This document shows positions 1 through 64,000 of a stretch of 64,000 nt of DNA, piece after piece. Both the position numbers and the translations under genes were made by a program. The stretch is from Flavobacteriales bacterium. Its GTDB lineage: Bacteria; Bacteroidota; Bacteroidia; Flavobacteriales_F; PHOS-HE28. Numbering within the stretch: the first letter of the stretch is position 1; the number at the start of each line of letters is the position of its first letter. The notes under the pieces were generated by a model. The model was not told where the DNA came from. It made no database searches and was given only the letters and a program-made list of their open reading frames with translations. Location of the stretch: NCBI GenBank assembly GCA_016787985.1, contig JAEUTC010000043.1:17145-81144 (forward strand), given 5' to 3'.

Positions 1-1774
1 CTGCTCCACCTCACAGCCATCCACTTCCATCCCCTTCGAGCCACTGTCGGCACCGGATACCGTATGGACAGAGGCGGCGCTAGCAGCGCTGGAACGGTCC
101 CATCAAATAGTGTATGCCGACCAGCGACGCATCACGAACGGACCACAAGGCGACATGTTGGAGGGCGCCAAGCTGGTGAAGCCCGGCCGTGGCTTCTGGT
201 CGGTCTACCACCTGCCGGTTTTGATCAGCGCACCCCAACAGGACTATGCCATCGAAGGGTTCAGTGAAGACGGCAGATACCTAAGGCTGACCCAACGGTC
301 GGGCAGCCTCACGCGTGGCCATGAGAACGCGACCGTGGATCTTCTTTGGGTGGATCTTGAACGTGCCACCTATGCGACCATCAATGTCCGAACGTTCGAC
401 CAGCAATGGGATATGGATGGGGCGGGCACCGATACCAAAGGCCGCATAAGCATCGATTCGGCAGTGGTGACCTGCGCAGGCTCCCATCTATACATCACCC
501 ATGGATGTAAGGTAGATGGTCGTTCAGTGCCGTGCGAAGATCCTGGTGGGGCCTATCTCATCACACCCGAATCGCTGGTGCTCGACACGACCATCTCGGT
601 AGCCCGAACAGACATCGCCGACAATGGACCTCCCGCTCTATTGACCGCGATCGACAGGGCCAGCTTCGTAGAACTGGCGCGCTTATGCCCAGGTGATAGA
701 GGAACACGATCCACATTGGCACCATTGGATGGTGGTGCACGCGAACGACTGCTCCAAGACCATGCCCCTCGTTATGCGAACTGCGCCCTCTCCTACGGCT
801 GGTTGTTGCAGGAAGGACCGCAGACGCGTATCATGCTTCTTTCCGACCGGGATGATGACCATGATCTGCTCTGGTTGGCCTACGACGATGCGGGTAAGCT
901 GGTCGGTTTGGATACCATGGCCTCCCAGTGGGGCGATGGTCAGTTGATCCGTTGGGAATGTGCGGACATTGACCCGTACGGTAACCTCCGAGTAGAAGCG
1001 GTGGAGGAAGAGACTTTGCGCGATGAAGTGGATACCATGGCCTACCGTCGCGACACACTGATCTACACGATCCGGGTCGAAGGCACAGGTCTCTTGGATG
1101 AACAAGGAGAGGTCCGATCGCACTACGCACTTAAGCGACTCCCCGAGGATCTGACGCGATGCTGGGTGGAAAAGCACGCCGCAGCCAATAGACCACCCTA
1201 CCCGTGGAAGTCACTGCGTACGGTGATACCGGAGGATCGGAAGGTGTTCCAACACGTGATAGGCGACTTGAACCGGGATGGTGCGCAGGACCATGTGCTT
1301 GTGTTGACCAACGAAGCGGATGACGGACCTCGCGACCTCCTCATCGCCTTCACCGCGGTCGATCGTGGACAATACGTGCAGCATTCGCTCTTAAAGGCCT
1401 TCCTCCCCGAGAAGACCAGTGGTGGGTTCCATGATCCGATCGGCGAAGAAGGGATCAGCGGGATCTCGATCAACGCAGACACACTGGTGATCACACAATT
1501 CGGTGGTAGTGCCTGGAAGTGGACCAGTACTGACAAATATGTACACGATGGAAGGCGGAACGCATTCTACCTCGTGGAAACCGGTGGACGTAGTTTCCAC
1601 GCGGCCGGAGAAGAAGGCCTGCATGAAGAGCTGAAAGAGCTTGCCATCTTGAAAGCTCGACAAAAGCTCACCCCAGAACAGAGGGTCCGCTACACAGAAC
1701 TGAAGGATCTCGAGGAGAAGGCCACCTGGCGGTCAACACGTTTTGCAGTGGGCCAGAAGCCCATGGCGCGTTGA
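1..1774 (+). CDS. hypothetical protein; reading frame is open from position 2, so the 5' end probably lies outside the window
   Basis: Long ORF (track 110..1774) with varied, protein-like composition; no stop codon in frame upstream of the ATG at 110 back to the window edge. Confidence 0.5.
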   Translation, partial: CSTSQPSTSIPFEPLSAPDTVWTEAALAALERSHQIVYADQRRITNGPQGDMLEGAKLVKPGRGFWSVYHLPVLISAPQQDYAIEGFSEDGRYLRLTQRSGSLTRGHENATVDLLWVDLERATYATINVRTFDQQWDMDGAGTDTKGRISIDSAVVTCAGSHLYITHGCKVDGRSVPCEDPGGAYLITPESLVLDTTISVARTDIADNGPPALLTAIDRASFVELARLCPGDRGTRSTLAPLDGGARERLLQDHAPRYANCALSYGWLLQEGPQTRIMLLSDRDDDHDLLWLAYDDAGKLVGLDTMASQWGDGQLIRWECADIDPYGNLRVEAVEEETLRDEVDTMAYRRDTLIYTIRVEGTGLLDEQGEVRSHYALKRLPEDLTRCWVEKHAAANRPPYPWKSLRTVIPEDRKVFQHVIGDLNRDGAQDHVLVLTNEADDGPRDLLIAFTAVDRGQYVQHSLLKAFLPEKTSGGFHDPIGEEGISGISINADTLVITQFGGSAWKWTSTDKYVHDGRRNAFYLVETGGRSFHAAGEEGLHEELKELAILKARQKLTPEQRVRYTELKDLEEKATWRSTRFAVGQKPMAR

Positions 1775-1827
1775 TCGGATCCGCAGGCTGTCGTCCTTCT
1801 CCTGCATCAAGAGGCACGCATCCTCAT

Positions 1828-2175
1828 CTACGAAGACAATGGCCTTGAACAGCTTCGGGTTTCACCGCTCGTGCGGCTACGGATCGGACTAAGACAGGAC
1901 TTCGCCATCGCAAATGATGCTCGGAACCGTCCGGACTGTGCTGGTTCCGCGAGAAATCCCTTCACCTTCAACCCATCCGAGATATAGGTGATCCGGTACA
2001 CGATCACGGCAGCAAGCAGCCTATCCCCTTCGGGCATGGAAGTGCGCATATCGTCCACGATCTTCTTGGGCCATTCGAAGGGAGTGCCGTCGAGCAAGGT
2101 TCCGTCTTGAGCGAACACTGGAGCTGAGGCTCCTGCCAAGAGGCACTGGAAATGGATGAAGAGCGCGCTACGCAT
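1828..2175 (-). CDS. small secreted protein; possible N-terminal remnant of an alpha/beta-hydrolase (S9-like) gene
   Basis: Signal-peptide-like N-terminus (MRSALFIHFQCLLAGASAPVFAQ). The segment YRITYISDGLKVKGFLAEP resembles the start of alpha/beta-hydrolase domains but the ORF stops after 115 aa. Confidence 0.3.
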   Translation of the reverse strand: MRSALFIHFQCLLAGASAPVFAQDGTLLDGTPFEWPKKIVDDMRTSMPEGDRLLAAVIVYRITYISDGLKVKGFLAEPAQSGRFRASFAMAKSCLSPIRSRTSGETRSCSRPLSS

Positions 2176-2327
2176 GAGTACAAAGTACTAAGGCGATTTT
2201 ACGGCTGGCTCAGAGGATGCACGATGGCCAGAGGCACCTTGACCCGTGTGGTGAATAGCGGACCTATTCTCCGCATATTTGACGGACATTCGCTAGAGCG
2301 GATCCATCATCATCGGAAGAACGCACC

Positions 2328-2906
2328 ATGAACCCCAAAGTCGACTGGTTCTTCGAGAAGGAAGGGCCCTGGCAGAAATGCTATGCCAAGCTGCGCACTT
2401 TGGCACTGGACAGCGGCCTCACCGAGGAACTCAAGTGGGGCCATCCCTGCTACACGCTCAAGGGCAAGAACGTATTCCTCATCCACGGCTTCAACGACTA
2501 TTGCGCGTTGCTCTTCCACAAAGGCGCGTTGTTGAAGGACGACCACGGCCTCCTCGTACAACAGACGGCCAACGTGCAAAGCGCTCGGCAGATCCGCTTC
2601 ACCAGCCTGAAGGAGATCACGAAGCTCGCACCGGTGCTGCGCAGCTACATGCAGCAGGCCATCGCAGTGGAACAAGCCGGCATGAAAGTGCCGATGAAGA
2701 AGACCACGGAGTTCGACATGCCGGAGGAGTTCGCGATGCAGTTGAAGGCAATGCCGGCATTGAAGAAGGCGTTCTTCGCGTTGACACCGGGTCGACAGCG
2801 CGGATACCTCCTGTACTTCGCGAGCGCCAAGCAAAGCAAGACACGTGAAACACGCATCGAGAAGAACGTGGAGCGTATCCTCGCCGGAAAGGGCTTGGAT
2901 GACTAG
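2328..2906 (+). CDS. YdeI/OmpD-associated family protein (DUF1801 plus YdeI-type C-terminal region)
   Basis: 192-aa ORF. The N-terminal block (WGHPCYTLKGKNVFLIHGFNDYCALLF) and the C-terminal QRGYLLYFASAKQSKTRETRIEK motif are typical of this family. Confidence 0.7.
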   Translation: MNPKVDWFFEKEGPWQKCYAKLRTLALDSGLTEELKWGHPCYTLKGKNVFLIHGFNDYCALLFHKGALLKDDHGLLVQQTANVQSARQIRFTSLKEITKLAPVLRSYMQQAIAVEQAGMKVPMKKTTEFDMPEEFAMQLKAMPALKKAFFALTPGRQRGYLLYFASAKQSKTRETRIEKNVERILAGKGLDD

Positions 2907-3273
2907 AACGACACACATACCCATGCTCACCGCCATCATCCCCAAGCTGCCCATGCGCGACCCGGCGGCTACACGTGCCTACTATGTGGACCAACTCGGT
3001 TTCACGGTGGAAGGGAAATATGAGAACTACCTCATCGTGGAACGCGACGGTGTGGAGTTGCACTTCTTCCTTTTTGAAGACCTCGATCCCAAGGAGAATT
3101 ACGGCCAGGTCTATATCCGGGTGAACGGTATCGATGCGCTACACGACGCATGGTCCGCACAAGGCGTGCGCATCCATCCCAACGGAGCGCTTAGCGACAA
3201 GCCATGGGGACAGCGTGAATTCGCGTTGTTGGACCCGGACCATAACCTGTTGACGTTCGGTGAAGCCCTATGA
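2899..3273 (+). CDS. VOC/glyoxalase-bleomycin resistance family protein
   Basis: About 125-aa ORF with IPKLPMRD...YYVDQLGF and ELHFFLFED motifs typical of glyoxalase-fold proteins; internal ATG chosen to avoid overlap with the previous gene. Confidence 0.65.
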   Translation: MTRTTHIPMLTAIIPKLPMRDPAATRAYYVDQLGFTVEGKYENYLIVERDGVELHFFLFEDLDPKENYGQVYIRVNGIDALHDAWSAQGVRIHPNGALSDKPWGQREFALLDPDHNLLTFGEAL

Positions 3274-3710
3274 CCGCGGAGAGGAAGCGGACTTCGCAGC
3301 TACTGACCGGAGGCACGCGCTTCGCAGCCGTTTCCGACCTCCTGGACTTCCTACCTGCCGACGAGCGCGCCCTGACCGAGCGATTACGGGAGCTCATCAT
3401 TTCCGAAGTGCCGGAACTGAAAGAGCGACTTAGCTTCAACGTGCCGTTCTACAAAGGTCGGCGTGACGTATGTTTCCTCTGGCCTGCATCGGTACTATGG
3501 GGAAGGACGAAGACCTACGAGGGGGTGCGCTTCGGGCTGAGCTATGGGAGCCTGGTACCTGGCTGCGAGCCCTACCTGCAACGGGGAGAGCGCAAGCAGG
3601 TGTGCTGGCGGGACCTCCAGGAATTGACCGACCACGACGAACGAAGGATCCGCGCCCTACTGCGCGCAGCTGTCGTCGTGGATCAGGAACGGGCGGGTGG
3701 ACTGCGTTGA
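3270..3710 (+). CDS. DUF1801 (YdhG-like) domain protein
   Basis: 146-aa ORF with a 4-nt overlap onto the upstream gene; LSFNVPFYKGRRDVCFLWP is a DUF1801-type motif. Confidence 0.6.
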   Translation: MTAERKRTSQLLTGGTRFAAVSDLLDFLPADERALTERLRELIISEVPELKERLSFNVPFYKGRRDVCFLWPASVLWGRTKTYEGVRFGLSYGSLVPGCEPYLQRGERKQVCWRDLQELTDHDERRIRALLRAAVVVDQERAGGLR

Positions 3711-3985
3711 GCGCGACGTGACCGAGACGCACCGCGCGCCATCCCGCTTTCAAAGTCGCATCAGCGGAAGGTTCGGGGCCTCCTCCCCTATGCCGATCCG
3801 CGCGTTATAACGAGCCGCTTTCAGGCTGCTCAGGTCGATCTTCGTTAACCGACCTGGGGTGGCTGGCGGAAGTACTAGATCGGCAGGTCGGGACAAAGAT
3901 CCTCTGTAGACGTAATGTAGCGCGTGAGCCCACACCTCGCCGTAGTGAAGTGGTGTGTTCACATTCGAACAGGGACCTCGATAAG

Positions 3986-5242
3986 ATGGAAACACACCGG
4001 ATCATGAACCGCCCCGCCTACCTCATTATCGGCCTTAGCGCACTGCTCTTCTCCTGCGGCGAGAGTGCCGAGAACACGATGGACCAATACGGCCAAGACC
4101 CCAGGATGAGCGAGTTGGAAGCGCGGATGGCGCAGATCACCGGCCAACCCGCACCAGAAGGCCAGTCAGCCAATGGCTGGGAACAACAGGGGGGTGAAGA
4201 AGGTGGATCAGGCTTCGCTCAACGAACTGCAACAGCAGCAGGCATGCGCACACATACCCTGAACAGTTCATCCTATAACGTTCCCTTCGCGCAGCTGGAT
4301 CTGCCCGCCCATTGGAACGTCCAAGGCATGGAAAGGGGCGACTGGACCGCGACGGCCCCCGGGGCGAACGTCAGGAACACGAAGCCCGCCAGCTTCATGA
4401 TGGTGGGTGGTCAGCTGGGTCAATTCTACCAGGCGAACGGACAGCAGATGCGTGCCCCGGTATCCCCTGAACAGGTGGTGATGCAGGACCTGGCTCCGCG
4501 GATGCGCCAGCAGGGCTACGAACTGGTCGGCCAAGCGCCAGCACCCGGCGTGGAACAGGTCGATCAGCGTGGCATGAACGGCTTGTACGTATCGGGGCAG
4601 GCACAAAAGACCTGCAAGGCCAACCTCAGCGAATGGCGGCGTGGCGACAAGCGGCTTGCCGTAGTGCTGCATTGGTTCAGCATCAGTAGTGCGGACATGG
4701 TGAACTGGGGCTACTACACCACCGAGTTGGAATCCACCGAAGGCACCTACGAACGTGAGAAGAGCGGATTGCTCAGTGGTCTCTCCACGATGCGTTTCAA
4801 TCCCGCCTACTTCGCGGCCCAGCACCGCCAAGCCAGACAGAAGGAGCAGGAGAGCATGGCCGCACACCAGCAGCAAATGATGAACAACCAGCAGAGCTGG
4901 AATGCCCACAACGCCCGCATGCGCAGCAACCAAGCCGCCTTCGATGCCAGCCAGGCCGCACACCGCGACATGGTGAACAGCGTGAACAACTCCATGATGG
5001 GCACCTGGAACAACACCAACGCCACCATGGATCGCATGCAGGATGCGACCATCAACGGTATCCGTGGGGAGCAGAACGCTTGGAACCCACAGACCGGCGA
5101 GCAAGGCAAGGTGGAAGCCGGGTACAACAACTACTGGGTGAACGGCGATGGCCAGTACTTCGGGACCAACGACGTCATGTATGACCCGAACGTGGGAAGT
5201 CAGTCGGGTGAACAATGGCAACAGATGGAGACCGAGCCGTGA
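3986..5242 (+). CDS. lipoprotein with a Q/N/M-rich low-complexity C-terminal half
   Basis: Lipobox LLFSCG after a hydrophobic leader (start could be 3986 or 4004). The C-terminal roughly 150 aa is dominated by Q, N, M, A and W (QQQMMNNQQSWNAHNARMRSNQAAF...). Confidence 0.6.
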   Translation: METHRIMNRPAYLIIGLSALLFSCGESAENTMDQYGQDPRMSELEARMAQITGQPAPEGQSANGWEQQGGEEGGSGFAQRTATAAGMRTHTLNSSSYNVPFAQLDLPAHWNVQGMERGDWTATAPGANVRNTKPASFMMVGGQLGQFYQANGQQMRAPVSPEQVVMQDLAPRMRQQGYELVGQAPAPGVEQVDQRGMNGLYVSGQAQKTCKANLSEWRRGDKRLAVVLHWFSISSADMVNWGYYTTELESTEGTYEREKSGLLSGLSTMRFNPAYFAAQHRQARQKEQESMAAHQQQMMNNQQSWNAHNARMRSNQAAFDASQAAHRDMVNSVNNSMMGTWNNTNATMDRMQDATINGIRGEQNAWNPQTGEQGKVEAGYNNYWVNGDGQYFGTNDVMYDPNVGSQSGEQWQQMETEP

Positions 5243-5251
5243 TGGCACGCC

Positions 5252-5977
5252 GTGGAGTGGCTCAGGAGTATCGAACTTCGCCGCATGCCCACGACGCCAT
5301 CGGTCATCATCCCGAAGTCGACCCTCAGCTTCCTCGACGACTTGGAGGCGCACAATGAAAAGCCCTGGTTCGAAGCGAACAAGCCCAGGTACCAGACCGC
5401 CCACGCGAACATGGTGGCCTTCGCCGAAGCGCTGTTGGAACGGATGCGGGTGCATGACAAGCTGAGCACCCCCAGCGGCGCGAAGAGCCTGATGCGCATT
5501 TACACGGATCAGCGTTTCCACAAGGACAAGCCGCCCTACGCGCCGCGTTTCGGAGGTCGCTTGGCACGGGTGAAGCCGGCCCTACGCGGGGGATACTTCT
5601 ACCGGATCCAGCCCGGTGATCGGTCGCACGTCACCTGCGGCTTCATGGGACCCGAACCGGAGGATCTTCGACTGATCCGGCAGGACATCGCCTACGACCA
5701 CGCCTCCTGGCGGAAGATCCTTCGTGGCAAGAACCTTCGCATCCACTTCGGAGAACTTTTCGGTGAGGAAGTGGCCACGGTCCCCCGTGGATATGCGAAG
5801 GACCACCCTGCTGCCGATCTCTTGCGGAAACGCCAATTCCTTCTTCGCCGCACGTTCACGGACAAAGAAGTCCTTTCGCCGGTATTCTTGGATGAAGTGG
5901 TGAAGACCTACCGCTCGGTACGTCCGTGGTTCGATCATATGACCGCTGTGCTGACCACCGACGGCAACGGAGCATAG
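5252..5977 (+). CDS. DUF2461/TIGR02453 family protein
   Basis: 241-aa ORF; the PWFEANKPRYQ...FGGRL...GGYYFRIQPG pattern matches the TIGR02453 family. Confidence 0.7.
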   Translation: MEWLRSIELRRMPTTPSVIIPKSTLSFLDDLEAHNEKPWFEANKPRYQTAHANMVAFAEALLERMRVHDKLSTPSGAKSLMRIYTDQRFHKDKPPYAPRFGGRLARVKPALRGGYFYRIQPGDRSHVTCGFMGPEPEDLRLIRQDIAYDHASWRKILRGKNLRIHFGELFGEEVATVPRGYAKDHPAADLLRKRQFLLRRTFTDKEVLSPVFLDEVVKTYRSVRPWFDHMTAVLTTDGNGA

Positions 5978-5978
5978 A

Positions 5979-6692
5979 TCAGGATCGCGTTCGGTCAGAC
6001 CGACCCAGGATGCGCATTTGCAGTACATCCACGAAGAAGGCGAAGGCCATGGAGCCATAGATGAAGCCCTTCGGGATCGGATGACCGGCTCCTTCGGCCA
6101 CCAGCGCCACGCCGATCACCATGAGGAAGCTGAGCGCGAGGATCTTGAAACTGGGGTGCTGGGCGATGAAAGCGGCGATGGGTTTCGCGGCCACGAGCAT
6201 GATCACCACGGTGACCACCACGGCCACGTACATCATCCACAATTCGTCCACCATCCCCACCGCGGTGATGATCGAATCCACCGAGAAGACGAGATCCAAC
6301 AGCAGCACCTGCATCAGCAATTGGTTGAAACCGGCGGCCTTGGTCTGCACGGCTGCGTTCGGTCCTTTCTCCCCGCTCAGGTGGAAGAGTTCGCGCGTGG
6401 CCTTGTACAGCAGAAAAACACCACCTACCAGCAGGATGAGTTCCTTCCCACTCACACCCTGTCCGAAGACCGTGAAGAGATCGGCATCGAGCTTCATGAT
6501 CCATGAGATCACTGCGAGCAGGCCCAGCCGCATGACCATGGCCAGGCCGATACCCAGCTTCCGCAGCTTGTCGCGTTGGGACTCGGGCAGTTTATCCGCC
6601 AGGATCGAGATGAAGATGATGTTATCGATGCCCAGTACCACCTCCAGGGTGATCAGCGTGAGCAGCGCGATCGTGATATCGAGGATCTCCAT
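5979..6692 (-). CDS. TerC family integral membrane protein
   Basis: 237-aa hydrophobic ORF with the VVLGIDNIIFISIL and SVDSIITAVGMVD motifs typical of TerC. Confidence 0.85.
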   Translation of the reverse strand: MEILDITIALLTLITLEVVLGIDNIIFISILADKLPESQRDKLRKLGIGLAMVMRLGLLAVISWIMKLDADLFTVFGQGVSGKELILLVGGVFLLYKATRELFHLSGEKGPNAAVQTKAAGFNQLLMQVLLLDLVFSVDSIITAVGMVDELWMMYVAVVVTVVIMLVAAKPIAAFIAQHPSFKILALSFLMVIGVALVAEGAGHPIPKGFIYGSMAFAFFVDVLQMRILGRSDRTRS

Positions 6693-6736
6693 GTTTTCGC
6701 ACTGATTCCGTCGGTATGCCCATCAGGGCGGGACGC

Positions 6737-7090
6737 TCAAGCCTTCTTCACGAACTCGCTCTTCAAGGCCATGGCGCCAAAGCCCTCGATGCGGCAATCG
6801 ATGTTGTGTCCCGCAGTACTGCGGGAGCCTTCCACGAGTTTAATGCCGCGCACTTTCGTTCCAGCCTTGAGCGCTTTGGGAGCGCCTTTCACGGCCAGGT
6901 CCTTCACCATCACCACATCATCGCCATCTTTCAGAATGTTGCCATTGGCATCCTTAACCACTGGACCGGCCGCTTCCGCCGCTACTTCCGCCGGGTTCCA
7001 CTCATGGCCGCATTCAGCGCACATCTGAGATGTCCCGGTGGGATAGGTGATCGTAGAGCGACATTCGGGGCAGGGGGTGGTATCGGGCAT
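6737..7090 (-). CDS. phnA: PhnA/YjdC-type zinc-ribbon protein
   Basis: 117 aa; N-terminal CPECRS...CAECGHEW zinc ribbon followed by the [20 protein letters not shown]...[20 protein letters not shown] PhnA C-terminal domain. Confidence 0.8.
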
Positions 7091-7196
7091 GGTGGCCGCG
7101 AAAGTACCGGTCTAGTTCGGATGTGCACCGTTGGAAGGGGGATGGAACGTGCGATCCGGAGCGAACCCTTCTACTGGGTTCGTGGTTCATTGCAGC

Positions 7197-8897
7197 ATGA
7201 ACCATACCCTAGCCTTCGCCTGTTGGTGCTCTTGTGCGCTGCCGGTTCACTCTCAAGAACCCTTGGAACACGTTTGGGCCCGGCGTGTGGGCAGCTCGAA
7301 CGAGAACGAGAAGCTCTGGCGTATGGCCGTGGACGAAGCCGGCAATGTCTTTGTAACAGGCTATTTCCGGGGCACCTTCGCAGAACAAGGTGTTTCGGTC
7401 ACCAGCGTAGGCGGCGCCGATGTACTCCTGCTGAAGTATTCATCACAAGGTGAACTACTGTGGGCCCGGTCGGCTGGTGGCCCACTTGGAGATGGTGCCT
7501 ATGGCATCGATACGGACAAGGATGGGAACGTGTACATTACGGGAACCTTCTCTGGGCTGGCCGTTTTCGGCGATACATTACTCGCTGTGAGCCATCCAGA
7601 GGAGATCGAGTTACCGTTCAGTTTCGTGGCCCGATACTCCTCATCCGGCGAGTTGGCTTGGGTGCGCGCGATGGAGGCAGAAATGGTAGCGGGTAGTTAT
7701 CCCTTTGGACAGAGCTATGCCGTGCGTGTAGGACCCGGTGGCGACCTGATCATTTGCGGCACCTACGCCTCAACTGATGCATCCGCCGGCAACCCTGCGT
7801 TAAGCACGCTCACCTTCGGAGGACAGCCGTTCAGGACATGCGGTCTTCCTTACGAATCGACCTACGTGATGCGAATGGACACCTTGGGCAACACCGAATG
7901 GGTGCACACCGTAGGTGGTCTTAATGGACAAGGGGTCTTCCAAAGCATCGCCTTCGACACGGGGGGTAACATCTGGGTGGGCGGGAACGTCGTTTCCAAC
8001 GCGGGATCCCCGTACGTGGATGGACCGGTGAACCTGGGCACGAGCGCCACGACGACCTACACCGGCGGGGTGATGCGGCTTAGCGGATCCGGTGATCCGA
8101 TCAGCGGCTTCCTGCTTTCGAGCACCAACACCAGCAACGTGGAGGACCTCATCGTTGCTGGGAATGGCGATATCTACCTCAGTGGCTGGCACCGAGGTTC
8201 GCTGTTCGCTTCGCCCTCAGCCACACAAGTGGATGGTTTCCTGATGCGTGTTTCCAACACCGGCTCACCCATCTGGACCAAGCGGCTCACGGGCCCTGGC
8301 AGCGACTTCTTCAGCGGTATAGCCACCACCACTGAACCCAACGAATTGGTAGGTGGCGCTTATTACTTCTTCGATGCGGACCTGGAAGGCGCCGACTTAG
8401 CCGCCAGCCCAGGGAATACGAGTGCGTTGGTCCGCCTCGATACCATGGGCACGGTGCTGGAGGTGGTCCAGCCGGAAGTGCTCTCCGGTTACAGCCTGAT
8501 CGCGGATGTGCAAAGCGACCTCTTCGGGAACTTCTACCTCTGTGGTGATGTCGGTGGTGAGGTGCGCTACGGACCCGACACCATCACATGCCTATCCCAA
8601 GACATGTACGTGGCCAAACTTTCGCCGCAACTATCCACCGGGCTAGAGCTGGTGGAGGTCAACGATCGGTCATTGCTGACCGGTTATCCGAATCCGACGG
8701 ATGGGCTCATCCGCATCAATGGTCCCTCTGCTTCAGGTTCATTCGATCTGTTCGATGCACGTGGCACGTTGGTAAGGCGCTTCACACGACCCGGCCAGGA
8801 CCCCGTACTCGACTTAGGCGGCTTGGCCTCCGGTATCTATGTGCTCTCCGATGGGCAGGGAGCGACCACTCGCATCGCACTGGAAGGAACTGATTAG
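7197..8897 (+). CDS. secreted beta-propeller (SBBP-like repeat) protein with a T9SS C-terminal sorting domain
   Basis: Signal peptide (MNHTLAFACWCSCALPVHSQ); repeated D.AGNV(F/Y).TG..-type units; C-terminal roughly 80 aa (LTGYPNPTDGLIRING...GIYVLSDGQGATTRIALEG) resembles the Por_Secre_tail. Confidence 0.75.
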   Translation: MNHTLAFACWCSCALPVHSQEPLEHVWARRVGSSNENEKLWRMAVDEAGNVFVTGYFRGTFAEQGVSVTSVGGADVLLLKYSSQGELLWARSAGGPLGDGAYGIDTDKDGNVYITGTFSGLAVFGDTLLAVSHPEEIELPFSFVARYSSSGELAWVRAMEAEMVAGSYPFGQSYAVRVGPGGDLIICGTYASTDASAGNPALSTLTFGGQPFRTCGLPYESTYVMRMDTLGNTEWVHTVGGLNGQGVFQSIAFDTGGNIWVGGNVVSNAGSPYVDGPVNLGTSATTTYTGGVMRLSGSGDPISGFLLSSTNTSNVEDLIVAGNGDIYLSGWHRGSLFASPSATQVDGFLMRVSNTGSPIWTKRLTGPGSDFFSGIATTTEPNELVGGAYYFFDADLEGADLAASPGNTSALVRLDTMGTVLEVVQPEVLSGYSLIADVQSDLFGNFYLCGDVGGEVRYGPDTITCLSQDMYVAKLSPQLSTGLELVEVNDRSLLTGYPNPTDGLIRINGPSASGSFDLFDARGTLVRRFTRPGQDPVLDLGGLASGIYVLSDGQGATTRIALEGTD

Positions 8898-8952
8898 AAC
8901 CAACTGGTTGGATCCAGCACAATAGCATGCCTCACCGTGCGTTGGGTGCATC

Positions 8953-9276
8953 GTGCTTCGGTTGACCCAAATCCTTTTCACCACTTCGCTCGTCGCCGGC
9001 TTCTGGTTGTGGTGGGTGTTGGACCACGTGGGACACGGTTACCCTCCGGAAGGCGGCTTCCTGCGCTGGTGGCATGACTTGGAGGGGCAGCCCGAGTTCT
9101 ACCTGCTCTTTGTCCAACTCACCTACCCGCTTTATTGGTGGCTGAGCCGCAACGTCAAATGGTCGGCGTTCTGGCGCACCTGGCGGACGGCCCACATGGC
9201 ATTGGTGCTCCTGCTTCTATTGGCTACGGGTCTTATGTGGCTGGCCACGCCGGACCTTGGTGGTCACTGGGGTTGA
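8953..9276 (+). CDS. small Trp-rich hydrophobic protein (hypothetical)
   Basis: 107-aa ORF with two hydrophobic stretches lying between convergent genes; no recognisable motif. Confidence 0.3.
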   Translation: MLRLTQILFTTSLVAGFWLWWVLDHVGHGYPPEGGFLRWWHDLEGQPEFYLLFVQLTYPLYWWLSRNVKWSAFWRTWRTAHMALVLLLLLATGLMWLATPDLGGHWG

Positions 9277-9280
9277 ACCG

Positions 9281-12200
9281 TCAGGGGATCACGAAGCGCA
9301 AGGTCTCCGAGCGGCTTTCTCGGCGTAGAATGGCCACATAGACACCGGAAACACCACCGCTGAAATGCCACTGCCCATCGGTTAGTGGACCTGAAGCGAC
9401 AAGCCTGCCATTGTGATCATGCACATGGACCTCCTCCCACCCAGAACCATGCAGCACGACACCATCCCCGGGGATGGGTTGCGCCCACACCTGGGCCGCT
9501 GCGCGGTGCTCGATCGCCACCGGACCATGGTAGGCCACCGTACCATCAAGATCGACCTGCGCCAGCCGGTAATACGAAAGGCCATTCAGCGGTACGGGAT
9601 CAGTGAGGGAATAGTCGATCACCGCCGCGCTGAAACCCGCTGCCGGTAAGCTGCCGATGGTGATGTAGGCGATGCCATCACTCCCGCGTTCTAGTTCGAA
9701 ATGGCTCGTGTTGTGTTCCGTGGCCGTGGTCCAATCCAGGCGCACTGCAGAGACTTCATCCGTGCCGGTGAACGAAAGCAGTTCCACGGGAAGGATACCC
9801 ACGGACTCCCAAACGTAGTCCTCCGTTTCTCCCAGCGGTGCGGCCATGTACGGGAAGGTCACGGCCATGCTATCCACGGAAAGGCGCAGTCGGATGTAGA
9901 ACAGCCCGAAGGGGTTCGCAAAGGGCGGTACGGTGAAATGCATCAGGTGCGAACCCAAGCCGGTGAACGGGGCCTTCACCACCGTGTTGGACGAACTCTC
10001 CAAGGAATCGAGGAAATCACCGTCGGCGTTCCAGTCCACGAAGGCATGGACGAAACTCGCGTTGGCCGTGTTGTTCGTTGCTCGGATCTGTAGATCGAAA
10101 GCCCCGCCTATACCCGGCCATGGCGCCGTGTAGGGATTGGTGAGCAGCGCGTCCTCCTCGTTGCCATCGCCATCGGCCATTACGCTGTTGTGCGCGATGC
10201 TTTCCGCACTGGGGCCTGAAAGACCTAATACAAGACCATTCAGAAGTGTAGAAGCCGCGGCCGGTGGCTGGTAGTTGATATTCATGTCGTACACCACCGG
10301 CGCATCACCATAGTCGTACTGCACGTTGGCGATATCGATCTGGCAACTCACCGTAGCATCGCAGCCGCTGACGCTGAGCGCGGTGAGGCTGATGGCCACG
10401 AAGCCATTGGCCACATCGAGCGGTGTGGGCACATAGGTGAGCGTTGGGCTCGACACGGTTCCGCCACCGGTGATCGACCCGACCGTCGTGCTCGCCCATT
10501 GCACGGTGGCAGCGCCAGTAACGGAGATCCCCCCCAAGGTGATATTCCCACCTGCGTTGATGGCACCCGGGCATGTGAAGTTCGCGATGACCGGGACGGT
10601 AAGTGCAGTAACGCCGTTGGCGTCGCTGGCCGTGTTGCTCAAGCCGCTCGCGTTGATCCCCGTGTGGATATCGGTCACCTGCACGAAAAGGTTCGTAAGG
10701 GTGCTGCCGATGTTGAGGTCCACTTGGAACGTGCTCACCCCTGGTGGTAGCGACAAAATGGGCAACAGTACGGAACCGGAGTGACCGTTGATGGCGTGGG
10801 GTACGAACGGATAAGCCGGATCAAGGAGGTTGGGTGCGGCGAGGTCCAACCCTGCACTCAGGTTGTACGGTTCACCGACGTAAGTGGCACCGAGCCCGAC
10901 CAGGTTCATGTCAAGATCCGCACCGGTGATAGTGGTGCCACTGGTATTGGTGATGGTGATGGTGGCCTGCGCATAGTTGCCATTGCCACAGCTGCCAACG
11001 GTGGGAATATTCACGCTCACGCTTATCCGATCGCCGGTAGCACAAGGGCTGCCAGCAGCAGGGATGACCGCATTGTCGCTGGTATGCACGGCACCGTTGA
11101 AGCCACTGATATCCACGAAGGTGCCCGCGTTGAAGTGCTGGTCGGGCATGATGAGGGGCGCGGGATCGCCCGGGGTGAACACCGAGGCGGCAAGTCCCAT
11201 GCTCAGGTTGTAGGTTCCCGCACCCAACGCGCTGTAATCGTAGATGTACTGGCGCACGAAGCACTCGCCGGGATAGAGGATACGCGGTAGCTCATGCTCG
11301 CCGAACTTGGCCAGGTAGGCATCGTCGTTGTCATTGTTCACCGTTTGGTGTGCACCCGTAGTGGCCAGATCGACCAAGCTGGCGGTGAGCCCTACCACGT
11401 ACACATCCCCTGCTGGATCAACGGCCACGGCATAATTCTCATCATCATCCTCGCCACCGAAATACGTCCCCCAGAGCAAGACACCGTCGTTGCTGAACTT
11501 CATCGCGAACGCATCGCGGTTGGTGCCATCGATGGACTCCTTGAAGGAGCCGAACGTAGAGATGCCCGATACGCTTTTGGTGAAACCAGCTACCGTGACA
11601 CGACCAACGGCGTCCATGGCCACATCGTTCATCACCTCATCATCTTCGCCACTCACGTAGGTGCTCCAAACAGGCGAACCGGTCGCATCGAACTTCGCCA
11701 AGAACCCATCATCGCCGCCATTGCTGAAGGGCTGGTAAGGAGCGTTGATATCGATCACGTCCGTGCTATTCGTAGTACCGTTCAAGAAGATGTTCCCAGA
11801 CGGATCACAGGCCACCGAGGGGAAAGTCTCAACGCCAGTGCCTCCGAAATAGGTAGCCCACTGGCGCACACCCGCGCCATTGAAACGGACGAGGTATACA
11901 TCGTCACTATTGTTGATCGATTGGAACGCGCCGGCCGTTGCGATACCGGTGGTGCTCAACGTCTGCCCCACCAGATGCACGTTACCGGCAGGATCACACG
12001 CCACGTTGGCCAGGTCCTCCGTATCGCTACCGCCGTAGTAGGTCGCCCACTGACGCACACCCGCACTGTTGAACTTCACCAAGAAGTTGTCCCCCAGCCC
12101 ACCGTTCGCCACTTGATGGGCGCCCACCGTGGCGATGCCCGCCCCACTTTCCGTGGTTCCCACGAGGTACACGTTACCCACGGCATCCGTCGTCACCGAA

Positions 12201-13954
12201 TAACCGATGTCAGCACCGGTTCCGCCGTAGTAGGTGCCCCATTGCCGCACTCCGGCGCTGTTGAATTTCACCAGGAAGGCATCATCGCTGCCCCCCAACG
12301 CGGCTTGGTGTGAACCCACTGTGGAAATGCCGGTCGCGCTCGAAGTGTAGCCCGCGAGGTACACGTTGCCGGCCGCGTCGGTAGCCACCGAAAGCCCGAA
12401 GTCGTTACCGGTTCCGCCGTAGTAGGTGGCCCATTGACGAACACCAGCGTTGTTGAACTTTGCCAAGAAGGCATTGCGTCCACCCGGCGCAGCAACGAGA
12501 TGCGAACCCGCTGTGGAGATCGAGCCAGTGCTGCGCGTAAGACCAGCCAGGTACACATTCCCGGCGGCGTCCGTGGCCACGGCCTGGCCCTCATCCAATA
12601 AGGTACCACCATAGTAGGTAGCCCAGTCAAGATCGGCGGCATAGGTTCCGATCTCGTTCAAATTCGTCACTGGCACTGCGCCTGGCACGGCTATGGGTAA
12701 CGTGGGAACGATGTAGGCAGCCGCATCGCCGGTGTTGCAGATGCTCACATCGTACGGCACAAGGTCATCACAGCCCACGCCCAGGTTGACGATGGTGGCG
12801 GACAAAAGCGCTTGCGGCGGACAGGTCACCGGATCGTTCACACGGTCCCTGCGCGGGCTCACATTGTTGAAGGTGGCCCACTCGTCCGGAGTGAAAGTCT
12901 CGTTTGGTGGCAAGTAGCCTATCGGTGGTGCGTGCCCAGCTATGGCACCGTTGAAGTTGACGATCGCGTATAGTGCAGTTGTGGAAGCCAGCACGCTGCC
13001 CGATAGGTTTCCGCTGATGCTGGCACCTGCCGGTAGTGATACCGTGCCGAGGTGCTGGGTGGTGAGGAAGGCGCTGGTGCTCAACGCGGGATCACCGTTG
13101 TAGAACGAGATCATCAACGGGCCATTGAAGTCCGTAGTCGCGTTGTTCGTCACCGTGTAGCTCGCTTGAAAAGCCGGCGTTCCGGAGATGCAACCCGATG
13201 CGGTGAAGCTGTCGAAGACGATGCTGAGGTCATAGCTCGGGTCAACTCCCACGCTGCATCCCGCGTTGATCATGGCCTGCACCAGCTGCACGTTGGCCTG
13301 CACCAGCTGCGCGTAGGTGGGCGCGCTGAAGTACGCTCCAGGGCTGGCCACTTGACCACCCATGAGCGAGGTGCAGTACGAAGCCGCTTCGATGGCCACC
13401 ACCACGATGGTGACGCCCGCGTTCTTGATCTGCGTCGCCAGCGTGGTCAATCCAGCAGGAACCTGGGAACAATCAGCATCGGTCATCAATACGATGATGG
13501 GCTTGGCGGTGCGCCCAGCGATAGGCGCCTGGCCTATCTGCTGAAAAGCCCTTGTGAGCGCTGTGACCGGATCGGTACCGCCGAGCAGGGCGCGCTGTGC
13601 GTTCTGGTAGGCCAGCACATCGCTCATCTCCGTAGTGTAGCTCGCACCCACAGAGGGGAAGCTGAACTGCTGCCACACGTTGGGGCTATCCCAATCGGCG
13701 ATGGCCATGCGGCTTTCTCCGGCGCCCGTGCCCCAAGGCTGCATGCCCATGAACAAAGCGCTGATGAACTGCCGGCTCTGGGTGTTCTCAAGAGCGCTCA
13801 CCGAGCCGCTCTGGTCGTTGGCCACGAACACATCAAGCGCACAAAGCTGCGCATGGGCCATATTCGTTCGGAGGAGGACAAGGGCGAACAGTACAGCGGC
13901 GGATCTCCACCGCAAGGATCCGTTGGTCGTGGTGGTGGATCCGATCAGTGGCAT
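9281..13954 (-). CDS. giant (about 1557 aa) secreted VWA-domain / SBBP-repeat adhesin-like protein with a T9SS C-terminal sorting domain
   Basis: Signal peptide; N-terminal VWA-like region (DVFVANDQSGSVS...IIVLMTDAD); more than 8 repeats of YYGG(T/S)..D.....DAAGNVYL.G.T; a conserved pre-tail module; C-terminal roughly 75-aa sorting tail. Confidence 0.85.
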   Translation of the reverse strand: MPLIGSTTTTNGSLRWRSAAVLFALVLLRTNMAHAQLCALDVFVANDQSGSVSALENTQSRQFISALFMGMQPWGTGAGESRMAIADWDSPNVWQQFSFPSVGASYTTEMSDVLAYQNAQRALLGGTDPVTALTRAFQQIGQAPIAGRTAKPIIVLMTDADCSQVPAGLTTLATQIKNAGVTIVVVAIEAASYCTSLMGGQVASPGAYFSAPTYAQLVQANVQLVQAMINAGCSVGVDPSYDLSIVFDSFTASGCISGTPAFQASYTVTNNATTDFNGPLMISFYNGDPALSTSAFLTTQHLGTVSLPAGASISGNLSGSVLASTTALYAIVNFNGAIAGHAPPIGYLPPNETFTPDEWATFNNVSPRRDRVNDPVTCPPQALLSATIVNLGVGCDDLVPYDVSICNTGDAAAYIVPTLPIAVPGAVPVTNLNEIGTYAADLDWATYYGGTLLDEGQAVATDAAGNVYLAGLTRSTGSISTAGSHLVAAPGGRNAFLAKFNNAGVRQWATYYGGTGNDFGLSVATDAAGNVYLAGYTSSATGISTVGSHQAALGGSDDAFLVKFNSAGVRQWGTYYGGTGADIGYSVTTDAVGNVYLVGTTESGAGIATVGAHQVANGGLGDNFLVKFNSAGVRQWATYYGGSDTEDLANVACDPAGNVHLVGQTLSTTGIATAGAFQSINNSDDVYLVRFNGAGVRQWATYFGGTGVETFPSVACDPSGNIFLNGTTNSTDVIDINAPYQPFSNGGDDGFLAKFDATGSPVWSTYVSGEDDEVMNDVAMDAVGRVTVAGFTKSVSGISTFGSFKESIDGTNRDAFAMKFSNDGVLLWGTYFGGEDDDENYAVAVDPAGDVYVVGLTASLVDLATTGAHQTVNNDNDDAYLAKFGEHELPRILYPGECFVRQYIYDYSALGAGTYNLSMGLAASVFTPGDPAPLIMPDQHFNAGTFVDISGFNGAVHTSDNAVIPAAGSPCATGDRISVSVNIPTVGSCGNGNYAQATITITNTSGTTITGADLDMNLVGLGATYVGEPYNLSAGLDLAAPNLLDPAYPFVPHAINGHSGSVLLPILSLPPGVSTFQVDLNIGSTLTNLFVQVTDIHTGINASGLSNTASDANGVTALTVPVIANFTCPGAINAGGNITLGGISVTGAATVQWASTTVGSITGGGTVSSPTLTYVPTPLDVANGFVAISLTALSVSGCDATVSCQIDIANVQYDYGDAPVVYDMNINYQPPAAASTLLNGLVLGLSGPSAESIAHNSVMADGDGNEEDALLTNPYTAPWPGIGGAFDLQIRATNNTANASFVHAFVDWNADGDFLDSLESSSNTVVKAPFTGLGSHLMHFTVPPFANPFGLFYIRLRLSVDSMAVTFPYMAAPLGETEDYVWESVGILPVELLSFTGTDEVSAVRLDWTTATEHNTSHFELERGSDGIAYITIGSLPAAGFSAAVIDYSLTDPVPLNGLSYYRLAQVDLDGTVAYHGPVAIEHRAAAQVWAQPIPGDGVVLHGSGWEEVHVHDHNGRLVASGPLTDGQWHFSGGVSGVYVAILRRESRSETLRFVIP

Positions 13955-14110
13955 GGTGTGGTGGCTTGCGGACCGAAACTATTTCCATGGAATGGACCAT
14001 CATGGGACGAAGCGGACGAAGCGGCAATTGGAGATGCCGAACCGGGCGATCGAAGTATCCGGACCTCACCGGGAAAAGAGCACCCGGCACCCAAGCCCTA
14101 CCTTTCGGAC

Positions 14111-14944
14111 ATGATCCGACCCGGTCGTACCCAGTTGCTCCGCATCCTCCGTCGTAACCGCGAAGGCTTGGTGCTGGGCGATGACGATGCCCTGGAGGTG
14201 GTGCTCCCCTTGAGCGAAGCTCCGCGCGATGGCAGCGAAGACGGGCACCTCAGGGTGTTCGTGGCCCCGAACGCGGATGGCCGATTGACCGCCACCACCC
14301 GTACACCGAAGATCGAGGCTGGCACCTTCGCCAAGTTGCGTGTTCTGGCCATCCGTGGCGCTGGAGCCCACGTGGACTGGGGCATGGATACTCCCCTGCT
14401 CATCCCGCACGACGACCAGAAGAAGCCCATGGAAGATGGGCGGTGGTACGTCATGGGTGCCTACTATGACAAGGAGGCCAAGCGCCTGCACGGTAGCACC
14501 CGCATCGAAGAGTTGCTCGACAACACCGAACTCACCGTAAAGGAGAAGGAAAAGGTGGACCTGCTCGTCTTCGGCAAAAGTGACCTGGGCCTCTCGGTGA
14601 TCGTGAATAACAAGCACCAAGGCCTCGTGCACGCCAACGAGGTGTTCAAGCCCGTCACCGTAGGCGATCGACTCATCGGTTATGTAAAGACCGTTCGACC
14701 GGACAACAAGTTGGACATCGTACTGCAACCCATAGGCTACCGGCAATACATCGATGCCCACACCACCCTGCTGGCGAAGCGGCTCGAGGCCAAGGGTTAC
14801 CTCGCCCTCACCGACAAGAGCTCCGCAGAAGAGATCTACGAAGAGTTCGGCATCAGCAAGAAGGCCTTCAAGAAGGCATTGGGCGCGCTCTACAAGGAGC
14901 GTCTCGTGCGCATCGGCGAGGACGGGGTGGTCTGGATCGGATGA
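14111..14944 (+). CDS. CvfB/YitL-family S1 RNA-binding domain protein
   Basis: About 277-aa ORF from MIRPGRTQLLRILRRNREGLVLGDDD; S1-like repeats and the C-terminal winged-helix segment (GYLALTDKSSAEEIYEEFGISKKAFKKALGALYKERL) are typical of CvfB. The 5' extension in the track ORF overlaps the converse gene and is rejected. Confidence 0.8.
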   Translation: MIRPGRTQLLRILRRNREGLVLGDDDALEVVLPLSEAPRDGSEDGHLRVFVAPNADGRLTATTRTPKIEAGTFAKLRVLAIRGAGAHVDWGMDTPLLIPHDDQKKPMEDGRWYVMGAYYDKEAKRLHGSTRIEELLDNTELTVKEKEKVDLLVFGKSDLGLSVIVNNKHQGLVHANEVFKPVTVGDRLIGYVKTVRPDNKLDIVLQPIGYRQYIDAHTTLLAKRLEAKGYLALTDKSSAEEIYEEFGISKKAFKKALGALYKERLVRIGEDGVVWIG

Positions 14945-15223
14945 CGCATTCATTCTAGGGAATGACCGCTGTTCTCCGATCGAACGAGAACGGAACCAAG
15001 CCCTTACTCATCCGGCGGGTATTCATCCTGATGGCTCCTATCCATAGCCATGCTGCACCAAATTCCAGATGGAGGATACCAAGGTCACACCCGCGTGCCT
15101 TTGAACGGTTGATGCACATCACGGAAGACGACCCGGCGAATTGCTGGTTCAAGCCACCGAGGGATCCTGATAGGACCACCACCCGACATGGAGGTGCTCA
15201 TCACCGCCCAGCGGGCCGAATGA

Positions 15224-15610
15224 TCAACCCATGACCTCCTTGATCCAAGCACGCGCTTCATCGCCATTGCGGAAGATGCGCGTGGGAAAGGTCTGTGGGT
15301 GGTAGGTGTAGTAGATGCTCGACATCGAGGCCCCAAGGTCATCCTGGGTAACGATGGCCAGGGCCGTGATCTGTTCGTTCGCGTTGGTAAGACCGAAATA
15401 ATCCACCTTCATCACGGCAAGGTCTGAAAGCGTCCCGGCTTGAAAGAACCCGATCATGGCACAGCGCGCCGTGGTCAACTCCCTGCGTCGCAGCTGCACC
15501 TCCATCAATCCTTCCACATTCAGATCCAGACCCGCGCGGTAATGCACCTCGATGGTGGTGCCATCTTCAGACAGGACCATATCCGCCAGCTGCGTAGTGA
15601 TGCGTTCCAT
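15224..15610 (-). CDS. hypothetical protein
   Basis: 128-aa ORF of plausible composition; no motif recognised. Confidence 0.45.
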   Translation of the reverse strand: MERITTQLADMVLSEDGTTIEVHYRAGLDLNVEGLMEVQLRRRELTTARCAMIGFFQAGTLSDLAVMKVDYFGLTNANEQITALAIVTQDDLGASMSSIYYTYHPQTFPTRIFRNGDEARAWIKEVMG

Positions 15611-15672
15611 CGGTGAAGGGTGAAGTTACAGCGCCTTTTCCACAGAACGACCCGAGACCTACCTTTCCTGCC

Positions 15673-16020
15673 ATGGAAGCAACACTGGTGCGGGCAATGG
15701 CCCTGGACATGCCCGGCACGGCAGAGAAGGACCACTTCGGAAAGCCGGCCTTCAGTGTGAAGAAGAAGATCTATTGCACCTGGTGGGTGATGGAAGAGCG
15801 GGCTGTATTGAAGCTCACGCGTGAGCAACAGGCCACCTTGAGCGAAGAACAGCCGGACGCATACCGCCCGCTACCCAACAAATGGGGACTCCATGGCTGG
15901 ACCAACGTGGACTTGGGCACCGTGGGCGAACGCTCCTTCCGCTATGCGTTGGACCTGGCTTGGCGAAACGTTGCACCCAAGTGGTTGATCCCCACGAGGC
16001 TCGCGCCCCCAAAGGGATAA
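15673..16020 (+). CDS. MmcQ/YjbR family DNA-binding protein
   Basis: About 115 aa from MEATLVRAMALDMPGTAEKDHFGKPAFSVKKKIYCTW...; matches the MmcQ/YjbR family pattern. Confidence 0.65.
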   Translation: MEATLVRAMALDMPGTAEKDHFGKPAFSVKKKIYCTWWVMEERAVLKLTREQQATLSEEQPDAYRPLPNKWGLHGWTNVDLGTVGERSFRYALDLAWRNVAPKWLIPTRLAPPKG

Positions 16021-16080
16021 AGAAGCCTACCGAGGCCACATCGTGCGTTGGTCCCTTGGTATCCCGAGCGATGTGAACGA

Positions 16081-16827
16081 TCAGTGGAAGAACTGCATCA
16101 CCTTGCTCCAGAGCTTCCGGGTCACCAGCAACGGCGGGGCTTGTAGGCCGTTCAATCCCCAAGAGGCGCGCACTTCACGGTTGGCCTTCAGGATGTGTTT
16201 CACGCTACCGTTGCTCATGCCACCCAACCGGAAACGCACCAGCACCTCGCGCAAGTGGACCGTGCGGATCTCGTGTTTGTAGAGCATACGCAGGAGGATC
16301 TCGTAGTCCGCAGCGATACGCAGGTCGGTGTTGAAATGCCCGAAGCGGTCGTATGCGCTTTTCCGGATGAAAGTGCCCACATGCGGTGGCATCCAACCAC
16401 GGCGGAAGTTGTCGCGGTGGTAGGTCCCACTGAGCCACGTCCGGTGCACTTTGTGGATGTCATGCTCGTCCACCATGATGATGTCCCCGTAAACGGCATC
16501 GGCATGGCTCCGCTGGAACGCATCCACCACCTGGGCGATCACCTGGGGGGTCATCAGCAGGTCACCGGCGTTCACGAAACCGATCACCTCGCCGGTGGCC
16601 GCGCGCAGCCCCTTGTTCATGGCATCGTAGATCCCCTTGTCCGGCTCGCTCACATAGTGCGCCAGCCGGTCTCGGTGGCGCTCCACCACCTGTTGGGTGC
16701 CGTCGGTGCTGGCCCCGTCGATCACGATCACCTCGATGTCGGTGTGCGTTTGCGCGAACACGCTTTCCAACGAAGCGCCGATAACAGCGGCCGCGTTACG
16801 ACATACGGTGATGAGGGTGACTTTCAT
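16081..16827 (-). CDS. family 2 glycosyltransferase
   Basis: 248 aa; VIVIDGASTDGT, the DxD region (YGDIIMVDEHD) and overall GT-A fold signature. Confidence 0.85.
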   Translation of the reverse strand: MKVTLITVCRNAAAVIGASLESVFAQTHTDIEVIVIDGASTDGTQQVVERHRDRLAHYVSEPDKGIYDAMNKGLRAATGEVIGFVNAGDLLMTPQVIAQVVDAFQRSHADAVYGDIIMVDEHDIHKVHRTWLSGTYHRDNFRRGWMPPHVGTFIRKSAYDRFGHFNTDLRIAADYEILLRMLYKHEIRTVHLREVLVRFRLGGMSNGSVKHILKANREVRASWGLNGLQAPPLLVTRKLWSKVMQFFH

Positions 16828-16944
16828 GGATGCTTATCCAGCTCCTACCGTGCGAAGATGAGAAGTCTGCCGAGAAGCCTGAATGCGAACCTCCCACCCC
16901 AACCCGCGAACCAAGACCAACCTGGTGCTGTTCTGGACTACGCC

Positions 16945-17571
16945 ATGGAAAAGCTTCGGATCCTCCAATGTATTCTCTTGCTAGCGGTAACTTCCTCCTC
17001 GGCTCAAGACGTTGAGCATCCATTCCGTATGGGCAGCAACGTCGAGATCTCCGCCGCGCAGCTCCTGATCGCGGGAAGTAACCAATACGCGGACAACATC
17101 CTCGACCGCCAACGCGGCGACGCCACCTTTATCGGTGCCAGCTACCTGCTCGGCGACACCACCGACCAGGGCCGTGGCATCGGGCGTTTCGCCGTAGGGA
17201 TCGGCGCAGGAGCACTGCTATGGGAAGGTATCACCCTGATGCCTGTATTTGGTCAGGTCAACTGGCACCCCTTCGTCCGCCGAGCCCCATGGGCCAGCGT
17301 GCACCTCAGCCGCTTGGGCATCGCCATGCGCTTCGGCGGCATCCTCGGCGCGTGGAAACCCACCACCCGTGGCCAACTCGCCGGGCACACGTACACCGAC
17401 CTGGCCTTCAAGTACCCCGCCCACCTCGGTCGCTTCAACCTGAGCCTCGATGCAGGCCTCGGAATGATCCTTCTACGCGGTCCCTACACCATCGCTGAAG
17501 AAGGCTTGGTGGAGGACAGACGCTTCGCCGAGTTCATCTACCCACGGTTGGGTCTGAGCGTGGGTTTCTGA
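16945..17571 (+). CDS. secreted/outer-membrane beta-barrel-like protein (hypothetical)
   Basis: Signal peptide MEKLRILQCILLLAVTSSSAQ; Gly/aromatic-rich; terminates in ...GLSVGF (C-terminal Phe typical of OM barrels). The 5' part of the track ORF 16195..17571 is antisense to the GT2 gene. Confidence 0.55.
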   Translation: MEKLRILQCILLLAVTSSSAQDVEHPFRMGSNVEISAAQLLIAGSNQYADNILDRQRGDATFIGASYLLGDTTDQGRGIGRFAVGIGAGALLWEGITLMPVFGQVNWHPFVRRAPWASVHLSRLGIAMRFGGILGAWKPTTRGQLAGHTYTDLAFKYPAHLGRFNLSLDAGLGMILLRGPYTIAEEGLVEDRRFAEFIYPRLGLSVGF

Positions 17572-17593
17572 GTCGATCACGTTGACCACCCGG

Positions 17594-17932
17594 TCAACGC
17601 GCACTGCGGGCCCTGGCGTTGTAGGACAGGCAAATGCGCATGTAATACTGAAAGTCGTGATCGCGCTGGAGACCTTCAGCGTGGATGTAGCAATAGCCCT
17701 TGTAGGTCTTGCCCTTCATCAGCATGGTGGCGTAGCCCGCGCGCTCAGCCAGCACTTCCTGCAAATCCGGGTCGAAGCGCAGCATCAGGCTATCACCGCG
17801 AACGCATACACAGGTCTTCCCATTGACCATGAAATTGAGCACCCCGAACATCACCTTTTCTTCTACGGAGATGCCAAGGGTGGCGGCCAGGTGCTCACGC
17901 ACCCGGTCCGCCAGCGCTACATCGTACGGCAT
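17594..17932 (-). CDS. TfoX N-terminal domain family protein
   Basis: 112 aa from MPYDVALADRVREHLAATLG...EKVMFGVLNFMVNGKTCVCV; typical TfoX/Sxy N-terminal domain pattern. Confidence 0.7.
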   Translation of the reverse strand: MPYDVALADRVREHLAATLGISVEEKVMFGVLNFMVNGKTCVCVRGDSLMLRFDPDLQEVLAERAGYATMLMKGKTYKGYCYIHAEGLQRDHDFQYYMRICLSYNARARSAR

Positions 17933-17936
17933 CGTT

Positions 17937-18311
17937 TCACCGGCGGGAATGGAGTCCCACGGTGTTCCCTTCCGTATCCTTGAAGATGGAGACGAAGCCG
18001 AACTCGCCGATGGCCATCTTCGGCCGCAGCACTTCGCCTCCTGCACGTACGATGCGCGCCTCCTCGGCCTCACAATCCGCTGTTTCGAAATACACCACCG
18101 TGGCGTTGGATCCGTGTCGCAGTTCAGATGTCTCCACCAAAGCCCCCGAGATGTTCCCACTAGTGGGGTCGAAGGGGAACAAGGCCTGCCTGCCCCATTG
18201 TGCGGGCATGTCCGTGAGTTCGATCTGGAATACGGTTGCATAGAACGCTTTGGCGCGCTCCAGGTCGGCGACGGGGATGTCGAACCAACCTACAGGGTTC
18301 TGGTTTTTCAT
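17937..18311 (-). CDS. VOC/glyoxalase family protein
   Basis: 124 aa from MKNQNPVGWFDIPVADLERAKAFYATVF...; glyoxalase-fold signature; start codon confirmed at 18309-18311 (cat on the plus strand). Confidence 0.75.
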   Translation of the reverse strand: MKNQNPVGWFDIPVADLERAKAFYATVFQIELTDMPAQWGRQALFPFDPTSGNISGALVETSELRHGSNATVVYFETADCEAEEARIVRAGGEVLRPKMAIGEFGFVSIFKDTEGNTVGLHSRR

Positions 18312-18440
18312 GTGATGGATCTTCGGTATCGCACCTTGGGTGCCGGGTGCAAAAGTGGATCCACACGGATCGGCGGAATTGTAAAAATGGGACAGTGATC
18401 GGCTGTGATCGATGCGCCTGTTCACGCGCACGGATCAGGC

Positions 18441-19295
18441 TCAAGGCCGATGCACCACGGTGTGCTGGGACATGCGGGCATACTCCATTCCATCGAAGAT
18501 CAACGACATCCGCAAGGCATCGCCGCGAGAGCCCCCCGGGGTCAGGCCCGTGAACGCCTTGAAATCCTTGATGAAGTGTGCCTGGTCGAAAAAGGAGCTC
18601 TCGTAAGCGAGGCCCGTCAGGTCGTTCACCTCATCGAAGAGCATGCGGCGCAGGGCGGACTGGATGCGTACGGTACGCGAATACTGTTTCGGCGATAGGC
18701 CGATGAGCGTGGAGAACTTACGGGCCAGGTGGCGGCGATGCACATGGCTGCGCCGTGACAGTTCATCCACGGTGAGGCTCCCGTTCGTCGTGCGGATGTC
18801 CAAGAGAGTGCGCGCGATCACCGCATCAGCCTGTGGCCGCGTGGCCAAGCGATGGAACAAGAAGCCCTCCACCAGGTCGATCCGTTCTGCGGTGGTGCAC
18901 GCATCCAGGACCCGGCGCCCGATCACATCCCCCTCGAAACCGAACAACCCCTGCAGGGGCACCGCCGTGTTCTCGAACGCCTTCAACGGACCGCCCCAGA
19001 ACGGCTGGAAACCGCCGGGGTGGAAGCGCACCACGAACGACCCCGTGCGCCCCAGCGGACGCACCACGAACGGCTTCGTCAATTGACCGATCAGGAAGCA
19101 GCGCGGCAGATCCACCCACACGCCGGGCCGGGGCTGGTGCAGGTAGGGATCGCCGTAGTGGAAGATCAGCTTCATGGTGCCATCGGGCACGATGGTGTTC
19201 ATCACCGGCGTGTCGTGCGGTTCGCCCACGAGGTTCCAATGGCACATCACGTGCGCATCCAACCCGCGGGAAACTGGGAAGATCTCTGAACGCAT
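18441..19295 (-). CDS. AraC family transcriptional regulator
   Basis: 284 aa; C-terminal AraC-type HTH (RRSHVHRRHLARKFSTLIGLSPKQYSRTVRIQSALRRM...FFDQAHFIKDFKAFTGLTP). Confidence 0.8.
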   Translation of the reverse strand: MRSEIFPVSRGLDAHVMCHWNLVGEPHDTPVMNTIVPDGTMKLIFHYGDPYLHQPRPGVWVDLPRCFLIGQLTKPFVVRPLGRTGSFVVRFHPGGFQPFWGGPLKAFENTAVPLQGLFGFEGDVIGRRVLDACTTAERIDLVEGFLFHRLATRPQADAVIARTLLDIRTTNGSLTVDELSRRSHVHRRHLARKFSTLIGLSPKQYSRTVRIQSALRRMLFDEVNDLTGLAYESSFFDQAHFIKDFKAFTGLTPGGSRGDALRMSLIFDGMEYARMSQHTVVHRP

Positions 19296-19468
19296 GATAC
19301 TCCGTTGGGACCTCCGGTATTCAGGGGGCTAACTATCCGCCACACCGACTTCGGGCAACGCCACGGCAAAACTACATGCCAACGAAGGCTGGCCCTACAA
19401 GCGATGATGCCATGAAGTCCAGCGGCACGAACCAGCTGAGCGACCAAAGGCTGACACAGCGATCCCAA

Positions 19469-20101
19469 CTAGAAGTTGAATCCCACATGCAAACCCGGTT
19501 CGCCGAGGATGAACTTGGACCACTTGTCGTCCAGCTGCTTGAAGCCATCCGGTAACCGTGTGTGGTAGGCCCGGTGCGTGATGGCGATGGACGGTTGGAA
19601 GAAGAAACGGTCCTTGAAGAGCTTGATGTGATAGCCGGCCCGGTAGGTGTTGAAGACCTGGAACCCGCCATCGATCTTGTTCCCTTGGTCGTTCACGAAG
19701 TCCTGCAAGGTGGGCATCACGTTCAGCTCGGCATAGAGGCCCTTCCAAAAGAAGCGTTGATAGGAAAGCGAAAGGCCATACTCGCGCACATACCCTGGGA
19801 ATTTCTCTTCCGGCTTTTCGTAGGCATTGTTGAGGAACGGATGTATACCATTGGGCCAGGCATACTTCCAGGTCTTGGGTTCCACGGTGATCACATCCCG
19901 ACCCGTGAGGCGATAGCCGATGTTGAGTTGAAAGAAATCCGGTGGATTGTCGGTGGGCGCCAGGTTACCCACCAGCACGAAAAGGCTGGTTCCCACGAAC
20001 CAGCGCTTGTAGGTGCTGTCCGTTCTCGAGTATTGTGCTTGGAGGTTGAACGAGCTGGTCATCACCAGCGCAAGAATCACGAGTCCGATGTTCTTCTTCA
20101 T
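19469..20101 (-). CDS. outer-membrane beta-barrel protein, paralogue A
   Basis: About 210 aa from MKKNIGLVILALVMTSSFNLQAQ (signal peptide); ends ...GLHVGFNF; roughly 45% identical to the downstream paralogue. Confidence 0.7.
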   Translation of the reverse strand: MKKNIGLVILALVMTSSFNLQAQYSRTDSTYKRWFVGTSLFVLVGNLAPTDNPPDFFQLNIGYRLTGRDVITVEPKTWKYAWPNGIHPFLNNAYEKPEEKFPGYVREYGLSLSYQRFFWKGLYAELNVMPTLQDFVNDQGNKIDGGFQVFNTYRAGYHIKLFKDRFFFQPSIAITHRAYHTRLPDGFKQLDDKWSKFILGEPGLHVGFNF

Positions 20102-20161
20102 CACTTCTTCTGTTGTTTTCAACGACGGCGCAAAACAAGACCGGCGATGGGCCTCCACTCG

Positions 20162-20175
20162 TTCACTTTGGTGAA
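20162..20175. promoter_or_regulatory. 14-bp palindrome TTCACTTTGGTGAA about 65 bp upstream of OMP paralogue A (candidate Crp/Fnr-family or AraC operator)
   Basis: Inverted repeat TTCAC-N4-GTGAA embedded in a roughly 60-bp block conserved with the equivalent position upstream of paralogue B. Confidence 0.4.
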
Positions 20176-20317
20176 GGAATGCGCCACACGAACGCCTTTT
20201 TCCGGATGCTCCCGAGCCATGCAGGCATCGCCAGCACGCTCGTGCTACGCAGGACCGCATGGAAAATGAACCGACCCGTTGGTCGAGGATGACAGCCTGT
20301 CTGCCGCCCCTGGTCCT

Positions 20318-20935
20318 CTAGAAATTGAACCCGAAGTGAAGGCCTGGCTGGATGAAGTAGTTGGGCCATCTACTTTCCACGGCCTTGAACACTTCAGGAA
20401 CCTTCGTCCGTACCGGCCAATAGCTACAGCCCATGGCTGGCTCGAAGAAGAACCGGTTCTCCCAGAACCTGAACTGATAACCCAGGTGGAAGTTCAGGTA
20501 CAAGGTGTACCCATTGCCGATCTTCTTTTTGTCCTGATCCATGTATTTCTCGAAGGCGTTCAAGGCATAGATGGAAGTATAGACCCCTTTCCACCAGAAG
20601 CGCTGGTAGCCCACGGTTGGCGCCAGTATGCGCGCATGGCCGGGGTAGTTCAGGCCGGGTGCATCGAATGAGGGACCGAATGGAATACCGATCGGCCACG
20701 CGTAGATGGATCGTTTGAACTCGATCGAGATCACATCCTTCGGGGTTAGCCGATAGCCCACGTTCAACTGGACGTACTCAGGTTTGTTGACCCGATCCAG
20801 ATTCCCGAGCAAGTACAGTGAACTCCCAACGTACCACCGCCGATAGGTGCTGTCCTGCAGGGCAGTTGCAGCGCGGAGTTGGAGCGTGCTGGCCATCAAG
20901 ATCACAAAACCAATGAGAGTGCTTTTCTTCTGCAT
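20318..20935 (-). CDS. outer-membrane beta-barrel protein, paralogue B
   Basis: 205 aa; signal peptide MQKKSTLIGFVILMASTLQLRAA; ends ...GLHFGFNF; collinear similarity with paralogue A throughout. Confidence 0.7.
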   Translation of the reverse strand: MQKKSTLIGFVILMASTLQLRAATALQDSTYRRWYVGSSLYLLGNLDRVNKPEYVQLNVGYRLTPKDVISIEFKRSIYAWPIGIPFGPSFDAPGLNYPGHARILAPTVGYQRFWWKGVYTSIYALNAFEKYMDQDKKKIGNGYTLYLNFHLGYQFRFWENRFFFEPAMGCSYWPVRTKVPEVFKAVESRWPNYFIQPGLHFGFNF

Positions 20936-20992
20936 GCTACCCTACGTGTTGATCGAGGCCGCAAAAGAAGACCGGCGGGTCGCCCCACCGCG

Positions 20993-21006
20993 TTCACTTA
21001 AGTGAA
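20993..21006. promoter_or_regulatory. perfect 14-bp palindrome TTCACTTAAGTGAA upstream of OMP paralogue B
   Basis: Exact TTCAC-TTAA-GTGAA palindrome; the flanking block aagaccggcg...cgttcactt..gtgaaggaatgc is shared with the paralogue A upstream region. Confidence 0.45.
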
Positions 21007-21013
21007 GGAATGC

Positions 21014-21595
21014 TCAGCCCCTCTCCTTCTCGATGATCCGTGCCCTGAGCCGGCTCAACGATTGGGGGGTGATGCCCAGGAAGCTCGCCAGCTGGTGCTG
21101 TGGCACACGCTGAACGAGGTCCGGACGTGTGCGCAATAGGTTCAAGTACCGCTGTTCGGGTGATGAGGTCTTGAACGCATCGAACTCCACGCGCTCCTTC
21201 GCCAGTAGCTCTTCGGAAAGCACCTTACACAGCGTCTCGAAGCGCGGGAAACGGCTATTCATGTCCACCTCCAGGTCCGCGTCCGAAACGGTCAGGATGG
21301 TGTCTTCCACACAACTGATGGAATACTCGGAGGGCGTTCGGCTCACCACGCACGGTGGTGTCAAGGCCTCCAGCTCGCTATAGAAGGAGGTGGTCCGCTC
21401 CTCGCCATCCACGATGTAGTAGGTGCGGATGCAGCCTTCCAATACGAAGTAGCTGTTCCGCGATCGTTCTCCGGCGTTGAGCAGTATGGTCCCTTTCTTC
21501 ACCGTTCGGAAGATGTCCAAGGAACCGACCACGCTCTTCTCCTCCTCCGTCAAGGTCATGTACTTGGCGATGAAGGCGAAGAGTTTGTTCTGCAT
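21014..21595 (-). CDS. Crp/Fnr family transcriptional regulator
   Basis: 193 aa; N-terminal cNMP-binding-like beta-roll (GTILLNAGERSRNSYFVLEGCIRTYY) and C-terminal HTH (QHQLASFLGITPQSLSRLRARI). Confidence 0.85.
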   Translation of the reverse strand: MQNKLFAFIAKYMTLTEEEKSVVGSLDIFRTVKKGTILLNAGERSRNSYFVLEGCIRTYYIVDGEERTTSFYSELEALTPPCVVSRTPSEYSISCVEDTILTVSDADLEVDMNSRFPRFETLCKVLSEELLAKERVEFDAFKTSSPEQRYLNLLRTRPDLVQRVPQHQLASFLGITPQSLSRLRARIIEKERG

Positions 21596-21769
21596 GGATC
21601 ACCGGTCCAGTCTTCGACGGTCATGCGCTACACCCCGCTGATCTTCTTGCGCCACAACCGAACAGACAGCAAAGGTACCGACTCAACACGAGGCGTGCTA
21701 AACGTGGGCTACGGACCTAAGGACCGCAAATCCTGGAACACCTGGCCCCAGGAGAAGGCCGGCACCCGA

Positions 21770-23149
21770 TCACTCCTTCAACTTCACACGCACCTTCTCG
21801 CCATCAGCAGTGATCCGGACCAACGCGTAGTTGCTCACGTTCGCGGGAGAGCCCCAATGCCTCACATCCATCGTCGGCGTAGCGGTGCCCGAACCATCGG
21901 GGTACACGGTAACCGTGTAGCCCCCTGTGGGGGTTTGGGTGGTGTGGGTGTACTTGGTCGCCACGAATTGCACGATCACATGGTATTCACCGGGCTTCAG
22001 GTGCTGGAACGAGAAGCCTCCCCGGTCATCGGTGACCTCGGTGAGCAGGGTCTGTTCCTTCACTTCCAACGGCAGCGGGAAACCTGCGCAGCCGTTGAGC
22101 ACCTGGCCAGCCACGATGGTCGGGGGGAATTTGGTGCGGACGGCGGTGTTGAAGGCCAGCCACTCCTTGAAGTACGGCGTTTGGGGAATGAGCATCACGA
22201 TGCTGCCCTTGGGCGCAAGGATCCTCTTGGGCCGATCCAGCAAGGCCCCGGGCATGCCTTCGTCCGTGGTGTACGCCTGGCCTTCGATGCTGGAATTGCC
22301 CGCGCTGATCATCGCCCGGGCCGCGGCCGCATCGAACGGGGTCACGATGGGGTTGCGGTCGGCTTGCGTATCCATGTAGGTCACGCCGAAGGAGCCGGGG
22401 TCCTTGCTCACGAACAGGATCCTCCGCGACTCCTTCTCGATCACGATCTTGTACGTGTTCGTCGCGGTCAACGTATTACGGAGTTCCACCACGAAGACGT
22501 CCACCACCTCGCCGATGGCACACGACGGCATCTTCATCTCCTGCAAGCTCTCGATCTCCCAGCGCATCACCTTCGTGCGGTAGCCGTCATCGAAGGTCAC
22601 CTGCGGGATCAGGGCCCGGTAGCCCGCCTTCAGGGGCAATAGGCTGACCAGGAACTCCAACGAACTCCCCAGGAAGAACGGCTCTTCGAGGGGTTCATCG
22701 AAATGCTCCTTCTCCCCTGTCCTGTACACCTCGATATCGCCCTTCAATGTCTTGCCGCAGACCAGGTCGTACGAGAAGCCCACCGTCTCGGCCTGCGCAC
22801 GGATGGGCCCGAAGGTGCGGGCGTCCAACACGAGTTTCCGTTTCACCACATCCGCACCCTGCTCCGTATACCGCTCTTCGATCACGATCTCGCCCGCCGT
22901 GCGGCTGATGGTCACGAACCGTTGATCCGGCTTCTGGGGTTCTCCGGAAGCGAATAGACCGCCGGTCGGTCGTTCCCACACGAAACTGCCGGTGTGCAAC
23001 AGCGCCGTGTTGAGGCTGGCACTACCGGGCAGCACGATATCGGGCTTTTGCGCCACCACACGGGTGGGAGCCATGAGCAGTACCGCCATTGCGGTCGAGA
23101 GGGCGAAGGAGACGCGGAACACCATTCCAGCTGATAGCATGTTGATCAT
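21770..23149 (-). CDS. secreted hypothetical protein with a C-terminal carboxypeptidase-regulatory-like beta-sandwich
   Basis: 459 aa; signal peptide (AVLLMAPTRVVAQ); the C-terminal GGFSFQHLKPGEYHVIVQFV segment is typical of CarbopepD_reg-like domains. Confidence 0.55.
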   Translation of the reverse strand: MINMLSAGMVFRVSFALSTAMAVLLMAPTRVVAQKPDIVLPGSASLNTALLHTGSFVWERPTGGLFASGEPQKPDQRFVTISRTAGEIVIEERYTEQGADVVKRKLVLDARTFGPIRAQAETVGFSYDLVCGKTLKGDIEVYRTGEKEHFDEPLEEPFFLGSSLEFLVSLLPLKAGYRALIPQVTFDDGYRTKVMRWEIESLQEMKMPSCAIGEVVDVFVVELRNTLTATNTYKIVIEKESRRILFVSKDPGSFGVTYMDTQADRNPIVTPFDAAAARAMISAGNSSIEGQAYTTDEGMPGALLDRPKRILAPKGSIVMLIPQTPYFKEWLAFNTAVRTKFPPTIVAGQVLNGCAGFPLPLEVKEQTLLTEVTDDRGGFSFQHLKPGEYHVIVQFVATKYTHTTQTPTGGYTVTVYPDGSGTATPTMDVRHWGSPANVSNYALVRITADGEKVRVKLKE

Positions 23150-23548
23150 CGTTCATCGATCCAACGGCACACCACCACGGATAAAGGCGGAAACGCCCCT
23201 AAAAGAACCGTGATACGCGTGGGATCATCGCGGCAAGCGGGAGAAGCGCATCAAGACCGGGAGAGGTCGATCCTTCTTCACCTGAACACCTTTGCCGAGC
23301 GGTGCCAAAAGTATGCCAGTGATCCTATCGCCTTTGGGGAACAGGGCTTCCGCGTTGAACCGCCGGTCACAAAGCCGGGACGCGTTCGGCATAGCATGCC
23401 CCGCCGTTGGCGCACAGTACCTGAGTTGAGCGAAGCTGTTCAGCGCCACTCGAAAAGCGTGACAGGATGTTCGAAGAAACCTACTAACCAAAGAAAGACT
23501 GCTCAGACCTTGAAGCTGTTCTAGGACGTGTCACTCGGGCAATCCTAC

Positions 23549-23938
23549 TCATTCTAATCGTGACTTCCATGCACAAGCCCTAGCCCCCGATCTTAAAACG
23601 CGCATTGGCGATGAGCCGTAGATGAGCAGCGGCACCAATACGACTATGCTTAGGATGGTACATTTAGCCAGCTTTTCGCCTGTGCTGTAGGTGGCGCCTT
23701 TGGTCCACAGTAGAACTACGGATGCCAGCCAGAACACCCCGGCACTGCCGCCGGCAGCGAGCAGGTGACCCAAGCCATCCAGGTAGTCATGTGCCAGGGC
23801 TAGTGAAAGACCGAAAGCAAGGAGCGTTCCGCCGAGAAAGGAAGCCACAATGCCCACGAGCACCCCATTGCTCATGGTGGACCGGTGGAGCCACCGGAGA
23901 CAAAGAACCAGCACGGCAACGTTCAGGAGAACGGACAT
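23549..23938 (-). CDS. hypothetical integral membrane protein
   Basis: 129-aa ORF with 3-4 predicted transmembrane helices; no motif recognised. Confidence 0.4.
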   Translation of the reverse strand: MSVLLNVAVLVLCLRWLHRSTMSNGVLVGIVASFLGGTLLAFGLSLALAHDYLDGLGHLLAAGGSAGVFWLASVVLLWTKGATYSTGEKLAKCTILSIVVLVPLLIYGSSPMRVLRSGARACAWKSRLE

Positions 23939-24023
23939 CCGCGTTGTTCAAGGTTGGTTCAGCAAGCTCTTCGTAGCCGCTTCGATGAAGCGGGTCTAGT
24001 TCGTTCGCAGCCGTGGTTCGCGG

Positions 24024-24218
24024 TCAGCCCTCCGTCTTCTCCTCCTTCTTCCCCCGCAGGATCAAGAACAGCGAGAGCCCAAAGCCGAACATATAGACCA
24101 AGGCGAGGGGCAGGTGCCGGAAGCGGAGGGTCTCGAAGTCGAACTCCCTGAAGAGGGAGATGCCGATGATGAGGGTGATGACCTGCATCGGGAAGGACGC
24201 GGCGAGGAGCTTCTTCAT
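24024..24218 (-). CDS. small membrane protein (hypothetical)
   Basis: 64-aa ORF with two hydrophobic helices; lies between direct repeat R1 and the upstream gene. Confidence 0.3.
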   Translation of the reverse strand: MKKLLAASFPMQVITLIIGISLFREFDFETLRFRHLPLALVYMFGFGLSLFLILRGKKEEKTEG

Positions 24219-24242
24219 GGTGGTGAGACTTAAGCGGTGGGG

Positions 24243-24283
24243 TCCATCACCCGTTCGCGCACGGGCTGGGCGAGGTTGTCTTC
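24243..24283. repeat. direct repeat R1: partial copy of the 3' end of the acetyltransferase gene
   Basis: tccatcacccgttcgcgcacgggctgggcgaggttgtcttc matches 24820-24860 (about 36/40 nt); on the minus strand it encodes ...NLAQPVRERVMDPTA*. Confidence 0.8.
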
Positions 24284-24758
24284 AATTATCGTCGGTACAA
24301 CTTCGGCACCGCTTCATGCTGATGATCTCTCCGTTCCTGAACTCAGCCCTGAAGCCGATGCTTCTCTTCCAAAGCAGTCGTTCGTATGTCTTCGCCGCTA
24401 CAAGAACGAAGTCGTATTTGGTGGTGTCAAGTGGAAAATCAATGACTTGGAACTCCACAATGCCAACAGACCCTTTCAAAAATGCCCAACGCTCATAAGC
24501 CCTGGTGCTTTGCGCGATGAATTCGTCAAACTGAGGAATGTAGCGCGCATAGTCCTGCACGAATGCATTTAAACGGTCAAGTTGTGCCTGGTCAACGTTC
24601 TTCTTCGGCGCCCTGAAATAGACGTCACAAGAGATCGTTTGATGAGGGAATGGCCAAGTGAAATGATAGTTCTCCCTACCAGACCAACTTCGAACGAATG
24701 AGAGGTCATTCCTAACCTGCTCAAGGTTCATAAGTGGAGGTGAGAATTGCTCCATCAC
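24282..24758 (-). CDS. hypothetical protein encoded on a low-GC insert
   Basis: 158-aa ORF with visibly lower G+C (about 48% by eye) than its flanks, bounded by repeats R1/R2; no recognisable motif. Confidence 0.5.
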   Translation of the reverse strand: MMEQFSPPLMNLEQVRNDLSFVRSWSGRENYHFTWPFPHQTISCDVYFRAPKKNVDQAQLDRLNAFVQDYARYIPQFDEFIAQSTRAYERWAFLKGSVGIVEFQVIDFPLDTTKYDFVLVAAKTYERLLWKRSIGFRAEFRNGEIISMKRCRSCTDDN

Positions 24759-24815
24759 AGTTCGCTAGATGGGACTAAAGTCTGGTTACCTAGTTGGAGG
24801 GTCAATACTCGTTGG

Positions 24816-25391
24816 TCATTCCATCACCCGCTCGCGCACGGGCTGGGCGGGGTTGCCTTGGTAGATGGTGTAGGGCTCCAGGTCCTTGGTGGCCACGCTT
24901 CCGGCGGCCAACACACTGTGGCTCTTGAGGGTGACGCCCAGGGTGACGATGGCCCCCGCTCCCACCCAGCTGCCATCTTCCAACACCACCGGCTTGGTGT
25001 AGGTGGGGTAATCCACCTTCTTGTAATCGTGGCTACCCTGGATGATCATGGCGCCCTGGCTGATCACCACGTTGTTGCCGATGGTGAGGGTATCGAGGTT
25101 ATCCAACCAGGCACGCTGACCGATCCAGCTGTGGTGGCCGATGCTGAGCTTCCACGGGAACTTGATGTTCACGCTGGGGTGGATGACCACACCTTGCCCC
25201 ACGTGCGCGCCGAACAGCCGCAGCAGACCGGGTTTCGGCGAGCGGAACGGGAAGGCCGGGTTCTGGAAGATGAGGGCGTTGACGAAGAACCACAAGGTGC
25301 GTTTGAACACACCGGCGCCGGGGTGGAAGGTCTTCGAGTTATCGAAGCGGCTGAGGTCTACCTGGGGGCGTGCGGTCATGGTTTTGGCCAT
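24816..25391 (-). CDS. hexapeptide-repeat (LbH) acetyltransferase, WcaF-like
   Basis: 191 aa; left-handed beta-helix hexapeptide repeats (VVIHPSVNIKF, IGNNVVISQGAMII, VGAGAIVTLGVTL); typical of polysaccharide O-acetyltransferases. Confidence 0.8.
   Translation of the reverse strand: MAKTMTARPQVDLSRFDNSKTFHPGAGVFKRTLWFFVNALIFQNPAFPFRSPKPGLLRLFGAHVGQGVVIHPSVNIKFPWKLSIGHHSWIGQRAWLDNLDTLTIGNNVVISQGAMIIQGSHDYKKVDYPTYTKPVVLEDGSWVGAGAIVTLGVTLKSHSVLAAGSVATKDLEPYTIYQGNPAQPVRERVME
24820..24860. repeat. direct repeat R2: the native 3' end of the acetyltransferase gene, partner of R1
   Basis: tccatcacccgctcgcgcacgggctgggcggggttgccttg, encoding ...NPAQPVRERVME*. Confidence 0.8.
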
Positions 25392-25639
25392 CCTTCCAAG
25401 AGTATCACATTCACATCACCATCCAAGACCCTGAAGTCCTTATCGGCCGTTAGCAGTGGCACATCCTTGCGCAACGCCGTTGCTGCGATGATGGCGTCAA
25501 CGACCGCCATGTTGTGCTTCCTTCGAATGCCGATGGCCAGGTCTGGCAACCCTGGTCCATATTCAAGGGAACTAGTGCCGACCACGACGCATAGCTTTCT
25601 GTTGTACCACGGGATCACCTTCAAAAGGGATCGTCCCAA
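25376..25639 (-). pseudogene. PIN-domain (VapC-like) toxin remnant: C-terminal half only
   Basis: 87-aa ORF; the segment AVVDAIIAATALRKDVPLLTADKDFRVLDGDVNVILL matches the C-terminal half of PIN domains. No intact N-terminal half or antitoxin is visible; roughly 490 bp of apparently non-coding sequence follows. Confidence 0.45.
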
Positions 25640-26128
25640 CGAAGCGCGAGACGCTGGCCCCCTTGCGCTGTTTCCGGGCCAACCGCTTCAATGCAGCGGT
25701 AAGTTGGCCCTTCAGCAGTTCTCCTTCGCGCAGTACTATCATGATCGTGATCGGTAGTCTTCAAAGATACCGGTTCCTTGACATCCAAGCCAGCAAGGAG
25801 GGCCTCACCGCGTTGCGTCGGATGCGCGGTATCACACAAGGACTGGACCTGCGCCTTGCCACAACAGGCTGCGGAACTGTGTGTCGGGATCTGCAACACA
25901 CTGTTGTTAGCCACTACCAGAAGAAAGAGCGCGAAGCGCCAGGCAAAGCTCGCCATGCGAGCGATTCCTCTGCGTTCTCTGCGCCTCTGCGTGAGGAAGC
26001 GAGGGACGCTCTCAAGCCCAACCCATCCATGCCCAAGAACTTGCATCGCTTTTGCCGGTCGAAAGGCACTGCGCGGCCCTCTCACACTTCCTTTGCCGCA
26101 AAGCGCGCACGTTATCGCCAACGAACAG

Positions 26129-27271
26129 TCATGGCGCGAACATCCGGAAACTGCGCTCCACCGGAGCGGGATCGTTCAAATATCTGGTTCCCATGGCGTA
26201 GGCACCACGGGCCAGTGCATCGTAGGCGGCTTGGTCCATGTCCACGGCGGTCTGTAAGGCACGCTCGAAAGCGGTCTCGTCGGTGAGGGGCAGGTCCCAG
26301 CCGGCTTGTTGCGCTGCGAGGTCCTTCCACGGTGTGCGGTCGCTGATGAGCAGGGGCCTACCGGCGGTAAGGGCCTCCAGCATGGTATGCCCGAAATTCT
26401 CACCCACGCTGGGCATGTAGAGGAAGTGGGCATCGGCGAGGGCTACGGCCACTTGATCGTTGGGCAACTGGCCACGCCACTCCACCACCACGCTGCTGGG
26501 TAACTGGGCGATGGCCTGCTGGCATTCGGCCCAATAGTCCTGATCGTAGATGGTGCCGTACAATTCGTAGCGGATGCGACCCTTCAAGCGCGTGAGGCGT
26601 TCGATGGCGAAAAGCGTATTCTTCTCTTCCGCGATGCGCGCGAGGCTGATGAGGCGGAGTTCGCCGGCGCATTTCTGCACGGGCAGCGGTTCCTGTTCCG
26701 GCGTTTTGCGCGCGAGGTTCTGCACCAGGTGGATGCGGGTGGCCTTGCCGATCCAGCGTTGGATATCGGCCACCTCTTCGGCGTTGGTGGCCTGGAATTC
26801 CACGCCCTTGAAACAGCCGAGCACCTTCATGCCGAAGAGGAAGAGGCGTTTCTTCAGGCGGCTTTGCTGCATAGGTCCGGCGGCGAGCATGCCACGCACG
26901 GCCACGATGCGCCGCGTGTCGCTGCCGCGCAATAGCCACAGCGGCACGATGGTGGACCATACCGAGAACAACCCGTTGATGTAGACCACATCCCACTGTT
27001 CCTGGTGGATGAGCCGTTGCCACACCTGGCGTGTGCGTTGCGCGGGCGAGGCGTGGTAGACCTGTTCGCCAGCGTCGGCGGTGGTCCACTGGTCGGTGGG
27101 CACCTGCGCTTCGTTGGTGGTGGCGGTGTAGTCGCGGTCGCCGGTGACGATGTGGAAGTGAACGCGGGTGCCGAGGTGCTCCACGAGGTTCACCATGCTG
27201 CGCACGGGACCACCGGCCTTGAAGTACGGTTTGTACCAATCGATGAAGGCGAGTACCCGTGGTGTGCTCAC
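26129..27271 (-). CDS. family 4 glycosyltransferase (GT-B fold)
   Basis: 380 aa (GTG start); C-terminal GT4 signature (LYMPSVGENFGHTMLEALTAGRPLLISD); 4-nt overlap with the upstream GT4 gene. Confidence 0.8.
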   Translation of the reverse strand: MSTPRVLAFIDWYKPYFKAGGPVRSMVNLVEHLGTRVHFHIVTGDRDYTATTNEAQVPTDQWTTADAGEQVYHASPAQRTRQVWQRLIHQEQWDVVYINGLFSVWSTIVPLWLLRGSDTRRIVAVRGMLAAGPMQQSRLKKRLFLFGMKVLGCFKGVEFQATNAEEVADIQRWIGKATRIHLVQNLARKTPEQEPLPVQKCAGELRLISLARIAEEKNTLFAIERLTRLKGRIRYELYGTIYDQDYWAECQQAIAQLPSSVVVEWRGQLPNDQVAVALADAHFLYMPSVGENFGHTMLEALTAGRPLLISDRTPWKDLAAQQAGWDLPLTDETAFERALQTAVDMDQAAYDALARGAYAMGTRYLNDPAPVERSFRMFAP

Positions 27272-28365
27272 CGCTTCAGCAGGGTTTGGTCGGCCAATTC
27301 AGCCCAGCGCTCGGGAGTCCAGGTGGCGCCCAGTTCTGCGGAGCGGTCGCCCATGCGCAGGAGCTCGGCGTCGGGGGTGCCGATGATGCGGAGCAGGCAT
27401 TGCTGCAGGTCGGCCTTATCGCCGGCCTTGTGCAGTGCGCCGTTCACGCCGGGTTCCAAGAAGCGTTCGCCCGCGCCCACGGCATCGCTGAGGAGCAGTG
27501 GTAACCCGATGCAGGCGTGCTCCTGCACCACCACGCCCCAAGGTTCGTAGAGGCTGGGCAACACGGAGGCACCGGCTTCGGCCAGCACAGCGGGGATATC
27601 CGTGGCCTGCACGAAGCCACGGTGGACGATGCGCGGGTGTCGGCCGCTGGCGCTGTTCTTCACCTGTTCGTGGAGTTCACCGGTGCCCACGAGGTGCAGC
27701 TCCCAATCGCCCGCGCGGCCATGGTCGCACAGTTCGGCGAAAGCGTCGCAGAGCAGTTGCTGGCCTTTGGTGGGGATGTAGCGCGCCACGTGGATGAAGC
27801 GGTGCGGATAGCGCTGCTGGCGTGCTAGGCGCGCGGCATGGAAAGCCTCGCGGAAGGGCGTGGTATCGGCGGCGTACAGACCGGTGAGGATGCGGCTCGC
27901 GGGCAGGCCTAGCTTGCGTGCATAAGCCACCTGACGCGTACCGGTGGCCCAGATGTGGCTGTAGGTGCGCGGCATCCACAGGCGTGCGAGCGCGGCGGAG
28001 ATCCATTGTTTGGCATCGCCCCGCCAGGCTGTATCGAGGTTCATGCTGGTGGGGATGCCTTGGCGGCGCATGGCGCGGCACACCTTGAGGTAGCCTTTGT
28101 CCACCCAGCCGCTGGCGATCACGAACTGCGGTTGGAGGTCGAGTGCGAAGGCGAGCAAGCATTCGTCGCTGAAGTCGCGGCGGTCGTGCAGGGTGATGCC
28201 GGGGTGTGCGCCGAGGGCGAAGGGGGCTTCGGCATTCACCGGCCAGCGCACGAGTTGGATGCGGGCACCGGTGCGGGCCACGAGGGCATCGAGACAGGCG
28301 AGCACGTAGGGTGCGATCTCGGTATAGAGCACCAGCACCCGGGGTTCGTTGCGCGTAGGTTCCAC
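27268..28365 (-). CDS. family 4 glycosyltransferase (GT-B fold)
   Basis: 365 aa; the EPWGVVVQEHACIGLPLLLSDAVGA E-x7-E-like motif region. Confidence 0.8.
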   Translation of the reverse strand: MEPTRNEPRVLVLYTEIAPYVLACLDALVARTGARIQLVRWPVNAEAPFALGAHPGITLHDRRDFSDECLLAFALDLQPQFVIASGWVDKGYLKVCRAMRRQGIPTSMNLDTAWRGDAKQWISAALARLWMPRTYSHIWATGTRQVAYARKLGLPASRILTGLYAADTTPFREAFHAARLARQQRYPHRFIHVARYIPTKGQQLLCDAFAELCDHGRAGDWELHLVGTGELHEQVKNSASGRHPRIVHRGFVQATDIPAVLAEAGASVLPSLYEPWGVVVQEHACIGLPLLLSDAVGAGERFLEPGVNGALHKAGDKADLQQCLLRIIGTPDAELLRMGDRSAELGATWTPERWAELADQTLLKR

Positions 28366-28448
28366 GGTGGAAGCGAAGGTGCCAAATGTACCGTTGCGGC
28401 GGACAGGCTTGGAGGGCGGGTACCTAACGGTGCTGGGTTGAATGCACT

Positions 28449-28547
28449 AACCACGGATGGACACGGATCCACACGGAAAATGCCCGGGCTCGTGGTAATG
28501 GGCTAGTCTTCCCTCCTATCCGTGTTGATCCGTGTCCATCCGTGGTT
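28449..28547. repeat. long inverted repeat (28-nt arms, 1 mismatch, 43-nt loop) between the membrane-protein gene and the GT4 operon
   Basis: Arm 1 aaccacggatggacacggatccacacgg (28449-28476) pairs with arm 2 ccgtgttgatccgtgtccatccgtggtt (28520-28547); the loop contains a gcccgggc palindrome. Confidence 0.7.
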
Positions 28548-28568
28548 GAACAACCGCTCAACGCACGC

Positions 28569-29270
28569 TCACTTGATGCGCACCTCCACCACGTCGCGGG
28601 CGCGGCGGCCACGGGAGAGCTTCTTGCGGTAGTGGTTCGTCCAAAGGATGATGAGCGGCGTGCCCACCAGCGTAGGCCACAACCACTGTAACCACACCGG
28701 CTTGATGAAGGTGAAGTTGACCGCACTGAAAGCCGAGACCGTGGCGATATAGCCACCGAGGAAGCCGGACATGTGCGCGTAGAGCCACTCGTGCTTCTCG
28801 TGGCTGCGCTTGTAGAACCGTTGCAGGTTGCGCCACACGAGCAAGCTGCCGATAAGGCCGAAGGCGAGGAACAGGATGGTACCACTACCGCGGTTGCCGA
28901 GGAGGATATTCACGAAACCCCAGATGAAGAGGCCGCCGTTCACCACACCGGCGGTGCCTTGTACCACCACGTCCATGGTGTCGGGTTTCTGCCCCTCGTG
29001 CAAGCGCTTGTGGTACAAGGAACGGTAGCCGGAAGCCACCAAGTGGAAACTGAGCACGGCGAGCATGGCGAGGAAGAGGTTGTTCTTCCATACGCCCACC
29101 ACGATGGCCGTGATGGCCACCACCGCCATGGCATAGAAGAAGACCTTGCCCCACAACCGGTGCTGATCGCTTCCCTTGCGCACCACCATGGCGATGGGCG
29201 CCACGAACAACGCGATGAAACCCGCCGCGATATGGATCCACCGGAATATGCCGATCACCTGCTCCTCCAT
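28569..29270 (-). CDS. hypothetical integral membrane protein
   Basis: 233 aa with about 6 predicted TM helices; located in the glycan locus. Confidence 0.55.
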   Translation of the reverse strand: MEEQVIGIFRWIHIAAGFIALFVAPIAMVVRKGSDQHRLWGKVFFYAMAVVAITAIVVGVWKNNLFLAMLAVLSFHLVASGYRSLYHKRLHEGQKPDTMDVVVQGTAGVVNGGLFIWGFVNILLGNRGSGTILFLAFGLIGSLLVWRNLQRFYKRSHEKHEWLYAHMSGFLGGYIATVSAFSAVNFTFIKPVWLQWLWPTLVGTPLIILWTNHYRKKLSRGRRARDVVEVRIK

Positions 29271-29276
29271 CGATAG

Positions 29277-30692
29277 CTATCGGATTGAACCTTGGGCTGA
29301 AAGTACGGTGTATGGTCCAACGGGAAGACGGAACCATGACGTACCGTTGCCACAAAGTTCACCTTCGGGAAGCAGACCGGAGAGATCGGCGGTGGTGGTA
29401 TGGGGTGGACACTCCTCGCGCACCACCACCGTCACGCTGGCTTCGCGGCCATCCAAGGCGCTGAGCAACAAGGTCTCGAAGGCCATGGCCCAATGGATAT
29501 GGAGGCCTTGTGCATCGAGTTGCTCAGGGGTAGCGCAAGCCTTGCGGACTTCCTTCGTGTGCAACTCGTCCACCAGCACGCGGATCTTGGCGAGCCGTTC
29601 ACCAGTGGGGCGAGACGCGAAGGATATTCCCCGGAATTGCAGGAAGAGCACGAGGGAGAAGGGGACCAGCACGAGCCAGGCATTGCGGGTAGAAAGGCGC
29701 TCGAACCGCAGCAGCAGGGGCAACGCCACGAAGGCCGCCATCGGCACGAAGTTCTTCTCCATCATCATGGCCGTTTCGCCCGCGTGATAGGTGAGCACAT
29801 GCAAGGCGATGAAGCCCGCCACGCTCACGATGATCCAGGAGAGCTCTAGAAATGCGCGTTGGCGCAAGAGCACGATGAGCAGTGCGAGCAGCGCCACCCA
29901 GAAAGCCACATAGTGTGCGGTGAAGTGAACAGTGTGATCGATGAGGAAGCGCCAGCCCGGTAGCGCGAAGAACGAGGTGATGGAGGCAAGGCCCGTTCCC
30001 GTGGAAGCGTAGAGATCGGCCTCGTAGGCGGTGGGCGGAAAGAGCACGCGGAAGATCAGGGGCCATGCCGCGCTAAGGCCGATGAGCGCGAGCAGCACTT
30101 GCCGGGCGGTGTGGCCGCGCACATACATCAACACCAGCACGAAGACCGCGGCGATGAAGCCAACCGGATGCACCAGCAGTACCAAGAACAACGCAGCCAG
30201 GACCGTTAGGAGCACAAGTGGCTTGCGCGATACCATCAAGGGCCCGGTGACCAGGGCCGCGAGCAGGAAGGGATAGCTGAGCAGGTAGTTCGCCTCCAGC
30301 ACGATGCCATAGAAGGTGAGCCGGGTGCAGAGGACTTGGGCGAGCACAAGGCCCAACGCGATCCACGGCTGCCGCAGCCCATGTGCGATGAGGACGAAGA
30401 GCACATAAGGCACCAGCACATGCGCGAGCGAAGCCACGGTGAGCAGCACCTGGAGCGGCGCACCGGTAGTGGCCACGGCCTTCACCAGCAGCTGCGGCAC
30501 CACCGCCGTGAAGCGATGGGCTTCCACCCCAACGCCCGGCACATGGATCCACTTGAAGATCTGGAAGGCCGAGTCGACGTGCACCACGCGGGTGGGCATG
30601 TGGAGGTAGGCGAGTGCGAAGAGGCCGAAGAAGAGGACATGGCCTAGGAGGAGGTAGGCCCGCAGCACAGGAGCGTTCCGTTCGCTGCTCAT
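29277..30692 (-). CDS. polytopic membrane protein (about 12 TM) with a C-terminal soluble domain; possibly a polysaccharide polymerase/ligase-like protein (unconfirmed)
   Basis: 471 aa, very hydrophobic N-terminal 350 aa and a soluble tail of about 110 aa; 4-nt overlap with the downstream gene. Confidence 0.6.
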   Translation of the reverse strand: MSSERNAPVLRAYLLLGHVLFFGLFALAYLHMPTRVVHVDSAFQIFKWIHVPGVGVEAHRFTAVVPQLLVKAVATTGAPLQVLLTVASLAHVLVPYVLFVLIAHGLRQPWIALGLVLAQVLCTRLTFYGIVLEANYLLSYPFLLAALVTGPLMVSRKPLVLLTVLAALFLVLLVHPVGFIAAVFVLVLMYVRGHTARQVLLALIGLSAAWPLIFRVLFPPTAYEADLYASTGTGLASITSFFALPGWRFLIDHTVHFTAHYVAFWVALLALLIVLLRQRAFLELSWIIVSVAGFIALHVLTYHAGETAMMMEKNFVPMAAFVALPLLLRFERLSTRNAWLVLVPFSLVLFLQFRGISFASRPTGERLAKIRVLVDELHTKEVRKACATPEQLDAQGLHIHWAMAFETLLLSALDGREASVTVVVREECPPHTTTADLSGLLPEGELCGNGTSWFRLPVGPYTVLSAQGSIR

Positions 30693-32107
30693 TCCGCTGC
30701 GATCACCAAGGGCAACCGTTGGGTACCACCCCGTGCGTCCCGCACTTCAATCACGTAGAGCCCTGCATCCAGGTCCACCGCTACTGGCACACCGGGAAAG
30801 ACCCAAGGCTCGGCCAGGACCAAGCGTCCATCGGTATCGAACACGGACAGCGCACCAGGTGGCACATGGCGCAACGTGAATGTATCCGCACAGGGATTGG
30901 GGAAGATGTTGGCGGGGGGGGCGATGTTCTCTTCGTCGATGTTTACAGGATCGAAGGACTCATTCACACTCTCACTCGCGGTGGTACCATTCTCATCGGT
31001 CCGAACAACGAATAGATCCCGCCCACCTGCTCCGTAGCTATCCGTCCATCCGGCGCAGAGGAAACCGGTATCATCGGCATCAAGGCTCAATGCCACATCA
31101 TCGGCCGCACCACCGAACGTGCGACCAAATACGAAATCACCATTCTCCGCACTCTTCAATAGGAACATATCGCGCTCGCCGCCTCCAGAAGTTTTCGTGT
31201 AGCCTACGGTGACATACTCCCCATTCTGCAATTGCAAGTGATCATAGGACCCCTGATCGTTGATCTGACCCCAGCTTCGGAACCACTGCAGCCCGCCTGA
31301 CGCATCCGTCTTCAAGTGATAACCTTCCTCGAAGTTCGAATAGCTCCGCGTGATACCGACCAAGGAGAATCCGCCATCGCTGGTGTGGACGACATCATAA
31401 GCCACATCAAGGGAATCCCCCCCGTGGGTAACGGACCAGAGCTCGTTCCCTTGCTCGTCCACTCGCAGGAGAAGCGCATCCGTCGCATCACCGATGCCAG
31501 AAGAGCCACCGATAGCAAAGCCATCAGGAGTTACGCAGAGGCTGTAACCATTCTGCTCACCTGCTCCTCCGTACCAACGCTCCTCCATCACCTCTCCGGC
31601 GGCATCTAACCGGATCATCCAAACCTCACCGTCCACGGTTGGTTGATAGGATTGCCCGACGACGATGAGTTCTCCATTCGGCAAAACGGTCAATTCCCGA
31701 AAGAGATCCCAGTCCTGTCCGCCGTAGCTGCGCTGCCAGATGACCTGGCCGAGTGCGTCCGTCTTCACCAAAAGGCCATCGTAGTCGCCGCCATCGTTGC
31801 TGTTGCCCGCTATCATCAGTGAACCATCGCCAAGTACTCGTAGGTCAACCGCTTGTTCCACTGCGGGTGTCCCGATGGTGGTGCTCCAAAGTCGTGTTCC
31901 GGTTCCATCCAAGGCCATCAAATAGATATCCGACGCGCCTGCGCCACCGCTTCCAGTGGATCCGGCGACGACGATCAGATCCTCCCCTGCCCAACGGACG
32001 GCCTGTGCCTCCTCGGAACCATAGGCTCCATAGGCCTTTCGCCAAGTTTGCCCCTCTACGAATAGGGCCAAGCAGGAACAAAGGCAGCTGAAGAGTGTTC
32101 TTGTCAT
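30689..32107 (-). CDS. secreted beta-propeller protein with a T9SS C-terminal sorting domain (Por_Secre_tail)
   Basis: 472 aa; signal peptide; repeated GG.D...(A/L).....DG(G/S) blades; C-terminal ...NIFPNPCADTFTLRHV...DTDGRLV...GLYVIEVRDARGGTQRLPLV is a classic type-A CTD. Confidence 0.8.
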   Translation of the reverse strand: MTRTLFSCLCSCLALFVEGQTWRKAYGAYGSEEAQAVRWAGEDLIVVAGSTGSGGAGASDIYLMALDGTGTRLWSTTIGTPAVEQAVDLRVLGDGSLMIAGNSNDGGDYDGLLVKTDALGQVIWQRSYGGQDWDLFRELTVLPNGELIVVGQSYQPTVDGEVWMIRLDAAGEVMEERWYGGAGEQNGYSLCVTPDGFAIGGSSGIGDATDALLLRVDEQGNELWSVTHGGDSLDVAYDVVHTSDGGFSLVGITRSYSNFEEGYHLKTDASGGLQWFRSWGQINDQGSYDHLQLQNGEYVTVGYTKTSGGGERDMFLLKSAENGDFVFGRTFGGAADDVALSLDADDTGFLCAGWTDSYGAGGRDLFVVRTDENGTTASESVNESFDPVNIDEENIAPPANIFPNPCADTFTLRHVPPGALSVFDTDGRLVLAEPWVFPGVPVAVDLDAGLYVIEVRDARGGTQRLPLVIAAE

Positions 32108-32178
32108 CGTTGGCTGTCGATCTTGTTAAAGATCCCAGTGGTGCAAGATCGCACTTGTCGGCCACCTAGCTTCGTTCC

Positions 32179-33432
32179 ATGTCCCCCGCTGCCCTCCGCA
32201 ACTTCATCCTTTTCCTGGTCCTTCTCGTATTGATCGACCTTTACGCCTACAAGGGTGTGAACACGGCGCTCGCGAACCACTCGCTGGTGTTGCGGCGCAT
32301 CGTCCGTATCCTTTATTGGATCGTGTCCCTTGGCATCATGGCCGTGCTGATCTGGACCATGGTGAGCATGCAGGGCTCGCAAGTACGCCGCGACCATAGC
32401 TACGTGTTCTCGCTGGTGGCGCTCTTCCTGCTGTTCTTCCTGCCCAAGCTGGTGATCGTGATCTTCCATGGCCTTGATGACCTGCTGCACCTAGGACGTT
32501 GGGGCTGGTCCAAACTGCTGCCTGGGAAGCCCGACGGCACGGGAGAATTGCTGGACCGCGCCAACTTTCTAAGCCAATTGGGGTTGATCGTAGCTACTGT
32601 ACCGTTCGCTGGCGTGCTCTACGGGGTCACGAAAGGTCGGCGGAAGTTCAACATCGCACGGGTGCCGATCCATAGCCCGAACCTACCGGATGCGTTCCAT
32701 GGCTTGCGCATCGTGCAGATCAGCGACATGCACTTGGGAAGCTTCGGCGATGATGCATCCATCGTGCAGAACGGTGTGGACCTGATCAATGCCGAATCGC
32801 CCGATCTGGTGCTCTTCACCGGCGATATGGTGAATGACTATGCGGATGAGGCCGAGCGCTTCACGGAGATCTTCGCCCAGGTGGAAGCCAAGATGGGGAA
32901 GTATAGTATTCTAGGGAACCACGACTATAGCGATTACGTGAAGTGGGACAGCACCGACGCCAAACGTGCCAACCTGGACAAGTTGAAGCGCATCCATCAC
33001 GAGATGGGGTTCAAGCTTCTAATGGACGAACACGTAACGCTGAAGAAAGACGAAGCACGGATCGGATTGCTTGGCGTACAGAACTGGGGGCGACGTTTCC
33101 AACAGTACGGTGATCTGTCAAAGGCCATCCATGGTTCGGAGAGCCTACCGTTCCGGATCCTCATGAGCCACGATCCTACGCACTGGGAGGAACAGGTCTT
33201 GGGCACCGGCATCGATCTCACCTTGAGCGGGCACACGCATGGTGCGCAGCTTGGCGTAAAGTTGAATGGGATCGTGTACAGCCCAGCACAATGGGTCTAC
33301 AAGCACTGGGCAGGCTTGTACACCGAAGGGAAACAACACCTCTACGTGAACCGTGGATTCGGCTTCATCGGATTCCCCGGCCGAGTGGGCATGCCACCGG
33401 AGATCACGGTGTTCGAGTTGCACAAGGCCTGA
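32179..33432 (+). CDS. membrane-anchored metallophosphoesterase (calcineurin-like)
   Basis: 417 aa; N-terminal TM helices; the QISDMHLG, GDMVND and GNHDY motifs. Confidence 0.8.
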   Translation: MSPAALRNFILFLVLLVLIDLYAYKGVNTALANHSLVLRRIVRILYWIVSLGIMAVLIWTMVSMQGSQVRRDHSYVFSLVALFLLFFLPKLVIVIFHGLDDLLHLGRWGWSKLLPGKPDGTGELLDRANFLSQLGLIVATVPFAGVLYGVTKGRRKFNIARVPIHSPNLPDAFHGLRIVQISDMHLGSFGDDASIVQNGVDLINAESPDLVLFTGDMVNDYADEAERFTEIFAQVEAKMGKYSILGNHDYSDYVKWDSTDAKRANLDKLKRIHHEMGFKLLMDEHVTLKKDEARIGLLGVQNWGRRFQQYGDLSKAIHGSESLPFRILMSHDPTHWEEQVLGTGIDLTLSGHTHGAQLGVKLNGIVYSPAQWVYKHWAGLYTEGKQHLYVNRGFGFIGFPGRVGMPPEITVFELHKA

Positions 33433-34293
33433 TCACCCCGGGAACACCCGCCCGGCCAGCGTAACGGAACGCTCCAGGTCCGCGAGGTCCAGCCCTGTGG
33501 TGATGCCTTGCTCCTCCAACGACTGCACGAACAGCTCCATCTGCAGGTTGCCCACCAGATCATCCTCCGCCATGGGGCATCCGCCGTAGCCTTTGATGGC
33601 ACCATCGAATCGGCGGCAACCGGCATCCCAGGCGGCCTGGGTCTTCACCGGCCAGTTCTCGGGGGTGCAATGCAGGTGCGCGCCGAATTCCACATGCGGC
33701 AAGGCGGGGATCAATGCGCTGAACATGCTTCGGATATCCTCGGGTCGTGCCACGCCCACCGTATCGCTTAACGCGATGATCCGCACACCGAGCTCGTTCA
33801 CCAGCCGTTCGGTCCATTGCAGGGCCACCTCGGCGTTCCACGGGTCGCCGTAGGGGTTGCCGAAGGCCATGCTGATGTAGACCACGAGTTCCTTGTTGGC
33901 GGCGTTCGTCAATTCCGCGATGCGGGCGATGCGGCCCCACGAGCCTTCGATGCTTGTATTGGTGTTGCGCTGCTGGAAGGTCTCGCTGATGCTGAACGGG
34001 TAGCCCAGGTAGGTGACGCGTTCCTGCTCCACCGCTTGCTCGGCACCGCGCTCGTTCGCTACGATCACGAGCAACTTCGATGCGGACGGCCCGATCCGCG
34101 CGAGCACGTCAGCCGTGTCCGCGAGCTGTGGAATGGCCTTCGGGCTCACGAAGCTGCCGATGTCGATGGTATCGAAGCCCACGCGCAGCAAGCTGTTCAG
34201 GTATTCCACCTTCAGGTCGGTGGGGATGAACGGCACGATACCCTGCATGGCATCGCGAGGACATTCGATCAGTTTCACTGGCGTATTTTCCAT
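33433..34293 (-). CDS. hydroxymethylglutaryl-CoA lyase family protein
   Basis: 286 aa; N-terminal VKLIECPRDAMQG and TIM-barrel HMGL-like motifs (SDTVGVARP, HLHCTPE). Confidence 0.8.
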   Translation of the reverse strand: MENTPVKLIECPRDAMQGIVPFIPTDLKVEYLNSLLRVGFDTIDIGSFVSPKAIPQLADTADVLARIGPSASKLLVIVANERGAEQAVEQERVTYLGYPFSISETFQQRNTNTSIEGSWGRIARIAELTNAANKELVVYISMAFGNPYGDPWNAEVALQWTERLVNELGVRIIALSDTVGVARPEDIRSMFSALIPALPHVEFGAHLHCTPENWPVKTQAAWDAGCRRFDGAIKGYGGCPMAEDDLVGNLQMELFVQSLEEQGITTGLDLADLERSVTLAGRVFPG

Positions 34294-35297
34294 TGCGCGA
34301 ACTCTTCGTTGATCCGTACGATGAGCTTCGGCCCTTCGTACACCAGACCGGTATAGACTTGAACCAGATCCGCACCGGCTTCCAACTTCTCCAGTGCGGC
34401 TTCCGCGCTGTCGATGCCACCGACGCCGATGATGACCACCGGCTTGGGAAGTCGTGCGCGCAGGTATTTTACTACGGCGGTGCTACGGGCCCGCAGAGGA
34501 GCACCACTTAGCCCTCCTGCACCGATCGTTTCCAATGTGGCCTTGGTCGTGAGCAGTCCATCACGGGCGATGGTCGTGTTCGTGGCGATGACGCCGGCGA
34601 TGCCGCTCTCCTTCACCACGGCCACGATGTCATCCAACTGACCATCGGTGAGGTCGGGCGCGATCTTCAGCAGGATCGGACGGTGTACGGCCTTCGCCGC
34701 ATCGCGTCGCTTCAATTCGTTCAGGATCTCCAGCAGCGGTCCTTTTTCCTGCAAGGCGCGCAATCCGGGCGTGTTGGGGCTGCTCACGTTCACCACGAAG
34801 TAGTCGACGACCGCGTGCAAGGCTTCGAAGCAGATCACATAGTCGTCGATCGCCCGCTCGTTGGGTGTCGCCTTGTTCTTGCCGATGTTGCCGCCTACGA
34901 TGATCCCGGGATTGCGGCGTTTCAACCGTTCCAATGCGGCGGCCACACCACCGTTGTTGAAGCCCATTCGGTTGATCAGCGCGTTGTCGGGCTTCAGCCG
35001 GAAGAGGCGCGGCTTGTCGTTACCCGGTTGTGGGAGCGGTGTCAACGTACCCACTTCGATGAAACCGAAGCCGATGCGCGCGAGGGCGTTCACATGCGCT
35101 GCATCCTTGTCCATGCCTGCAGCGAGCCCGACAGGTCCGGGGAATCGCAGTCCCATCACCTCCACGGCCGCCGTACCAGGAGGTGCCGCACCACCGCTGA
35201 GCGCGGTGGCACCCGGCAATTCCAATAACGAGAAAGTAAGGTGGTGCGCTTTCTCCGGAGAGAGCAGGAAGAGCAGCGGGCGAAGAAGACCGTACAT
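34275..35297 (-). CDS. pyrD: dihydroorotate dehydrogenase (quinone), class 2
   Basis: 340 aa; the GLRFPGPVGLAAGMDKD, FGFIEVGTLTP, VNVSSPNTPGLR and GVIATNTT motifs. Confidence 0.9.
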   Translation of the reverse strand: MYGLLRPLLFLLSPEKAHHLTFSLLELPGATALSGGAAPPGTAAVEVMGLRFPGPVGLAAGMDKDAAHVNALARIGFGFIEVGTLTPLPQPGNDKPRLFRLKPDNALINRMGFNNGGVAAALERLKRRNPGIIVGGNIGKNKATPNERAIDDYVICFEALHAVVDYFVVNVSSPNTPGLRALQEKGPLLEILNELKRRDAAKAVHRPILLKIAPDLTDGQLDDIVAVVKESGIAGVIATNTTIARDGLLTTKATLETIGAGGLSGAPLRARSTAVVKYLRARLPKPVVIIGVGGIDSAEAALEKLEAGADLVQVYTGLVYEGPKLIVRINEEFAQWKIRQ

Positions 35298-35460
35298 GCG
35301 CCGCGAAACTAGCGCAAAGTGTAAGCCGCTTGGTCCACTTCAACCTGTGACCGCAGTTCATCACGGCATGTTGGTCTGGTCCCAGTGTAGGTCGATACAT
35401 TGAAGGGTGGCGTTCTTGGCGTTCTGGGAACCTCACCGGATGCGAACGAACAGGTGCGTT

Positions 35461-35525
35461 TGACCCTGGAAGGGTCACAGACCGTAGTTCGAAGCGTTCA
35501 GGGATCCTCCGACCCCAGCGGGGTC
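35461..35525. repeat. REP-like palindromic units (GACCCT-gga-AGGGTC at 35462-35476; GACCCC-agc-GGGGTC at 35511-35525)
   Basis: Same palindrome family as 59956-60057; the first unit is followed by the same CACAGA(A)C tail as the unit at 60042. Confidence 0.6.
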
Positions 35526-35580
35526 GCAGGCATGCAGCAGCGAGAGCGGATGGAAAGATGTTCCGGCATGACACCGCTGA

Positions 35581-37845
35581 TCAACCTAGCACCCAACGTA
35601 CACCGATGTAACCCCGCACACCTTGTAATGAGGCGTAGATGTAAGTGGCATCAAAGGTGTAGCCATTCGGATTGGTGGTAGCATCACCTGAGGTGCGATC
35701 GAAAGGATCGAACGGCCGCATGAGCGGATCCGTCGGCCGGAAGTCGAGCAGGTTCTTCACACCGCCATAGACTTCAAGCTGGTCGTGCACGCTCTTCTTC
35801 ACTTGTACGTTGACCAAGGCATAGACCGGCGAATACTCCGGTCGGAAGTCGTTGAGCAAGGTGGGCAAACGCATGGGTCCGTAAGCCTGGCCGGTGAGGT
35901 CCACATTCCATCGCATCGGAAGTTGATAGCTGGCCGTGAAGGTGCCTGACCAGCGCGGTGCGAAGAATTGATCGGCCCGCTCGCCATCGCTCTCGGTGTA
36001 GACTTCCATGTACGTGGCACCGGCCAAGACCCGCAACGGTTCGCCCAGTCGCGCTTCCAAGTTCAGGCTAACCCCTCTGGAAACGGCGGTACCAGAAAGG
36101 TTGCGATAGAGGATCAAGTCGTTGTCGGTGGTGTAGTCGGGCAGGATCCGGTTGCTGAAGTGCGTATAGAACACCGAAGCATCCACACCGAAGAAATGGC
36201 GCTCGCCGGGCCATTTGCGCACCACGTTCAACGTGCCGTTCATGGAACGTTCGGGCTGTAGGTCCTCTTCGATCACCACCGTGCGCGAACCGGTGAGGGC
36301 GGCGTGCTCTTCGGTGAAGAGGTTCACCACGCGGAAGCCGGTGCCGAAGTTGGCGCGCACCGCCCAGCGTCCGTTCGGTGCCCATTTGTAGGCGAGCCGC
36401 GGACTTTGCACGAGGCCATGGTCGCGATCATGGTCGAGGCGATACCCGGCCAACAACTTGTGGACTTCGGTGATGCTCCACTCGTCTTGGACGAACAAGC
36501 CCGGCAAGGGACGTCGTTCAGGGGCATTGCGCAGCACACCGCCACGTTCCTCGGCGGTGGCCACCGTGTTGTCATCGTAGTGCGTGTAGCGATAGGCCAG
36601 TCCGGTGAGGAGGTCGTGCCGCGCTCCGATGCGCTTCGTCCAATAGAGCTGCCCGAATAGGACCTGCTGGTCAGCATCGTAGGGCATGGTGCCGTACCAC
36701 GAGCGCTGCTGGTGCCCGTTGGCGCTCACCTGAAGCATCACCGTGCCCGGCATCGGCAACTGGTACTGACCGATCAGCTCCCAGCGTCGGGTGCCGATGC
36801 TCTCCCCGTAGATGCTGTCGCCACCAGCGAAGGCAGGTGTCCACCCCATCTGCCCCCCCCAGCGATCCTCGTATACGTAACGCCCGGCGAGGTTGGCCAC
36901 GCGGCGATCGCGGCGCTGAACGGCGATCTTGTTGAAGATGGAGATGCGCTGTTGCAGCGTGACATCGGTGAAGCCGTCGCCGTTGCGGTCGCGCGCATCA
37001 TCGTAGTGGAACATGTTCACGCCGAGCAGGTCGTTCACCTTGTCGTGGCGGAATCGTGCGCCCAAGTCGAGCGAATGCTCCTGCCAGCTGGTGGTCATGG
37101 CCTCCACCGACAGGCGCGGGGCCAGCACCGGGTCCTTGGTGATCACGTTGATGATGCCCCCCATGGCCTCGCTGCCGTAGAGGGAAGAGCCCGGCCCCTT
37201 CATCACTTCCACGCGCTCGATCAGGCTGAGGGGTATGCCACTGAGACCGTACACCGTGCTTAGGCCGCTCACGATGGGCATGCCATCGATCAGGATCATC
37301 GTGTAAGGCCCTTCCATGCCGTTGATGTGGATATCGCCCGTGTTGCACACACCACAGTTGATCTGAGGCCGCACTCCGTTCACCATGGCCACGGCATCGA
37401 ACAGCGCCGGGCTGGGATCCTTGCGGAACAACGCCGGGGTGATCACCTCCACCGGGACCGGGCTTTCACTGCGCGAGATGGCCCGCATGGTACCGGTCAC
37501 CACGACCTCGTCCAATTCGGAGGCATCAGCCTGAAGCACCACTTTACCCACATCATGCTGACCTGTCCCGATGGCAGGAACATCAATGGTCCGGGTGCGC
37601 AAGCCGATGGAACGGCACACGAGCCGAAGCGGCGTTCCACACGGTACCACGATCTCGAAGCGCCCGGAGACATTGGTCACGGCGCCGGTCGTCGTGCCTT
37701 CCAACACCACGTGGGCGAACGGGACCGCCCCTTCAGCCGCGCGCAAGAGCCCCACCACCGTGCATTGCCCGATGACACGGACACCGGACACCACCAGCAG
37801 CAAGAGAAGGACCACCGTCCGGAACATGCGGCGAAAGTAATCCAA
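35581..37845 (-). CDS. TonB-dependent receptor with an N-terminal carboxypeptidase-regulatory-like domain
   Basis: 754 aa; signal peptide; plug-domain motifs (DEVVVTGT, SGIPLSLIERVEVMKGPGSSLYGSEAMGGIINVITK); C-terminal barrel ending in aromatic residues. Confidence 0.85.
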   Translation of the reverse strand: MDYFRRMFRTVVLLLLLVVSGVRVIGQCTVVGLLRAAEGAVPFAHVVLEGTTTGAVTNVSGRFEIVVPCGTPLRLVCRSIGLRTRTIDVPAIGTGQHDVGKVVLQADASELDEVVVTGTMRAISRSESPVPVEVITPALFRKDPSPALFDAVAMVNGVRPQINCGVCNTGDIHINGMEGPYTMILIDGMPIVSGLSTVYGLSGIPLSLIERVEVMKGPGSSLYGSEAMGGIINVITKDPVLAPRLSVEAMTTSWQEHSLDLGARFRHDKVNDLLGVNMFHYDDARDRNGDGFTDVTLQQRISIFNKIAVQRRDRRVANLAGRYVYEDRWGGQMGWTPAFAGGDSIYGESIGTRRWELIGQYQLPMPGTVMLQVSANGHQQRSWYGTMPYDADQQVLFGQLYWTKRIGARHDLLTGLAYRYTHYDDNTVATAEERGGVLRNAPERRPLPGLFVQDEWSITEVHKLLAGYRLDHDRDHGLVQSPRLAYKWAPNGRWAVRANFGTGFRVVNLFTEEHAALTGSRTVVIEEDLQPERSMNGTLNVVRKWPGERHFFGVDASVFYTHFSNRILPDYTTDNDLILYRNLSGTAVSRGVSLNLEARLGEPLRVLAGATYMEVYTESDGERADQFFAPRWSGTFTASYQLPMRWNVDLTGQAYGPMRLPTLLNDFRPEYSPVYALVNVQVKKSVHDQLEVYGGVKNLLDFRPTDPLMRPFDPFDRTSGDATTNPNGYTFDATYIYASLQGVRGYIGVRWVLG

Positions 37846-37892
37846 TTTTTAGCCTCGTCTAATTTATTCGTCTATATTTGCCTCATCATCCC

Positions 37893-38549
37893 ATGCTCAC
37901 CCGCAGCGAAGAGGACCACTTGAAGGCCGTCTATGCCCTGTTGCTCGATGGCGACAGCGCGCTCACAAAGGACATCGCACACCGCTTGCGGACCAAGGCG
38001 AGCAGCGTCACTGACATGCTGAAGAAGCTGGCGGACAAGGGCCTGCTGAAGCATGAGCCGTATTATGGTGTGAAGTTGACCGCCAAGGGACGCGGACATG
38101 CCGTACAACTCGTCCGTCGGCACCGGTTGTGGGAGACCTTTCTGGTCCAACGCCTTGGCTTCGGATGGGACGAGGTGCACGAGGTGGCCGAGCAGTTGGA
38201 ACATGTGGCCGACGACAAGCTCACCGACCGTCTGGACGACTATTTGGGCAAACCCGCCTTCGATCCGCACGGCGACCCCATCCCCGACCGCAAGGGCCGC
38301 ATTCGACCCCGCAAGACCCAACGCTTGAGCGTATGCCGTGCTCAAGAAAGCGTGCGCATCGCTGCGGTGAGCGAGACCACGGACGGTCTGCTGCGGCTGC
38401 TCGACTCCAAAGGCCTGCGCATCGGCACACAGCTTACGGTATTGGAAGTACACCCCTTCGATGGCAGCATGGATATCAAGCCCAAGAATGGCGCATCCTT
38501 CAGCGTGAGCAAGGAAGTGAGCCATCACTTGCAAGTAGAACCCGCATAA
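37893..38549 (+). CDS. DtxR/MntR-family metal-dependent transcriptional regulator with a C-terminal FeoA-like domain
   Basis: About 218 aa from MLTRSEEDHLKAVYAL... (the track ORF starts at an upstream TTG at 37878); HTH plus metal-binding helix pattern. Confidence 0.85.
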   Translation: MLTRSEEDHLKAVYALLLDGDSALTKDIAHRLRTKASSVTDMLKKLADKGLLKHEPYYGVKLTAKGRGHAVQLVRRHRLWETFLVQRLGFGWDEVHEVAEQLEHVADDKLTDRLDDYLGKPAFDPHGDPIPDRKGRIRPRKTQRLSVCRAQESVRIAAVSETTDGLLRLLDSKGLRIGTQLTVLEVHPFDGSMDIKPKNGASFSVSKEVSHHLQVEPA

Positions 38550-38553
38550 GCCC

Positions 38554-39384
38554 ATGGAGCCTTTCGCCCAGATCGAACGTTACTTCAGCAGCATCGACCC
38601 GGTGCTCGCGGCATTCTTGGCCACCACGTTCACCTGGTTGGTCACCGCGGCCGGCGCCAGCTTGGTCTTCTTCTTCGGCAACGCCTCGCGCAAATGGCTC
38701 GATGGCATGCTCGGCTTCACCGGTGGTGTGATGGTGGCGGCGAGCTTCTGGAGCCTGCTCACTCCGAGCATCGACATGAGCGAGCGCATGGGCAACATCC
38801 CCTGGCTGGCGCCGGCGATCGGTTTCGCGGCCGGTGCGCTTTTCCTGTTCGCCTTGGACAAACTGCTTCCACACCTGCACATCAACTTCGACCCTGCGCA
38901 GTCCGAAGGCCCCAGCACCAAGTGGCACAAGACCACCTTGCTCGTCCTGGCGATCACCCTGCACAACATTCCCGAAGGGCTCGCCGTGGGAGTGCTCTTC
39001 GGCGGCGTGGCCGCAGGTATGCCCGAGGCCAGCATCGGCGGGGCGTTGGCGCTGGCCATCGGCATCGGGCTGCAGAACTTCCCCGAAGGTTTCGCGGTGA
39101 GCATGCCCTTGCGACGCCAGGGTCTCAGTAAATTCAGGAGCTTCTGGTACGGTCAGCTCAGCGCCATCGTGGAACCGGTGGCCGGCGTGGTCGGCGCAGT
39201 GGCCGTGATCCACATGCAGGGCTTCCTCCCCTACGCGCTGGCCTTCGCGGCGGGCGCCATGATCTACGTGGTGGTGGAGGAAGTGATCCCCGAAACGCAG
39301 CAGGACAAGTACACGGATATCGCCACGCTCGGCTTCATCGGCGGCTTCATAGTGATGATGATCCTGGACGTGGCCTTGGGGTGA
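38554..39384 (+). CDS. ZIP family metal cation transporter (ZupT-like)
   Basis: 276 aa; 8 TM; the HNIPEGLAVG and QNFPEGFAVS ZIP signature motifs. Confidence 0.85.
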   Translation: MEPFAQIERYFSSIDPVLAAFLATTFTWLVTAAGASLVFFFGNASRKWLDGMLGFTGGVMVAASFWSLLTPSIDMSERMGNIPWLAPAIGFAAGALFLFALDKLLPHLHINFDPAQSEGPSTKWHKTTLLVLAITLHNIPEGLAVGVLFGGVAAGMPEASIGGALALAIGIGLQNFPEGFAVSMPLRRQGLSKFRSFWYGQLSAIVEPVAGVVGAVAVIHMQGFLPYALAFAAGAMIYVVVEEVIPETQQDKYTDIATLGFIGGFIVMMILDVALG

Positions 39385-39401
39385 ATTAGCTTCGCGCTCC
39401 C

Positions 39402-39845
39402 ATGTCCAGTACCATCGAGGTCAAGAACCGCAAGGCGGGGTTCGAATACCACCTGCTCGATACGTTCGAGTGCGGCATGGTGCTCATGGGATCCGAGATA
39501 AAGAGCATCCGCAACAACGGCGCCACCATCGGCGAAGCCTTCTGCCAGTTCGTGGGGAACGACCTGCTGGTGCGCGGAATGCAGATCAACCCATGGGGTT
39601 CCAATCCGCACTATGTGCACGAGCCCAAACGCGATCGGAAATTGCTGCTTCACCACAAAGAGCTGGACAAGTTGCGACGGAAGTTGCGCGACACGGGCAT
39701 GACCATTGTGCCAGTGCGGCTCTTCATCGCACCGAACGGTTTCGCCAAGCTGGAGATTGCACTGGCAAAGGGCAAGAAGACCTTCGACAAGCGCGACAGC
39801 TTGAAGGCCAAGGACGTGCAGCGCGACCTGGACCGCATGGGTTGA
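39402..39845 (+). CDS. smpB: SsrA-binding protein SmpB
   Basis: 147 aa; the NRKAGFEYHLLDTFECGMVLMGSEIKSIR N-terminal motif and basic C-terminal tail. Confidence 0.9.
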   Translation: MSSTIEVKNRKAGFEYHLLDTFECGMVLMGSEIKSIRNNGATIGEAFCQFVGNDLLVRGMQINPWGSNPHYVHEPKRDRKLLLHHKELDKLRRKLRDTGMTIVPVRLFIAPNGFAKLEIALAKGKKTFDKRDSLKAKDVQRDLDRMG

Positions 39846-39849
39846 TCCG

Positions 39850-41823
39850 ATGGAGTGGCGCCGCCATATCGCTCGCTACGGCGATGGCTGGTTCCCTGGC
39901 GAACCGTGGGTGAAGTGGTCTTTCGTCGCGCTCTTCGCCCTAGCGGCCGTGCTCCGCTTTTGGAACCTCCCCGGACTGCCCTTCACCCACGACGAATTGA
40001 GCGCACTGATGCGCATCTACCCCACGCTTGGAGAGACCATCCAACGCGGCGTGATCGAGTTGGATACCCATCCGCCCGGCGTCCAGGTGTTCGAGTGGGC
40101 ATGGACCCGAATCTTCGGCACGTCAGAGGCTGCGGTCAAATCCCCTTTCATCCTGCTGGCGCTCATCGCGCTGTTCCCCCTCTATCGCTTTGCCCTCGCC
40201 TGGTCCTCCGCAGGCACCGCATTGGTGAGCACCGCCCTGCTCGCCACGTTGCAATACACGGTGCTGTATGCGCAGATCGCACGGCCCTATGCCATCGGCT
40301 TCTTCACCATCGCGTTGCTAGCGGATCACATCACACGATACCTCGCGTTCAACCGTCGCACGGATCTGTTCGGCATCGGCTTGGCGGCGGTGCTCAGTGC
40401 GTACACACACCACTTTTCCCTATTGCTGGCGGGCATCATGGTGCTATCCACAGGGCCCCTGCTGCTGCGCGAGCAGCGGAAGCCCTTCCTGGTGATGTGT
40501 GTGGTGAGCGCCGTGGCCTATGCACCGAACCTGGGCATCTTCGCCAAACAACTCGGCCTTGGTGGCTTGGGCAACTGGCTGCCACCGCCCGACGCTCAGT
40601 GGCTGCCGCGCTACCTGCAATGGATCCTGCATTTTTCAGAGCCGTTGATGGTGGTTGTCGGTGGGGCCTTCGTGATCGGTCTTGGCCTTGCGGTGAGGCG
40701 GTCCGGTGAACGAAGTCCGGCACGATGGCTGCTTCCCCTTTGGGGGCTTGCCCCGCTGCTGATCGGGTACGGCTACAGTGTTTGGCGATCACCGGTATTG
40801 CAATACAGCTTGGTCCTGTTCAGCTTCCCCTTTCTGGTCCATTGGGTGTTCATGGGGTTCCGGAATGCACCGAAATGGCTGGTGCTCGGGACCGCAGGCC
40901 TGATCGCCATCACCTCCACCACCACGTTGGTCCTGGAACGCCAGCACTATCGCGTCTTCTCCGATACCCCTTACGCGGCCATGGTGCGTGTGATGATGAA
41001 CCACATCGTTCGCGCAGGTCCGGAGCGCAGCTTCGTGATCTTCGATGCGCCACGGCCACAGGTCGAGTTCCACCTTCGTCGGCACGGGATGGATCCTGAA
41101 CAGGGGATCGTTTGGCCCCGCGAGCGGGAAGCCCAAGGGTTGCAGGAGCAGCTGCAAGATCCACAGTGGACGCATGTGGTACTGGGCACCAGCAACGGCT
41201 GCTTGGAAGAACGCGTGGCTTTGGTGCGTGCACACTTCCCCTATCTGGTGCATCTGGAGGATCATGTGGAAGGCCAAGTGCATGTCTTCGCGCGGCAGCA
41301 GCCGGAGCACTCGATCGCCGATCGTCGGTTGCTTCAGGTGATCAGCCCAAGTAGACGGGCCGGGCATGTGCACGTGGACCAAGAACTGACCATGTGGCAC
41401 GACACCGATGCACGGAGATCTTGTTGGGACTTGGTGGATCATGAGTTCGGTATTGAAGCGAAGTACACCCTTCCTGCGCAACCCGATACACGAGAAGATC
41501 TCTATGAAGTGGAAATGGAAGTGTCGCACATCCCGGTAGGCACGGACCTATCCCTAGTGGTCGAATTGCGCAACGCCCGGAACGAATTGCTGCTGTACCG
41601 CGCCAGTGCTGCACCAGCAACGGCAGGCACCGCGGTGGTGGCGCTATCGCCATCCTGGGTCGATGCCGGAGAGGCTCCGCTGGAAGTGAACATGTACGTG
41701 CAGAACAGGACGAAAGGGCCTGCGCGCATCCATGCGTTGCGCCTGTACCGAAGGGAGCAGAACCCGGTGCGCAATGCCCTGCTGGCACCAGTGCGTAACC
41801 TGGGCCACCTTCCCTTGAAATGA
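39850..41823 (+). CDS. GT39/ArnT-like family integral membrane glycosyltransferase
   Basis: 657 aa; N-terminal roughly 12 TM with a PMT_2-like pattern (RFWNLPGLPFTHDE...) plus a C-terminal soluble domain. Confidence 0.7.
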   Translation: MEWRRHIARYGDGWFPGEPWVKWSFVALFALAAVLRFWNLPGLPFTHDELSALMRIYPTLGETIQRGVIELDTHPPGVQVFEWAWTRIFGTSEAAVKSPFILLALIALFPLYRFALAWSSAGTALVSTALLATLQYTVLYAQIARPYAIGFFTIALLADHITRYLAFNRRTDLFGIGLAAVLSAYTHHFSLLLAGIMVLSTGPLLLREQRKPFLVMCVVSAVAYAPNLGIFAKQLGLGGLGNWLPPPDAQWLPRYLQWILHFSEPLMVVVGGAFVIGLGLAVRRSGERSPARWLLPLWGLAPLLIGYGYSVWRSPVLQYSLVLFSFPFLVHWVFMGFRNAPKWLVLGTAGLIAITSTTTLVLERQHYRVFSDTPYAAMVRVMMNHIVRAGPERSFVIFDAPRPQVEFHLRRHGMDPEQGIVWPREREAQGLQEQLQDPQWTHVVLGTSNGCLEERVALVRAHFPYLVHLEDHVEGQVHVFARQQPEHSIADRRLLQVISPSRRAGHVHVDQELTMWHDTDARRSCWDLVDHEFGIEAKYTLPAQPDTREDLYEVEMEVSHIPVGTDLSLVVELRNARNELLLYRASAAPATAGTAVVALSPSWVDAGEAPLEVNMYVQNRTKGPARIHALRLYRREQNPVRNALLAPVRNLGHLPLK

Positions 41824-41824
41824 A

Positions 41825-41849
41825 AGAAGGCCGCATGAAGCGGCCTTCT
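41825..41849. terminator. bidirectional hairpin terminator between convergent genes
   Basis: agaaggccgc-atgaa-gcggccttct: perfect 10-bp GC-rich stem, with T-rich flank ttgttg on the plus strand. Confidence 0.5.
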
Positions 41850-41868
41850 TGTTGAACAAGGCTTGGGA

Positions 41869-42822
41869 TCAGAGCTTGAAGCTGAGACCGATCCCGAGGG
41901 TTTGTTTGAATTGGGTAGCTGGGCCGGTGTACGCCAAGCCGGCATCATCCACCCGTGGAAGTTGGGTGTCGTGGTCATAGATCAGCACCGTGTTCAAGGT
42001 GGCGGCGAACCACTCGTTCACCTTGAAGGTCCACAAGGTCTCCCAGGTCACATCGATGTTCTGAGGGTTACGCAGGTAGTTGCTGAAGAGATCGCCGCGT
42101 GTCAGGAAGGTGATGTTCTTGGCCAGGTCTTTTTTGTACTGCAGACGGAGGTAACCACCCAGTTCGAGTTCGGAGGTGCTTCCGTTCTTCACGCCGTACA
42201 CACGGTCATCCGGCCCGAGTCCTTCGAACAGCAGATCATCGTTCACCACTACCATACGGGCCGTGGCGGGCGAGAAGAACACGGTGAAGTTCTCACTGGG
42301 TCGGTAGTCCAGACCCACACCGAGAAGCGCGTAGCCCGGAGCCATGAAGTTCGAGATGCGGTTGCCCTCAGCGTTGAAGCCCTCGGTGAATTGGGTGCGG
42401 AACTGGAAGACACCAGCGAGGTAGAGACTTTTCTTGAGTTCGTAGCCGTACTTGCTGTTCAGTTCGATACGGTCATCGGTCTTCTGCGGCTCCGTGTTGT
42501 TGTGCACGTGCTGGCCACCGAAGGCGAGGATCAAACTGTTGTCCCAGGCTTTGCGTCCTTTCTTCCAGTTGGCCGTGCCGTTGAACATGGCGATACCGCT
42601 CACCGAGCTGAAACCACCAGCCGCCCAGTTGGTCAGGTTCACCTGGGTCATGTTGATGTTGATGATGCCGCTCTTCTTCCATCCATCAGGAATGGTATCG
42701 GGAGGCACTCCGGTCTGCATGGTCGCTGCGGCGGCGTCGCGTGCACCTTTATCCACGTCGTTCTGCGCGATGGTCGGCAGCACAACGAAGAGGGAGAGCA
42801 AAAGGGTTAACGGTCGGTTCAT
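41869..42822 (-). CDS. DUF3078-like outer-membrane protein
   Basis: About 317 aa from MNRPLTLLLSLFVVLPTIAQ (signal peptide); ends ...GIGLSFKL. The track ORF 41869..43671 is an artefactual fusion. Confidence 0.7.
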   Translation of the reverse strand: MNRPLTLLLSLFVVLPTIAQNDVDKGARDAAAATMQTGVPPDTIPDGWKKSGIININMTQVNLTNWAAGGFSSVSGIAMFNGTANWKKGRKAWDNSLILAFGGQHVHNNTEPQKTDDRIELNSKYGYELKKSLYLAGVFQFRTQFTEGFNAEGNRISNFMAPGYALLGVGLDYRPSENFTVFFSPATARMVVVNDDLLFEGLGPDDRVYGVKNGSTSELELGGYLRLQYKKDLAKNITFLTRGDLFSNYLRNPQNIDVTWETLWTFKVNEWFAATLNTVLIYDHDTQLPRVDDAGLAYTGPATQFKQTLGIGLSFKL

Positions 42823-42872
42823 GTTCTTTGTGGGTGGTTTTGGTGTCCTTCCGAGGCGCGAAGGAAAGAAGT

Positions 42873-43715
42873 TCAGGCGTGTTTCGTGGTGACGGTCATA
42901 CTGGGTTTCGGCCCGTTGATACCAGCAGCTTGCAAAGCTGTGATCCCTTGTTCTAGGATGCCGAAGTATACGGTCCAGTAGTCCTTGGGGTCGCACCACG
43001 GGCGCACGGCCAGTTCGATGCCTTCCAGGTTCAGCTTGTTCACCGTAACGCTCGGCGCAGGTTCTTGCAACACCAGGGAATTCGCGTTCATCACGCCTTC
43101 CAAGACCTGCCTCACCTTGTCCAAGGGTTCGCCGTAGGCCACGCCCATGGTCAGGTCCACACGCATCTTGCCATCCGCGCTGTAGTTGATGATGTTGCCG
43201 TTGGCCATGGCGCCATTGGGGATGATCGCCGTTTTGTTCTCCGGGGTGAGTAGGACAGTGGTGAAGATCTGGATCTCCTTCACCGTGCCGAGTATGCCTT
43301 GGGCCTCGATCAGGTCGCCCACCTTGTAGGGTTTGAACAACAGGATGAGGGTGCCTCCGGCGAAATTCGCCAGGGTGCCCTGCAAGGCTAGGCCCACGGC
43401 CAGACCCGCCGCGCCTACGATGGCCACGAAGCTGGTGGTGGCCACACCCATCATCTGGATCACCGTGAGGAACAGCAGCACCCGCAAGGAGATGGTGACC
43501 AGGCTGTGCAGGAAACGCTTCAGCGTGGGTTCCACACCACGGCGGTCCAACACCTTGTTCAGCAAGCTGGCGAGCATTCGGATAAGCAACGAACCGATCC
43601 AGAGTACGATGAGGGCCATGAGCACCTTCGGAGCGTACTCCACGACGAGTTGCATGCCCTTGGCGGTCCAAGTGCTCAGTTGGTTCACGGGTTCGGCGAT
43701 GATCTCAGGTTCCAT
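42873..43715 (-). CDS. mechanosensitive ion channel, MscS family
   Basis: 280 aa; 3 TM then an MscS beta-domain (GDLIEAQGILGTVKEIQIFTTVLLTPENKTAIIPNGAMANGNIINYS). Confidence 0.85.
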   Translation of the reverse strand: MEPEIIAEPVNQLSTWTAKGMQLVVEYAPKVLMALIVLWIGSLLIRMLASLLNKVLDRRGVEPTLKRFLHSLVTISLRVLLFLTVIQMMGVATTSFVAIVGAAGLAVGLALQGTLANFAGGTLILLFKPYKVGDLIEAQGILGTVKEIQIFTTVLLTPENKTAIIPNGAMANGNIINYSADGKMRVDLTMGVAYGEPLDKVRQVLEGVMNANSLVLQEPAPSVTVNKLNLEGIELAVRPWCDPKDYWTVYFGILEQGITALQAAGINGPKPSMTVTTKHA

Positions 43716-43738
43716 GGTCTGTGGTGGTTAGTGTCCGT

Positions 43739-44632
43739 TCAGGCGAAAGGGGCCTTGTGGGTGGTAGTGGTCTGGTCGACTCGCTGATCGCCCCGTGATT
43801 CCGCTTTCCGCGGAGCGTCGATCACTTCGATCCGTTCGGTCACGAGCCTCTTGCTGGGGATCATCACCACACGGTCGCTCTTGCGCAGGGTCATGCTCAC
43901 ACTATCGATGCGCTCGATCACCCCTTCATCATCGCCGATGCGGACGTGCATGCCCGGCTTGAACCGCTCGTTGCCGTAGTAGCTGCCCAGGATGTTGCTG
44001 AGCACATCGCGCGCGGCGAATCCATAGGCCACACCGAAGGCGAGCAAGAGCCCACCAAGGATGATCTGGATGTTCGTGGTAATGAGGGTCGTATCCACAC
44101 CGGCCACGTTCAGTGCGGTGATGGATGCGAAAACGATGGTGATCACGGCCAGGATACGCCCGACGATACGGCCGGCGGACAACTCGACCACGTTGCTCAA
44201 TTGGCTCACCAATCGGCTCACTTTATCCGCACCCCAGATACCCAGTACGAAGATGGCCAATGCGGTAAGCAGCGTAGGCAGGAAGGCGAACGCGCGCTGC
44301 ACCGCGAAGCTCACCAGATGGAGCCCCATGAGATCAGCGGCCGAAAGCACGGCAATGAGCACCATCAGCCACCATACCATCGTGGCCACAAGGCGTGCCG
44401 GCGTGAATCCACCGAAACGGGCAATAGCACGATCGACACCTGAACGCTGAGCCAATGGATCCAATGTGCGCTCGCCGATACGTAGGGCGATCCACCGGAG
44501 GCCTCTGGCCAGCAACAAGCCGACCAAGAGTACCAACAGGCCGGTTAGCACCGCCGGTAGCCTATCGATGATGGCGGCGCCATAAGTGTTGAACGCCTGG
44601 GGCAGTCGGTCTTGGAAGAAAGTCATGTCCAT
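43739..44632 (-). CDS. mechanosensitive ion channel family protein (MscS-like)
   Basis: About 297 aa from MDMTFFQDRL...; TM helices; the RIGDDEGVIERIDSVSMTLRKSDRVVMIPSKRL beta-domain motif. Confidence 0.75.
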   Translation of the reverse strand: MDMTFFQDRLPQAFNTYGAAIIDRLPAVLTGLLVLLVGLLLARGLRWIALRIGERTLDPLAQRSGVDRAIARFGGFTPARLVATMVWWLMVLIAVLSAADLMGLHLVSFAVQRAFAFLPTLLTALAIFVLGIWGADKVSRLVSQLSNVVELSAGRIVGRILAVITIVFASITALNVAGVDTTLITTNIQIILGGLLLAFGVAYGFAARDVLSNILGSYYGNERFKPGMHVRIGDDEGVIERIDSVSMTLRKSDRVVMIPSKRLVTERIEVIDAPRKAESRGDQRVDQTTTTHKAPFA

Positions 44633-44642
44633 GGTGGAGAGA

Positions 44643-44870
44643 TCAAGTAGTTGGGTCCTTCGGGGGTTCAGCGGTGTTCGACTTCCGTCCTTCACCGGAC
44701 CCACCCACGATACGGATCCGTTCGAAAAGTGCCGCGCTGGGGTCGGCCACGAAGAGTTGCAGCATGCGCATGAGCATCATCACGAATTTCACACTTCCCA
44801 CCACTTCGGCACGCAAGTGCTCGGGCGGTTGGTCGGTGGACCGGATCAGCTTGAACGGATTCTCGCTCAT
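44643..44870 (-). CDS. small protein downstream of and overlapping the ECF sigma gene (candidate anti-sigma or regulator)
   Basis: 75-aa ORF with a 4-nt overlap onto the sigma-factor stop; no recognisable motif. Confidence 0.35.
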   Translation of the reverse strand: MSENPFKLIRSTDQPPEHLRAEVVGSVKFVMMLMRMLQLFVADPSAALFERIRIVGGSGEGRKSNTAEPPKDPTT

Positions 44871-45454
44871 GGCTCTTCCGGGAATAAGACGTGATACTTC
44901 GCCAACGCTCGCTCCCGCGCCCGCATGGAGCGCATCTTCACGGCGCTTTCGGAAAGGGCCAGGACATCCATCATGTCCTTCACGGACAATTCATCCTGGT
45001 ACTTCATCAGCAGAATGCCGCGGTCCGCAGGTTCCAAGACATCAAGAACCTTGGCCAGGCGGTCCGCCCGAAGGGAGAGCAGCTCGGCTTCATAGCGTTC
45101 ATCGGCTCCATCATCGATGCGCTCGTCGTCGTCCAACTCGGAGGTCCGCTGCTTTTGGTCCTTGCGCAGATGGTCAAGGCAATAGTTGTAGGTGATGCTG
45201 TACAACCACGTCCCGAAACGACTGCGGTGGTCGAACTTCGTCAGGTTCACGAACGCCTTCAGGAAGATGTCGTGCGTAAGGTCCTGCGCTAGTTCCTTGT
45301 TCCGCGTCATGCTCACGCATTTCTGGAATACCTTGCTCGAGTAGCGGTCGTACAGGATCCCGAAACGGTCCGCGTCCATGTCCCGCTGAAGCTCCGCCAC
45401 GAGGTCCTCGTCGCTAAGCTGGCTGACCGGCTTGGCCTTCTTCCTGAACAACAC
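44867..45454 (-). CDS. RNA polymerase sigma-70 factor, ECF subfamily
   Basis: 195 aa; region 2 (DLTHDIFLKAFVNLTKFDHRSRFGTWLYSITYNYCLDHLR) and region 4 (LSVKDMMDVLALSESAVKMRSMRARERL). Confidence 0.85.
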   Translation of the reverse strand: MLFRKKAKPVSQLSDEDLVAELQRDMDADRFGILYDRYSSKVFQKCVSMTRNKELAQDLTHDIFLKAFVNLTKFDHRSRFGTWLYSITYNYCLDHLRKDQKQRTSELDDDERIDDGADERYEAELLSLRADRLAKVLDVLEPADRGILLMKYQDELSVKDMMDVLALSESAVKMRSMRARERALAKYHVLFPEEP

Positions 45455-46079
45455 TTGGGGAGAGCGTATTCGCCGTTTGGACGTGGAGCGGTGAAAAGGT
45501 CACATACGTCGGATCGGAAGCCTGAAAGAAGGCTGAAGGACGCTGCTTATTGATGAGGATGCCGACCGGTGTGTACCCATGGTGCTACGACGCGAAGCCA
45601 CCTGGGAGAGGCGCTGGCTGATAAAGACACTCAAGCCACCTTGATTGACCCGACTAAAGTCAGTTCACAAAGCACGAGCTTGTTGTGCCTCTTGGCGCGA
45701 AAGTACAGCAGACCACTAAATCGCTGCTACCTTGCAATGAAACGCCATTTTGACATCACAATGCACTACCTACTCACAACTAAGTGGTATCCCAGAGCTC
45801 TAGGTTGCGCCATTATGTCATTTGACCAGCGCTCCAACAGCCTTCCTCTCTACAAGATACGACGTCCTACCCACACCTGAGTTATGAACGACTTGCTGTT
45901 CCATGACAATACCCACTCTTGAATCAAAGAATCCATCATTTGACTGATTATCTGACACTTATATCCTCCTCTACTGCCCACATACAACACAACCGGTCAA
46001 GTTAGTTATTAAGGGGTCCTCATTCTGACACGGTATTTGGATGTAACATTGTGCAGCACACCAGATTGTTGATAACATG

Positions 46080-46110
46080 TTGACAAGAAAACGCACAGAG
46101 GGTAGATTTG
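46080..46110 (+). promoter_or_regulatory. Bacteroidetes-type sigma-A promoter (-33 TTG / -7 TAGATTTG) driving the islet operon
   Basis: TTG (46080-46082), a 20-bp spacer, then TAGATTTG (46103-46110), matching the TAnnTTTG -7 consensus; about 55 bp upstream of the first islet ORF. Confidence 0.5.
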
Positions 46111-46165
46111 GCAAATATTTGGAGGCGTCCAGCAGAAGGTCTTCGACTAATGAACTCTAAGGCCG

Positions 46166-46396
46166 ATGAATCCAATTGAACTAGCAGACCTCATTAGGCA
46201 GTACTCGACTAATGCCAAGGTCAATCGTGAGAACTACGAGGCTGAGTTGCTTCGCATTGTTCAGGACGAGAATCAATTCAACGAACGCGTAATCAACCTT
46301 CATCGCGAGCGTGAACGAATGGAGGAAGAAGCAGAAGCCAATCGCTCATTCGATCCTGAAGTACTTCGTGTTGTGATATCTTATAAGGCCCGTTGA
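46166..46396 (+). CDS. small highly charged protein (76 aa), first gene of the islet operon
   Basis: ORF of plausible composition (RERERMEEEAEANR is coiled-coil-like); ends 21 nt before the next ORF. Confidence 0.45.
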   Translation: MNPIELADLIRQYSTNAKVNRENYEAELLRIVQDENQFNERVINLHRERERMEEEAEANRSFDPEVLRVVISYKAR

Positions 46397-46417
46397 GTTC
46401 TACGCTCAACGCTAATA

Positions 46418-48013
46418 ATGACATCAAGTTCTTCCTGGTCTCACTACATCTGCCCAGAAGCTCAGAGTCCAAGTGAGTGGATTCTTGAGACTCTAGTCAA
46501 AATTGCAAGGAAACGCTTTCCCAGCTATAAGTACAAGGACTTAAAGAGAGATGCCCATCTCGGTTACTTCGCGGACTACTTCTCAAGTCAATCTAGGTTC
46601 ATCGCGGCAACAATCATATGTGAGCACGAATATCACAGTGTGAGCTATGCGAGTGACTATTCGAGGTATTATAGTCAAGCGCATCGCAACATTGAGAAGA
46701 AAGTTGCTCGGATTCACTTCTTCTCAGAACGTCTTCCTCGTAAAACTATAATTGATTCGTTAGGTACAGCAAATTTTAAAACGTACGTCGCAGAGAATTA
46801 TCTTGGTCATATAACGCTGAAGCCCATTCTAAACTCACTTGTAGGAGCCTCTATAGTCAAGACATACCCACAAACGAAAGCCAGATTTTTTTCCGTTGTA
46901 CGGAACTATACCGTCAATCTCTTTGGAGAAGACATTAATTTAAAATCACTTGTATTCCAACAACAAGATGGCGCGGTAAGCGCATGTGCCACTGCTGCAC
47001 TATGGATGGCCTTCCACAAAACACATCTTGATTTCAGACATGCACTGCATACACCTCACGAAATCACATCACTAGCAGGCTATGGGGACGGTGTTGGTCG
47101 AAACTTTCCCAGCACAGGACTTGATGTAAACCAAATTATTTCCGCAATAGCTGCCCATGGCCTCGACCCTGAGTTGCGCACTCGAAACAAGTTTAAGACT
47201 ACATATCTGAAAGACGACCAACTCGTCACAGAGTCGGTGCTTGAACCCATTTTCCTAAAACGATTCGCATATTCATACCTATCAGCTCAAATACCAGTGC
47301 TACTTGGCTTCAACTATGGTACTGCGTATCACCTAGTCACACTAAACGGATACCGTTTTGTTGATGACGAGAAAGAAATTATGTCCTTGAATCATGTCAA
47401 AGACGACCATCCAATGATAGCTGATTATTTATGCCGACTTTATTGTCATGATGATCAAATTGGCCCTTTCGCTCGAATTGGTTTTCCTCAGTATTTTCCG
47501 AATGCAATTTCTTTCATGCAGGAAAGCAAAATAGCTTACCCCAGAGTTTTGATTGTGCCTTTGCAAACTAGTATAAGAGTGAATTATAATGACATTAGCG
47601 ATGTAGTGCGATGGACACATCTTCAATATAAAGTGCCGGGGCAGCCAACGCCATATATATGGGATATTAGACTCCTCCGCAGTAATGACTACAAAAGGAC
47701 AGCATGCCGCAATCGAGGAATTTTACCATCGATTCGAGAAAAAATCGTAACCGCCTCATTGCCTAAATATGTTTGGGTTGCCTCCCAATACGCTGCGACA
47801 GATTTGCAACACCCTCTAATGGACATGGTATTTGATTCAACTGGCACTCGTGGTGCCTTCTGTTGTGACATGATTCATTTCTATAGTCCTGCCCAAGCAA
47901 ATCTGGCTCGAAGAGTATTTGAACAGGTACTAGCAAGTAGTAAGGATGACTACCCCGACTTTTATGCAGACATGATCGTCGAGTCCGCAACGAAACACCT
48001 TGCAAACACATGA
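46418..48013 (+). CDS. 531-aa multidomain protein with a central C39/papain-like cysteine peptidase-type signature
   Basis: Gln-x6-Cys motif FQQQDGAVSACATAALWMAF (Cys190) and YHLVTLNGYRFVDDE...NHVKDD (His305, Asp316/317), spaced as in the C39 and BtrH-like papain fold; unknown flanking domains of about 180 aa. Confidence 0.7.
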   Translation: MTSSSSWSHYICPEAQSPSEWILETLVKIARKRFPSYKYKDLKRDAHLGYFADYFSSQSRFIAATIICEHEYHSVSYASDYSRYYSQAHRNIEKKVARIHFFSERLPRKTIIDSLGTANFKTYVAENYLGHITLKPILNSLVGASIVKTYPQTKARFFSVVRNYTVNLFGEDINLKSLVFQQQDGAVSACATAALWMAFHKTHLDFRHALHTPHEITSLAGYGDGVGRNFPSTGLDVNQIISAIAAHGLDPELRTRNKFKTTYLKDDQLVTESVLEPIFLKRFAYSYLSAQIPVLLGFNYGTAYHLVTLNGYRFVDDEKEIMSLNHVKDDHPMIADYLCRLYCHDDQIGPFARIGFPQYFPNAISFMQESKIAYPRVLIVPLQTSIRVNYNDISDVVRWTHLQYKVPGQPTPYIWDIRLLRSNDYKRTACRNRGILPSIREKIVTASLPKYVWVASQYAATDLQHPLMDMVFDSTGTRGAFCCDMIHFYSPAQANLARRVFEQVLASSKDDYPDFYADMIVESATKHLANT

Positions 48014-48732
48014 ACTACCTGGCAAAATATCAAGGAGCAACCAAATCATGGGTGCATGAGCCCGTATCAAATGAAAGACTAGTTGAAGACCTACCTGAGT
48101 TGCTGAGTAAGGTGAATAGAGACCTCGACTTTGTCTGTATGTTCAATGGTGGTGATTGGAGTGAGCTCAATTTAGTGCTTCAGAATCCAGAGTTTCAAAA
48201 GGAGCTGCATGAAATAAGCAAGAATAAAGTTCTCTTTGTTCATCTCGTTATGAAAGGCCGAAATGATACTGGAGAGCGATTCGGCGATTTGGCACAAATC
48301 GAATTCGGCGATGACAGTAGAGCCGAATTTTGGCGAGCCTTTCTGGCGAAGAATTTTAAAGATCGGGCAGGTTCTTACATAGAGGAAATGTCTGACCTTC
48401 TAAGCAGGCCGTCAATCGCAATTTTTCGATTGTTCCGTAACTTGGATTCTAACGAAGCTCAGAGTATTGAAGATGCATTTGTACAGCCATTAATGCCAGT
48501 TTCGCGGGCAGCATACGAGAGAGACCCACTTAAGGTAGACGACATTTATGAATCCACTCTGGAGTACTTCAAGCTCATTAATGATCAAATCATTAGTGAC
48601 CAGCAACATTGGCAGGACATGAAAAAAAGAGAAGATATGCGCACATGGCTGGAGCCCCTAATCAAGAACACCCCAAAGGGGGTAAGTCTCTCAAAAATAA
48701 TTGTAATGAGCGCTTCTCAGTTCTTTGGATAA
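48010..48732 (+). CDS. hypothetical 240-aa protein, translationally coupled (ATGA overlap) to the peptidase-like gene
   Basis: ORF with a 4-nt overlap onto the upstream stop; acidic, no recognisable motif. Confidence 0.6.
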   Translation: MNYLAKYQGATKSWVHEPVSNERLVEDLPELLSKVNRDLDFVCMFNGGDWSELNLVLQNPEFQKELHEISKNKVLFVHLVMKGRNDTGERFGDLAQIEFGDDSRAEFWRAFLAKNFKDRAGSYIEEMSDLLSRPSIAIFRLFRNLDSNEAQSIEDAFVQPLMPVSRAAYERDPLKVDDIYESTLEYFKLINDQIISDQQHWQDMKKREDMRTWLEPLIKNTPKGVSLSKIIVMSASQFFG

Positions 48733-48998
48733 ATGTGAGTACAGGCTTCCTCATTTCTTGGCTGTAAACTTCACAAAGGTTCGGCCAAGTGATAGCCGGG
48801 TGGCCGGAGGGTGCCCCGTTAATCCAAGTCTCATTCAAAAAGGGTACTCAAAACACCACTTTGGAAAGAAGAAAGGTTGTCAAAGAACAACTTTGGCTGA
48901 TTCAGGGTGGACAAGAGTAGAACCAATTGCTAGTTAACTCAATTTATGGCTGTGCGATGTACGTTAATGCATGATGCACACACTAAAAGTAATTCATG

Positions 48999-49073
48999 TG
49001 GGCAATGCCGGATTCGAACCAGCGACCCCTACCTTGTCGAGGTAGTGCTCTGAACCAGCTGAGCTAATTGCCC
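48999..49073 (-). tRNA. tRNA-Val (anticodon GAC); CCA not encoded; anticodon loop reads UCGACAA (C at position 33)
   Basis: Cloverleaf drawn by hand: acceptor GGGCAAT/ATTGCCC, D-arm GCTC/GAGC, anticodon stem CTACC/GGTAG, T-arm GCTGG-TTCGAAT-CCGGC, discriminator A. Overall very similar to E. coli tRNA-Val(GAC). Confidence 0.85.
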
Positions 49074-49189
49074 GTTCCCTGCGGAGGGCGGCAAATATAT
49101 GGTTCTGTGCCGGATTTGCGGCCCCTTGGTCCGATTTCTGATGGTCCGTCCGTGCACATCCTGATCGGGATCAGTCAGGTTGTGGTGCG

Positions 49190-49855
49190 TTGGCGCTAGT
49201 TTTGCGCCCGAAAGCCATGCCACCAGCCAAAGCAGCCACCAGCGGTAGGATCTTCCAGAATCCTGTTCTGGAAGCGCTCACCAAGACCCACATCGCCGTT
49301 CCCTTGACCATTTTCTTCGGTCTTGGCGCCGTTTCCGGGTATTTCTCGGTACATGTCATGGGGTTCTCGGTGCTCAACACCGTATCCATGTACTTGGTCG
49401 GTGCGCTTTTCTTCACCTTCATCGAGTACATCGCCCATCGCAAGTTGTACCACATGGGCACCTCAGGTAGTGAGCGGAAAGCCCGCATTCAGTACATCAT
49501 GCATGGCGTGCACCACGATCATCCGCGCGATAAGAAACGCCTGGCCCTCCCGCCCGTCGTTTCCGTGGTGCTGGCCACCCTGTTCATGGGCTTGTTCCGC
49601 TTGGTGCTCGGCCCCAGCGGCATTGCCTTCGGTGGTGGGTTCATGACCGGCTACGCCACCTATTTGATGGTCCACTACGCGGTGCATACCATGAATCCGC
49701 CCAAGAACATCTTCGGCGTGCTCTGGAAGCACCATAACCTGCACCACTATGTGGGCGACAAAGGCGCTTTTGGTGTGAGTTCGCCCCTTTGGGACTACGT
49801 CTTCGGTACCATGCCCGAGGACCCCAAGGCCGGTCGCCGTCCGGTTTCGGCCTGA
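49190..49855 (+). CDS. fatty acid hydroxylase superfamily (sterol-desaturase-like) membrane protein
   Basis: 221 aa; the His boxes HRKLYH, HGVHHDHP and HHNLHHY; start may be the internal ATG at 49217. Confidence 0.8.
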   Translation: MALVLRPKAMPPAKAATSGRIFQNPVLEALTKTHIAVPLTIFFGLGAVSGYFSVHVMGFSVLNTVSMYLVGALFFTFIEYIAHRKLYHMGTSGSERKARIQYIMHGVHHDHPRDKKRLALPPVVSVVLATLFMGLFRLVLGPSGIAFGGGFMTGYATYLMVHYAVHTMNPPKNIFGVLWKHHNLHHYVGDKGAFGVSSPLWDYVFGTMPEDPKAGRRPVSA

Positions 49856-49862
49856 TCCCGCC

Positions 49863-50678
49863 ATGCAGGCTGCACGCTTCGGGCTTTGGAGCTTGCGACC
49901 TGGAGCACGAGGTTGGTTCTTTCTGGTGCCGCTGTTCGGCCTGATCACGGCGTGCGGCGAACCCGATACCACCGGGATCCTCCTCATCGGCCATGGCGGC
50001 CTAGGGCCCGATGCCCCCCACCCTATGAACAGCCAAGAAGCTTTTGTGGGGGCTTTGGAACAGGGCTTGGACGGCGTGGAGATCGATGTGCAACTGACCA
50101 AGGACTCTCAGCTGGTGGCCCACCATGATCACGCCCTGAGCAGCAACGGCTGTTCGGGTCGCATCCACGACCATACCTGGAAGGAATTACAGATGTGTGA
50201 ACAGTCCGAGCAGGCCGAGGGTGCTTTCCATGGCGTGCAGGTCCCATCGTTGATCGAGGAGCTTCAACGTCGCTTTCCCAAAGCACACTACACCCTGGAT
50301 GTGAAACTGAATAGCGGGGCCGATTGGTGGAGCTACCTGCACACAACCGCCCGCGCCATCGCACGCCTACATGCACAGCTGGGATCTAAGGACAACCTCA
50401 CGGTGGAATGTCGTACGCCGGATCTCCTGCGCGCCATGGCCGAAAGCGCCCCTGGCGTGCCTTACCACTTGATCACCGAGGATGTGTCGAAGGACCTTTC
50501 GACCGCTGTGGCTCTCGGGTGCGCGGGCATTACGGTACAAGCGGATGCAGTGGATGCCGATGAGGCAGCGGCCATCCACGAAGCCGGTCTCGCATTGACG
50601 CTGTATGGAGTGGGATCTCCCTGGAGCTTGAAGCGTGCGATCGCCCTCAAGCCTGAAGCCATCCAAGTGGACCTTTAA
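49863..50678 (+). CDS. glycerophosphodiester phosphodiesterase family lipoprotein
   Basis: 271 aa; lipobox ITACG; the GHGG...PHPMNSQEAF...GLDGVEIDVQLTKDSQLVAHHD GDPD-fold motifs. Confidence 0.7.
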   Translation: MQAARFGLWSLRPGARGWFFLVPLFGLITACGEPDTTGILLIGHGGLGPDAPHPMNSQEAFVGALEQGLDGVEIDVQLTKDSQLVAHHDHALSSNGCSGRIHDHTWKELQMCEQSEQAEGAFHGVQVPSLIEELQRRFPKAHYTLDVKLNSGADWWSYLHTTARAIARLHAQLGSKDNLTVECRTPDLLRAMAESAPGVPYHLITEDVSKDLSTAVALGCAGITVQADAVDADEAAAIHEAGLALTLYGVGSPWSLKRAIALKPEAIQVDL

Positions 50679-50681
50679 CGC

Positions 50682-52454
50682 TCACTGCGCTCGGATGAGG
50701 CGCAGGTCTTCCTGTTCGAGCATGATGGCATACTCGTTCCTGAATCCGTTCTCCGCACCGGTGCGGCTCATTCGGAAACCCATGTGCAACGGCTCCGTGC
50801 GCACCTGGTCGAAATGCTCAGCGAATCCAAGCCCTTCGGAGAGGAGCGCTTTGAGGTAGAAGAAGGTGACATCGAATCCCAGCAACGCGTACTCGTCCAC
50901 ATCGGTCTTGTACCGCTCGCGATAGGCCGTGGTGAAATCGAGCACTCGCGGGTCGGTTGGATCGAAGAAAATTCCGGCCGCGTAGGTGAAGTCCAAGACC
51001 TCAAGGTCCGTGATGGATACCGACGGCATGCCATACCATGACTCCATTCCGACCAAGCGGATCTTGTGTTTGGTGGCCATCCCTTTCAACTTCGTCACCA
51101 GCGCGGTCACGAACTCCACGTCCTCGCTCGGGGCCACGATCACATTGAGTCGGCCGGCGTCCAATTTGCTCATCAGATCCGCGAAATCGCGCTTACCGGG
51201 CTTGGCGACCAACACCGAATCACGCAACCGTTCACTGCGCTGCACCAAGACCTCGTTCAAGGCCACACGCACCTGGTCCTGGGTCTCCTTTTCATTGGCG
51301 ATCTCCGGACGGAGCAGGATCACGTTCGAGGCGGCGTACTTGTTGGCCACATAACGGGCTGCATGCTTCACCAGATCGGAGCGTGTGGGCACCACCTTGC
51401 TCACCGTAGGCATCCCCAGGATCACCTTATTGCTTTGCTGCACCGGACACACGATGTGCGCGCGCTGATTGGTGCGCGCGAGCTGCTCGATGGCAGTGCG
51501 ATGGAATGGGCCGATGAAGAGGTCGTACTCCTGGATCTCGGGCTTGCGGATCACGGTGTTCCAATCCTTCAGACCATCACCCATGTCCACCACGTCCACG
51601 TCGGCGTGCAGGCCGATCTTCCGCAGTGAATCGATGGCCATGCGGGCACCGTTATGGAACTGGATGGCCACACGGGTGGGTTCGTAGTAGGTGGCCTTTT
51701 CGCCGGAGGTCGCTCGGGAGAGCACGCTATCGTTGCGTTGGATGGAGAACGGGAGCAGCATGGCCACCTTGTAGCGCATGTGCTCCTTGATCCGCACCAA
51801 CGGCTCCGCCGGGCTTTCCTCCTCCACCGCGCTGGGTATGATGATCGAGGCACCCGTCTTCAACCCTTCGGGCAATCCTCCGTTGGCTGCGCGGATGGCT
51901 TCGGGGTCAACACCATAGCGCTTGCCCAACCCGAACAAAGTCTCGCCCGGCTGCACCGTGTGGTCGCCACCGGTGCCCGGCGTAGCTGGAAGCAAGGCTT
52001 TCGGCGGCGCACCACCCACCTTCGCCACCGGGATGATCAGTTCCATTCCCTCCTTCAATGTCAACCCCGCCGGATTGCGCTCGAGCAATTGGTTGATATC
52101 CACATTGTACAGCCTGGAGATCCCGAAGAGCGTCTCCTTCTTGCGGACCACGTGCACCAGTTCGCCATCGTTCCGCAGTACCGGCGCCGACTTCAACTCC
52201 TTCTTCACCACGGCATCCAGCGGTATGAGCACTTCCTCTCCGATGCTGAGTCCATCTTGCGCCGAAGGGTTGGAGGCGAGCAACACGTCCACCGGCACCG
52301 CCTTGGCCCGTGCGATCCCGAAAAGCGTTTGACCGGCTTCCACCACATGCACCGCATACTTGCGGCCGTTCAGCACGCGCTGCTCCTGTGCCAGGGATGC
52401 CAAAGCCTGGCAGGCACAGAAAAGAAAGGTCACGATGCGGAAGTTCACTCCCAT
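50682..52454 (-). CDS. LysM-repeat protein (3 LysM) fused to a periplasmic-binding-protein-like domain
   Basis: About 590 aa from [23 protein letters not shown]; three LysM units (..GQTLFGIA.., ..[17 protein letters not shown].., ..[14 protein letters not shown]..); the C-terminal roughly 350 aa is PBP type 1-like. The track ORF's 5' extension overlaps guaA. Confidence 0.75.
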
Positions 52455-54046
52455 TCGATGGTGGCCGGTGGTTTGGAACTGATGTCGTACACGACGCGGT
52501 TTACGCCGCGCACCCGGTTGATGATGCTGTTCGAGATCCGTGCCAGGAATTCGTACGGGAGGTGACACCAATCGGCGGTCATGCCATCGGTGCTGCTCAC
52601 GGCACGCAGGGCCACGGCGTTCTCGTAGGTGCGTTCATCGCCCATCACCCCCACGCTGCGGACCGGAAGCAGGATGGCACCCGCCTGCCACACCTGATCG
52701 TACAACCCCTCGTCGCGCAGGCCTTGGATGAAGATGTGATCCACTTCCTGAAGCAAGGCGACCTTTTCTGGGGTGATCTCGCCCAGGATGCGGATGGCGA
52801 GACCTGGGCCCGGGAAGGGATGCCTGCCGAGGATATTCGGATCAAGGTTCAGCTCCCGCCCTACCCGGCGCACTTCATCCTTAAAAAGTAGGCGCAGGGG
52901 CTCCACCACTTTCAGGTTCATGCGTTCAGGCAATCCACCTACGTTATGGTGGCTCTTGATGGTGACGCTGGGTCCGTTCACGCTCACGCTCTCGATCACA
53001 TCGGGGTAGATCGTGCCTTGGCCCAACCACTTCACGTCCTTGATCCGGTGGGCCTCCCGATCGAACACTTCGATGAAGGTCCTGCCGATGGCTTTGCGCT
53101 TGGCTTCGGGTTCCTCCAGACCTTTAAGGGCCGCATAGAACTCGTTCCGGGCATCCACCCCGGTGATGTTGAGACCCAGGTGCCGGTAGCTCTCGAGCAC
53201 TCTTGTGTATTCATCTTTCCGGAGCAAGCCATTGTCCACGAAAATGCAATGGAGCCTGTCGCCTATGGCCCTATCCAGCAAGAGGGCAGCCACCGAGCTG
53301 TCCACCCCACCGCTCAAGGCCAGCACCACCTGATCTTCGCCGAGCTGGCGTTGCAGGCTGGCCACGGTGCTCTCCACGAACCCGTGGGGGGTCCAATCGC
53401 CGTCGCAGCCGCAGATGCCGATCACGAAATTGTGGAGCAGCTGCAGTCCATCGGTGCTGTGGTACACCTCGGGGTGGAACTGGACGGCATAGGTGGGTGT
53501 TCCGAGCAGCTTGTAGGCGGCCACGGCCACCTCGGGGGTGCTGGCGATCACCTCCATGGCCTCGCTGGGTGCGGTAATGGTATCGCCGTGGCTCATCCAG
53601 ACCTGCGAACCGGCCTCGATGCCATCGAAGAGCTCATTCTGGGCGATGGTGGTGAGGTGGGCACGGCCATATTCCCGCACCTTGCTACGCTCCACCGGAG
53701 CTCCTGCCCGTTTAGCGAGCAATTGAGCCCCGTAACAGACGGCCAGTATCGGCAACCGACCAAGGAAGCCATTGATGTCGGTATCCGGCGCGTTCGGCTC
53801 ATGCACGCTGCTGGGGCTGCCACTGAGGATGACCCCGGCGATGTCCGGATCGTTCGCGAACTGTTGTGCCTTGGAGAAGGGATGGATCTCGCAGTACACA
53901 TTCAGCTCGCGTACACGCCTGGCAATGAGCTGAGTATACTGGGAGCCATGATCGAGGATGAGGATGGAGCGCGGCACCGTGGAGCGGCCCAGGATTGAAC
54001 AGCCCGGGGGGCTAAAAGTAGCCTTCGGCCGGGGTACGCTCCGCAT
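52445..54046 (-). CDS. guaA: GMP synthase (glutamine-hydrolysing)
   Basis: GATase domain ([27 protein letters not shown]), ATP-PPase P-loop (LSGGVDSSV) and C-terminal ...ATIEWE; the exact start is uncertain (possibly a GTG downstream of 54046). Confidence 0.9.
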
Positions 54047-54271
54047 CGAACAGAATGCGCGATCGATCGTGGAAAACGGGGCGGTCCCGGAGGCATCGAA
54101 GGGGGGCTACTCCACGTCTAAAGGACAGGTACGATAAGGGAGACTGTGGCAACCGGATCGGTGAACGGCACCAATGAAGTCATCAACAGCCGGTTGTTCG
54201 TATCCCGGATCGTGCGATCTTTGCCCATAGATGGTGTCTCCAATGACGCAGGCACCTTGAACGACCAGAAC

Positions 54272-57200
54272 ATGACCATGGGTAGCACCACACGTGCCAT
54301 CTTCCTTTCGGTTCTGTTCGGGCTGGTATCCCTCTCCCTACACGCCCAGCAGTTGCTGGATGATTTCAACCGCGCGGCGGACAACGTCGTAGGTGGAGGT
54401 TGGACGGAAACGGAGACGTCCTCTCCCACAGGCGCGCGCATCAATAGTGCGGGACAGCTGGAAATGGGCAGTACGACCCAAGGACGGGATTATGTGTCCC
54501 AGGACATCACGGGGCTATATGGCACCACGTTCGGTACCAATTCGTGCTTATTGACATGGTCTTTCTTCTTCCGACAAAGTCGAACAGACCCCAGTGGTTA
54601 TGCGCTCGGCGAGTACGCTGCGGCTTTCGTATTGGGTGCCACTACGGCCAATCTCAACACGGTGAGCAACGGCTATGCTGTGGTATTCGGTCAGAGCGGC
54701 TCCACTGACCCGATCCGATTGGTCCGTTTTGCTGGAGGTCTGTCGGGCACCTTGACCAACGTGATAACCGGCACGGGCGCCGGAGCGGATCTTGGGGCAG
54801 GTTACTATGGCGTGCGGGTGACATACGCACCAGCAACGAACACATGGACGTTGTACTTGGCCGTCCTTACGGCCGGAACATTTTCCAGCACCGCGCCAGC
54901 GGCCATTACCACATCGGTCGGATCGGCGGCCAACGCGTTCTACACCGGCACCAACCTTCCCTTTATCGGGGCCTACTGGAACCATGCGACCTCGGGCACT
55001 GATGCTGCCATATTCGACAATATCCACGTTCCTCAGCTCTGCATCCCCACGGTGAACCTCACCTCCACAGCAGGATCGGCAGGCGAGAACGTTGGTACCG
55101 TCACTGTGAATATCAGCATCTTCCCGGCAACGCTTACCGGAGGCAACATCGTGGTCACGGTGACCAATGGAACTGGGGTCGTGTATGGCGCTGGCAACGA
55201 CTACACCACGACCCCCGCCGTGGTCGGTACGGACATCACCATACCGGTCCTGGCCGGTGCTACGACCGCCTCCTTCACGATAGCAGTGAACGACGATGCG
55301 CTCGATGAAGGCAACGAGTTGATCTCCTTCGCCTTGAGCGCCACCACAGGTGACCTCGTTCTTGGATCGACGTTGGACTACGAACAGACCATCATCGACA
55401 ACGATGGTCCTCCGCAGATCAACTTCACCACGCTGAGTCAAACAAGGCTTGAGACTTCTGGAGGTTCGGTGGTGTTCAACCTCAGCATCAGTCCTCCCGC
55501 ACCGTCGGCGGGCAATGTCACGTTCAGTGTGACCCCGGGGATCGGTGCCGTTTGTGGCGTCGGACAGGATTATCAGGTACAAGGGTTCGCGTGTCCGACC
55601 CCCACGTTCACGGTCGCGATCCTTGCAGGGGCCACGAGTTTATCGTTCACCGTGAATTACTACGACGATGTGATGATCGTGGAGCCCACGGAGGATGTCA
55701 CCTTCACCATTACGAACACACCTTGGGGCGTAGGGGGCATCGGGGCGGCCAATTCCGGAGTGCTGTTCATCGCGGATAATGATTCCCCACCAACGGTGCT
55801 TGCTGCAGGAGACATCCTCATCGTAGGTGTGAACGCGAACAACGGAGCATGCCCCGGTGGTTCTACGGGTGAGGATTTCGTCAGCTTCTTCTCATTCAAG
55901 CCCATTCAGTTCGGCACACGGATCATCCTTACGGATAATGGGTATGAACGATGCACGCCTGGCCTATGGGGCAACACCGAAGGAACGGTGGAGATCCGAC
56001 GTACCGGTCCTGCAATACCGGCCGGTCAAGTCGTGACGATTAGGATCACCGGGACCAGTGGCACAGGCAATGTGATCGGCGTGGCGCCGGATGCGAATTG
56101 GACGTGCTCTTCGCTCAATGGAGGGACCTCTCTGGCACTTAATGTCGGTGGCGACCAACTGTTCTTCATGCAGGGTGGAACGTGGAACACGAATACCGTC
56201 GGCGGGAACAACGCCACGTACACGGGAACCGTGGTCTACGGATTCAGCACGAACCCAAGCTTCCCTTGGAGCCAAACGTGTCCTAGCCCAGCCGGCAACC
56301 AACGAAGCAATCTTCCACCTGGGATGAATTGTTTTAGCATGTCCCCCACCCTCGCTTCGGACTTTAACAAGTACATCGGTCCGTTGACGATCGCCTCCCA
56401 GCGCGATTGGATCATACGGCTTGACAATACGGCCAATTGGAGCACCTACGCGAATTGTGGCGCGTACAACAGTGCGTTGCCGAATTGGCTGCTCTCGCCG
56501 ACCCTACCCATCGCTCCAGGAACGCCAACACCTGGGCTGTGGAAGGGAAGCACCGCTCCCACAGGCACCGATTGGTTCGATTGTAAGAACTGGGACGACG
56601 CCACGGTGCCCACCCCAACCACCAACGTAAGGATCGACGAGACCGCGAACAACAACTGCGTCGTTGGTGTGACGGCTGGTGGGAACGCTGTTTGTGCAAG
56701 TTTGGTCCAAACCAACTTCGGCACGGCTCGGAACCTCACCATCCAGAATAACAGCAGTTTGGCGGTCGGGGGCCCCATTACGGTGCAGCGCACCAGCGCC
56801 GGCACTCCGATCTTCCTGACCGTTCTTGGGAACAGCACCCTCACTGCGACGAACTTCACGATACAAGGCACCGCGGCGAATGAGGCTCGCTTCGTGAACG
56901 AAGTTCCAGGGAACACCGTCTCCTTCTCCGGCGACCTCACCATCGGCACGGGTGGTTTCGTGGACCTCGCCGGGGCTGGTGTGGGCGGCACCATCTCCAT
57001 CGCAGGGAACTACAGCAATGCTGGACCCACGGAGGCCACCTTGGATGAGACCTTCGGGACCTTGCGGTTCAACGGACTCGGCTCCCAGAGCATTTCCACC
57101 AGTGGATTCCAGGAGGTGATGACGAACCTTTCGTTGAACAAGGCTGGCGGTAGCCTCACGTTGAATGCTCCGGTAGCGCTGCGCGGCGTGCTCACGCTCA

Positions 57201-58288
57201 CGAACGGCCTGGTCAACACCACGGCCACCGAACTGCTCACCCTGCGTGCTGGCAGCAGCGTATCAGGTGGCAGTGACCTCAGCCATGTGAATGGCCCCAT
57301 GGAGAAGATCGGTAACACGAACTTCACCTTCCCGGTGGGTAAAGGTGGCGACTACCGCCCCTGTGGCGTGAGCAGCATCAGCGGCTCGGTCACCGATGCG
57401 TTCCGGGCGGAGTACTTCCCTCTTTCTGCGGCGGTATGGGGCTCTACTGGAGACCCCACACTACACCATGTGAGCACGTGTGAATATTGGACCATCGACC
57501 GGAGCGTCGGCACACCGAATGCGGTGGTATCCCTCACTTGGGAAGCGCCAGCGAGCTGCGGTGTCACGGACCTGCCGGAGTTGCGCGTGGCCCGGTGGGA
57601 CGATACCGCCTTGCCCGCCCCAGGTACTTGGCGCGATCGCGGGAACGGAGGCGCAGCGGGCACCCTTGCGTCTGGCACCATTCCTACGGCAGCGGTGCAG
57701 AGCTTGTTCAACGCCACCACCACGGCTTGGACCTTGGCGTCCATCACCCAGAGCAACCCACTACCGATCGCACTCCTCGAGTTCAACGCCAAGCCGGAGG
57801 GCAGTGTGGTCCGCGTGGAATGGGCCACGGCCTCCGAGCGGGACAACGCCTTGTTCACGGTGGAACGAAGCCGCGATGGAGTGGCGTTCGAAACGGTGGC
57901 TAATGTGCCCGGTGCAGGTTCGAGCAACACCTTGCAGAGCTACTCGGAGATCGACCCATCACCGATCTCTGGCCTTAGTTACTATCGCCTGCGGCAGACC
58001 GATGTGGACGGTACGAGCACCGTCTCGAACATGGTGGCCGTGATGTTCGGCGCGTTGAGCGAACGACCGTTGGTGGTGTTCGGTGATGGCACGAATTGGA
58101 CCGCAGTGCACGGTTTCTCGGCAGGTAGCACCTATGAGATCGTGGACATGACCGGTAGGCGGATCCTGGGCGGGAACACGCTCATGGATGGTCGCACGGA
58201 CTTCTACGGCTTGGTGCTTTCCCGCGGCGCATATGTCCTGCGCATCACCGATGGTGAGCGCGTGGAAAGCCAGCGCTTCGTGTTTTGA
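54272..58288 (+). CDS. giant (about 1340 aa) secreted Calx-beta-domain adhesin-like protein with a T9SS C-terminal sorting domain
   Basis: Signal peptide from MTMGSTTRAIFLSVLFGLVSLSLHAQ; at least two Calx-beta-like units (...FTIAVNDDALDEGNELISF..., ...FTVNYYDDVMIVEPTEDVTFTI...); a conserved pre-tail module; C-terminal roughly 80-aa sorting tail. Confidence 0.8.
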   Translation: MTMGSTTRAIFLSVLFGLVSLSLHAQQLLDDFNRAADNVVGGGWTETETSSPTGARINSAGQLEMGSTTQGRDYVSQDITGLYGTTFGTNSCLLTWSFFFRQSRTDPSGYALGEYAAAFVLGATTANLNTVSNGYAVVFGQSGSTDPIRLVRFAGGLSGTLTNVITGTGAGADLGAGYYGVRVTYAPATNTWTLYLAVLTAGTFSSTAPAAITTSVGSAANAFYTGTNLPFIGAYWNHATSGTDAAIFDNIHVPQLCIPTVNLTSTAGSAGENVGTVTVNISIFPATLTGGNIVVTVTNGTGVVYGAGNDYTTTPAVVGTDITIPVLAGATTASFTIAVNDDALDEGNELISFALSATTGDLVLGSTLDYEQTIIDNDGPPQINFTTLSQTRLETSGGSVVFNLSISPPAPSAGNVTFSVTPGIGAVCGVGQDYQVQGFACPTPTFTVAILAGATSLSFTVNYYDDVMIVEPTEDVTFTITNTPWGVGGIGAANSGVLFIADNDSPPTVLAAGDILIVGVNANNGACPGGSTGEDFVSFFSFKPIQFGTRIILTDNGYERCTPGLWGNTEGTVEIRRTGPAIPAGQVVTIRITGTSGTGNVIGVAPDANWTCSSLNGGTSLALNVGGDQLFFMQGGTWNTNTVGGNNATYTGTVVYGFSTNPSFPWSQTCPSPAGNQRSNLPPGMNCFSMSPTLASDFNKYIGPLTIASQRDWIIRLDNTANWSTYANCGAYNSALPNWLLSPTLPIAPGTPTPGLWKGSTAPTGTDWFDCKNWDDATVPTPTTNVRIDETANNNCVVGVTAGGNAVCASLVQTNFGTARNLTIQNNSSLAVGGPITVQRTSAGTPIFLTVLGNSTLTATNFTIQGTAANEARFVNEVPGNTVSFSGDLTIGTGGFVDLAGAGVGGTISIAGNYSNAGPTEATLDETFGTLRFNGLGSQSISTSGFQEVMTNLSLNKAGGSLTLNAPVALRGVLTLTNGLVNTTATELLTLRAGSSVSGGSDLSHVNGPMEKIGNTNFTFPVGKGGDYRPCGVSSISGSVTDAFRAEYFPLSAAVWGSTGDPTLHHVSTCEYWTIDRSVGTPNAVVSLTWEAPASCGVTDLPELRVARWDDTALPAPGTWRDRGNGGAAGTLASGTIPTAAVQSLFNATTTAWTLASITQSNPLPIALLEFNAKPEGSVVRVEWATASERDNALFTVERSRDGVAFETVANVPGAGSSNTLQSYSEIDPSPISGLSYYRLRQTDVDGTSTVSNMVAVMFGALSERPLVVFGDGTNWTAVHGFSAGSTYEIVDMTGRRILGGNTLMDGRTDFYGLVLSRGAYVLRITDGERVESQRFVF

Positions 58289-58297
58289 AGCTGTCGG

Positions 58298-59881
58298 TCA
58301 GCAGACCACCAACTTGAAGGTCGGATCCAACGGATCGAGCGTTCGCATCCAGTTGTCCAACGCTGCGAGGCCTTCGGCCGCGAGCTGGGGAAGGATGTTA
58401 TCCCGCCGCTCTTGCAAACCACCGCTAGGGAAGAGCGCTGTTCGCACAGCGGCCAGGCGCCCAAGCGCCACCGTTTGATCTCGTTTGGCTGCGCGAAGCA
58501 GCCCTTTCTCCAGCCGCTCAAGGCCCCGCAGGGCTTGCATACGGCGCGCTTCCACTGCACCCTTCAATGAAGCATCAGCGCGCAAAGCGGTGGACATCAC
58601 GTCCTGGTAGGCTTGGTCGATGGCTGCCCGCTCCACGACAAGATCGGTGCGGAAGGTCGCATCGCGCTTGGCCACCAGCGCCTGTAGCACGATCGGATCA
58701 GTGAAGAGGTCCTTCGGAGCAAGTCCCAGGTCACTCCATTGCAGCATGTGTTTCGCACTGATCGTAGCCGCGCTCGTTCGCAAGAACAGCACGGGCATGG
58801 GTACACGCAAGGCTTGGAAGAGCCAACGCAACTGGATCCAATAGGCCAACTCCCCTCCACCTCCGATGTAGGCGATATTCGGCAGGATGTGCTCTTGATA
58901 GACCGGCCGCAACACCACGTTCGGCGAGAAGTCCTCCGGACGGGTTTCCACCTGAACGAGCAACTCCTCTAATGTCCAGCGTGGGCCGTCATCCAATACC
59001 TGGTAATGATCACCGTGCCGTTCGATGCGTGAGCGATGGCCCTTACGCAAGTGGAAAAGGTTGATCTCGCGCGCGTGGGCTTGTGGGGCGTACCGTTCGC
59101 GCATTTTCTCATTGGCATAGGCCACGGAACGCTCACCCACCTGGTTCACCAGTTCCTCCACCATAACGGGCGCGAACAGGCGCTTCAAGGCTGCATCATC
59201 ACCATCCAGGATCACCAGTCCGTAGTGGCCGAAGAATGCATGGATGAAGTGCCGGGTGGCTTCCGTCAAGGTGCGACCTTCCGTGTACGCTTCGCGCAGG
59301 GCGCTCGCCACCATGGCGCTTTCTGTTCCCGGCCCGAACGCCGCGATGGCCTCTTCCACCTGCGCGGTGATGCCCGTGAGCTTCATGCGGCCCACTGCAC
59401 CACCGGAAGCGCCTGTCCAACGGATGGTCCGGCCATTGATCACCGCGTGATCGATCTCCGCAGCGTCATGATCCTCCGATGCCATCCAGAACACGGGTAC
59501 CACCGGACGACCCAGCAGGACCTCTGCTTCCCGAGCGAGTCGAATGGTATTGAGGATCTTGTAGGGTACGTAGAGTGGCCCGGAGAACAGGCAGAGTTGA
59601 TGGCCGGTGGTAACGGTCAGACACCGTGGATCACGCAGTTTCCGGAGGTTGGCGCGGACCTCGGAATGCAGTTCGAGCGTGCTGTATTGGGCCTCCAGTG
59701 CGTTACAGAGGATGGTACGGAAGCCCGGATCGAAGGTGCGCGCGGCGGCGGCTTGCCGAAGACCGGACGCATCCGGTGGGAGTTCGAGGAATTGGCGCAC
59801 GAACGCATCACCGCTCAAGTGATCCAGTACCGGGGCCGCGAACCTTCCGGTGTCCGCGTAGGCGATCCGCTCCACAGGCAT
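58298..59881 (-). CDS. bshC: bacillithiol biosynthesis cysteine-adding enzyme BshC
   Basis: 527 aa; FWMASEDHD and NIAYIGGGGELAYW match the BshC (YllA) signature blocks FWVAGEDHD and AFIAGPGEINYW. Confidence 0.85.
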   Translation of the reverse strand: MPVERIAYADTGRFAAPVLDHLSGDAFVRQFLELPPDASGLRQAAAARTFDPGFRTILCNALEAQYSTLELHSEVRANLRKLRDPRCLTVTTGHQLCLFSGPLYVPYKILNTIRLAREAEVLLGRPVVPVFWMASEDHDAAEIDHAVINGRTIRWTGASGGAVGRMKLTGITAQVEEAIAAFGPGTESAMVASALREAYTEGRTLTEATRHFIHAFFGHYGLVILDGDDAALKRLFAPVMVEELVNQVGERSVAYANEKMRERYAPQAHAREINLFHLRKGHRSRIERHGDHYQVLDDGPRWTLEELLVQVETRPEDFSPNVVLRPVYQEHILPNIAYIGGGGELAYWIQLRWLFQALRVPMPVLFLRTSAATISAKHMLQWSDLGLAPKDLFTDPIVLQALVAKRDATFRTDLVVERAAIDQAYQDVMSTALRADASLKGAVEARRMQALRGLERLEKGLLRAAKRDQTVALGRLAAVRTALFPSGGLQERRDNILPQLAAEGLAALDNWMRTLDPLDPTFKLVVC

Positions 59882-59955
59882 CAGGGCGCAAAGGTAGCCG
59901 TGTTCATCCGGCGCACATGCACGGCCGTCAGGGCAATCGCCTCTTCATTCTCTGC

Positions 59956-60057
59956 GACCCCGCTGGGGTCGAAGACATTGCTTTTTCGATCTTTTCTAAG
60001 CTCTTTGACCCCTCTGGGGTCAGGACGAAAGGACCTTACCTGACCCCAGAGGGGTCA
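59956..60057. repeat. cluster of three REP-like palindromic units (GACCCC-N3-GGGGTC); the last two form a larger 19-nt-arm inverted repeat
   Basis: gaccccgctggggtc (59956-59970), gacccctctggggtc (60007-60021), gaccccagaggggtc (60042-60056). tgacccctctggggtcagg (60006-60024) is the reverse complement of cctgaccccagaggggtca (60039-60057). Confidence 0.75.
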
Positions 60058-60212
60058 CAGAACATAGCTTTCAACAGTAGCAGATAACATTCGACCCGCC
60101 GTACGGCGGGTCGCAGAGCAGGTCCATCAATTTGCGTTCGAAAGAAGACGCGGGAGCCCTGGCACGACCATCAAGCCACACTTCGTTACATTTCGAGGCC
60201 CTAGTCCCGAAG

Positions 60213-60533
60213 ATGTCCACCGACACTCCGCGTTATACGTCCTTGAAGGAGTTCTTTCCCTTCTACCTGCGCGAGCACCAGCACCCGACCAGTCGGCTTC
60301 TGCACTTCACGGGTACGGCTTTGATCGGTGTGTGGATCGTGCTGGCGTTGGTCACCAGGAACGCTGCATGGCTTTGGATGGTGCCCATCGGAGGTTACGG
60401 CTTCGCTTGGGTGGGCCATGCCTTCTTCGAGCGCAACAAGCCGGCCACCTTCCAATATCCGTTGTACAGTCTGGCGAGTGACTTCATCCTTTTCTGGCGT
60501 CTATTAACGGGGCGCGAACGATTCCGCCCGTGA
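60213..60533 (+). CDS. DUF962 (Mpo1-like) membrane protein
   Basis: About 106 aa from MSTDTPRYTSLKEFFPFYLREHQHPTSRLLHFTGT...; typical DUF962 N-terminal motif. Confidence 0.65.
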   Translation: MSTDTPRYTSLKEFFPFYLREHQHPTSRLLHFTGTALIGVWIVLALVTRNAAWLWMVPIGGYGFAWVGHAFFERNKPATFQYPLYSLASDFILFWRLLTGRERFRP

Positions 60534-60570
60534 GCGACTTTCCCACCCGAACCATCAACACCCGACCACC

Positions 60571-62181
60571 ATGCCGATCAGAATGACCGACGACCGCAAT
60601 GAGCAGCAACCCAGCCGCCGTTCTACTGGAGGGGGTGGCGGTGGCATGAGTGGAGGCGGCGGAGGCATGGGCTCGTTGTTGCCGATGCTCATCGGGCTGC
60701 TGATGAAGAAACCCAAGTTGATGCTCATCGTGCTCGGCATCGGGGCAGTGTTGTACTTCACCGGAGGCCTGAAGGGCTGCCTTGGCGAAGGCGGCGGTGA
60801 TGTGAGCCAACTGCTCAAACTCGCCACGGGTGGCAACATGGACCCAGCGGTCTACGACAAGGCGGAGGTCTTCGAACCCCTCGCGGACAATGTGAACGCT
60901 CCTTTGCCCGAGCGTCATTCGCTGGAGCAGTACGCCCCCAAGCGCCAGAACCAAGGTCAACAGGGCAGCTGCGTGGCATGGGCCAGCGCTTATGCGGCAC
61001 GCACCATCGTACAAGCGGCAGCCACCAAGCAGGATCCGAACAGCACGGCGTTCAGTCCGGCGTTCATGTACAACCAGATCAAGATCGAGAACAGCGATTG
61101 CCAGGGCAGCTACATCCAGCGCGCCATGGACCAGATGAAAGGTGGTGGCGCCCTCCCCTACAGCCAATTCGGGTACACGGACGAGAGTTGTGCCAAGCTG
61201 CCCACCGAAGAGCAGCGCCGCCAGGCTTCGCAGTTCCGGATCAAAGGTTCCCAGCGGCTTTCGAAGAGCGACGATCCCCGCTCCATGGTGGACATGGTGG
61301 CCATGAAACAGCAACTGGCGCAAGGCAGTCCCATCGTCATCGGCATGATGGTGGGCGGCAGCTTCATGCAGGACATGATGGGCCAGGACAAGTGGCTGCC
61401 CACGCAGAGCGACTACGCGATGCGCGGTTTCGGTGGCCATGCCATGTGCGTGATCGGATACGACGACTACAAGTTCCAGAACGAGTACGAGAAGCCGATG
61501 GGAGGCTTCCAGATCATGAACTCGTGGGGACCGGAATGGGGTAAGAACGGGCTGGCGTGGGTGAGTTATGACGACTTCGCCCACTTCACCAAAGAGGCCT
61601 ACGCCGTGTATCCGCAGGGCGAAGGCGTGGATGTGAAGCCGAGCGCGTTCGACATCCGCTTCGGCCTGCCGATCGTGGATGATGCAGGCAAGCCCACAGG
61701 GGAGTACATCGCCTTGAAGCACATGGGCGGCCGCACGTTCAGAACGGAGAAGCCCATCGCCAAAGGCACGCGCTTCAAGGTGGAGATGACCAACAATACC
61801 GAGTGCTACGCTTATTGCTTCGGGCAGGAAGTGGATGGCAGCACCTACGTATTGTTCCCCAACACGCCGAAACACTCCCCTTACTGCGGCATCACCGGCA
61901 CACGCCAGTTCCCGCGCGACCAGAGCATGACGGCCGATGATGTGGGCACCACCGACGTGATGACCATCCTGGTCTACAACCAGGCCATCGACTTCAACAA
62001 GGTGGACGGAGCGTTGAAGACCTCCACGGCCAAAGGAATGGACGCCAAATTGAGCGCAGTGCTCGGCACCGAACTCGCTGAGGCGAGTCTTTTGAACTAT
62101 ACCCAAGGCAAGACTTTTGGCGCCACAGGACCAGCCACTAAAGCGGCCATGGCAGTGGTCTTGGAGATCGAGAAGCGATGA
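60571..62181 (+). CDS. membrane-anchored papain-family (C1) cysteine peptidase with a C-terminal extension
   Basis: 536 aa; Gly-rich low-complexity N-terminus plus a TM helix; the C1 catalytic motifs QGQQGSCVAWAS (Cys), GGHAMCVIGYDD (His) and NSWGPEWGKNG (Asn/Trp). Confidence 0.8.
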   Translation: MPIRMTDDRNEQQPSRRSTGGGGGGMSGGGGGMGSLLPMLIGLLMKKPKLMLIVLGIGAVLYFTGGLKGCLGEGGGDVSQLLKLATGGNMDPAVYDKAEVFEPLADNVNAPLPERHSLEQYAPKRQNQGQQGSCVAWASAYAARTIVQAAATKQDPNSTAFSPAFMYNQIKIENSDCQGSYIQRAMDQMKGGGALPYSQFGYTDESCAKLPTEEQRRQASQFRIKGSQRLSKSDDPRSMVDMVAMKQQLAQGSPIVIGMMVGGSFMQDMMGQDKWLPTQSDYAMRGFGGHAMCVIGYDDYKFQNEYEKPMGGFQIMNSWGPEWGKNGLAWVSYDDFAHFTKEAYAVYPQGEGVDVKPSAFDIRFGLPIVDDAGKPTGEYIALKHMGGRTFRTEKPIAKGTRFKVEMTNNTECYAYCFGQEVDGSTYVLFPNTPKHSPYCGITGTRQFPRDQSMTADDVGTTDVMTILVYNQAIDFNKVDGALKTSTAKGMDAKLSAVLGTELAEASLLNYTQGKTFGATGPATKAAMAVVLEIEKR

Positions 62182-62672
62182 AAAAGGTCCTTTGGATATT
62201 GGCTGCGCTCTTGGTGATCGCCCAATTCGTGCAGCCCGACCGCACCGTGGAGGCCAATGCACCGGAACATGACCTCATCGCCGTGACCGAGCCACCTTCG
62301 GAGGTGAAGGACCTTCTGCGCTCGGCCTGCTACGATTGCCACAGCGACCACACGACCTATCCGTGGTACAGCAGGATAACGCCGATCAACTTCTGGTTGC
62401 AAGACCACATCGAGGAAGGCCGGGCGGAATTCGACATGAGCTCGTGGGGTCGCCGGCGCGCCAAGTGGCAGCGGCATAAGGCCGAAGAGAGCGTGGAGTT
62501 GATCGATCAGGAAGAGATGCCACTACATAGCTACACCTGGGTGCATGGTGAGGCACGGCTAAGCCCGGCTCAACGGCAGGTATTGTCCACCTTCTTCGGC
62601 GCTTTGCGCGATGCCATACCCGCCGAGGTCGGTGCAGGAAATGGCACCGGTGGTGGAAAAGGAAGGCACTAA
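62178..62672 (+). CDS. haem-binding-domain (Haem_bd-like) protein
   Basis: 164 aa; signal peptide; a CYDCHS haem-binding-type motif; ATGA overlap with the peptidase gene. Confidence 0.65.
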   Translation: MKKVLWILAALLVIAQFVQPDRTVEANAPEHDLIAVTEPPSEVKDLLRSACYDCHSDHTTYPWYSRITPINFWLQDHIEEGRAEFDMSSWGRRRAKWQRHKAEESVELIDQEEMPLHSYTWVHGEARLSPAQRQVLSTFFGALRDAIPAEVGAGNGTGGGKGRH

Positions 62673-63982
62673 GCCACCACGGCGCGCAGGTCGTGTTCGT
62701 TCGCCTCGGTGATCCGCACCGTTGCGAAGTCCCCGATCCGCAAGTGCACATCCGCGCTGAAAGGGATGAGCACTTCGTTATCCACCTCGGGGGAGTCGAA
62801 CTCGGTACGAGCGATCCAGTGGCCGTTCTCAGCCTTGTCCACCAATACCTTGTAGGTCTTGCCCACCTTGGCCTGATTCAGTTCCAAACTGATCCCGCCC
62901 TGCAACTCCATGATCTCCTGCGCGCGCTCCTGCTTCACGGCTTCAGGCACATCATCGGCCATGGTGTGGGCGTGGGTATCCTCTTCATGGCTGTAGGTGA
63001 AGGCACCTAGCCGATCGAAACGCATCCGCTCGATCCAGCGCAAACTGTCATCGTGGTCGGCCTGGGTCTCCCCAGGGAATCCGGCGATGAGCGTGGTGCG
63101 GATGGCGATGCCAGGGACCTTATCGCGGATGGTGGCCACCAGGGCCTCGGTCTTCTCCTGCGTGATGCCCCGCCGCATACGTTTCAGCATTTCGGTGCTG
63201 CCGTGTTGCAGGGGCATATCGAGGTAGTTGCACACGTTGGTCCGATCCCGCATCACGTCAAGCACCTCCATGGGGAAGCCACTTGGGAAGGCATAGTGAA
63301 GACGGATCCAGTCGATACCCTCCACATCGCTGAGGCGCGCCACGAGTTCATCCAGGTTGCGCTTCTTGTAGATATCGAGGCCATAGTAGGTGAGGTCCTG
63401 TGCGATGAGGATGAGTTCCTTGACACCTTGCCGCGCCAGACCCTGCGCGTTGGTGACGAGCTGATCCATCGGTGTGCTCACATGCTTGCCGCGCATCAGC
63501 GGGATGGCGCAGAAGCTGCACTTGCGATCACACCCTTCACTGATCTTGAAATAGGCGTAGTGAGCCGGTGTGGTCAGGAGGCGCTCTCCAACAAGCTCCT
63601 TTTTGTAATCGGCCTTCAGGGTCTTCAAGAGCCGGGGCAGATCGCGGGTGCCGAACCATGCGTCCACCTGGGGGATGCCGTCCTTCAACTCGGGGGCGTA
63701 CCGCTGACTTAGGCAGCCGGTGACGTACACCTTCTCCACCAACCCTTGATCCTTGGCCTTCGCGTAACTCAGGATGGTATCGATGCTCTCCTGCTTGGCG
63801 TTGTCGATGAAGCCGCAGGTGTTGATCACCACCACATTGTGCTCTCCGGAATCCGATTCGTGATCCACAGCGATACCATTGGCCTTGAGCTGGGCCATCA
63901 TCACCTCACTATCGAAGGTGTTCTTCGAACAACCGAGCGTGACAACGTTGACCTTGGTAGGCCTGAGCGTGCGGACTTTCAT
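62669..63982 (-). CDS. rimO: ribosomal protein S12 methylthiotransferase RimO
   Basis: 437 aa; MTTase N-terminal domain, radical-SAM CxxxCxxC (CDRKCSFCAIP) and a C-terminal TRAM domain. Confidence 0.9.
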   Translation of the reverse strand: MKVRTLRPTKVNVVTLGCSKNTFDSEVMMAQLKANGIAVDHESDSGEHNVVVINTCGFIDNAKQESIDTILSYAKAKDQGLVEKVYVTGCLSQRYAPELKDGIPQVDAWFGTRDLPRLLKTLKADYKKELVGERLLTTPAHYAYFKISEGCDRKCSFCAIPLMRGKHVSTPMDQLVTNAQGLARQGVKELILIAQDLTYYGLDIYKKRNLDELVARLSDVEGIDWIRLHYAFPSGFPMEVLDVMRDRTNVCNYLDMPLQHGSTEMLKRMRRGITQEKTEALVATIRDKVPGIAIRTTLIAGFPGETQADHDDSLRWIERMRFDRLGAFTYSHEEDTHAHTMADDVPEAVKQERAQEIMELQGGISLELNQAKVGKTYKVLVDKAENGHWIARTEFDSPEVDNEVLIPFSADVHLRIGDFATVRITEANEHDLRAVVA

Positions 63983-64000
63983 TCAGAGGAGCCCGTGGTG

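Follow-up and report, generated by a model that had tools for sequence, protein, structure and literature searches.

At the locus under study, two paralogous genes, OMP1 and OMP2, lie head-to-tail on the minus strand of the window, as we call the whole 64-kb stretch of DNA that was analysed, with a Crp/Fnr-family regulator gene (crp) on one side and an AraC gene on the other (Table 1). The gene and palindrome coordinates given in a preliminary description of this DNA were all verified, and its tandem paralogous barrel genes were borne out: both proteins carry a signal-peptide-like N-terminal segment and end in GLH(F/V)GFNF, and a full-length alignment of the two gives 38% identity (E 5e-55). 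The OMP2 start was set at 20101, where the homologue alignments begin with MKKNIGL; the mechanical open reading frame runs to 20260. The same description saw the pair as sandwiched between AraC and Crp/Fnr regulators. The layout is as stated, but the AraC gene is not a conserved neighbor, being found in none of 80 related loci; as even L001, a relative with 96% identity, lacks it, we regard it as incidental. Glyoxalase was likewise found as a conserved partner in none of the 80 related loci, with one unrelated glyoxalase match in L028.

Table 1. Features of the regulator-barrel locus, in window coordinates.
Feature	Position	Strand	Remarks
AraC gene	18441..19295	(-)	
OMP2	19469..20101	(-)	210 aa
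OMP2 -7 box TTGTTTTG	20131..20138	(-)	30-nt offset as in OMP1; inferred TSS ~20126
Site 2, GCATTCC-TTCACCAAAGTGAA-CG	20160..20182	(-)	dyad 20162-20175 = TTCACTTTGGTGAA on the + strand
Terminator-like hairpin + T-run	20271..20286	(-)	32 nt past OMP1 stop; consensus match only
OMP1	20318..20935	(-)	205 aa
OMP1 -7 box TTCTTTTG	20962..20969	(-)	family consensus TAcTTTTG; inferred TSS ~20957
Spacer, dyad to -7 box	20963..20990	(-)	GC-rich hairpin 20990..20973, then T-run
Site 1, extended conserved block GCATTCC-TTCACTTAAGTGAA-CG	20991..21013	(-)	14-bp dyad 20993-21006 = TTCACTTAAGTGAA
Crp/Fnr-family regulator gene (crp)	21014..21595	(-)	193 aa
Canonical -7 box TACCTTTG upstream of crp	21670..21677	(-)	pattern scan; without palindrome

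OMP1 and OMP2 are predicted to be 8-stranded outer-membrane β-barrels, the signal peptide, the eight transmembrane strands and the C-terminal aromatic residue all being present in the prediction. Scans of the two proteins against Pfam, NCBIfam and PADLOC gave no match, nor did a Pfam scan of ten distant relatives or a profile search against PDB sequences. The named families OmpA_membrane, OmpW, OMP_b-brl and PagL gave no significant profile match, Foldseek returned weak, generic barrel matches from the PDB, and identity to the OprF/OmpA N-domain, NspA, OmpX/Ail, OmpW, CarO and PagL does not exceed 17%. OMP2 has 1852 homologues. Compared with other small 8-stranded barrels the family is unusually conserved, with ~85% identity between classes in the mature region, long loop included; the conserved loop spans residues 82-100. 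Because the OMP1 and OMP2 subfamilies have no invariant His/Ser pair in common, we set aside a reading as a PagL-like hydrolase.

A palindrome had been placed about 65 bp before each start codon, inside a conserved block. Congruently, the dyad centres lie 64.5 nt (OMP1) and 67.5 nt (OMP2) from the ATG, and a pairwise alignment of the upstream regions (21015..20960 against the OMP2 counterpart) showed 44 of 56 identical columns (79%), while outside the block only 17 of 52 columns are identical. The dyad of site 1 starts 8 nt past the crp stop codon, whereas site 2 lies 143 nt past the stop of OMP1. Exact TTCACN4GTGAA occurs only at these two sites in the 64-kb window, against 0.09 matches expected by chance, and none of 100 shuffles gave two matches.

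The motif was followed through a comparison set of 80 loci/genomes from many Bacteroidota orders, where cATTTC-TT(A/C)ACTTAAGTGAA-CG was found upstream of 78 of the 80 OMP1 orthologues and of 46 of the 56 OMP2-type genes, always in the same orientation in the promoters that carry it. The OMP2 genes that lack it mostly lie just 50-70 nt behind OMP1 and are thus probably co-transcribed with it. Upstream of crp, neither the window nor any of the 80 genome loci has a copy, and nothing thus indicates that the regulator controls itself through this site. The motif is the best-conserved non-coding element of these promoters, with a mean pairwise identity of 94% for the core 14-mer, compared with 70% for the -7 box, 49% for the spacer and 43% for the 3' end of crp, and it is preserved even where the fourfold-degenerate sites of the compared genomes have reached saturation (identity 0.21-0.31). 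Horizontal transfer between classes accounts for part of this conservation. Of 91 exact matches to the 19-mer in metagenomes, 86 stand before a gene of the barrel family and one more before DUF6326. The form TTCAC-N4-GTGAA, proposed as the conserved one, is exact at both window sites but is a minority variant across the family, where TTAAC-TTAA-GTGAA, with one asymmetric position, is the commonest. We found no paper containing the exact motif strings, and the literature on DUF6326, DUF6567, 3DN7 and Crp/Fnr in Bacteroidota yielded nothing describing this regulon.

The three-gene cassette of regulator and two barrels recurs across many Bacteroidota: an intact Crp orthologue, 62-95% identical to the window protein, lies directly upstream of OMP1 in 66 of the 80 loci, with relics in ~4 more, and an OMP2-type gene follows OMP1 in ~55. 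Six to eight loci have the motif without crp within 4 kb. Cultivable carriers are found, for example, in Chitinophaga and among Dyadobacter sp. 32, Pedobacter sp. AK013, Runella salmonicolor and Lacibacter luteus; CP075895.1, NZ_LR735258.1 and OZ245870.1 are complete carrier genomes, covered here as 8.6-kb loci. The recurrence of the cassette points to a real switch of a familiar type, previously uncharacterised. There are signs that it was in part exchanged horizontally among Bacteroidota; no integrase or transposase recurs in its flanks. The second barrel gene with its promoter probably stems from a duplicated crp-omp unit whose extra crp was later lost. The idea of a duplication with a retained palindrome is upheld as to the palindrome but needs amending as to the unit, which was probably crp-omp and not the OMP gene alone.

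Next to the dyad lies a promoter with fixed geometry. The OMP1 -7 box begins 30 nt after the eighth base of the dyad, and the same 30 nt from dyad centre to -7 box (TAnnTTTG) recur in 67 of 78 OMP1 and 40 of 46 OMP2-type promoters, the spacing being kept within 1 nt in the orthologous promoters. TACTTTTG is the box in 40 of the 78 orthologous OMP1 promoters and most have a perfect TAnnTTTG, which could also suit a repressed promoter. Since the sigma-A -7 box of Bacteroidetes lies at -12..-5 (PMC9723704), this spacing would set the dyad axis at about -42.5 from the putative start, given a consensus -7 box. By our reading of the promoter conservation profile there is no TTG at the expected -33 position; since what constitutes a -33 element in Bacteroidetes is ill-defined (PMC7366714), its absence argues only weakly for a need of an activator. 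A sigma-70 promoter scan gave no match, as expected for Bacteroidetes. The crp gene probably has its own promoter, which lacks the dyad. Together with the 94% conservation and the co-occurrence with crp, the fixed distance to the -7 box and the near exclusivity to this barrel family in metagenomes strongly support the earlier proposal of a regulatory function for the retained palindrome.

In the spacer between the OMP1 dyad and its -7 box, a terminator-like scan detected a potential hairpin of 7 pairs, 6 of them G-C. We take it to be the probable terminator of crp, lying across the promoter of OMP1, and do not regard it as the principal element. Over 228 promoters, 59% of the stem positions form pairs, compared with 28-48% in shifted controls, and in a covariation test two of the six stem pairs beat all shuffles, a real but modest signal; the fold itself shows no significant advantage over shuffles (z -1.4). 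A reading as RNA leader or riboswitch was dropped because neither the two upstream blocks nor the spacer between OMP1 and OMP2 folds better than shuffles (z -1.4, -0.7). An Rfam scan of 19200-21800 gave a single, sub-threshold chance match.

The regulator has the two parts that define the CRP/FNR superfamily: a cNMP-binding-like β-roll domain (Pfam PF00027, residues 30-103, E 5.7e-8, 33.1 bits against a gathering cutoff of 27.5) and a C-terminal Crp-type HTH, which matches HTH_Crp_2 weakly (17.5 bits, cutoff 27) and falls inside the full-length alignments to 3DN7 and FNR chains. The HTH segment is nearly invariant in the 66 orthologues, with the recognition helix PQSLSRLRARI, whose Q178, S181 and R182 align with E209, S212 and R213 of FNR. 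The conserved 5-N4-5 dyad linked to the gene would be read by a dimer as two 5-bp half-sites, and this geometry and the Q-x-x-S-R helix match published CRP/FNR rules, which supports a Crp-like protein as the binder. The recognition helix and the site of CRP proper are not found: P-Q-S-L-S-R stands in place of the R-E-x-x-x-R helix and the spacing is N4 instead of that in TGTGA-N6-TCACA. The position of the putative phosphate-binding Arg (assigned by eye) is Lys in most orthologues, and the cNMP-domain match is generic. As for an FNR-type N-terminal Cys cluster, there is no Cys in the first 54 residues; Cys 55, 82, 95 and 123 are conserved in the orthologues, none of them at FNR positions. Four orthologue variants have Glu at the specificity position; two of these have a proximal TTGAC half-site and two keep GTGAA. 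These Glu/Gln cases are few and not fully independent. The Glu-type paralogues have TTGAT/TTGAA dyads. Among paralogous short Crp genes, 5 of ~16 have a different 5-N4-5 dyad of their own just past the stop, 29 nt before a -7 box, which would put the dyad axis at about -41.5 if the box lies at -12..-5; in a control, 59 of 1010 ORFs showed this pattern of post-stop dyad and -7 box.

Among characterized systems, FNR (E. coli FNR, R. sphaeroides FnrL) shares the superfamily fold by sequence and a 5-N4-5 dyad of 14 bp in which half-site positions 1, 2 and 4 are T, T and A. The Ser and Arg of its E-x-x-S-R motif are kept in the window regulator while Glu209 is replaced by Gln, and its TTGAT-N4-ATCAA site differs from TT(A/C)AC-N4-GTGAA here. 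Class II sites of FNR are centred ~42 bp before the start, as would be the case here with the predicted start. FnrL activates ompW, the gene of an 8-stranded barrel (PMC2908626), and the putative targets of the window regulator are 8-stranded barrels as well. Lacking the N-terminal Cys cluster, the window regulator is not an FNR-type oxygen sensor. FNR is a global regulator, whereas the window regulator appears local, with one to three adjacent genes, and unlike in FNR systems the polymerase here has the Bacteroidetes sigma-A, with a -7/-33 promoter. In NssR of Campylobacter jejuni, Gln at CRP position 181 is tied to TTAAC-N4-GTTAA (PMC1274295), so that the distal half-site, the spacing and the Gln at the specificity position are those of the window family; the proximal half-site is GTTAA in place of GTGAA. 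NssR activates a small regulon, as we propose for the window regulator, but its targets are globins and it responds to nitrosative stress, while the putative targets here are outer-membrane barrels. The closest solved structure is 3DN7, a cyclic nucleotide binding regulatory protein (E 5e-22, residues 3-188), with the same short Crp architecture of ~190 aa and an ...ASYLG..P..LS..R HTH. A literature search found no function, ligand or DNA site reported for it. Because its full-length E is only 5e-22, compared with the 62-95% identity of the orthologues, 3DN7 appears to be a paralogue of the window regulator and not an orthologue.

We consider it likely that the Crp/Fnr-family protein encoded immediately upstream binds both palindromes as a dimer, in the manner of a class II activator. 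The dimer would occupy both 14-bp dyads, each ~42 bp before the predicted start and bordering on the -33 region of a sigma-A promoter of the Bacteroidetes type, and would touch RNA polymerase there. A signal at the sensor domain would lead the regulator, transcribed from its own dyad-free promoter, to turn on OMP1 and OMP2 from separate promoters, the second of which would stem from the crp-omp duplication and the loss of its crp. The earlier suggestion of the adjacent Crp/Fnr gene as a candidate binder agrees with the linkage in 66-70 of 80 loci, the 5-N4-5 geometry and the Q-S-R helix. The term "functional operator" fits insofar as a regulatory site is supported, but its position would suit an activator rather than a classical repressor operator.

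The same dimer might instead repress, blocking RNA polymerase at the -33 region until a signal releases it, which we regard as rather unlikely. The dyad, at ~-49 to -36, lies right beside the stretch in which sigma-ABfr reads the -33 element, and perfect TAnnTTTG boxes, as in most orthologous promoters, might work unaided. Repressors, however, mostly bind across the core promoter or the TSS, and a spacing constant to 1 nt matters for contact between activator and polymerase and much less for occlusion. In P. gingivalis, a Crp homologue has been put forward as a repressor (PMC12040651), but a site centred at ~-41.5/-42.5, at a rigid distance from the core promoter, is a hallmark of class II activation in the Crp/Fnr family (PMC10187061), and the TTG is missing where a -33 element would be expected.

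It is very improbable that the palindrome is bound by another factor, the AraC-type neighbor or an unlinked regulator, with the Crp gene as a mere neighbor. The AraC gene adjoins OMP2 in the window and a few loci have the motif without a nearby crp, but none of the 80 related loci, L001 included, has AraC in its flanks, proteins of the AraC type typically recognise direct repeats, and in most loci the Crp gene is linked to a dyad of FNR-type geometry with the TT..A pattern and a helix-base match per published rules. We give still less credence to the conserved block as an RNA or DNA structural element, be it the crp terminator, a leader RNA or the recombination site of a mobile cassette. The terminator-like hairpin beside the dyad shows some stem covariation and the cassette has signs of horizontal transfer; against this, the stem of the dyad itself has just 5 A/T-rich pairs without a T-run of its own, site 2 does not lie behind crp, the folds are no better than shuffles and Rfam offers no match. 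Moreover, the conservation is at the level of sequence, not compensatory, and locked to the -7 box, and the flanks lack a recurrent integrase or transposase.

If the palindromes are indeed activator sites, the cassette offers a testable regulator-operator-target triplet, with a 14-bp site and a rigid geometry for an unusual sigma-A polymerase, and a rule predicted for specificity, by which Gln goes with TT(A/C)AC and Glu with TTGAx. Bacteroidota regulation outside gut Bacteroides is poorly mapped, and many short Crp-like regulators have no assigned role. The analysis also flags a compact family of 8-stranded barrels, unannotated and strongly conserved, that has in part spread by horizontal exchange; the inducing signal, once found, would give function to ~3,000 protein clusters (90% identity, non-redundant) labelled hypothetical, and the dyad with its promoter could serve Bacteroidota genetics as an inducible expression part.

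Tentatively, and with more doubt than confidence in this reading as a whole, the locus may exemplify a general, as yet undescribed Bacteroidota design: a short Crp-like sensor, encoded just ahead of its target, would read a 5-N4-5 dyad of its own that lies a few bases past the regulator stop and 29-30 nt before the target -7 box, with the terminator of the regulator embedded in the target promoter. This locus would then be a horizontally mobile sensor-barrel module, its barrel under unusually strong constraint (~85% identity between classes). The sensor of the module, with its four conserved Cys, may respond to a redox or metal cue, or to a hydrophobic small molecule admitted by the barrel.

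OMP1 and OMP2, the paralogous predicted 8-stranded barrel genes of the window, share 38% identity from end to end (E 5e-55), and neither matched any model among Pfam and NCBIfam. The mechanical ORF of OMP2 is longer, opening at 20260 and not at the true start. The exact palindrome TTCAC-N4-GTGAA occurs only twice in the 64 kb; shuffling led us to expect 0.09 occurrences and in no shuffle were two reached. Upstream of the two genes, a block running from GCATTCC to TTTTGCG is identical at 44 of 56 positions, and in the columns beyond it identity is 17/52. The palindrome coordinates are exactly those of the preliminary description, and its paralogue pair and shared upstream block are confirmed.

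Features of the regulatory module in the window and loci of paralogous crp genes
Feature	Coordinates	Strand	Remarks
Crp/Fnr-family gene (crp), 193 aa	21595..21014	-
crp canonical -7 box, TACCTTTG	21677..21670	-	dyad not found there
Site 1 (dyad before OMP1)	20993-21006
OMP1 -7 box, TTCTTTTG	20969..20962	-	predicted TSS ~20957; leader 22 nt
OMP1, 205 aa	20935..20318	-
Site 2 (dyad before OMP2)	20162-20175
OMP2 -7 box, TTGTTTTG	20138..20131	-	predicted TSS ~20126; leader 25 nt
OMP2, 210 aa	20101..19469	-	start MKKNIGL at 20101
AraC-type gene, DUF6597 + HTH_18	19295..18441	-
Glyoxalase-fold gene	beyond AraC-type gene	-
Paralogue, L012	~1341-1400
Paralogue, L023	~2008-2070
Paralogues, L177			two genes
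Paralogues, L098; L024; L035

Searches returned 1334 OMP1 and 1852 OMP2 homologues, 'hypothetical' wherever named and all from Bacteroidota-type sources. We fetched 80 genome loci from Cytophagales, Chitinophagales, Sphingobacteriales, Flavobacteriales and Saprospiraceae, and found the element cATTTC-TT(A/C)ACTTAAGTGAA-CG upstream of 78/80 OMP1 orthologues and 46 of the 56 OMP2-type genes. The commonest dyad was TTAAC...GTGAA (54/78 OMP1 promoters), the fully symmetric TTCAC form of the window being a minority (8/78), and the GTGAA half-site was always gene-proximal. Among 61 non-redundant promoters, mean pairwise identity was 94% for the 14-mer dyad, 77% for the 5' flank, 70% for the -7 box, 49% for the spacer and 43% for the 3' end of the upstream gene. 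Even where two genomes have reached saturation at fourfold-degenerate codon positions (0.21-0.31 identity) the motif stays intact, and its conservation therefore reflects selection and not recent common descent alone.

Other exact TT(A/C)AC-N4-GTGAA matches numbered only ~3 in the 619 kb of the 80 loci. In metagenome contigs the 19-mer TTCTTAACTTAAGTGAACG occurred at 91 sites in 80 loci, 86 of them with an OMP1- or OMP2-family gene downstream at the correct distance; one further site lay at a contig end with the OMP1 N-terminus visible, one directly ahead of a DUF6326 gene (L104), one ahead of a disrupted OMP1 and two ahead of something else. The preliminary description had set against an operator the outcome that the motif is randomly scattered and not enriched in promoters; within these contigs and loci that outcome is clearly contradicted. 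One locus (L076, 2571-3667) carries a third motif copy (TTAACTTAAGTGAACG) before a lipoprotein of 132 aa and, overlapping it, a multi-pass membrane protein of 207 aa, both outside the OMP family, so the regulon is not always confined to barrels. Typical cassettes were also seen in MAGs or assemblies labelled Campylobacteraceae (L026), Hydrocarboniphaga (L065), Hyphomicrobiales (L075) and Nostoc sp. (P0047), labels that are probably binning or contamination artefacts.

Next to OMP1, the crp gene is the conserved partner: an intact orthologue with 62-95% identity lies directly upstream in 66/80 loci, and relics remain in ~4 more. The AraC and glyoxalase genes are missing from the flanks of essentially all 80 loci, even from those of L001 with its 96%-identical OMP1; the AraC gene on the other side of the pair is therefore an incidental neighbour. 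The Crp-like protein has a cNMP-binding-like domain scoring above the Pfam threshold, and its nearest solved structure is 3DN7 (E 5e-22). Aligned through the helix-turn-helix, FNR residues Glu209, Ser212 and Arg213, implicated in reading TTGAT-N4-ATCAA (PMC2908626), correspond to its Gln178, Ser181 and Arg182, and the segment RVPQHQLASYLGIKPQSLSRLRARI is nearly invariant among the 66 orthologues. Like FNR sites, the dyad has the 5-N4-5 layout and half-sites with T in the first two positions and A in the fourth; it differs at position 3, where both FNR and CRP sites have G. Rodionov et al. reported covariation between the contacted bases and the residues at CRP positions 180 and 181, and that NssR, with Gln181, reads TTAAC-N4-GTTAA (PMC1274295); its site is the most similar to ours, with the distal half-site TTAAC common to both. 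Four orthologues (L080 and L022 vs L063 and L029) have Glu for Gln (PESLSR vs PQSLSR), and a proximal GTCAA half-site (= TTGAC, whose third base is G, as in the boxes of FNR) precedes OMP1 in 2/4 of these vs 0/~60 Gln forms, a small-sample hint of protein-DNA covariation that lends support and not proof. The protein is not FNR itself, since it has neither the Cys cluster nor the E-x-x-S-R helix nor the TTGAT box, and it is not CRP, given the missing R-E-x-x-x-R helix and N6 spacing. The adjacent gene remains, as first proposed, the natural candidate binder, with a helix and a dyad that would fit published CRP/FNR rules, and on this comparative evidence the dyads are very probably its sites and control both barrel genes. 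FnrL and ompW provide a precedent for an FNR-type regulator that controls the gene of an 8-stranded barrel (PMC2908626). A literature search returned no paper with the motif or describing the regulon. The regulatory module is well supported and directly testable, and the barrel family attached to it is unannotated.

Cysteines 55, 82, 95 and 123 of the Crp-like protein (contexts GCIRTYY, TPPCV, ISCVED and xxC where the long helix begins) are each kept by 90% or more of the 66 orthologues and are not conserved in its paralogues; a redox, metal or cluster-based sensing mode is possible.

Promoter geometry bears on the direction of control. The eighth base of the dyad precedes the TAnnTTTG box by 30 nt in 67/78 promoters of OMP1 and 40/46 of OMP2, and most of the others have 29 nt, a spacing constant to within 1 nt across genomes, as contact between an activator and polymerase requires. 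With the flavobacterial sigma-A -7 box at -12 to -5 (PMC9723704), the dyad axis would lie at ~-42.5 (-41.5 for the paralogues) and the dyad would span ~-49 to -36, adjoining the would-be -33 element. This predicted position corresponds to class II promoters, where a CRP/FNR dimer sits on the upstream promoter element and touches RNA polymerase (PMC10187061). No TTG was seen at the expected -33 position of the aligned promoters, which is weak evidence because that element is weakly defined in Bacteroidetes (PMC7366714). We consider it more likely than not that the regulator activates and does not repress: a dimer on each dyad would contact RNA polymerase and switch the barrel genes on. The main rival keeps the same regulator and sites and makes the protein a repressor, which we regard as unlikely. 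An RNA element was rejected, with no Rfam family and upstream-block folding no better than that of shuffles, as was a defence system, for which no match was found.

Several genomes (L019, L032) carry a full second crp ahead of the OMP2-type gene, others (L013, L025, L072) a relic of the Crp C-terminus, and many OMP2 upstream regions still resemble the coding end ...SRLRARILEKK*, so the second promoter probably arose when a crp-omp unit was duplicated and the second regulator gene later lost. Loci with no more than 50-70 nt between OMP1 and OMP2 (L015, L021, L044, L048, L076) lack the motif ahead of OMP2, and the pair is presumably co-transcribed.

Paralogous short Crp genes in the fetched flanks have dyads of their own, TTGCC-N4-GGCAA, TTATC-N4-GGTAA, TTATC-N4-GATAA, TTAAT-N4-GTTAA and GTAAC-N4-GTTAG (in full TTGCCAAATGGCAA, TTATCATTTGGTAA, TTATCTTATGATAA, TTAATATATGTTAA and GTAACCCAGGTTAG), which begin 5-21 nt past the paralogue stop and 29 nt ahead of a -7-like box. 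This pattern follows 5/~16 paralogues vs 59/1010 control ORFs, and the dyads that go with Glu-type paralogues are TTGAT or TTGAA; the counts are small and serve as supporting hints, not proof. They suggest a family-wide design of regulator, private site and target in Bacteroidota.

The barrels are a compact family: among 1.8 billion cluster representatives, a profile search matched no more than 365 clusters at E <= 0.001, of which 48 reached E <= 1e-30, and a Pfam scan of ten distant members gave no credible match. A PagL-type enzyme is unlikely, no His/Ser pair being invariant across both subfamilies; a channel or binding role is a guess. Mature OMP1 is ~85% identical between classes vs 87% within genera, which is not usual in proteins exposed at the surface, and OMP1 carries almost no phylogenetic signal (e.g. 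L054 vs L033, L058 vs L043). This sameness comes in part from horizontal exchange of the cassette, as Dyadobacter has a fourfold-site identity of 0.65-0.72 with Saprospiraceae or Pedobacter; the other part reflects strong purifying selection, since the silent sites of further cross-class pairs are saturated and their proteins still 80-93% identical. A DUF6326 inner-membrane protein gene starts ~10 nt past the OMP2-type stop in 33/80 loci (e.g. L008 5406-5837) and is therefore operonic; DUF6567 lipoprotein (12 loci) and Zn-dehydrogenase (7 loci) genes also recur, flanks are otherwise not conserved, and none of the three lies in the window. At ~16900-17571 (+), a long mechanical ORF has a C-terminal part resembling another small secreted barrel (MEKLRILQCILLLAVTSSSAQ ... 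LGLSVGF), with no kinship to OMP1/OMP2 by tblastn. Just downstream of the glyoxalase gene, 17594-17935 (-) holds a TfoX_N-domain gene, annotated from an identical Logan contig (L081 6004-6342) and without linkage to the cassette at other loci.

Finally, the site 1 spacer (20990..20963, -) holds a GC-rich hairpin with a T-run behind it, and the equivalent stem covaries modestly over 228 promoters. We read it as a putative crp terminator inside the OMP1 promoter and not as an alternative to the operator. Terminator-like hairpins at 20963-20990 (crp to OMP1) and 19367-19393 (OMP2 to araC, -7 box TAGTTTTG at 19374..19367), both on the minus strand, are each followed by a T-run at the same place as the -7 box belonging to the next gene; in Bacteroidetes the T-rich -7 box may thus also serve as the tail of a terminator.

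Follow-up and report, generated by a model that had tools for sequence, protein, structure and literature searches.

Template switching of the FoSTeS/MMBIR type yields microhomology-mediated insertions with flanking duplications, and its events are normally unique. Polymorphic-toxin loci, with their Rhs and CDI C-terminal tips and immunity genes, contain displaced 'orphan' gene ends. The insertion sequences IS1634 and IS1549 generate long target-site duplications of variable length, from 8 to 514 bp (PMC2266710), and the insertion of cassettes outside integrons, at attG sites, has been described (Loot et al. 2024, as cited in PMC12614218). The locus analysed here lies in a 64-kb stretch of DNA, referred to as the window, and carries, at the 3' end of an acetyltransferase gene, a foreign, promoterless-looking unit consisting of a leader of about 60 nt and an ORF of 157 or 158 codons; the insertion is old and still polymorphic. 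The terminus of the acetyltransferase is duplicated on both sides of the insert, and the host gene therefore stays intact.

The host gene (24816..25391, minus strand) encodes a WcaF-family polysaccharide O-acetyltransferase, as the preliminary description of the sequence had proposed; its product contains Hexapep domains with hexapeptide repeats and scores 213.3 bits against NCBIfam model NF007797 (E = 2e-63), above the cut-off of 192. Comparison with L001, a related locus, gives a dN/dS of 0.08 for this gene. A repeat search returned one 40-nt direct repeat, 24243-24282 (R1) and 24820-24859 (R2), with 37 of 40 positions identical and a spacing of 577, and a window-wide scan of the 64 kb showed that this pair is the sole repeat of its kind. 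A degenerate 36-nt pattern allowing up to three mismatches matched only R1 and R2 in the window and had no match in any of 100 shuffles. The direct repeats of about 40 bp reported earlier as duplicating the acetyltransferase terminus are thus real and, with regard to the concern that they might be a common genomic repeat, the sequence occurs nowhere else in the 64-kb window. GC content between the repeats is 0.465-0.485 in 200-nt windows, as compared with 0.60-0.65 on either side; the unique inserted DNA (24283..24819, minus strand) is 537 bp long with 47.9% GC between flanks of 59.7% and 62.9%. A low-GC insertion at the 3' end of the gene had been correctly recognized, but the size of 575 bp given for it does not hold, as the unique segment measures 537 bp and the period is 577. 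The unit is single-copy in the 64-kb window and no terminal inverted repeats were found at its ends. The target duplication, 36-40 bp, is unusually long; IntI recombination is not known to duplicate its target.

All features of the locus are read from the minus strand. R2, the upstream copy of the target, contains the last codons of the working acetyltransferase, which ends in ..NPAQPVRERVME*, its TGA stop at 24816-24818 being contributed by the insert. The insert opens with a 5' leader (24759..24819; about 61-64 nt) that starts with ATGA, supplying the new Glu-stop ending, and that evolves fast, with 61% identity to L001 with gaps as opposed to 95% for R1. A search of the leader for promoter-like or terminator-like sites found none. 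The cargo ORF follows (24282..24758), coding for 158 aa from a GTG or 157 aa from an ATG at 24755, and was placed and sized correctly in the preliminary description. The last three bases of the insert are the base preceding the cargo stop codon and the first two bases of that codon, while R1 opens with the remaining base of the stop (24282). R1, the downstream target copy (24243..24282), is now non-coding, and is followed by the displaced native end of the acetyltransferase (24230..24242); together these encode ..MDPTA*, in the same frame and position as in empty sites. Next comes a gene for a 64-aa two-helix membrane protein (TM64; 24024..24218), which in empty-site relatives starts 8-11 nt past the acetyltransferase stop. 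R2 and the ATGA of the insert thus keep the acetyltransferase complete, with ..DPTA* changed to ..E*, and R1 with the old ending preserves the native sequence ahead of the membrane protein gene. R2 had initially been taken as the native terminus and R1 as its copy; these roles have to be reversed, as R1 and its tail represent the ancestral ending and R2 relies on a stop supplied by the insert. Consistently, an ending of the form ..M(D/E)(P/T/A)(T/S)A is found in 10 of the 13 other full-length listed members of the 90% cluster of the acetyltransferase, and the ..ME* ending, among listed homologues, in the window and L001 only. Two other readings of R1 were discarded: a terminator or attenuator role, for which there is neither a terminator-like site nor a significant fold, and derivation of its tail from an old acetyltransferase/GT2 junction (TAAGTCTCACCACC, compared with ATAAGTCTCATCACC in L011), to which other empty sites give no support. 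A search for direct repeats around the hypervariable segment downstream of the 64-aa gene yielded nothing convincing.

Comparison with related loci defines the insertion. Five relatives (L010, L017, L018, L019 and L020), with flanks up to 97% identical, have a single repeat copy and no insert, and in all five the breakpoints fall exactly on the repeat edges: the alignments stop at 24820 and restart at 24282. L010 is 97.3% identical over window positions 28496-24820 and its alignment picks up again at 24282; in L017 to L020 the single copy leads into ..MD(P/T/A)TA* and then the small membrane gene. That foreign DNA was inserted into the 3' end of the acetyltransferase gene, as first proposed, is confirmed by these uninterrupted relatives. 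The same insert, with a 38/40 repeat, is present in the more distant L001 (88-94% identical to the window), whose R1 copy matches that of the window at 38 of 40 positions. L001 shares 93-96% identity with the empty L019 and L020, more than with the window, so that presence and absence of the insert do not track relatedness. Between the window and L001 the cargo ORF has a dS of 0.35, like the adjacent genes GT4a, GT4b, AT and TM64 (0.24-0.41), which indicates that the insertion is old, and a dN/dS of 0.31, which indicates purifying selection. The insert has therefore co-diverged with its flanks in two lineages while under purifying selection, and it has undergone repeated loss or passed from lineage to lineage; the seven loci fit both readings. 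When the four repeat copies were compared, the ancestral R1 and R2 differed at position 4 only, inside the AAG(G/A)CAAC junction, which fits a duplication made at the time of insertion with a short microhomology at the joint. R1 of the window has a GAA variant that is also present in the empty alleles L018 and L019. In the collections scanned, the repeat-flanked insert pattern occurs once per genome.

The cargo ORF is one of a small family found in low-GC Flavobacteriales, with named members in Flavivirga, Chryseobacterium and Flavobacterium. Its GC3 is 0.56 in the window and 0.64 in L001, and that of the neighbouring genes is 0.81-0.95. The family is rare, with 32 representatives of about 150 aa among 1.84 billion proteins, and only two close homologues of the cargo were found in 5.8 billion. 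Searches of Pfam, NCBIfam, PADLOC and PHROGs gave no family match, the only weak hints being a PADLOC hit (E = 0.03) and DUF6985 (E = 0.03) for 3 of 30 family members; the PDB sequence-profile search returned only DUF4465 over 55 residues (E = 0.02), and tblastn against plasmids returned no match. An AlphaFold2 model with a pLDDT of 92.3 (41 in an earlier model from a two-sequence alignment) matched no known fold by Foldseek against the PDB (best E = 0.06, TM below 0.35) and nothing in BFVD (best E = 0.016). The preliminary statement that the ORF has no recognizable family is borne out by these sequence and fold searches, which likewise revealed no similarity to nucleases or recombinases; a PD-(D/E)xK nuclease reading of the conserved D116 and K123 receives no support from the fold. 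The immunity-type role tentatively suggested for it at the outset stays conjectural.

In L016, attC-type hairpin repeats lie directly 3' of the family ORF (10 units, fold z of -3.3), and a hairpin of the same type occupies this position in L025 (z of -2.4); L030 has a similar but less significant fold (z of -1.7, 8 of 200 shuffles), and R'/R''-like boxes are present at L015 and L023. Several family members are thus gene cassettes in integron-like attC arrays, and the copy in the window was most likely drawn from the cassette pool and arrived without its attC: no attC hairpin is present 3' of its ORF, where 24225-24300 has a fold z of about 0.07-0.08 on either strand. The earlier suggestion of an orphan gene or cassette as cargo was apt, as this is an orphan-like cassette gene of a rare family.

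A second instance was found in another bacterium. The closest cargo homologue (L021/L022), with an ORF 50% identical, sits at the 3' end of recG, with 50 nt of that gene's terminus duplicated at its flank (score 27.5; shuffle maximum 12-13.5). There, too, the downstream repeat copy begins on the last base of the stop codon, and the GC content of the ORF is 0.42 between flanks of 0.53-0.55. Since the target is recG, the repeat is derived from the target and is not a fixed att site. The duplications are 36-40 nt in the acetyltransferase and about 47-50 nt in recG, a difference expected of a process without a ruler. Seven other family contexts (L013, L015, L016, L023, L025, L026 and L030) show no flanking duplication of a gene terminus.

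These data have led us to propose, with slightly more confidence than doubt, a model whereby a cassette gene lacking attC was inserted by a microhomology-mediated process that duplicated its target. A non-homologous, microhomology-guided event would have left the chromosome at ..GATGGA and re-entered it 36 nt upstream at AAG(G/A)CAAC. This might have come about by a switch of template during replication or by the filling-in of a staggered break, neither of which would require a dedicated recombinase. Among the recorded genes in the roughly 8 kb to each side, several of which have no match of any kind, none matches a recombinase family in Pfam, and no integron integrase was seen in the 64-kb window and its annotated flanks of about 8 kb. 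Selection would then retain only those events that spare both neighbours and bring the ORF into an operon that is transcribed. The insert would be lost without a scar when R1 recombines with R2 or when an empty allele takes its place; this may explain its lack in the closest relatives, and recombination of R1 with R2 or with empty alleles may explain why the non-coding R1 is still 95% conserved. Alternatively, R1 could be conserved because it has a function, such as a part in expressing the gene that follows it. The junction microhomologies are short (2-3 nt plus CAAC). The two independent insertions both follow the orientation of the host gene, lie within its last codons, duplicate a long stretch of the target and end, on the right, exactly at the stop. 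Less regularity would be expected of unguided illegitimate recombination than is seen in these two insertions of a very rare family, which points to a specific mechanism or a specific structure of the substrate.

This regularity underlies the strongest alternative, which we nevertheless consider unlikely: that cassettes of this family without attC, and perhaps others, enter the last codons of transcribed genes by a dedicated, undescribed route, in which either an enzyme acting in trans or some feature of the unit duplicates about 36-50 bp, so that the host gene is restored, the host operon provides for expression of the cassette and the repeats permit scarless excision and re-entry. In both the wcaF-like gene and recG, a leader of about 50-60 nt precedes an ORF that ends exactly at the junction, the cargo is oriented like the host gene between copies of its terminus, and ACCAAG lies at the left edge of the duplicated segment; the long, variable duplications of IS1634 and IS1549, 8-514 bp, offer a precedent (PMC2266710). 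Against it, there are two instances only, the seven other family contexts are without such a duplication, and the unit is single-copy, with neither terminal inverted repeats, conserved end sequences nor an enzyme candidate, its ORF resembling no nuclease or recombinase. Lengths of 36 and about 47 nt are common among CRISPR repeats of Flavobacteriales. A ruler-type integrase such as Cas1 would fit the duplication lengths, a speculative notion against which the insert length of 0.5 kb argues.

Distinctly improbable is a Campbell-type homologous integration, in which a 577-bp circle, comprising the insert and one repeat, came from an occupied relative and entered an empty site, so that the insert of the window was acquired and not inherited. 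Its distribution, out of line with relatedness, and the GAA variant common to R1 and the empty L018 and L019 would be accounted for, and repeats of 36-40 bp permit excision and re-entry; however, 36 bp is close to the lower limit for RecA-dependent recombination, the cargo dS is in line with that of the flanks, fitting vertical descent, and the process accounts for spread and not for the origin of the duplication.

Less probable still is a remnant of an integrative element, a genomic island or cis-mobilisable element whose integrase and most of whose cargo were later lost, with R1 and R2 as attR and attL. Foreign DNA between direct repeats that contain a gene terminus, single-copy empty sites and a reconstituted host gene would all be expected of such an element, and site-specific integration had been suggested in the preliminary description from the duplicated gene terminus around foreign DNA. 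This suggestion is not sustained: neither an integrase nor a remnant of one was found within the insert or among the recorded genes nearby, the insert, at just 537 bp, consists of a leader and one ORF, and the closest cargo relative, in recG, shows that the repeat is not an att core borne by the element. The boundaries are identical in the window and L001, two lineages about 0.35 apart in dS, so that any decay must have been completed before their split, and no more than one occurrence of the pattern per genome was seen in the scanned collections.

The least probable explanation is that IntI placed a circular cassette in a secondary, attG-type genomic site and that attC was lost afterwards, since, for all that family members are attC-flanked, that integration at attG sites is known and that the right junction (..TGA-AGACAAC) resembles the CACAAC R'' box following the stop in cassette relatives, R1 begins at the cargo stop with no attC hairpin (fold z of 0.07), the left junction has no G|TT-type joint, the target is duplicated, and CAAC is native to the acetyltransferase (GGCAAC in all empty sites), so that the R'' resemblance may be accidental. 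IntI models with either attC strand could not be fitted to both junctions. A diversity-generating retroelement, with R2 as variable and R1 as template repeat, was set aside because presence and absence of the insert in relatives explain the repeats; there is no reverse transcriptase match among recorded neighbours and the copies differ at only three positions.

The locus is a clean natural example of one foreign gene joining a conserved operon with neither neighbour damaged, in which the donor gene family can be seen alongside both the empty site and the site as occupied in two lineages. It also defines a small new protein family, under purifying selection and with a confident fold model for which neither the PDB nor BFVD offered a match. 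Provided that the recG case is no coincidence, integron-like cassette genes of Flavobacteriales have a second route into chromosomes, the footprint of which, a duplicated gene terminus directly after the cargo stop, could be sought across genomes. Should a specific mechanism be at work, cassette genes would have a new means of leaving integrons and settling in core operons.

Of the systems introduced above, integron cassettes resemble the window unit in that it is small, apparently promoterless and single-ORF, with attC-flanked relatives, and lies in sense orientation directly behind a transcribed host gene, its cargo function not assigned; unlike them, it has no attC, no clear GTT/AAC crossover joint (ACAAC at the right junction, where CAAC is also native target sequence, and no GTT at the left) and no nearby IntI, and it has a target duplication of 36-40 bp. 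Integrative and cis-mobilisable elements at the 3' ends of tRNA or protein genes likewise place low-GC foreign DNA between terminus-containing repeats, with a functional host gene and single-copy empty alleles, whereas the present insert is 0.54 kb, lacks an integrase and has a related unit in an unrelated target gene. IS1634 and IS1549 share the long target duplication of varying length (36-40 and about 47-50 nt here), but these, like DDE transposons and MITEs, differ from the unit, which has no transposase, terminal inverted repeats or multiple copies. As in the orphan ends of Rhs and CDI loci, a new end and a small downstream gene displace the old end, which is retained, no longer coding, with a short conserved stretch in common; here, in contrast, the host is an acetyltransferase, the 'new tip' is one codon and a stop, and there is no toxin domain. 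With FoSTeS/MMBIR the locus shares a duplication of variable length bracketing the insert, imperfect microhomology of 2-8 nt and the lack of an enzyme signature, and it departs from such events in that the outcome has arisen alike with two related ORFs, each time at the 3' end of a gene.

At the 3' end of a WcaF-family acetyltransferase gene (AT; 25391-24816, minus strand; NF007797, 2e-63) lies a single 40-nt direct repeat, whose copies, R2 (24820-24859) within the gene and R1 (24243-24282) downstream, are identical at 37 of 40 positions and spaced 577 nt apart. They enclose an insert of 537 unique bases (24283-24819, minus) with 47.9% GC, against 59.7% and 62.9% in its flanks; GC is 0.465-0.485 between the copies versus 0.60-0.65 outside. 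The preliminary description of a low-GC segment between direct repeats was confirmed when the window was compared with itself: a scan across the whole window found no further repeat of this kind, and a degenerate 36-mer with ≤3 mismatches matched only R1 and R2, with 0 matches in shuffles. Repeat and GC dip are real and far above chance. The insert carries one 158-aa ORF (the cargo ORF; 24758-24282) behind a leader (24759-24819). The surrounding genes, all on the minus strand, are two GT4 glycosyltransferase genes, GT4a (28365-27268) and GT4b (27271-26129), a degraded antitoxin/PIN pair (25742-25376), and, beyond the insert, TM64 (24218-24024), encoding a 64-aa two-helix membrane protein.

Relatives with an uninterrupted AT 3' region were found in five contigs: L010, a Logan contig with 97.3% identity to the window across 3.7 kb; L017, the GTDB representative JAEUTB010000103.1 from a Flavobacteriales MAG; and L018, L019 and L020, JGI metagenome contigs. 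In all five, AT has one repeat copy and ends ..MDP, ..MDTTA, ..MDPTA or ..MDATA before its stop codon, and a small membrane gene starts 8-11 nt past that stop. Every pairwise blastn alignment to these empty sites breaks at 24820 (R2 end) and restarts at 24282 (R1 start), and in a nine-sequence junction alignment each empty site reads as the left part of R2 continuing into the right part of R1. Because these relatives retain uninterrupted single-repeat sites, the window arrangement is an insertion, and the earlier claim of foreign DNA in a gene end with a duplicated terminus stands, its breakpoints falling at the repeat edges. The roles first assigned to the copies, with R2 as the native terminus, are reversed. 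The AT 90%-identity cluster has 15 listed members, 14 of them full length; among the 13 listed full-length members other than the window's, ten end ..M(D/E)(P/T/A)(T/S)A, the exact coding of R1 plus its 13-nt tail, and two more have shorter native-type endings, while ..VME or ..MME before the stop occurs only in the window and L001 proteins. The ancestral ending therefore resides in the displaced copy, and the new Glu-stop of the working gene is the insert's first four bases, ATGA. Since AT C-termini past ..RERV vary in the wider family and dN/dS between the window and L001 is 0.08, AT is very likely still functional.

The occupied relative L001, a Logan contig with flanks 88-94% identical to the window, has the insert at the identical position, with a 38/40 repeat and a matching GC dip. 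Between the two, dS is 0.35 for the cargo ORF and 0.24-0.41 for GT4a, GT4b, AT and TM64, dN/dS is 0.31 against 0.08-0.27 for neighbouring genes, and GC3 is 0.56 and 0.64 against 0.81-0.95. These values indicate that the insert pre-dates the lineage split, that the cargo product is under purifying selection, and that the insert has not been ameliorated. Occupancy is at odds with relatedness: L010, the window's nearest relative (dS 0.04-0.11), is empty, and L001's identity to empty L019 and L020 (93-96%) exceeds its identity to the window. Repeated scarless loss by R1 x R2 recombination, or replacement by empty alleles, are the simplest readings; early lateral spread may also have occurred. Across the four copies compared, ancestral R1 and R2 differ solely at position 4, within AAG(G/A)CAAC; this corresponds to a practically perfect 36-nt duplication whose right-hand joint has a short, imperfect microhomology. 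R1, now non-coding, matches its L001 counterpart at 38 of 40 positions, whereas the leader is just 61% identical and gapped; conservation of R1 under the synonymous rate has P ~1e-3 to 1e-4. Such conservation would follow if R1 underwent gene conversion from R2 or was exchanged with empty alleles, where this stretch is coding. Alternatively, R1 may help to express the gene that follows it. Neither a terminator-like nor a promoter-like site is present, nor any significant fold.

The operon contains a second, independent insertion, an antitoxin-like ORF and PIN toxin gene between GT4b and AT (window 25376-26128, minus; L001 2477-3142; L017 6830-6845), bracketed in the window by the 7-nt CCATGAC. 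GT4b and AT overlap (..GCGCCATGACC..) in L017-L019 and the more distant relative L011, without these genes between them. L001 keeps a complete PIN gene (128 aa); the window and L010 have lost ~180 nt of it and retain just the C-terminal 87 codons. AT, 91% identical in L011, there overlaps a GT2 glycosyltransferase gene (L011 6001-7310 vs window 16828-24242), whose counterpart in the window (16081-16827) is separated from AT by ~7.4 kb of unrelated genes: small membrane proteins, DUF3108, a Crp-type regulator, two porin-like paralogues, AraC, a glyoxalase and TfoX_N. Medium-length direct repeats near the insert, R1 and R2 apart, are accounted for by the tandem porin-like paralogues (19469-20260 and 20318-20935; 263/210 aa and 205 aa), whose 68-nt upstream segments (20946-21013, 20115-20182) are ~76-80% similar. 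Sequence just past TM64 differs entirely among the window, L010 and L001. The cargo TGA shares its reading frame with the start codon (ATG) of the 64/66-aa membrane gene, which lies 66 nt further downstream, and no stop intervenes in either lineage (window 24216-24284, minus; L001 4235-4303); read-through would fuse the two proteins, and the layout is probably chance (~1 in 6).

The cargo protein was thought to lack a recognisable family. This holds for curated families, solved structures and viral models, where no significant match was found, but exhaustive HMMER searching of 1.84 billion representatives recovered a family of 32 proteins (E ≤1e-3), nearly all ~120-165 aa and aligning full length. 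A word-indexed search of 5.8 billion proteins returned only the protein itself and its L001 homologue (79% identical). The named hosts, Flavivirga rizhaonensis, Chryseobacterium lacus and one Flavobacterium species, fit an origin in low-GC Flavobacteriales. A confident AlphaFold2 model from the family alignment (pLDDT 92.3, pTM 0.85) predicts N-terminal strands, a long helix and a four-stranded antiparallel sheet; helix-on-sheet shapes are frequent in inhibitor and immunity proteins and count as no evidence here.

Judged by their surroundings, several family members sit as cassettes within integron-like arrays. Contig L016 carries a ~250-nt element ten times, beginning ..CACAAC-AGGTCGGTATATG a few bases past each stop codon and terminating CATACCGCCGAAC-GTTRRG, whose bottom strand forms the long imperfect hairpin expected for attC (z -3.3, 0/200 shuffles). 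In L025 (Flavivirga) a like site lies immediately 3' of the ORF (z -2.4), with 3 or 4 further along the array; L030 has a similar, less significant fold (z -1.7, 8/200 shuffles), and L015 and L023 have GTTGTGGTGC 5' and GCACAAC 3' of the ORF. These Flavobacteriales attC-type sites are unusually long (~140-250 nt; R'' ..CACAAC, R' GTTGTGG/GTTAGG), and the arrays (L016 1-9145; L025 1800-6660; L030 900-2020; L015/L023 around the ORF) include small unrelated ORFs such as TonB_C, AHSA1, DUF4440 and SnoaL. The stretches of these contigs that were covered show no integrase. The window cargo ORF has no attC-type site on its 3' side, R1 starting at its stop codon's last base.

P0123, the nearest homologue at 50% identity, is encoded directly 3' of recG (RecG_dom3_C, E 1.7e-24) on L021/L022 and converges with a Sua5/TsaC gene. 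There recG, ending ..KHHLIKEMKDRPNWARVS before its stop, is followed by a 49-nt leader and then by the 155-aa ORF. The final base of that ORF's stop codon opens a 50-nt duplicate of recG's end, identical at 40 of 50 positions and still readable as KHHQKKGMKDRPEWARVS and a stop; its local-alignment score is 27.5, against a shuffle maximum of 12-13.5 (200 shuffles). The ORF has 42% GC and its flanks 53-55%. Because P0123 is flanked by a copy of recG's own end, the duplicated sequence is target-derived, not element-borne. The same alignment test was negative for gene-terminus duplication in 7 other family contexts. Duplication length varies, 36-40 nt at AT and ~47-50 nt at recG. ACCAAG stands at the left edge in both targets (window 24859-24866, minus, ..CTACCAAGGCAAC..; L021 ~55-70, ..CTGACCAAGCATCA..), and the right edges, GGGTGATGGA and GGGCGAGGGT, are also alike; with two cases, the shared edges may be coincidence or target preference, and serve as a lead. 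Just past the displaced recG terminus (L021 690-790) is a GC-rich palindromic motif, GTCATGCTGACGAAGAGCCTGCCCTGAGCATGTCGAAGGGAAGCATC, that apparently resembles a dispersed repeat common in Bacteroidota.

Established for the insert, then, are a foreign single-ORF unit that is old, polymorphic in its presence and under purifying selection, target duplication, cassette-type relatives and one independent parallel, with the host gene and the next gene's upstream context both preserved. We propose a recombinase-independent, microhomology-guided insertion, to which we give about an even chance. The event would leave the chromosome at ..GATGGA and re-enter 36 nt upstream, possibly by template switch or staggered-break repair; its substrate would be a cassette fragment reaching, on its right, to the attC hairpin base, which would account for the insert's end at the stop codon, and selection would keep only events sparing both neighbouring genes. 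This reading is favoured because no integrase, transposase, terminal inverted repeats, attC, GTT-type joints or extra copies were found for the insert; nor do genes on record within ~8 kb include a recombinase-family match. The regularity of the AT and recG cases could instead reflect a dedicated mechanism, which we consider unlikely. Less likely still is Campbell-type re-entry of a 577-bp circle, which can account for spread but leaves the origin unexplained, or a remnant of an integrase element: the site-specific integration first suggested is not supported, and a remnant is contradicted by the minimal, stable insert and by the different target, recG, of a related unit. IntI insertion at an attG site (Loot et al. 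2024, as cited in PMC12614218) likewise ranks below a dedicated mechanism, the attC being missing and the target duplicated.

The recG parallel may reflect a general route along which cassette genes come to lodge at core-gene ends. Long and variable target duplications are known from IS1634 and IS1549 (PMC2266710); these elements carry transposase genes, whereas none was found in the insert, which is a variation on known insertion footprints.

Follow-up and report, generated by a model that had tools for sequence, protein, structure and literature searches.

A low-G+C islet beside tRNA-Val carries a two-gene cassette of a predicted C39-like cysteine peptidase and a small partner with a leader-like C-terminal tail

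A horizontally acquired islet of low G+C content abuts the 3' end of a tRNA-Val(GAC) gene in a 64,000-nt stretch of a Flavobacteriales genome (the window). It carries a conserved functional unit of two genes, encoding a p76-type small partner and a p531-type peptidase. The central domain of p531 is predicted to adopt a papain/C39-like fold, and the C-terminal tail of the partner resembles a double-glycine leader that has already been cleaved. We propose that the p76-p531 cassette may be a toxin-antitoxin or abortive-infection-like module; this reading, taken together with the full mechanism described below, has in our estimate slightly less than an even chance of being correct.

The bounds of the islet were set by comparison with the empty site of the closest relative, L008. 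In blastn alignments, L008 6146-7766 corresponds to window 44000-45619 and L008 7808-8810 to window 48998-50000. Thus, the islet replaces 41 nt of L008. The tRNA at the L008 empty site is 100% identical to the tRNA-Val of the window. The short host element CCACCTGGGAGAGGCGCTGGC, left of the insertion point, is shared with two relatives that have the empty site, L008 and L012, and partially with L013; it lies there some 40-50 nt away from the tRNA 3' end. The three islet genes were found in none of the 80 related loci fetched. Another metagenome (L171) contains a copy of the islet at the same left junction, with 89% nucleotide identity, showing that the islet is not restricted to one strain. 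Multi-kb gaps on the tRNA side in other relatives were considered as a sign that tRNA-Val is an insertion hotspot. They correspond to a core gene of host G+C rather than to variable cargo, and this idea was discarded.

The G+C content of the islet is 43.5%, as compared with 59.8 +/- 1.3% in the other 3,378-nt segments of the window (minimum 0.571), that is, 12 standard deviations under the rest. Windowed G+C is 0.39-0.47 over about 45600-48999 and 0.57-0.62 in the flanks, and GC3 is 0.39-0.46 in the three islet genes versus 0.68-0.81 in six neighbouring host genes. Since tRNA-Val(GAC) is on the minus strand, its 3' end abuts the islet. This tRNA was the sole match in an Rfam scan of positions 44500-49500. 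The islet contains neither integrase nor transposase, with no integrase ORF or remnant, and no gene remnants were found in its non-coding ends. The first-pass annotation suggested looking for a partial repeat near 45.6 kb; a search with the tRNA 3' end returned the tRNA itself and no second copy at <=3 mismatches. No terminal repeats were detected at the islet ends, where repeat scans gave chance-level pairs only. The islet therefore shares with tRNA-associated islands its anomalous composition, its position at a tRNA 3' end and an empty site in a relative, and lacks the integrase gene and the flanking direct repeats of tRNA 3'-end sequence. The earlier view of this region as a low-G+C island flush with tRNA-Val(GAC) and devoid of integrase, transposase and att repeat is borne out on each of these points. 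We conclude that the islet is horizontally acquired DNA fixed beside tRNA-Val, without mobility genes of its own.

Table 1. Coordinates of the islet, its genes and its edges, counted from the first nucleotide of the window.
Feature	Position	Strand	Remarks
Short host element CCACCTGGGAGAGGCGCTGGC	45598-45618	.	directly left of the insertion point
Horizontally acquired low-G+C islet, 3,378 nt	45620-48997	.	ECF-sigma upstream region on the left, tRNA-Val 3' end on the right
Promoter-like site TTGACA-17-TAGATT, also readable as TAnnTTTG, with TAGATTTG	46080-46110	+	10/12 consensus positions
p76 (76 aa), small partner, divergent member of the tail-motif partner family	46166-46396	+	C-terminal motif; upstream small ORF in family loci
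Codons for tail motif FDPEVLRVVISY (residues 62-73), followed by the KAR extension	46349-46384	+	PSSM
p531 (531 aa), three-domain cysteine peptidase-like protein	46418-48013	+	domains ~1-180 N-terminal, ~181-360 papain/C39-like, ~361-531 C-terminal
Codons of Gln183, Asp184 and candidate nucleophile Cys190	46964-46987	+	invariant in 63 family sequences
Span from His305 codon (47330-47332) to Asp345/Asp346 codons (47450-47455)	47330-47455	+	invariant in 63 sequences
p240 (240 aa), orphan accessory, translationally coupled to p531	48010-48732	+	ATGA overlap; sequence searches
tRNA-Val(GAC), intact	48998-49073	-	ARAGORN; Rfam RF00005, 64.6 bits; 3' end is the right edge of the islet

The three ORFs of the islet (Table 1) are arranged as first described, with a 21-nt spacer between p76 and p531 and an ATGA overlap between p531 and p240. 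The public gene model of p531 is corrected by the present analysis. The promoter-like site lies about 55 nt 5' of the p76 ATG and is conserved in L171. Because promoter-like sites are not enriched in the region over shuffled sequence (5 observed, 5.8 expected), the promoter proposed in the first-pass annotation is present as a sequence and is only plausible as a promoter.

The AlphaFold2 model of p531 has a pLDDT of 90.9. In this model, His305 is carried by strand 303-314 and Asp345 ends strand 338-345. The Foldseek comparison that had been recommended gave LahT150 bound to its leader as the best match. Among the nearest structural relatives of p531 are LahT150, PCAT1 and ComA, all C39 leader peptidases, and staphopains are among the top matches (PDB 1pxv is in the match list). 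Gln183, Asp184, Cys190, His305 and Asp345/Asp346 are invariant in the 63 family members. The model thus suggests a papain-like fold with the Gln (oxyanion), Cys, His and Asp arrangement of C39 peptidases, in agreement with the Cys-His core initially noticed around Cys190 and His305. The two flanking domains were initially described as unknown, and neither is covered by any of the structural matches listed. At the sequence level, p531 matches no C39 Pfam family; 13 of the 63 members match Peptidase_C39_2 weakly (best E 0.0028), all below threshold, and no member attains a C39 family's Pfam threshold. A search of PDB sequences with the family profile found nothing, and a search of viral folds in BFVD gave no meaningful match. 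In addition, the usual linkage of C39 peptidases, with an ABC exporter and an N-terminal double-glycine leader followed by cargo, is not seen here.

None of p76, p531 and p240 matches a model in Pfam, PADLOC-DB v2 or PHROGs, or a transporter, secretion or membrane-protein family. The statement that the three proteins have no family assignment thus remains valid for curated families, and the proposed PADLOC check for a known defence system gave no significant match for any of them. The cassette is found in several bacterial lineages, with source labels including Flavobacteriales, Cytophagales (Hymenobacter), Bacteroidales and Acidobacteriota (Pyrinomonadaceae). A motif-bearing partner ORF precedes the large gene on the same strand in 64 of 86 family loci (median length 68 aa; median gap 16 nt). 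A three-gene module had been proposed. The three co-directional ORFs are real, but the conserved unit consists of the two genes for the 76-aa and 531-aa proteins, the third gene varying by lineage.

Third genes are missing or unrelated in most family loci, and tightly coupled ones of 230-260 aa are confined to the loci nearest p531. p240, noted from the outset as unrecognised, retrieved only itself among 5.8 billion clusters and 1.84 billion representatives (phmmer). It matches no family, no effector family and no bGSDM. Its single-sequence AlphaFold2 model is unusable (pLDDT 39). Some weak similarity was found with the third gene at the syntenic position in L091 (phmmer 12.8 bits; hhalign probability 27%). 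As judged from sequence comparisons, p240 is an orphan and a lineage-variable accessory. A gasdermin identity was considered for third genes and rejected, the one match being weak and in a neighbour at the distant locus L098 (E 0.0054 over 35 residues), with no PDB sequence match.

Conservation of the partners resides mainly in a 12-residue C-terminal tail, although a few positions further upstream are also common. The consensus is [VI]-[SDT]-x-[ED]-x-L-x-x-x-[FIV]-[TS]-[IVL]-COOH. The residue at -12 is V/I/L in 51/51 tails, that at -7 is L/M/I in 49/51 and that at -3 is F/I/V/Y/L in 51/51. The 64 loci counted above have partner tails exceeding a cut-off taken from 3,339 background ORF tails (their 99.9% quantile). 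In cross-validation, 43 of the 51 tails held out were recovered. About a quarter of the loci have small upstream ORFs without a clear tail motif. The partner-family HMM did not detect p76 above shuffled sequences, so a C-terminal PSSM was needed. The p76 tail scores 9.6 bits, a value reached at no other of 79,980 six-frame positions in the window and equalled by 3 of 5,000 shuffles. In family-wide scoring it reaches 8.9 for a threshold of 8.4, only at an offset of 3 residues from the C-terminus. Hence p76, first reported as matching nothing, is by its tail a divergent member of the partner family. Its close relatives are P0078 (95%) and P0079 (68%). Three residues (KAR) follow the motif in p76 and four in the L091 partner; in most loci there are none. 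The partners are hydrophilic and charged, without membrane-active character, and their N-terminal part of 45-60 residues is variable. No DNA-binding domain is recognisable in them, no sequence test supports a beta-grasp ubiquitin-like (Ubl) fold, and no long homologue with the partner motif fused N-terminally was found in a Rosetta-stone test.

For C39 domains, the leader is recognised through an amphipathic helix bearing hydrophobic residues at -12, -7 and -4, and cleavage follows position -1 (PMC10885120). The hydrophobic positions -12 and -7 of the partner tail match this register, giving the tail the appearance of a leader after cleavage. The analogy is a resemblance and not an identity, since the third hydrophobic residue is at -3 rather than -4 and the end is [TS]-[IVL] rather than Gly-Gly. 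The segment also differs from C39 leaders in being C-terminal, with 0-4 residues after it. As for the peptidase, p531 differs from the C39 domains of PCAT/AMS transporters (ComA, PCAT1, LahT150) in that it is stand-alone, presumably cytoplasmic, without linked transporter, and extended by two additional conserved domains (about 170-180 aa each).

The neighbourhoods of the family correspond to mobile elements and defence islands (plasmids, ICEs and prophage-like contigs), with a patchy distribution. Nearby genes encode integrases, TraG/TrwB, Type I R-M, AbiGi, caspase-helicase, TIR, ImmA/IrrE-HTH and Bub operons. This context favours a mobile-element or defence role. [quoted passage not shown] It differs from them in matching no known toxin or antitoxin family and, unlike many type II antitoxins, the partner has no DNA-binding domain. 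Another comparison is provided by staphopains, which are secreted pro-enzymes with dedicated co-operonic inhibitors; these staphostatins are beta-barrels of about 100 aa encoded downstream. In contrast to the staphopain-staphostatin pairs (MEROPS C47), the partner here has about 68 aa, is encoded ahead of the peptidase and shows conservation mainly in its tail, and no sequence relationship to these pairs was detected.

The toxin-antitoxin or abortive-infection-like mechanism that we propose is as follows. p531 would be a cytoplasmic three-domain enzyme with an active papain/C39-like cysteine peptidase as central domain, and p76 would be its dedicated small partner. The partner tail has the layout of a double-glycine-type leader stopping exactly at the cleavage position (hydrophobic residues at -12, -7 and -3, then [TS]-[IVL]-COOH). 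It may dock in the groove that receives the substrate, placing its C-terminal end at the catalytic cysteine, and so occupy and inhibit the peptidase as a product-like pseudosubstrate. In the lineage of the window, the peptidase would first trim the KAR extension after Tyr73 (ISY|KAR). Phage infection, loss of the element or a similar trigger would be sensed by the partner's variable N-terminal region or by the two extra domains of p531. The freed peptidase would then cleave cellular or invader proteins, resulting in toxicity or defence. p240 is a lineage-specific add-on, possibly a substrate or an effector. The cassette might further represent a new class of protease conflict module, in which a C39-like peptidase is held by a leader-mimic antitoxin tail and its release leads to abortive infection or post-segregational killing; we find this broader claim tentative, and on balance rather doubtful. 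No papain- or C39-like toxin with a small partner, or antitoxin with a pseudosubstrate tail, was found described in the literature searched, the coverage of which is incomplete and leaves absence unproven. If true, the proposal would add a mode of protease gating, by a partner presenting a product-like leader tail, and a new family to the repertoire of protease-based toxin-antitoxin and defence systems. The C39 leader-recognition groove, known from bacteriocin export, would have been reused for intracellular regulation. The family comprises hundreds of metagenome loci, at least 509 in total, and is represented by no model in Pfam, NCBIfam, PADLOC or PHROGs.

Alternatively, p531 could sense an invader through its flanking domains, its two conserved extra domains then serving as sensors, and cleave and activate a latent effector. 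This effector would be the small partner, cut at or near its tail, or the third gene product, here p240. Such logic is that of gasdermin-protease and Pepco-protease defence modules. As described in PMC12642450, Pepco is a protein of about 117 aa that forms beta-barrel pores. Its gene lies just upstream of that for a protease of trypsin or caspase type, joined to STAND or other sensors, and a C-terminal cut following a conserved Ile licenses Pepco. The likeness lies in the small gene directly upstream of a protease, the conserved hydrophobic residue at the functional C-terminus and the defence context. The post-motif extensions of p76 and of the L091 partner could be cleavable tails, and the coupled third genes of the loci nearest p531 would provide candidates, with weak matches to bGSDM at L098 and to NsnC at L092 (E 8e-4). 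However, both matches are far below significance for family assignment, most partners end at the motif and have nothing C-terminal to remove, and the partners are shorter than Pepco and hydrophilic. The protease is C39-like rather than of serine or caspase type. The Pfam and PADLOC searches, which are a weak test of Pepco homology, gave no match for p76. No gasdermin homologue lies beside p531, and in most loci there is no related third gene at all. We therefore consider this explanation unlikely. Still less probable is a role in regulating neighbouring immune operons, or in deconjugation for Bub-type ubiquitin-like systems. In CapH/CapP and ImmR/ImmA, a signal leads the protease to cleave a small protein, and adjacent genes are switched on. 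Bub operons accompany 7 of 37 loci, which could indicate a different role for the cassette; co-location in defence islands would explain this association. Neither a Bub operon nor any adjacent operon to regulate exists in the window or in most loci, Bub operons already encode their own peptidases, and the partner shows neither a DNA-binding domain nor, by sequence tests, the character of a beta-grasp Ubl.

Peptide maturation, with the small ORF as precursor and p531 as processing peptidase in the manner of C39-using bacteriocin/RiPP systems, is the least supported of the three functions proposed (defence, toxin, peptide maturation), and we give it only a minimal probability. It would account for the C39 leader peptidases among the structural relatives and for the hydrophobic register of the tail. 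Against it, the leader-like segment is C-terminal, its cargo is absent or limited to 3-4 residues, and the variable region is the hydrophilic N-terminal part. No ABC transporter, modification enzyme or immunity gene is found in the islet or recurs nearby, transporters being also absent from the 25 commonest families of 150 neighbour ORFs; the lack of transporter-type matches for the three proteins and the mobile and defence contexts argue in the same direction. Finally, the islet might be a functionless fossil of a larger island whose genes are being lost, which we view as very improbable. The missing integrase and att repeat, and the 41 nt of ancestral sequence gone at the junction, are in line with decay. 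By contrast, all three ORFs and the catalytic residues are intact, and p76 and p531 are under purifying selection (pN/pS about 0.23 relative to a diverged copy; for p76, pN 0.185 and pS 0.81 in the comparison with L172). Compared with L171, the window is 84% identical in the non-coding left arm and about 97% in p76, and this second lineage keeps the islet at the same place. The maintenance of an islet free of mobility genes at a tRNA 3' end fits an addictive module.

The low-G+C islet beside tRNA-Val carries a conserved two-gene cassette, a small partner gene followed by a large one, which we rate as a candidate protease-based conflict module in which a C39-like peptidase is paired with a leader-like protein. 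The drop in composition reported in the first-pass annotation is real and sharp, with a G+C of 0.39-0.47 over about 45600-48999 against 0.57-0.62 in both flanks. As finally bounded, the islet has a G+C of 0.435, against 0.598 ± 0.013 (minimum 0.571) for all other 3,378-nt windows of the 64 kb. GC3 is 0.39-0.46 in the three islet genes versus 0.68-0.81 in six host neighbours. The three ORFs, their spacer and the ATGA overlap are as that annotation gave them. The islet region shows no excess of promoter-like sites over shuffles, so that the TTGACA-17-TAGATT site is a plausible promoter at best.

Features of the islet and its borders
Feature	Position	Strand	Remarks
21-nt element CCACCTGGGAGAGGCGCTGGC	45598-45618		directly left of the insertion junction, in the sigma-tRNA intergenic region
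Promoter-like site TTGACA-17-TAGATT	46080-46110		readable also as TAGATTTG
p76 ORF (76 aa)	46166-46396		followed by a 21-nt spacer
p531 ORF (531 aa)	46418-48013		
p240 ORF (240 aa)	48010-48732		ATGA overlap with the p531 ORF
tRNA-Val(GAC)	48998-49073	-	single tRNA (ARAGORN and Rfam)
Downstream flanking gene (221 aa)	49190-49855		query for related loci

With the downstream flanking gene as query, 80 related loci were fetched. At least 14 share the order mechanosensitive-channel gene, anti-sigma, ECF sigma, tRNA-Val and 221-aa gene, the sigma gene and the tRNA being only about 160-640 nt apart; none of the 80 contains a relative of any islet protein (tblastn, 1e-5). In the closest relative, a Flavobacteriales MAG (L008) with flanks of 91-93% nucleotide identity, the alignment stops at window position 45619 and restarts at 48998, which bounds the islet at 45620-48997 (3,378 nt) in place of 41 nt of L008. 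This empty site confirms the earlier island reading. Because the tRNA lies on the minus strand, its 3' end faces the islet, whose right edge is flush with it. As already noticed, the islet has no integrase and no att-type repeat: the tRNA 3' end occurs only once and no terminal repeat was found. Neither the 546-nt left arm nor the 265-nt right arm holds a gene remnant. The 21-nt element is also present in empty-site relatives (L008, L012 and, partly, L013) and could be part of the ECF-sigma promoter/regulatory region. The same left junction is spanned by a 983-nt metagenome contig (L171) that is 89% identical to window 45573-46539; thus, the islet is inherited within a sub-lineage and not private to one genome. 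Some relatives have multi-kb gaps beyond the tRNA, occupied by a core gene whose G+C is that of the host; they give no sign of a general tRNA-Val hotspot.

The fold of the large protein, p531, is that of a clan CA, C39- or C47-like peptidase. p531 has no match in Pfam, NCBIfam, PADLOC or PHROGs, and a few of its 76 homologues at E <= 1e-3 (nearest non-self, 41% identity) bear the source label "C39-like". Its best Foldseek match is LahT150 with bound leader peptide, in agreement with a papain/C39-like fold. Sub-threshold Peptidase_C39_2 matches occur in 13 of 63 family members and Cys190 and His305 are invariant in the 63-member alignment. The papain-like assignment first proposed stands. Also invariant are Tyr72, Arg98, His100, Phe102, Tyr128, Gly130, Gly143 and Gly170 in the N-terminal part, and Gln183, Asp184, Pro293, Gly311, Asp345, Asp346 and Gly349 in the rest. 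The N-terminal (~1-180) and C-terminal (~361-531) regions are conserved; neither is covered by any match among those listed. The homologues P0033, P0070, P0073 and P0063/P0065 (671-789 aa) extend C-terminally by 150-216 aa past the three-domain core. Residues 1-74 (46418-46639) are confidently folded in the AF2 model and conserved in the copy at locus L172 (68% identical), and the nearly invariant Glu69 and the invariant Tyr72 precede the publicly annotated 457-aa start (JNN32_02285). This makes the ATG at 46418 the real start; the public annotation begins 74 residues late. A pattern scan retrieved 509 relatives from metagenome contigs, against only 4 from 2.9 million viral contigs.

In the first contexts fetched, a 53-67-aa gene always precedes the large gene, yet its sequence has no detectable similarity from one locus to another. 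A census of about 90 loci explains this, since the partners have little in common beyond their last 12 residues; their alignment also shows a W..S..G stretch, loosely conserved, nearer the N-terminus. Numbered back from the C-terminus in 51 non-redundant tails, position -12 is V (30), I (17) or L (4), -11 is S, D or T, -10 is Q or P, -9 is E (22) or D (11), -7 is L (43), -3 is F (23), I (16) or V (9), -2 is T (22), S (17) or N (8) and -1 is I (21), V (14) or L (12), followed by the stop codon. The score threshold was set on 3,339 background ORF tails taken at these loci, at their 99.9% quantile; in two-fold cross-validation, 43 of the 51 tails exceeded it when held out. The full model gives an above-threshold partner in 64 of 86 loci (median length 68 aa, median gap to the large gene 16 nt). 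Sub-clades of the small ORF have endings of their own below the threshold: ...SKHFK / ...GKRFK (L003, L134), ...KEIGMLD / ...REIAGVD (L103, L113) and ...DRLKVRARL (L004, L095, L096). Such endings suggest that the tail co-diversifies with the protease.

p76 is not detected by the partner-family HMM; its tail, its synteny and a sub-clade pattern argue for membership of the family. It ends in ...S-FDPEVLRVVISY-KAR, and the 12-mer matches the motif at 8.9-9.6 bits solely at a three-residue offset from the C-terminus, a score unique among 79,980 six-frame window positions and reached by 3 of 5,000 shuffles. Close relatives retain ...VVISYKAR, and at L091, the locus whose large protein comes closest to p531, the partner tail is ...KISY-RLDS; this sub-clade therefore has a short post-motif extension.

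The neighbours of p531 relatives include TraG/TrwB coupling proteins (L001, L002), AbiGi (L003), caspase-like and caspase-helicase genes with resolvases on a Hymenobacter plasmid (L004), a TIR-TPR protein (L006), Type I R-M with an integrase (L088), a serine recombinase with an RHS protein (L089) and phage-like genes with an AAA_21 ATPase (L090). Pfam assignments for 150 neighbour ORFs (37 loci) are led by ThiF (6) and phage integrase (5), then Peptidase_M78, ResIII, HTH_3 and TrwB (3 each); PADLOC adds matches to E1-E2, RmrA, CapP and PtuA. Judged by this gene content, the p531 family resides on mobile elements and in defence islands. On the Hymenobacter tibetensis plasmid (L004/L005, CP094674.1, 3745-10746), the pair lies between a 593-aa Peptidase_C14 and a 1,017-aa Peptidase_C14-DEAD/Helicase_C fusion; this region, with resolvases close by, is a dense cluster of candidate protease-based defence genes.

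The cassette matches no known defence or toxin-antitoxin family, and p531 falls outside curated C39 families in score, transporter linkage and substrate type. A literature search, incomplete in its coverage, found no description of the cassette. Staphopains are guarded by dedicated co-operonic inhibitors. C39 domains read an amphipathic leader helix via hydrophobic residues at -12, -7 and -4 and cut after -1 (PMC10885120). Partner tails, counted from the free C-terminus, are hydrophobic at -12, -7 and -3, with frequent prolines at -10 and -4, and can reasonably be read as a short helix with an extended end. Our best inference is that the tail would sit in the substrate groove as a product-mimic, like a cleaved leader. 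In the lineage of the window, KAR would first be trimmed off after Tyr73 by the peptidase itself. The partner would restrain the peptidase until removed by a trigger. A toxin-antitoxin or abortive-infection-like unit is the reading that we propose, and four features fit it: a gene order like that of antitoxin operons, surroundings of mobile elements and defence genes, the staphopain precedent, and the retention of the islet without mobility genes.

Several other explanations were weighed against this toxin-antitoxin or abortive-infection-like unit. Peptide maturation, to which the leader-like segment might point, is the least likely, because exporter, modification enzyme and any cargo past that segment are absent. 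Decay of the islet is another rival; p76 compared with L172 (pN 0.185, pS 0.81, saturated) is under purifying selection. A regulatory or Bub-linked role is a further one. The neighbouring ThiF genes are members of Bub/6E ubiquitination-like cassettes (ThiF E1, Prok-E2_E, Multi_ubiq, DUF6527/BubE). Seven of the 37 loci (L097, L099, L104, L133, L136, L155 and L170; for example L170:1928-4231 and L155:2086-3890) have such a cassette at a distance of 1-2.5 kb from the pair. The cassettes are mostly divergent from the pair, with intervening HTH or ImmA/IrrE (CapH/CapP-like) genes, and their ThiF proteins are only 22-43% identical to one another, so the association spans considerable divergence; the window has no Bub/6E cassette. 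In the Bub paper, the operons often occur with CapH and CapP and are located in tRNA-inserted mobile elements.

The remaining rival is that the protease licenses an effector, on the model of Pepco or gasdermin, and here the third gene matters. Of the three-gene operon originally proposed, p76 and p531 stand as the conserved cassette, and p240 is an orphan accessory gene outside it. p240 has no family match, finds itself alone among 5.8 billion clusters and 1.84 billion representatives (the latter by exhaustive phmmer), and gives an unusable single-sequence model (pLDDT 39). Only the loci nearest p531 (the window, L091, L092-94, L120, L001/2 and L098) have a tightly coupled, same-strand gene of 230-260 aa behind the large one; at the other loci, the gene in that place is unrelated or lies on the opposite strand. 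These third genes are mutually unrecognisable except for a weak similarity between those of the window and L091 (12.8 bits; hhalign probability 27%). Two weak matches, which we take as leads only, hint that effectors may be interchangeable at the third position: the N-terminal 35 residues of the 254-aa ORF that lies 13 nt downstream of the large gene in L098 match bGSDM (E 0.0054), and L092:5022-5774 matches NsnC (E 8e-4), profile and protein both being 251 long.
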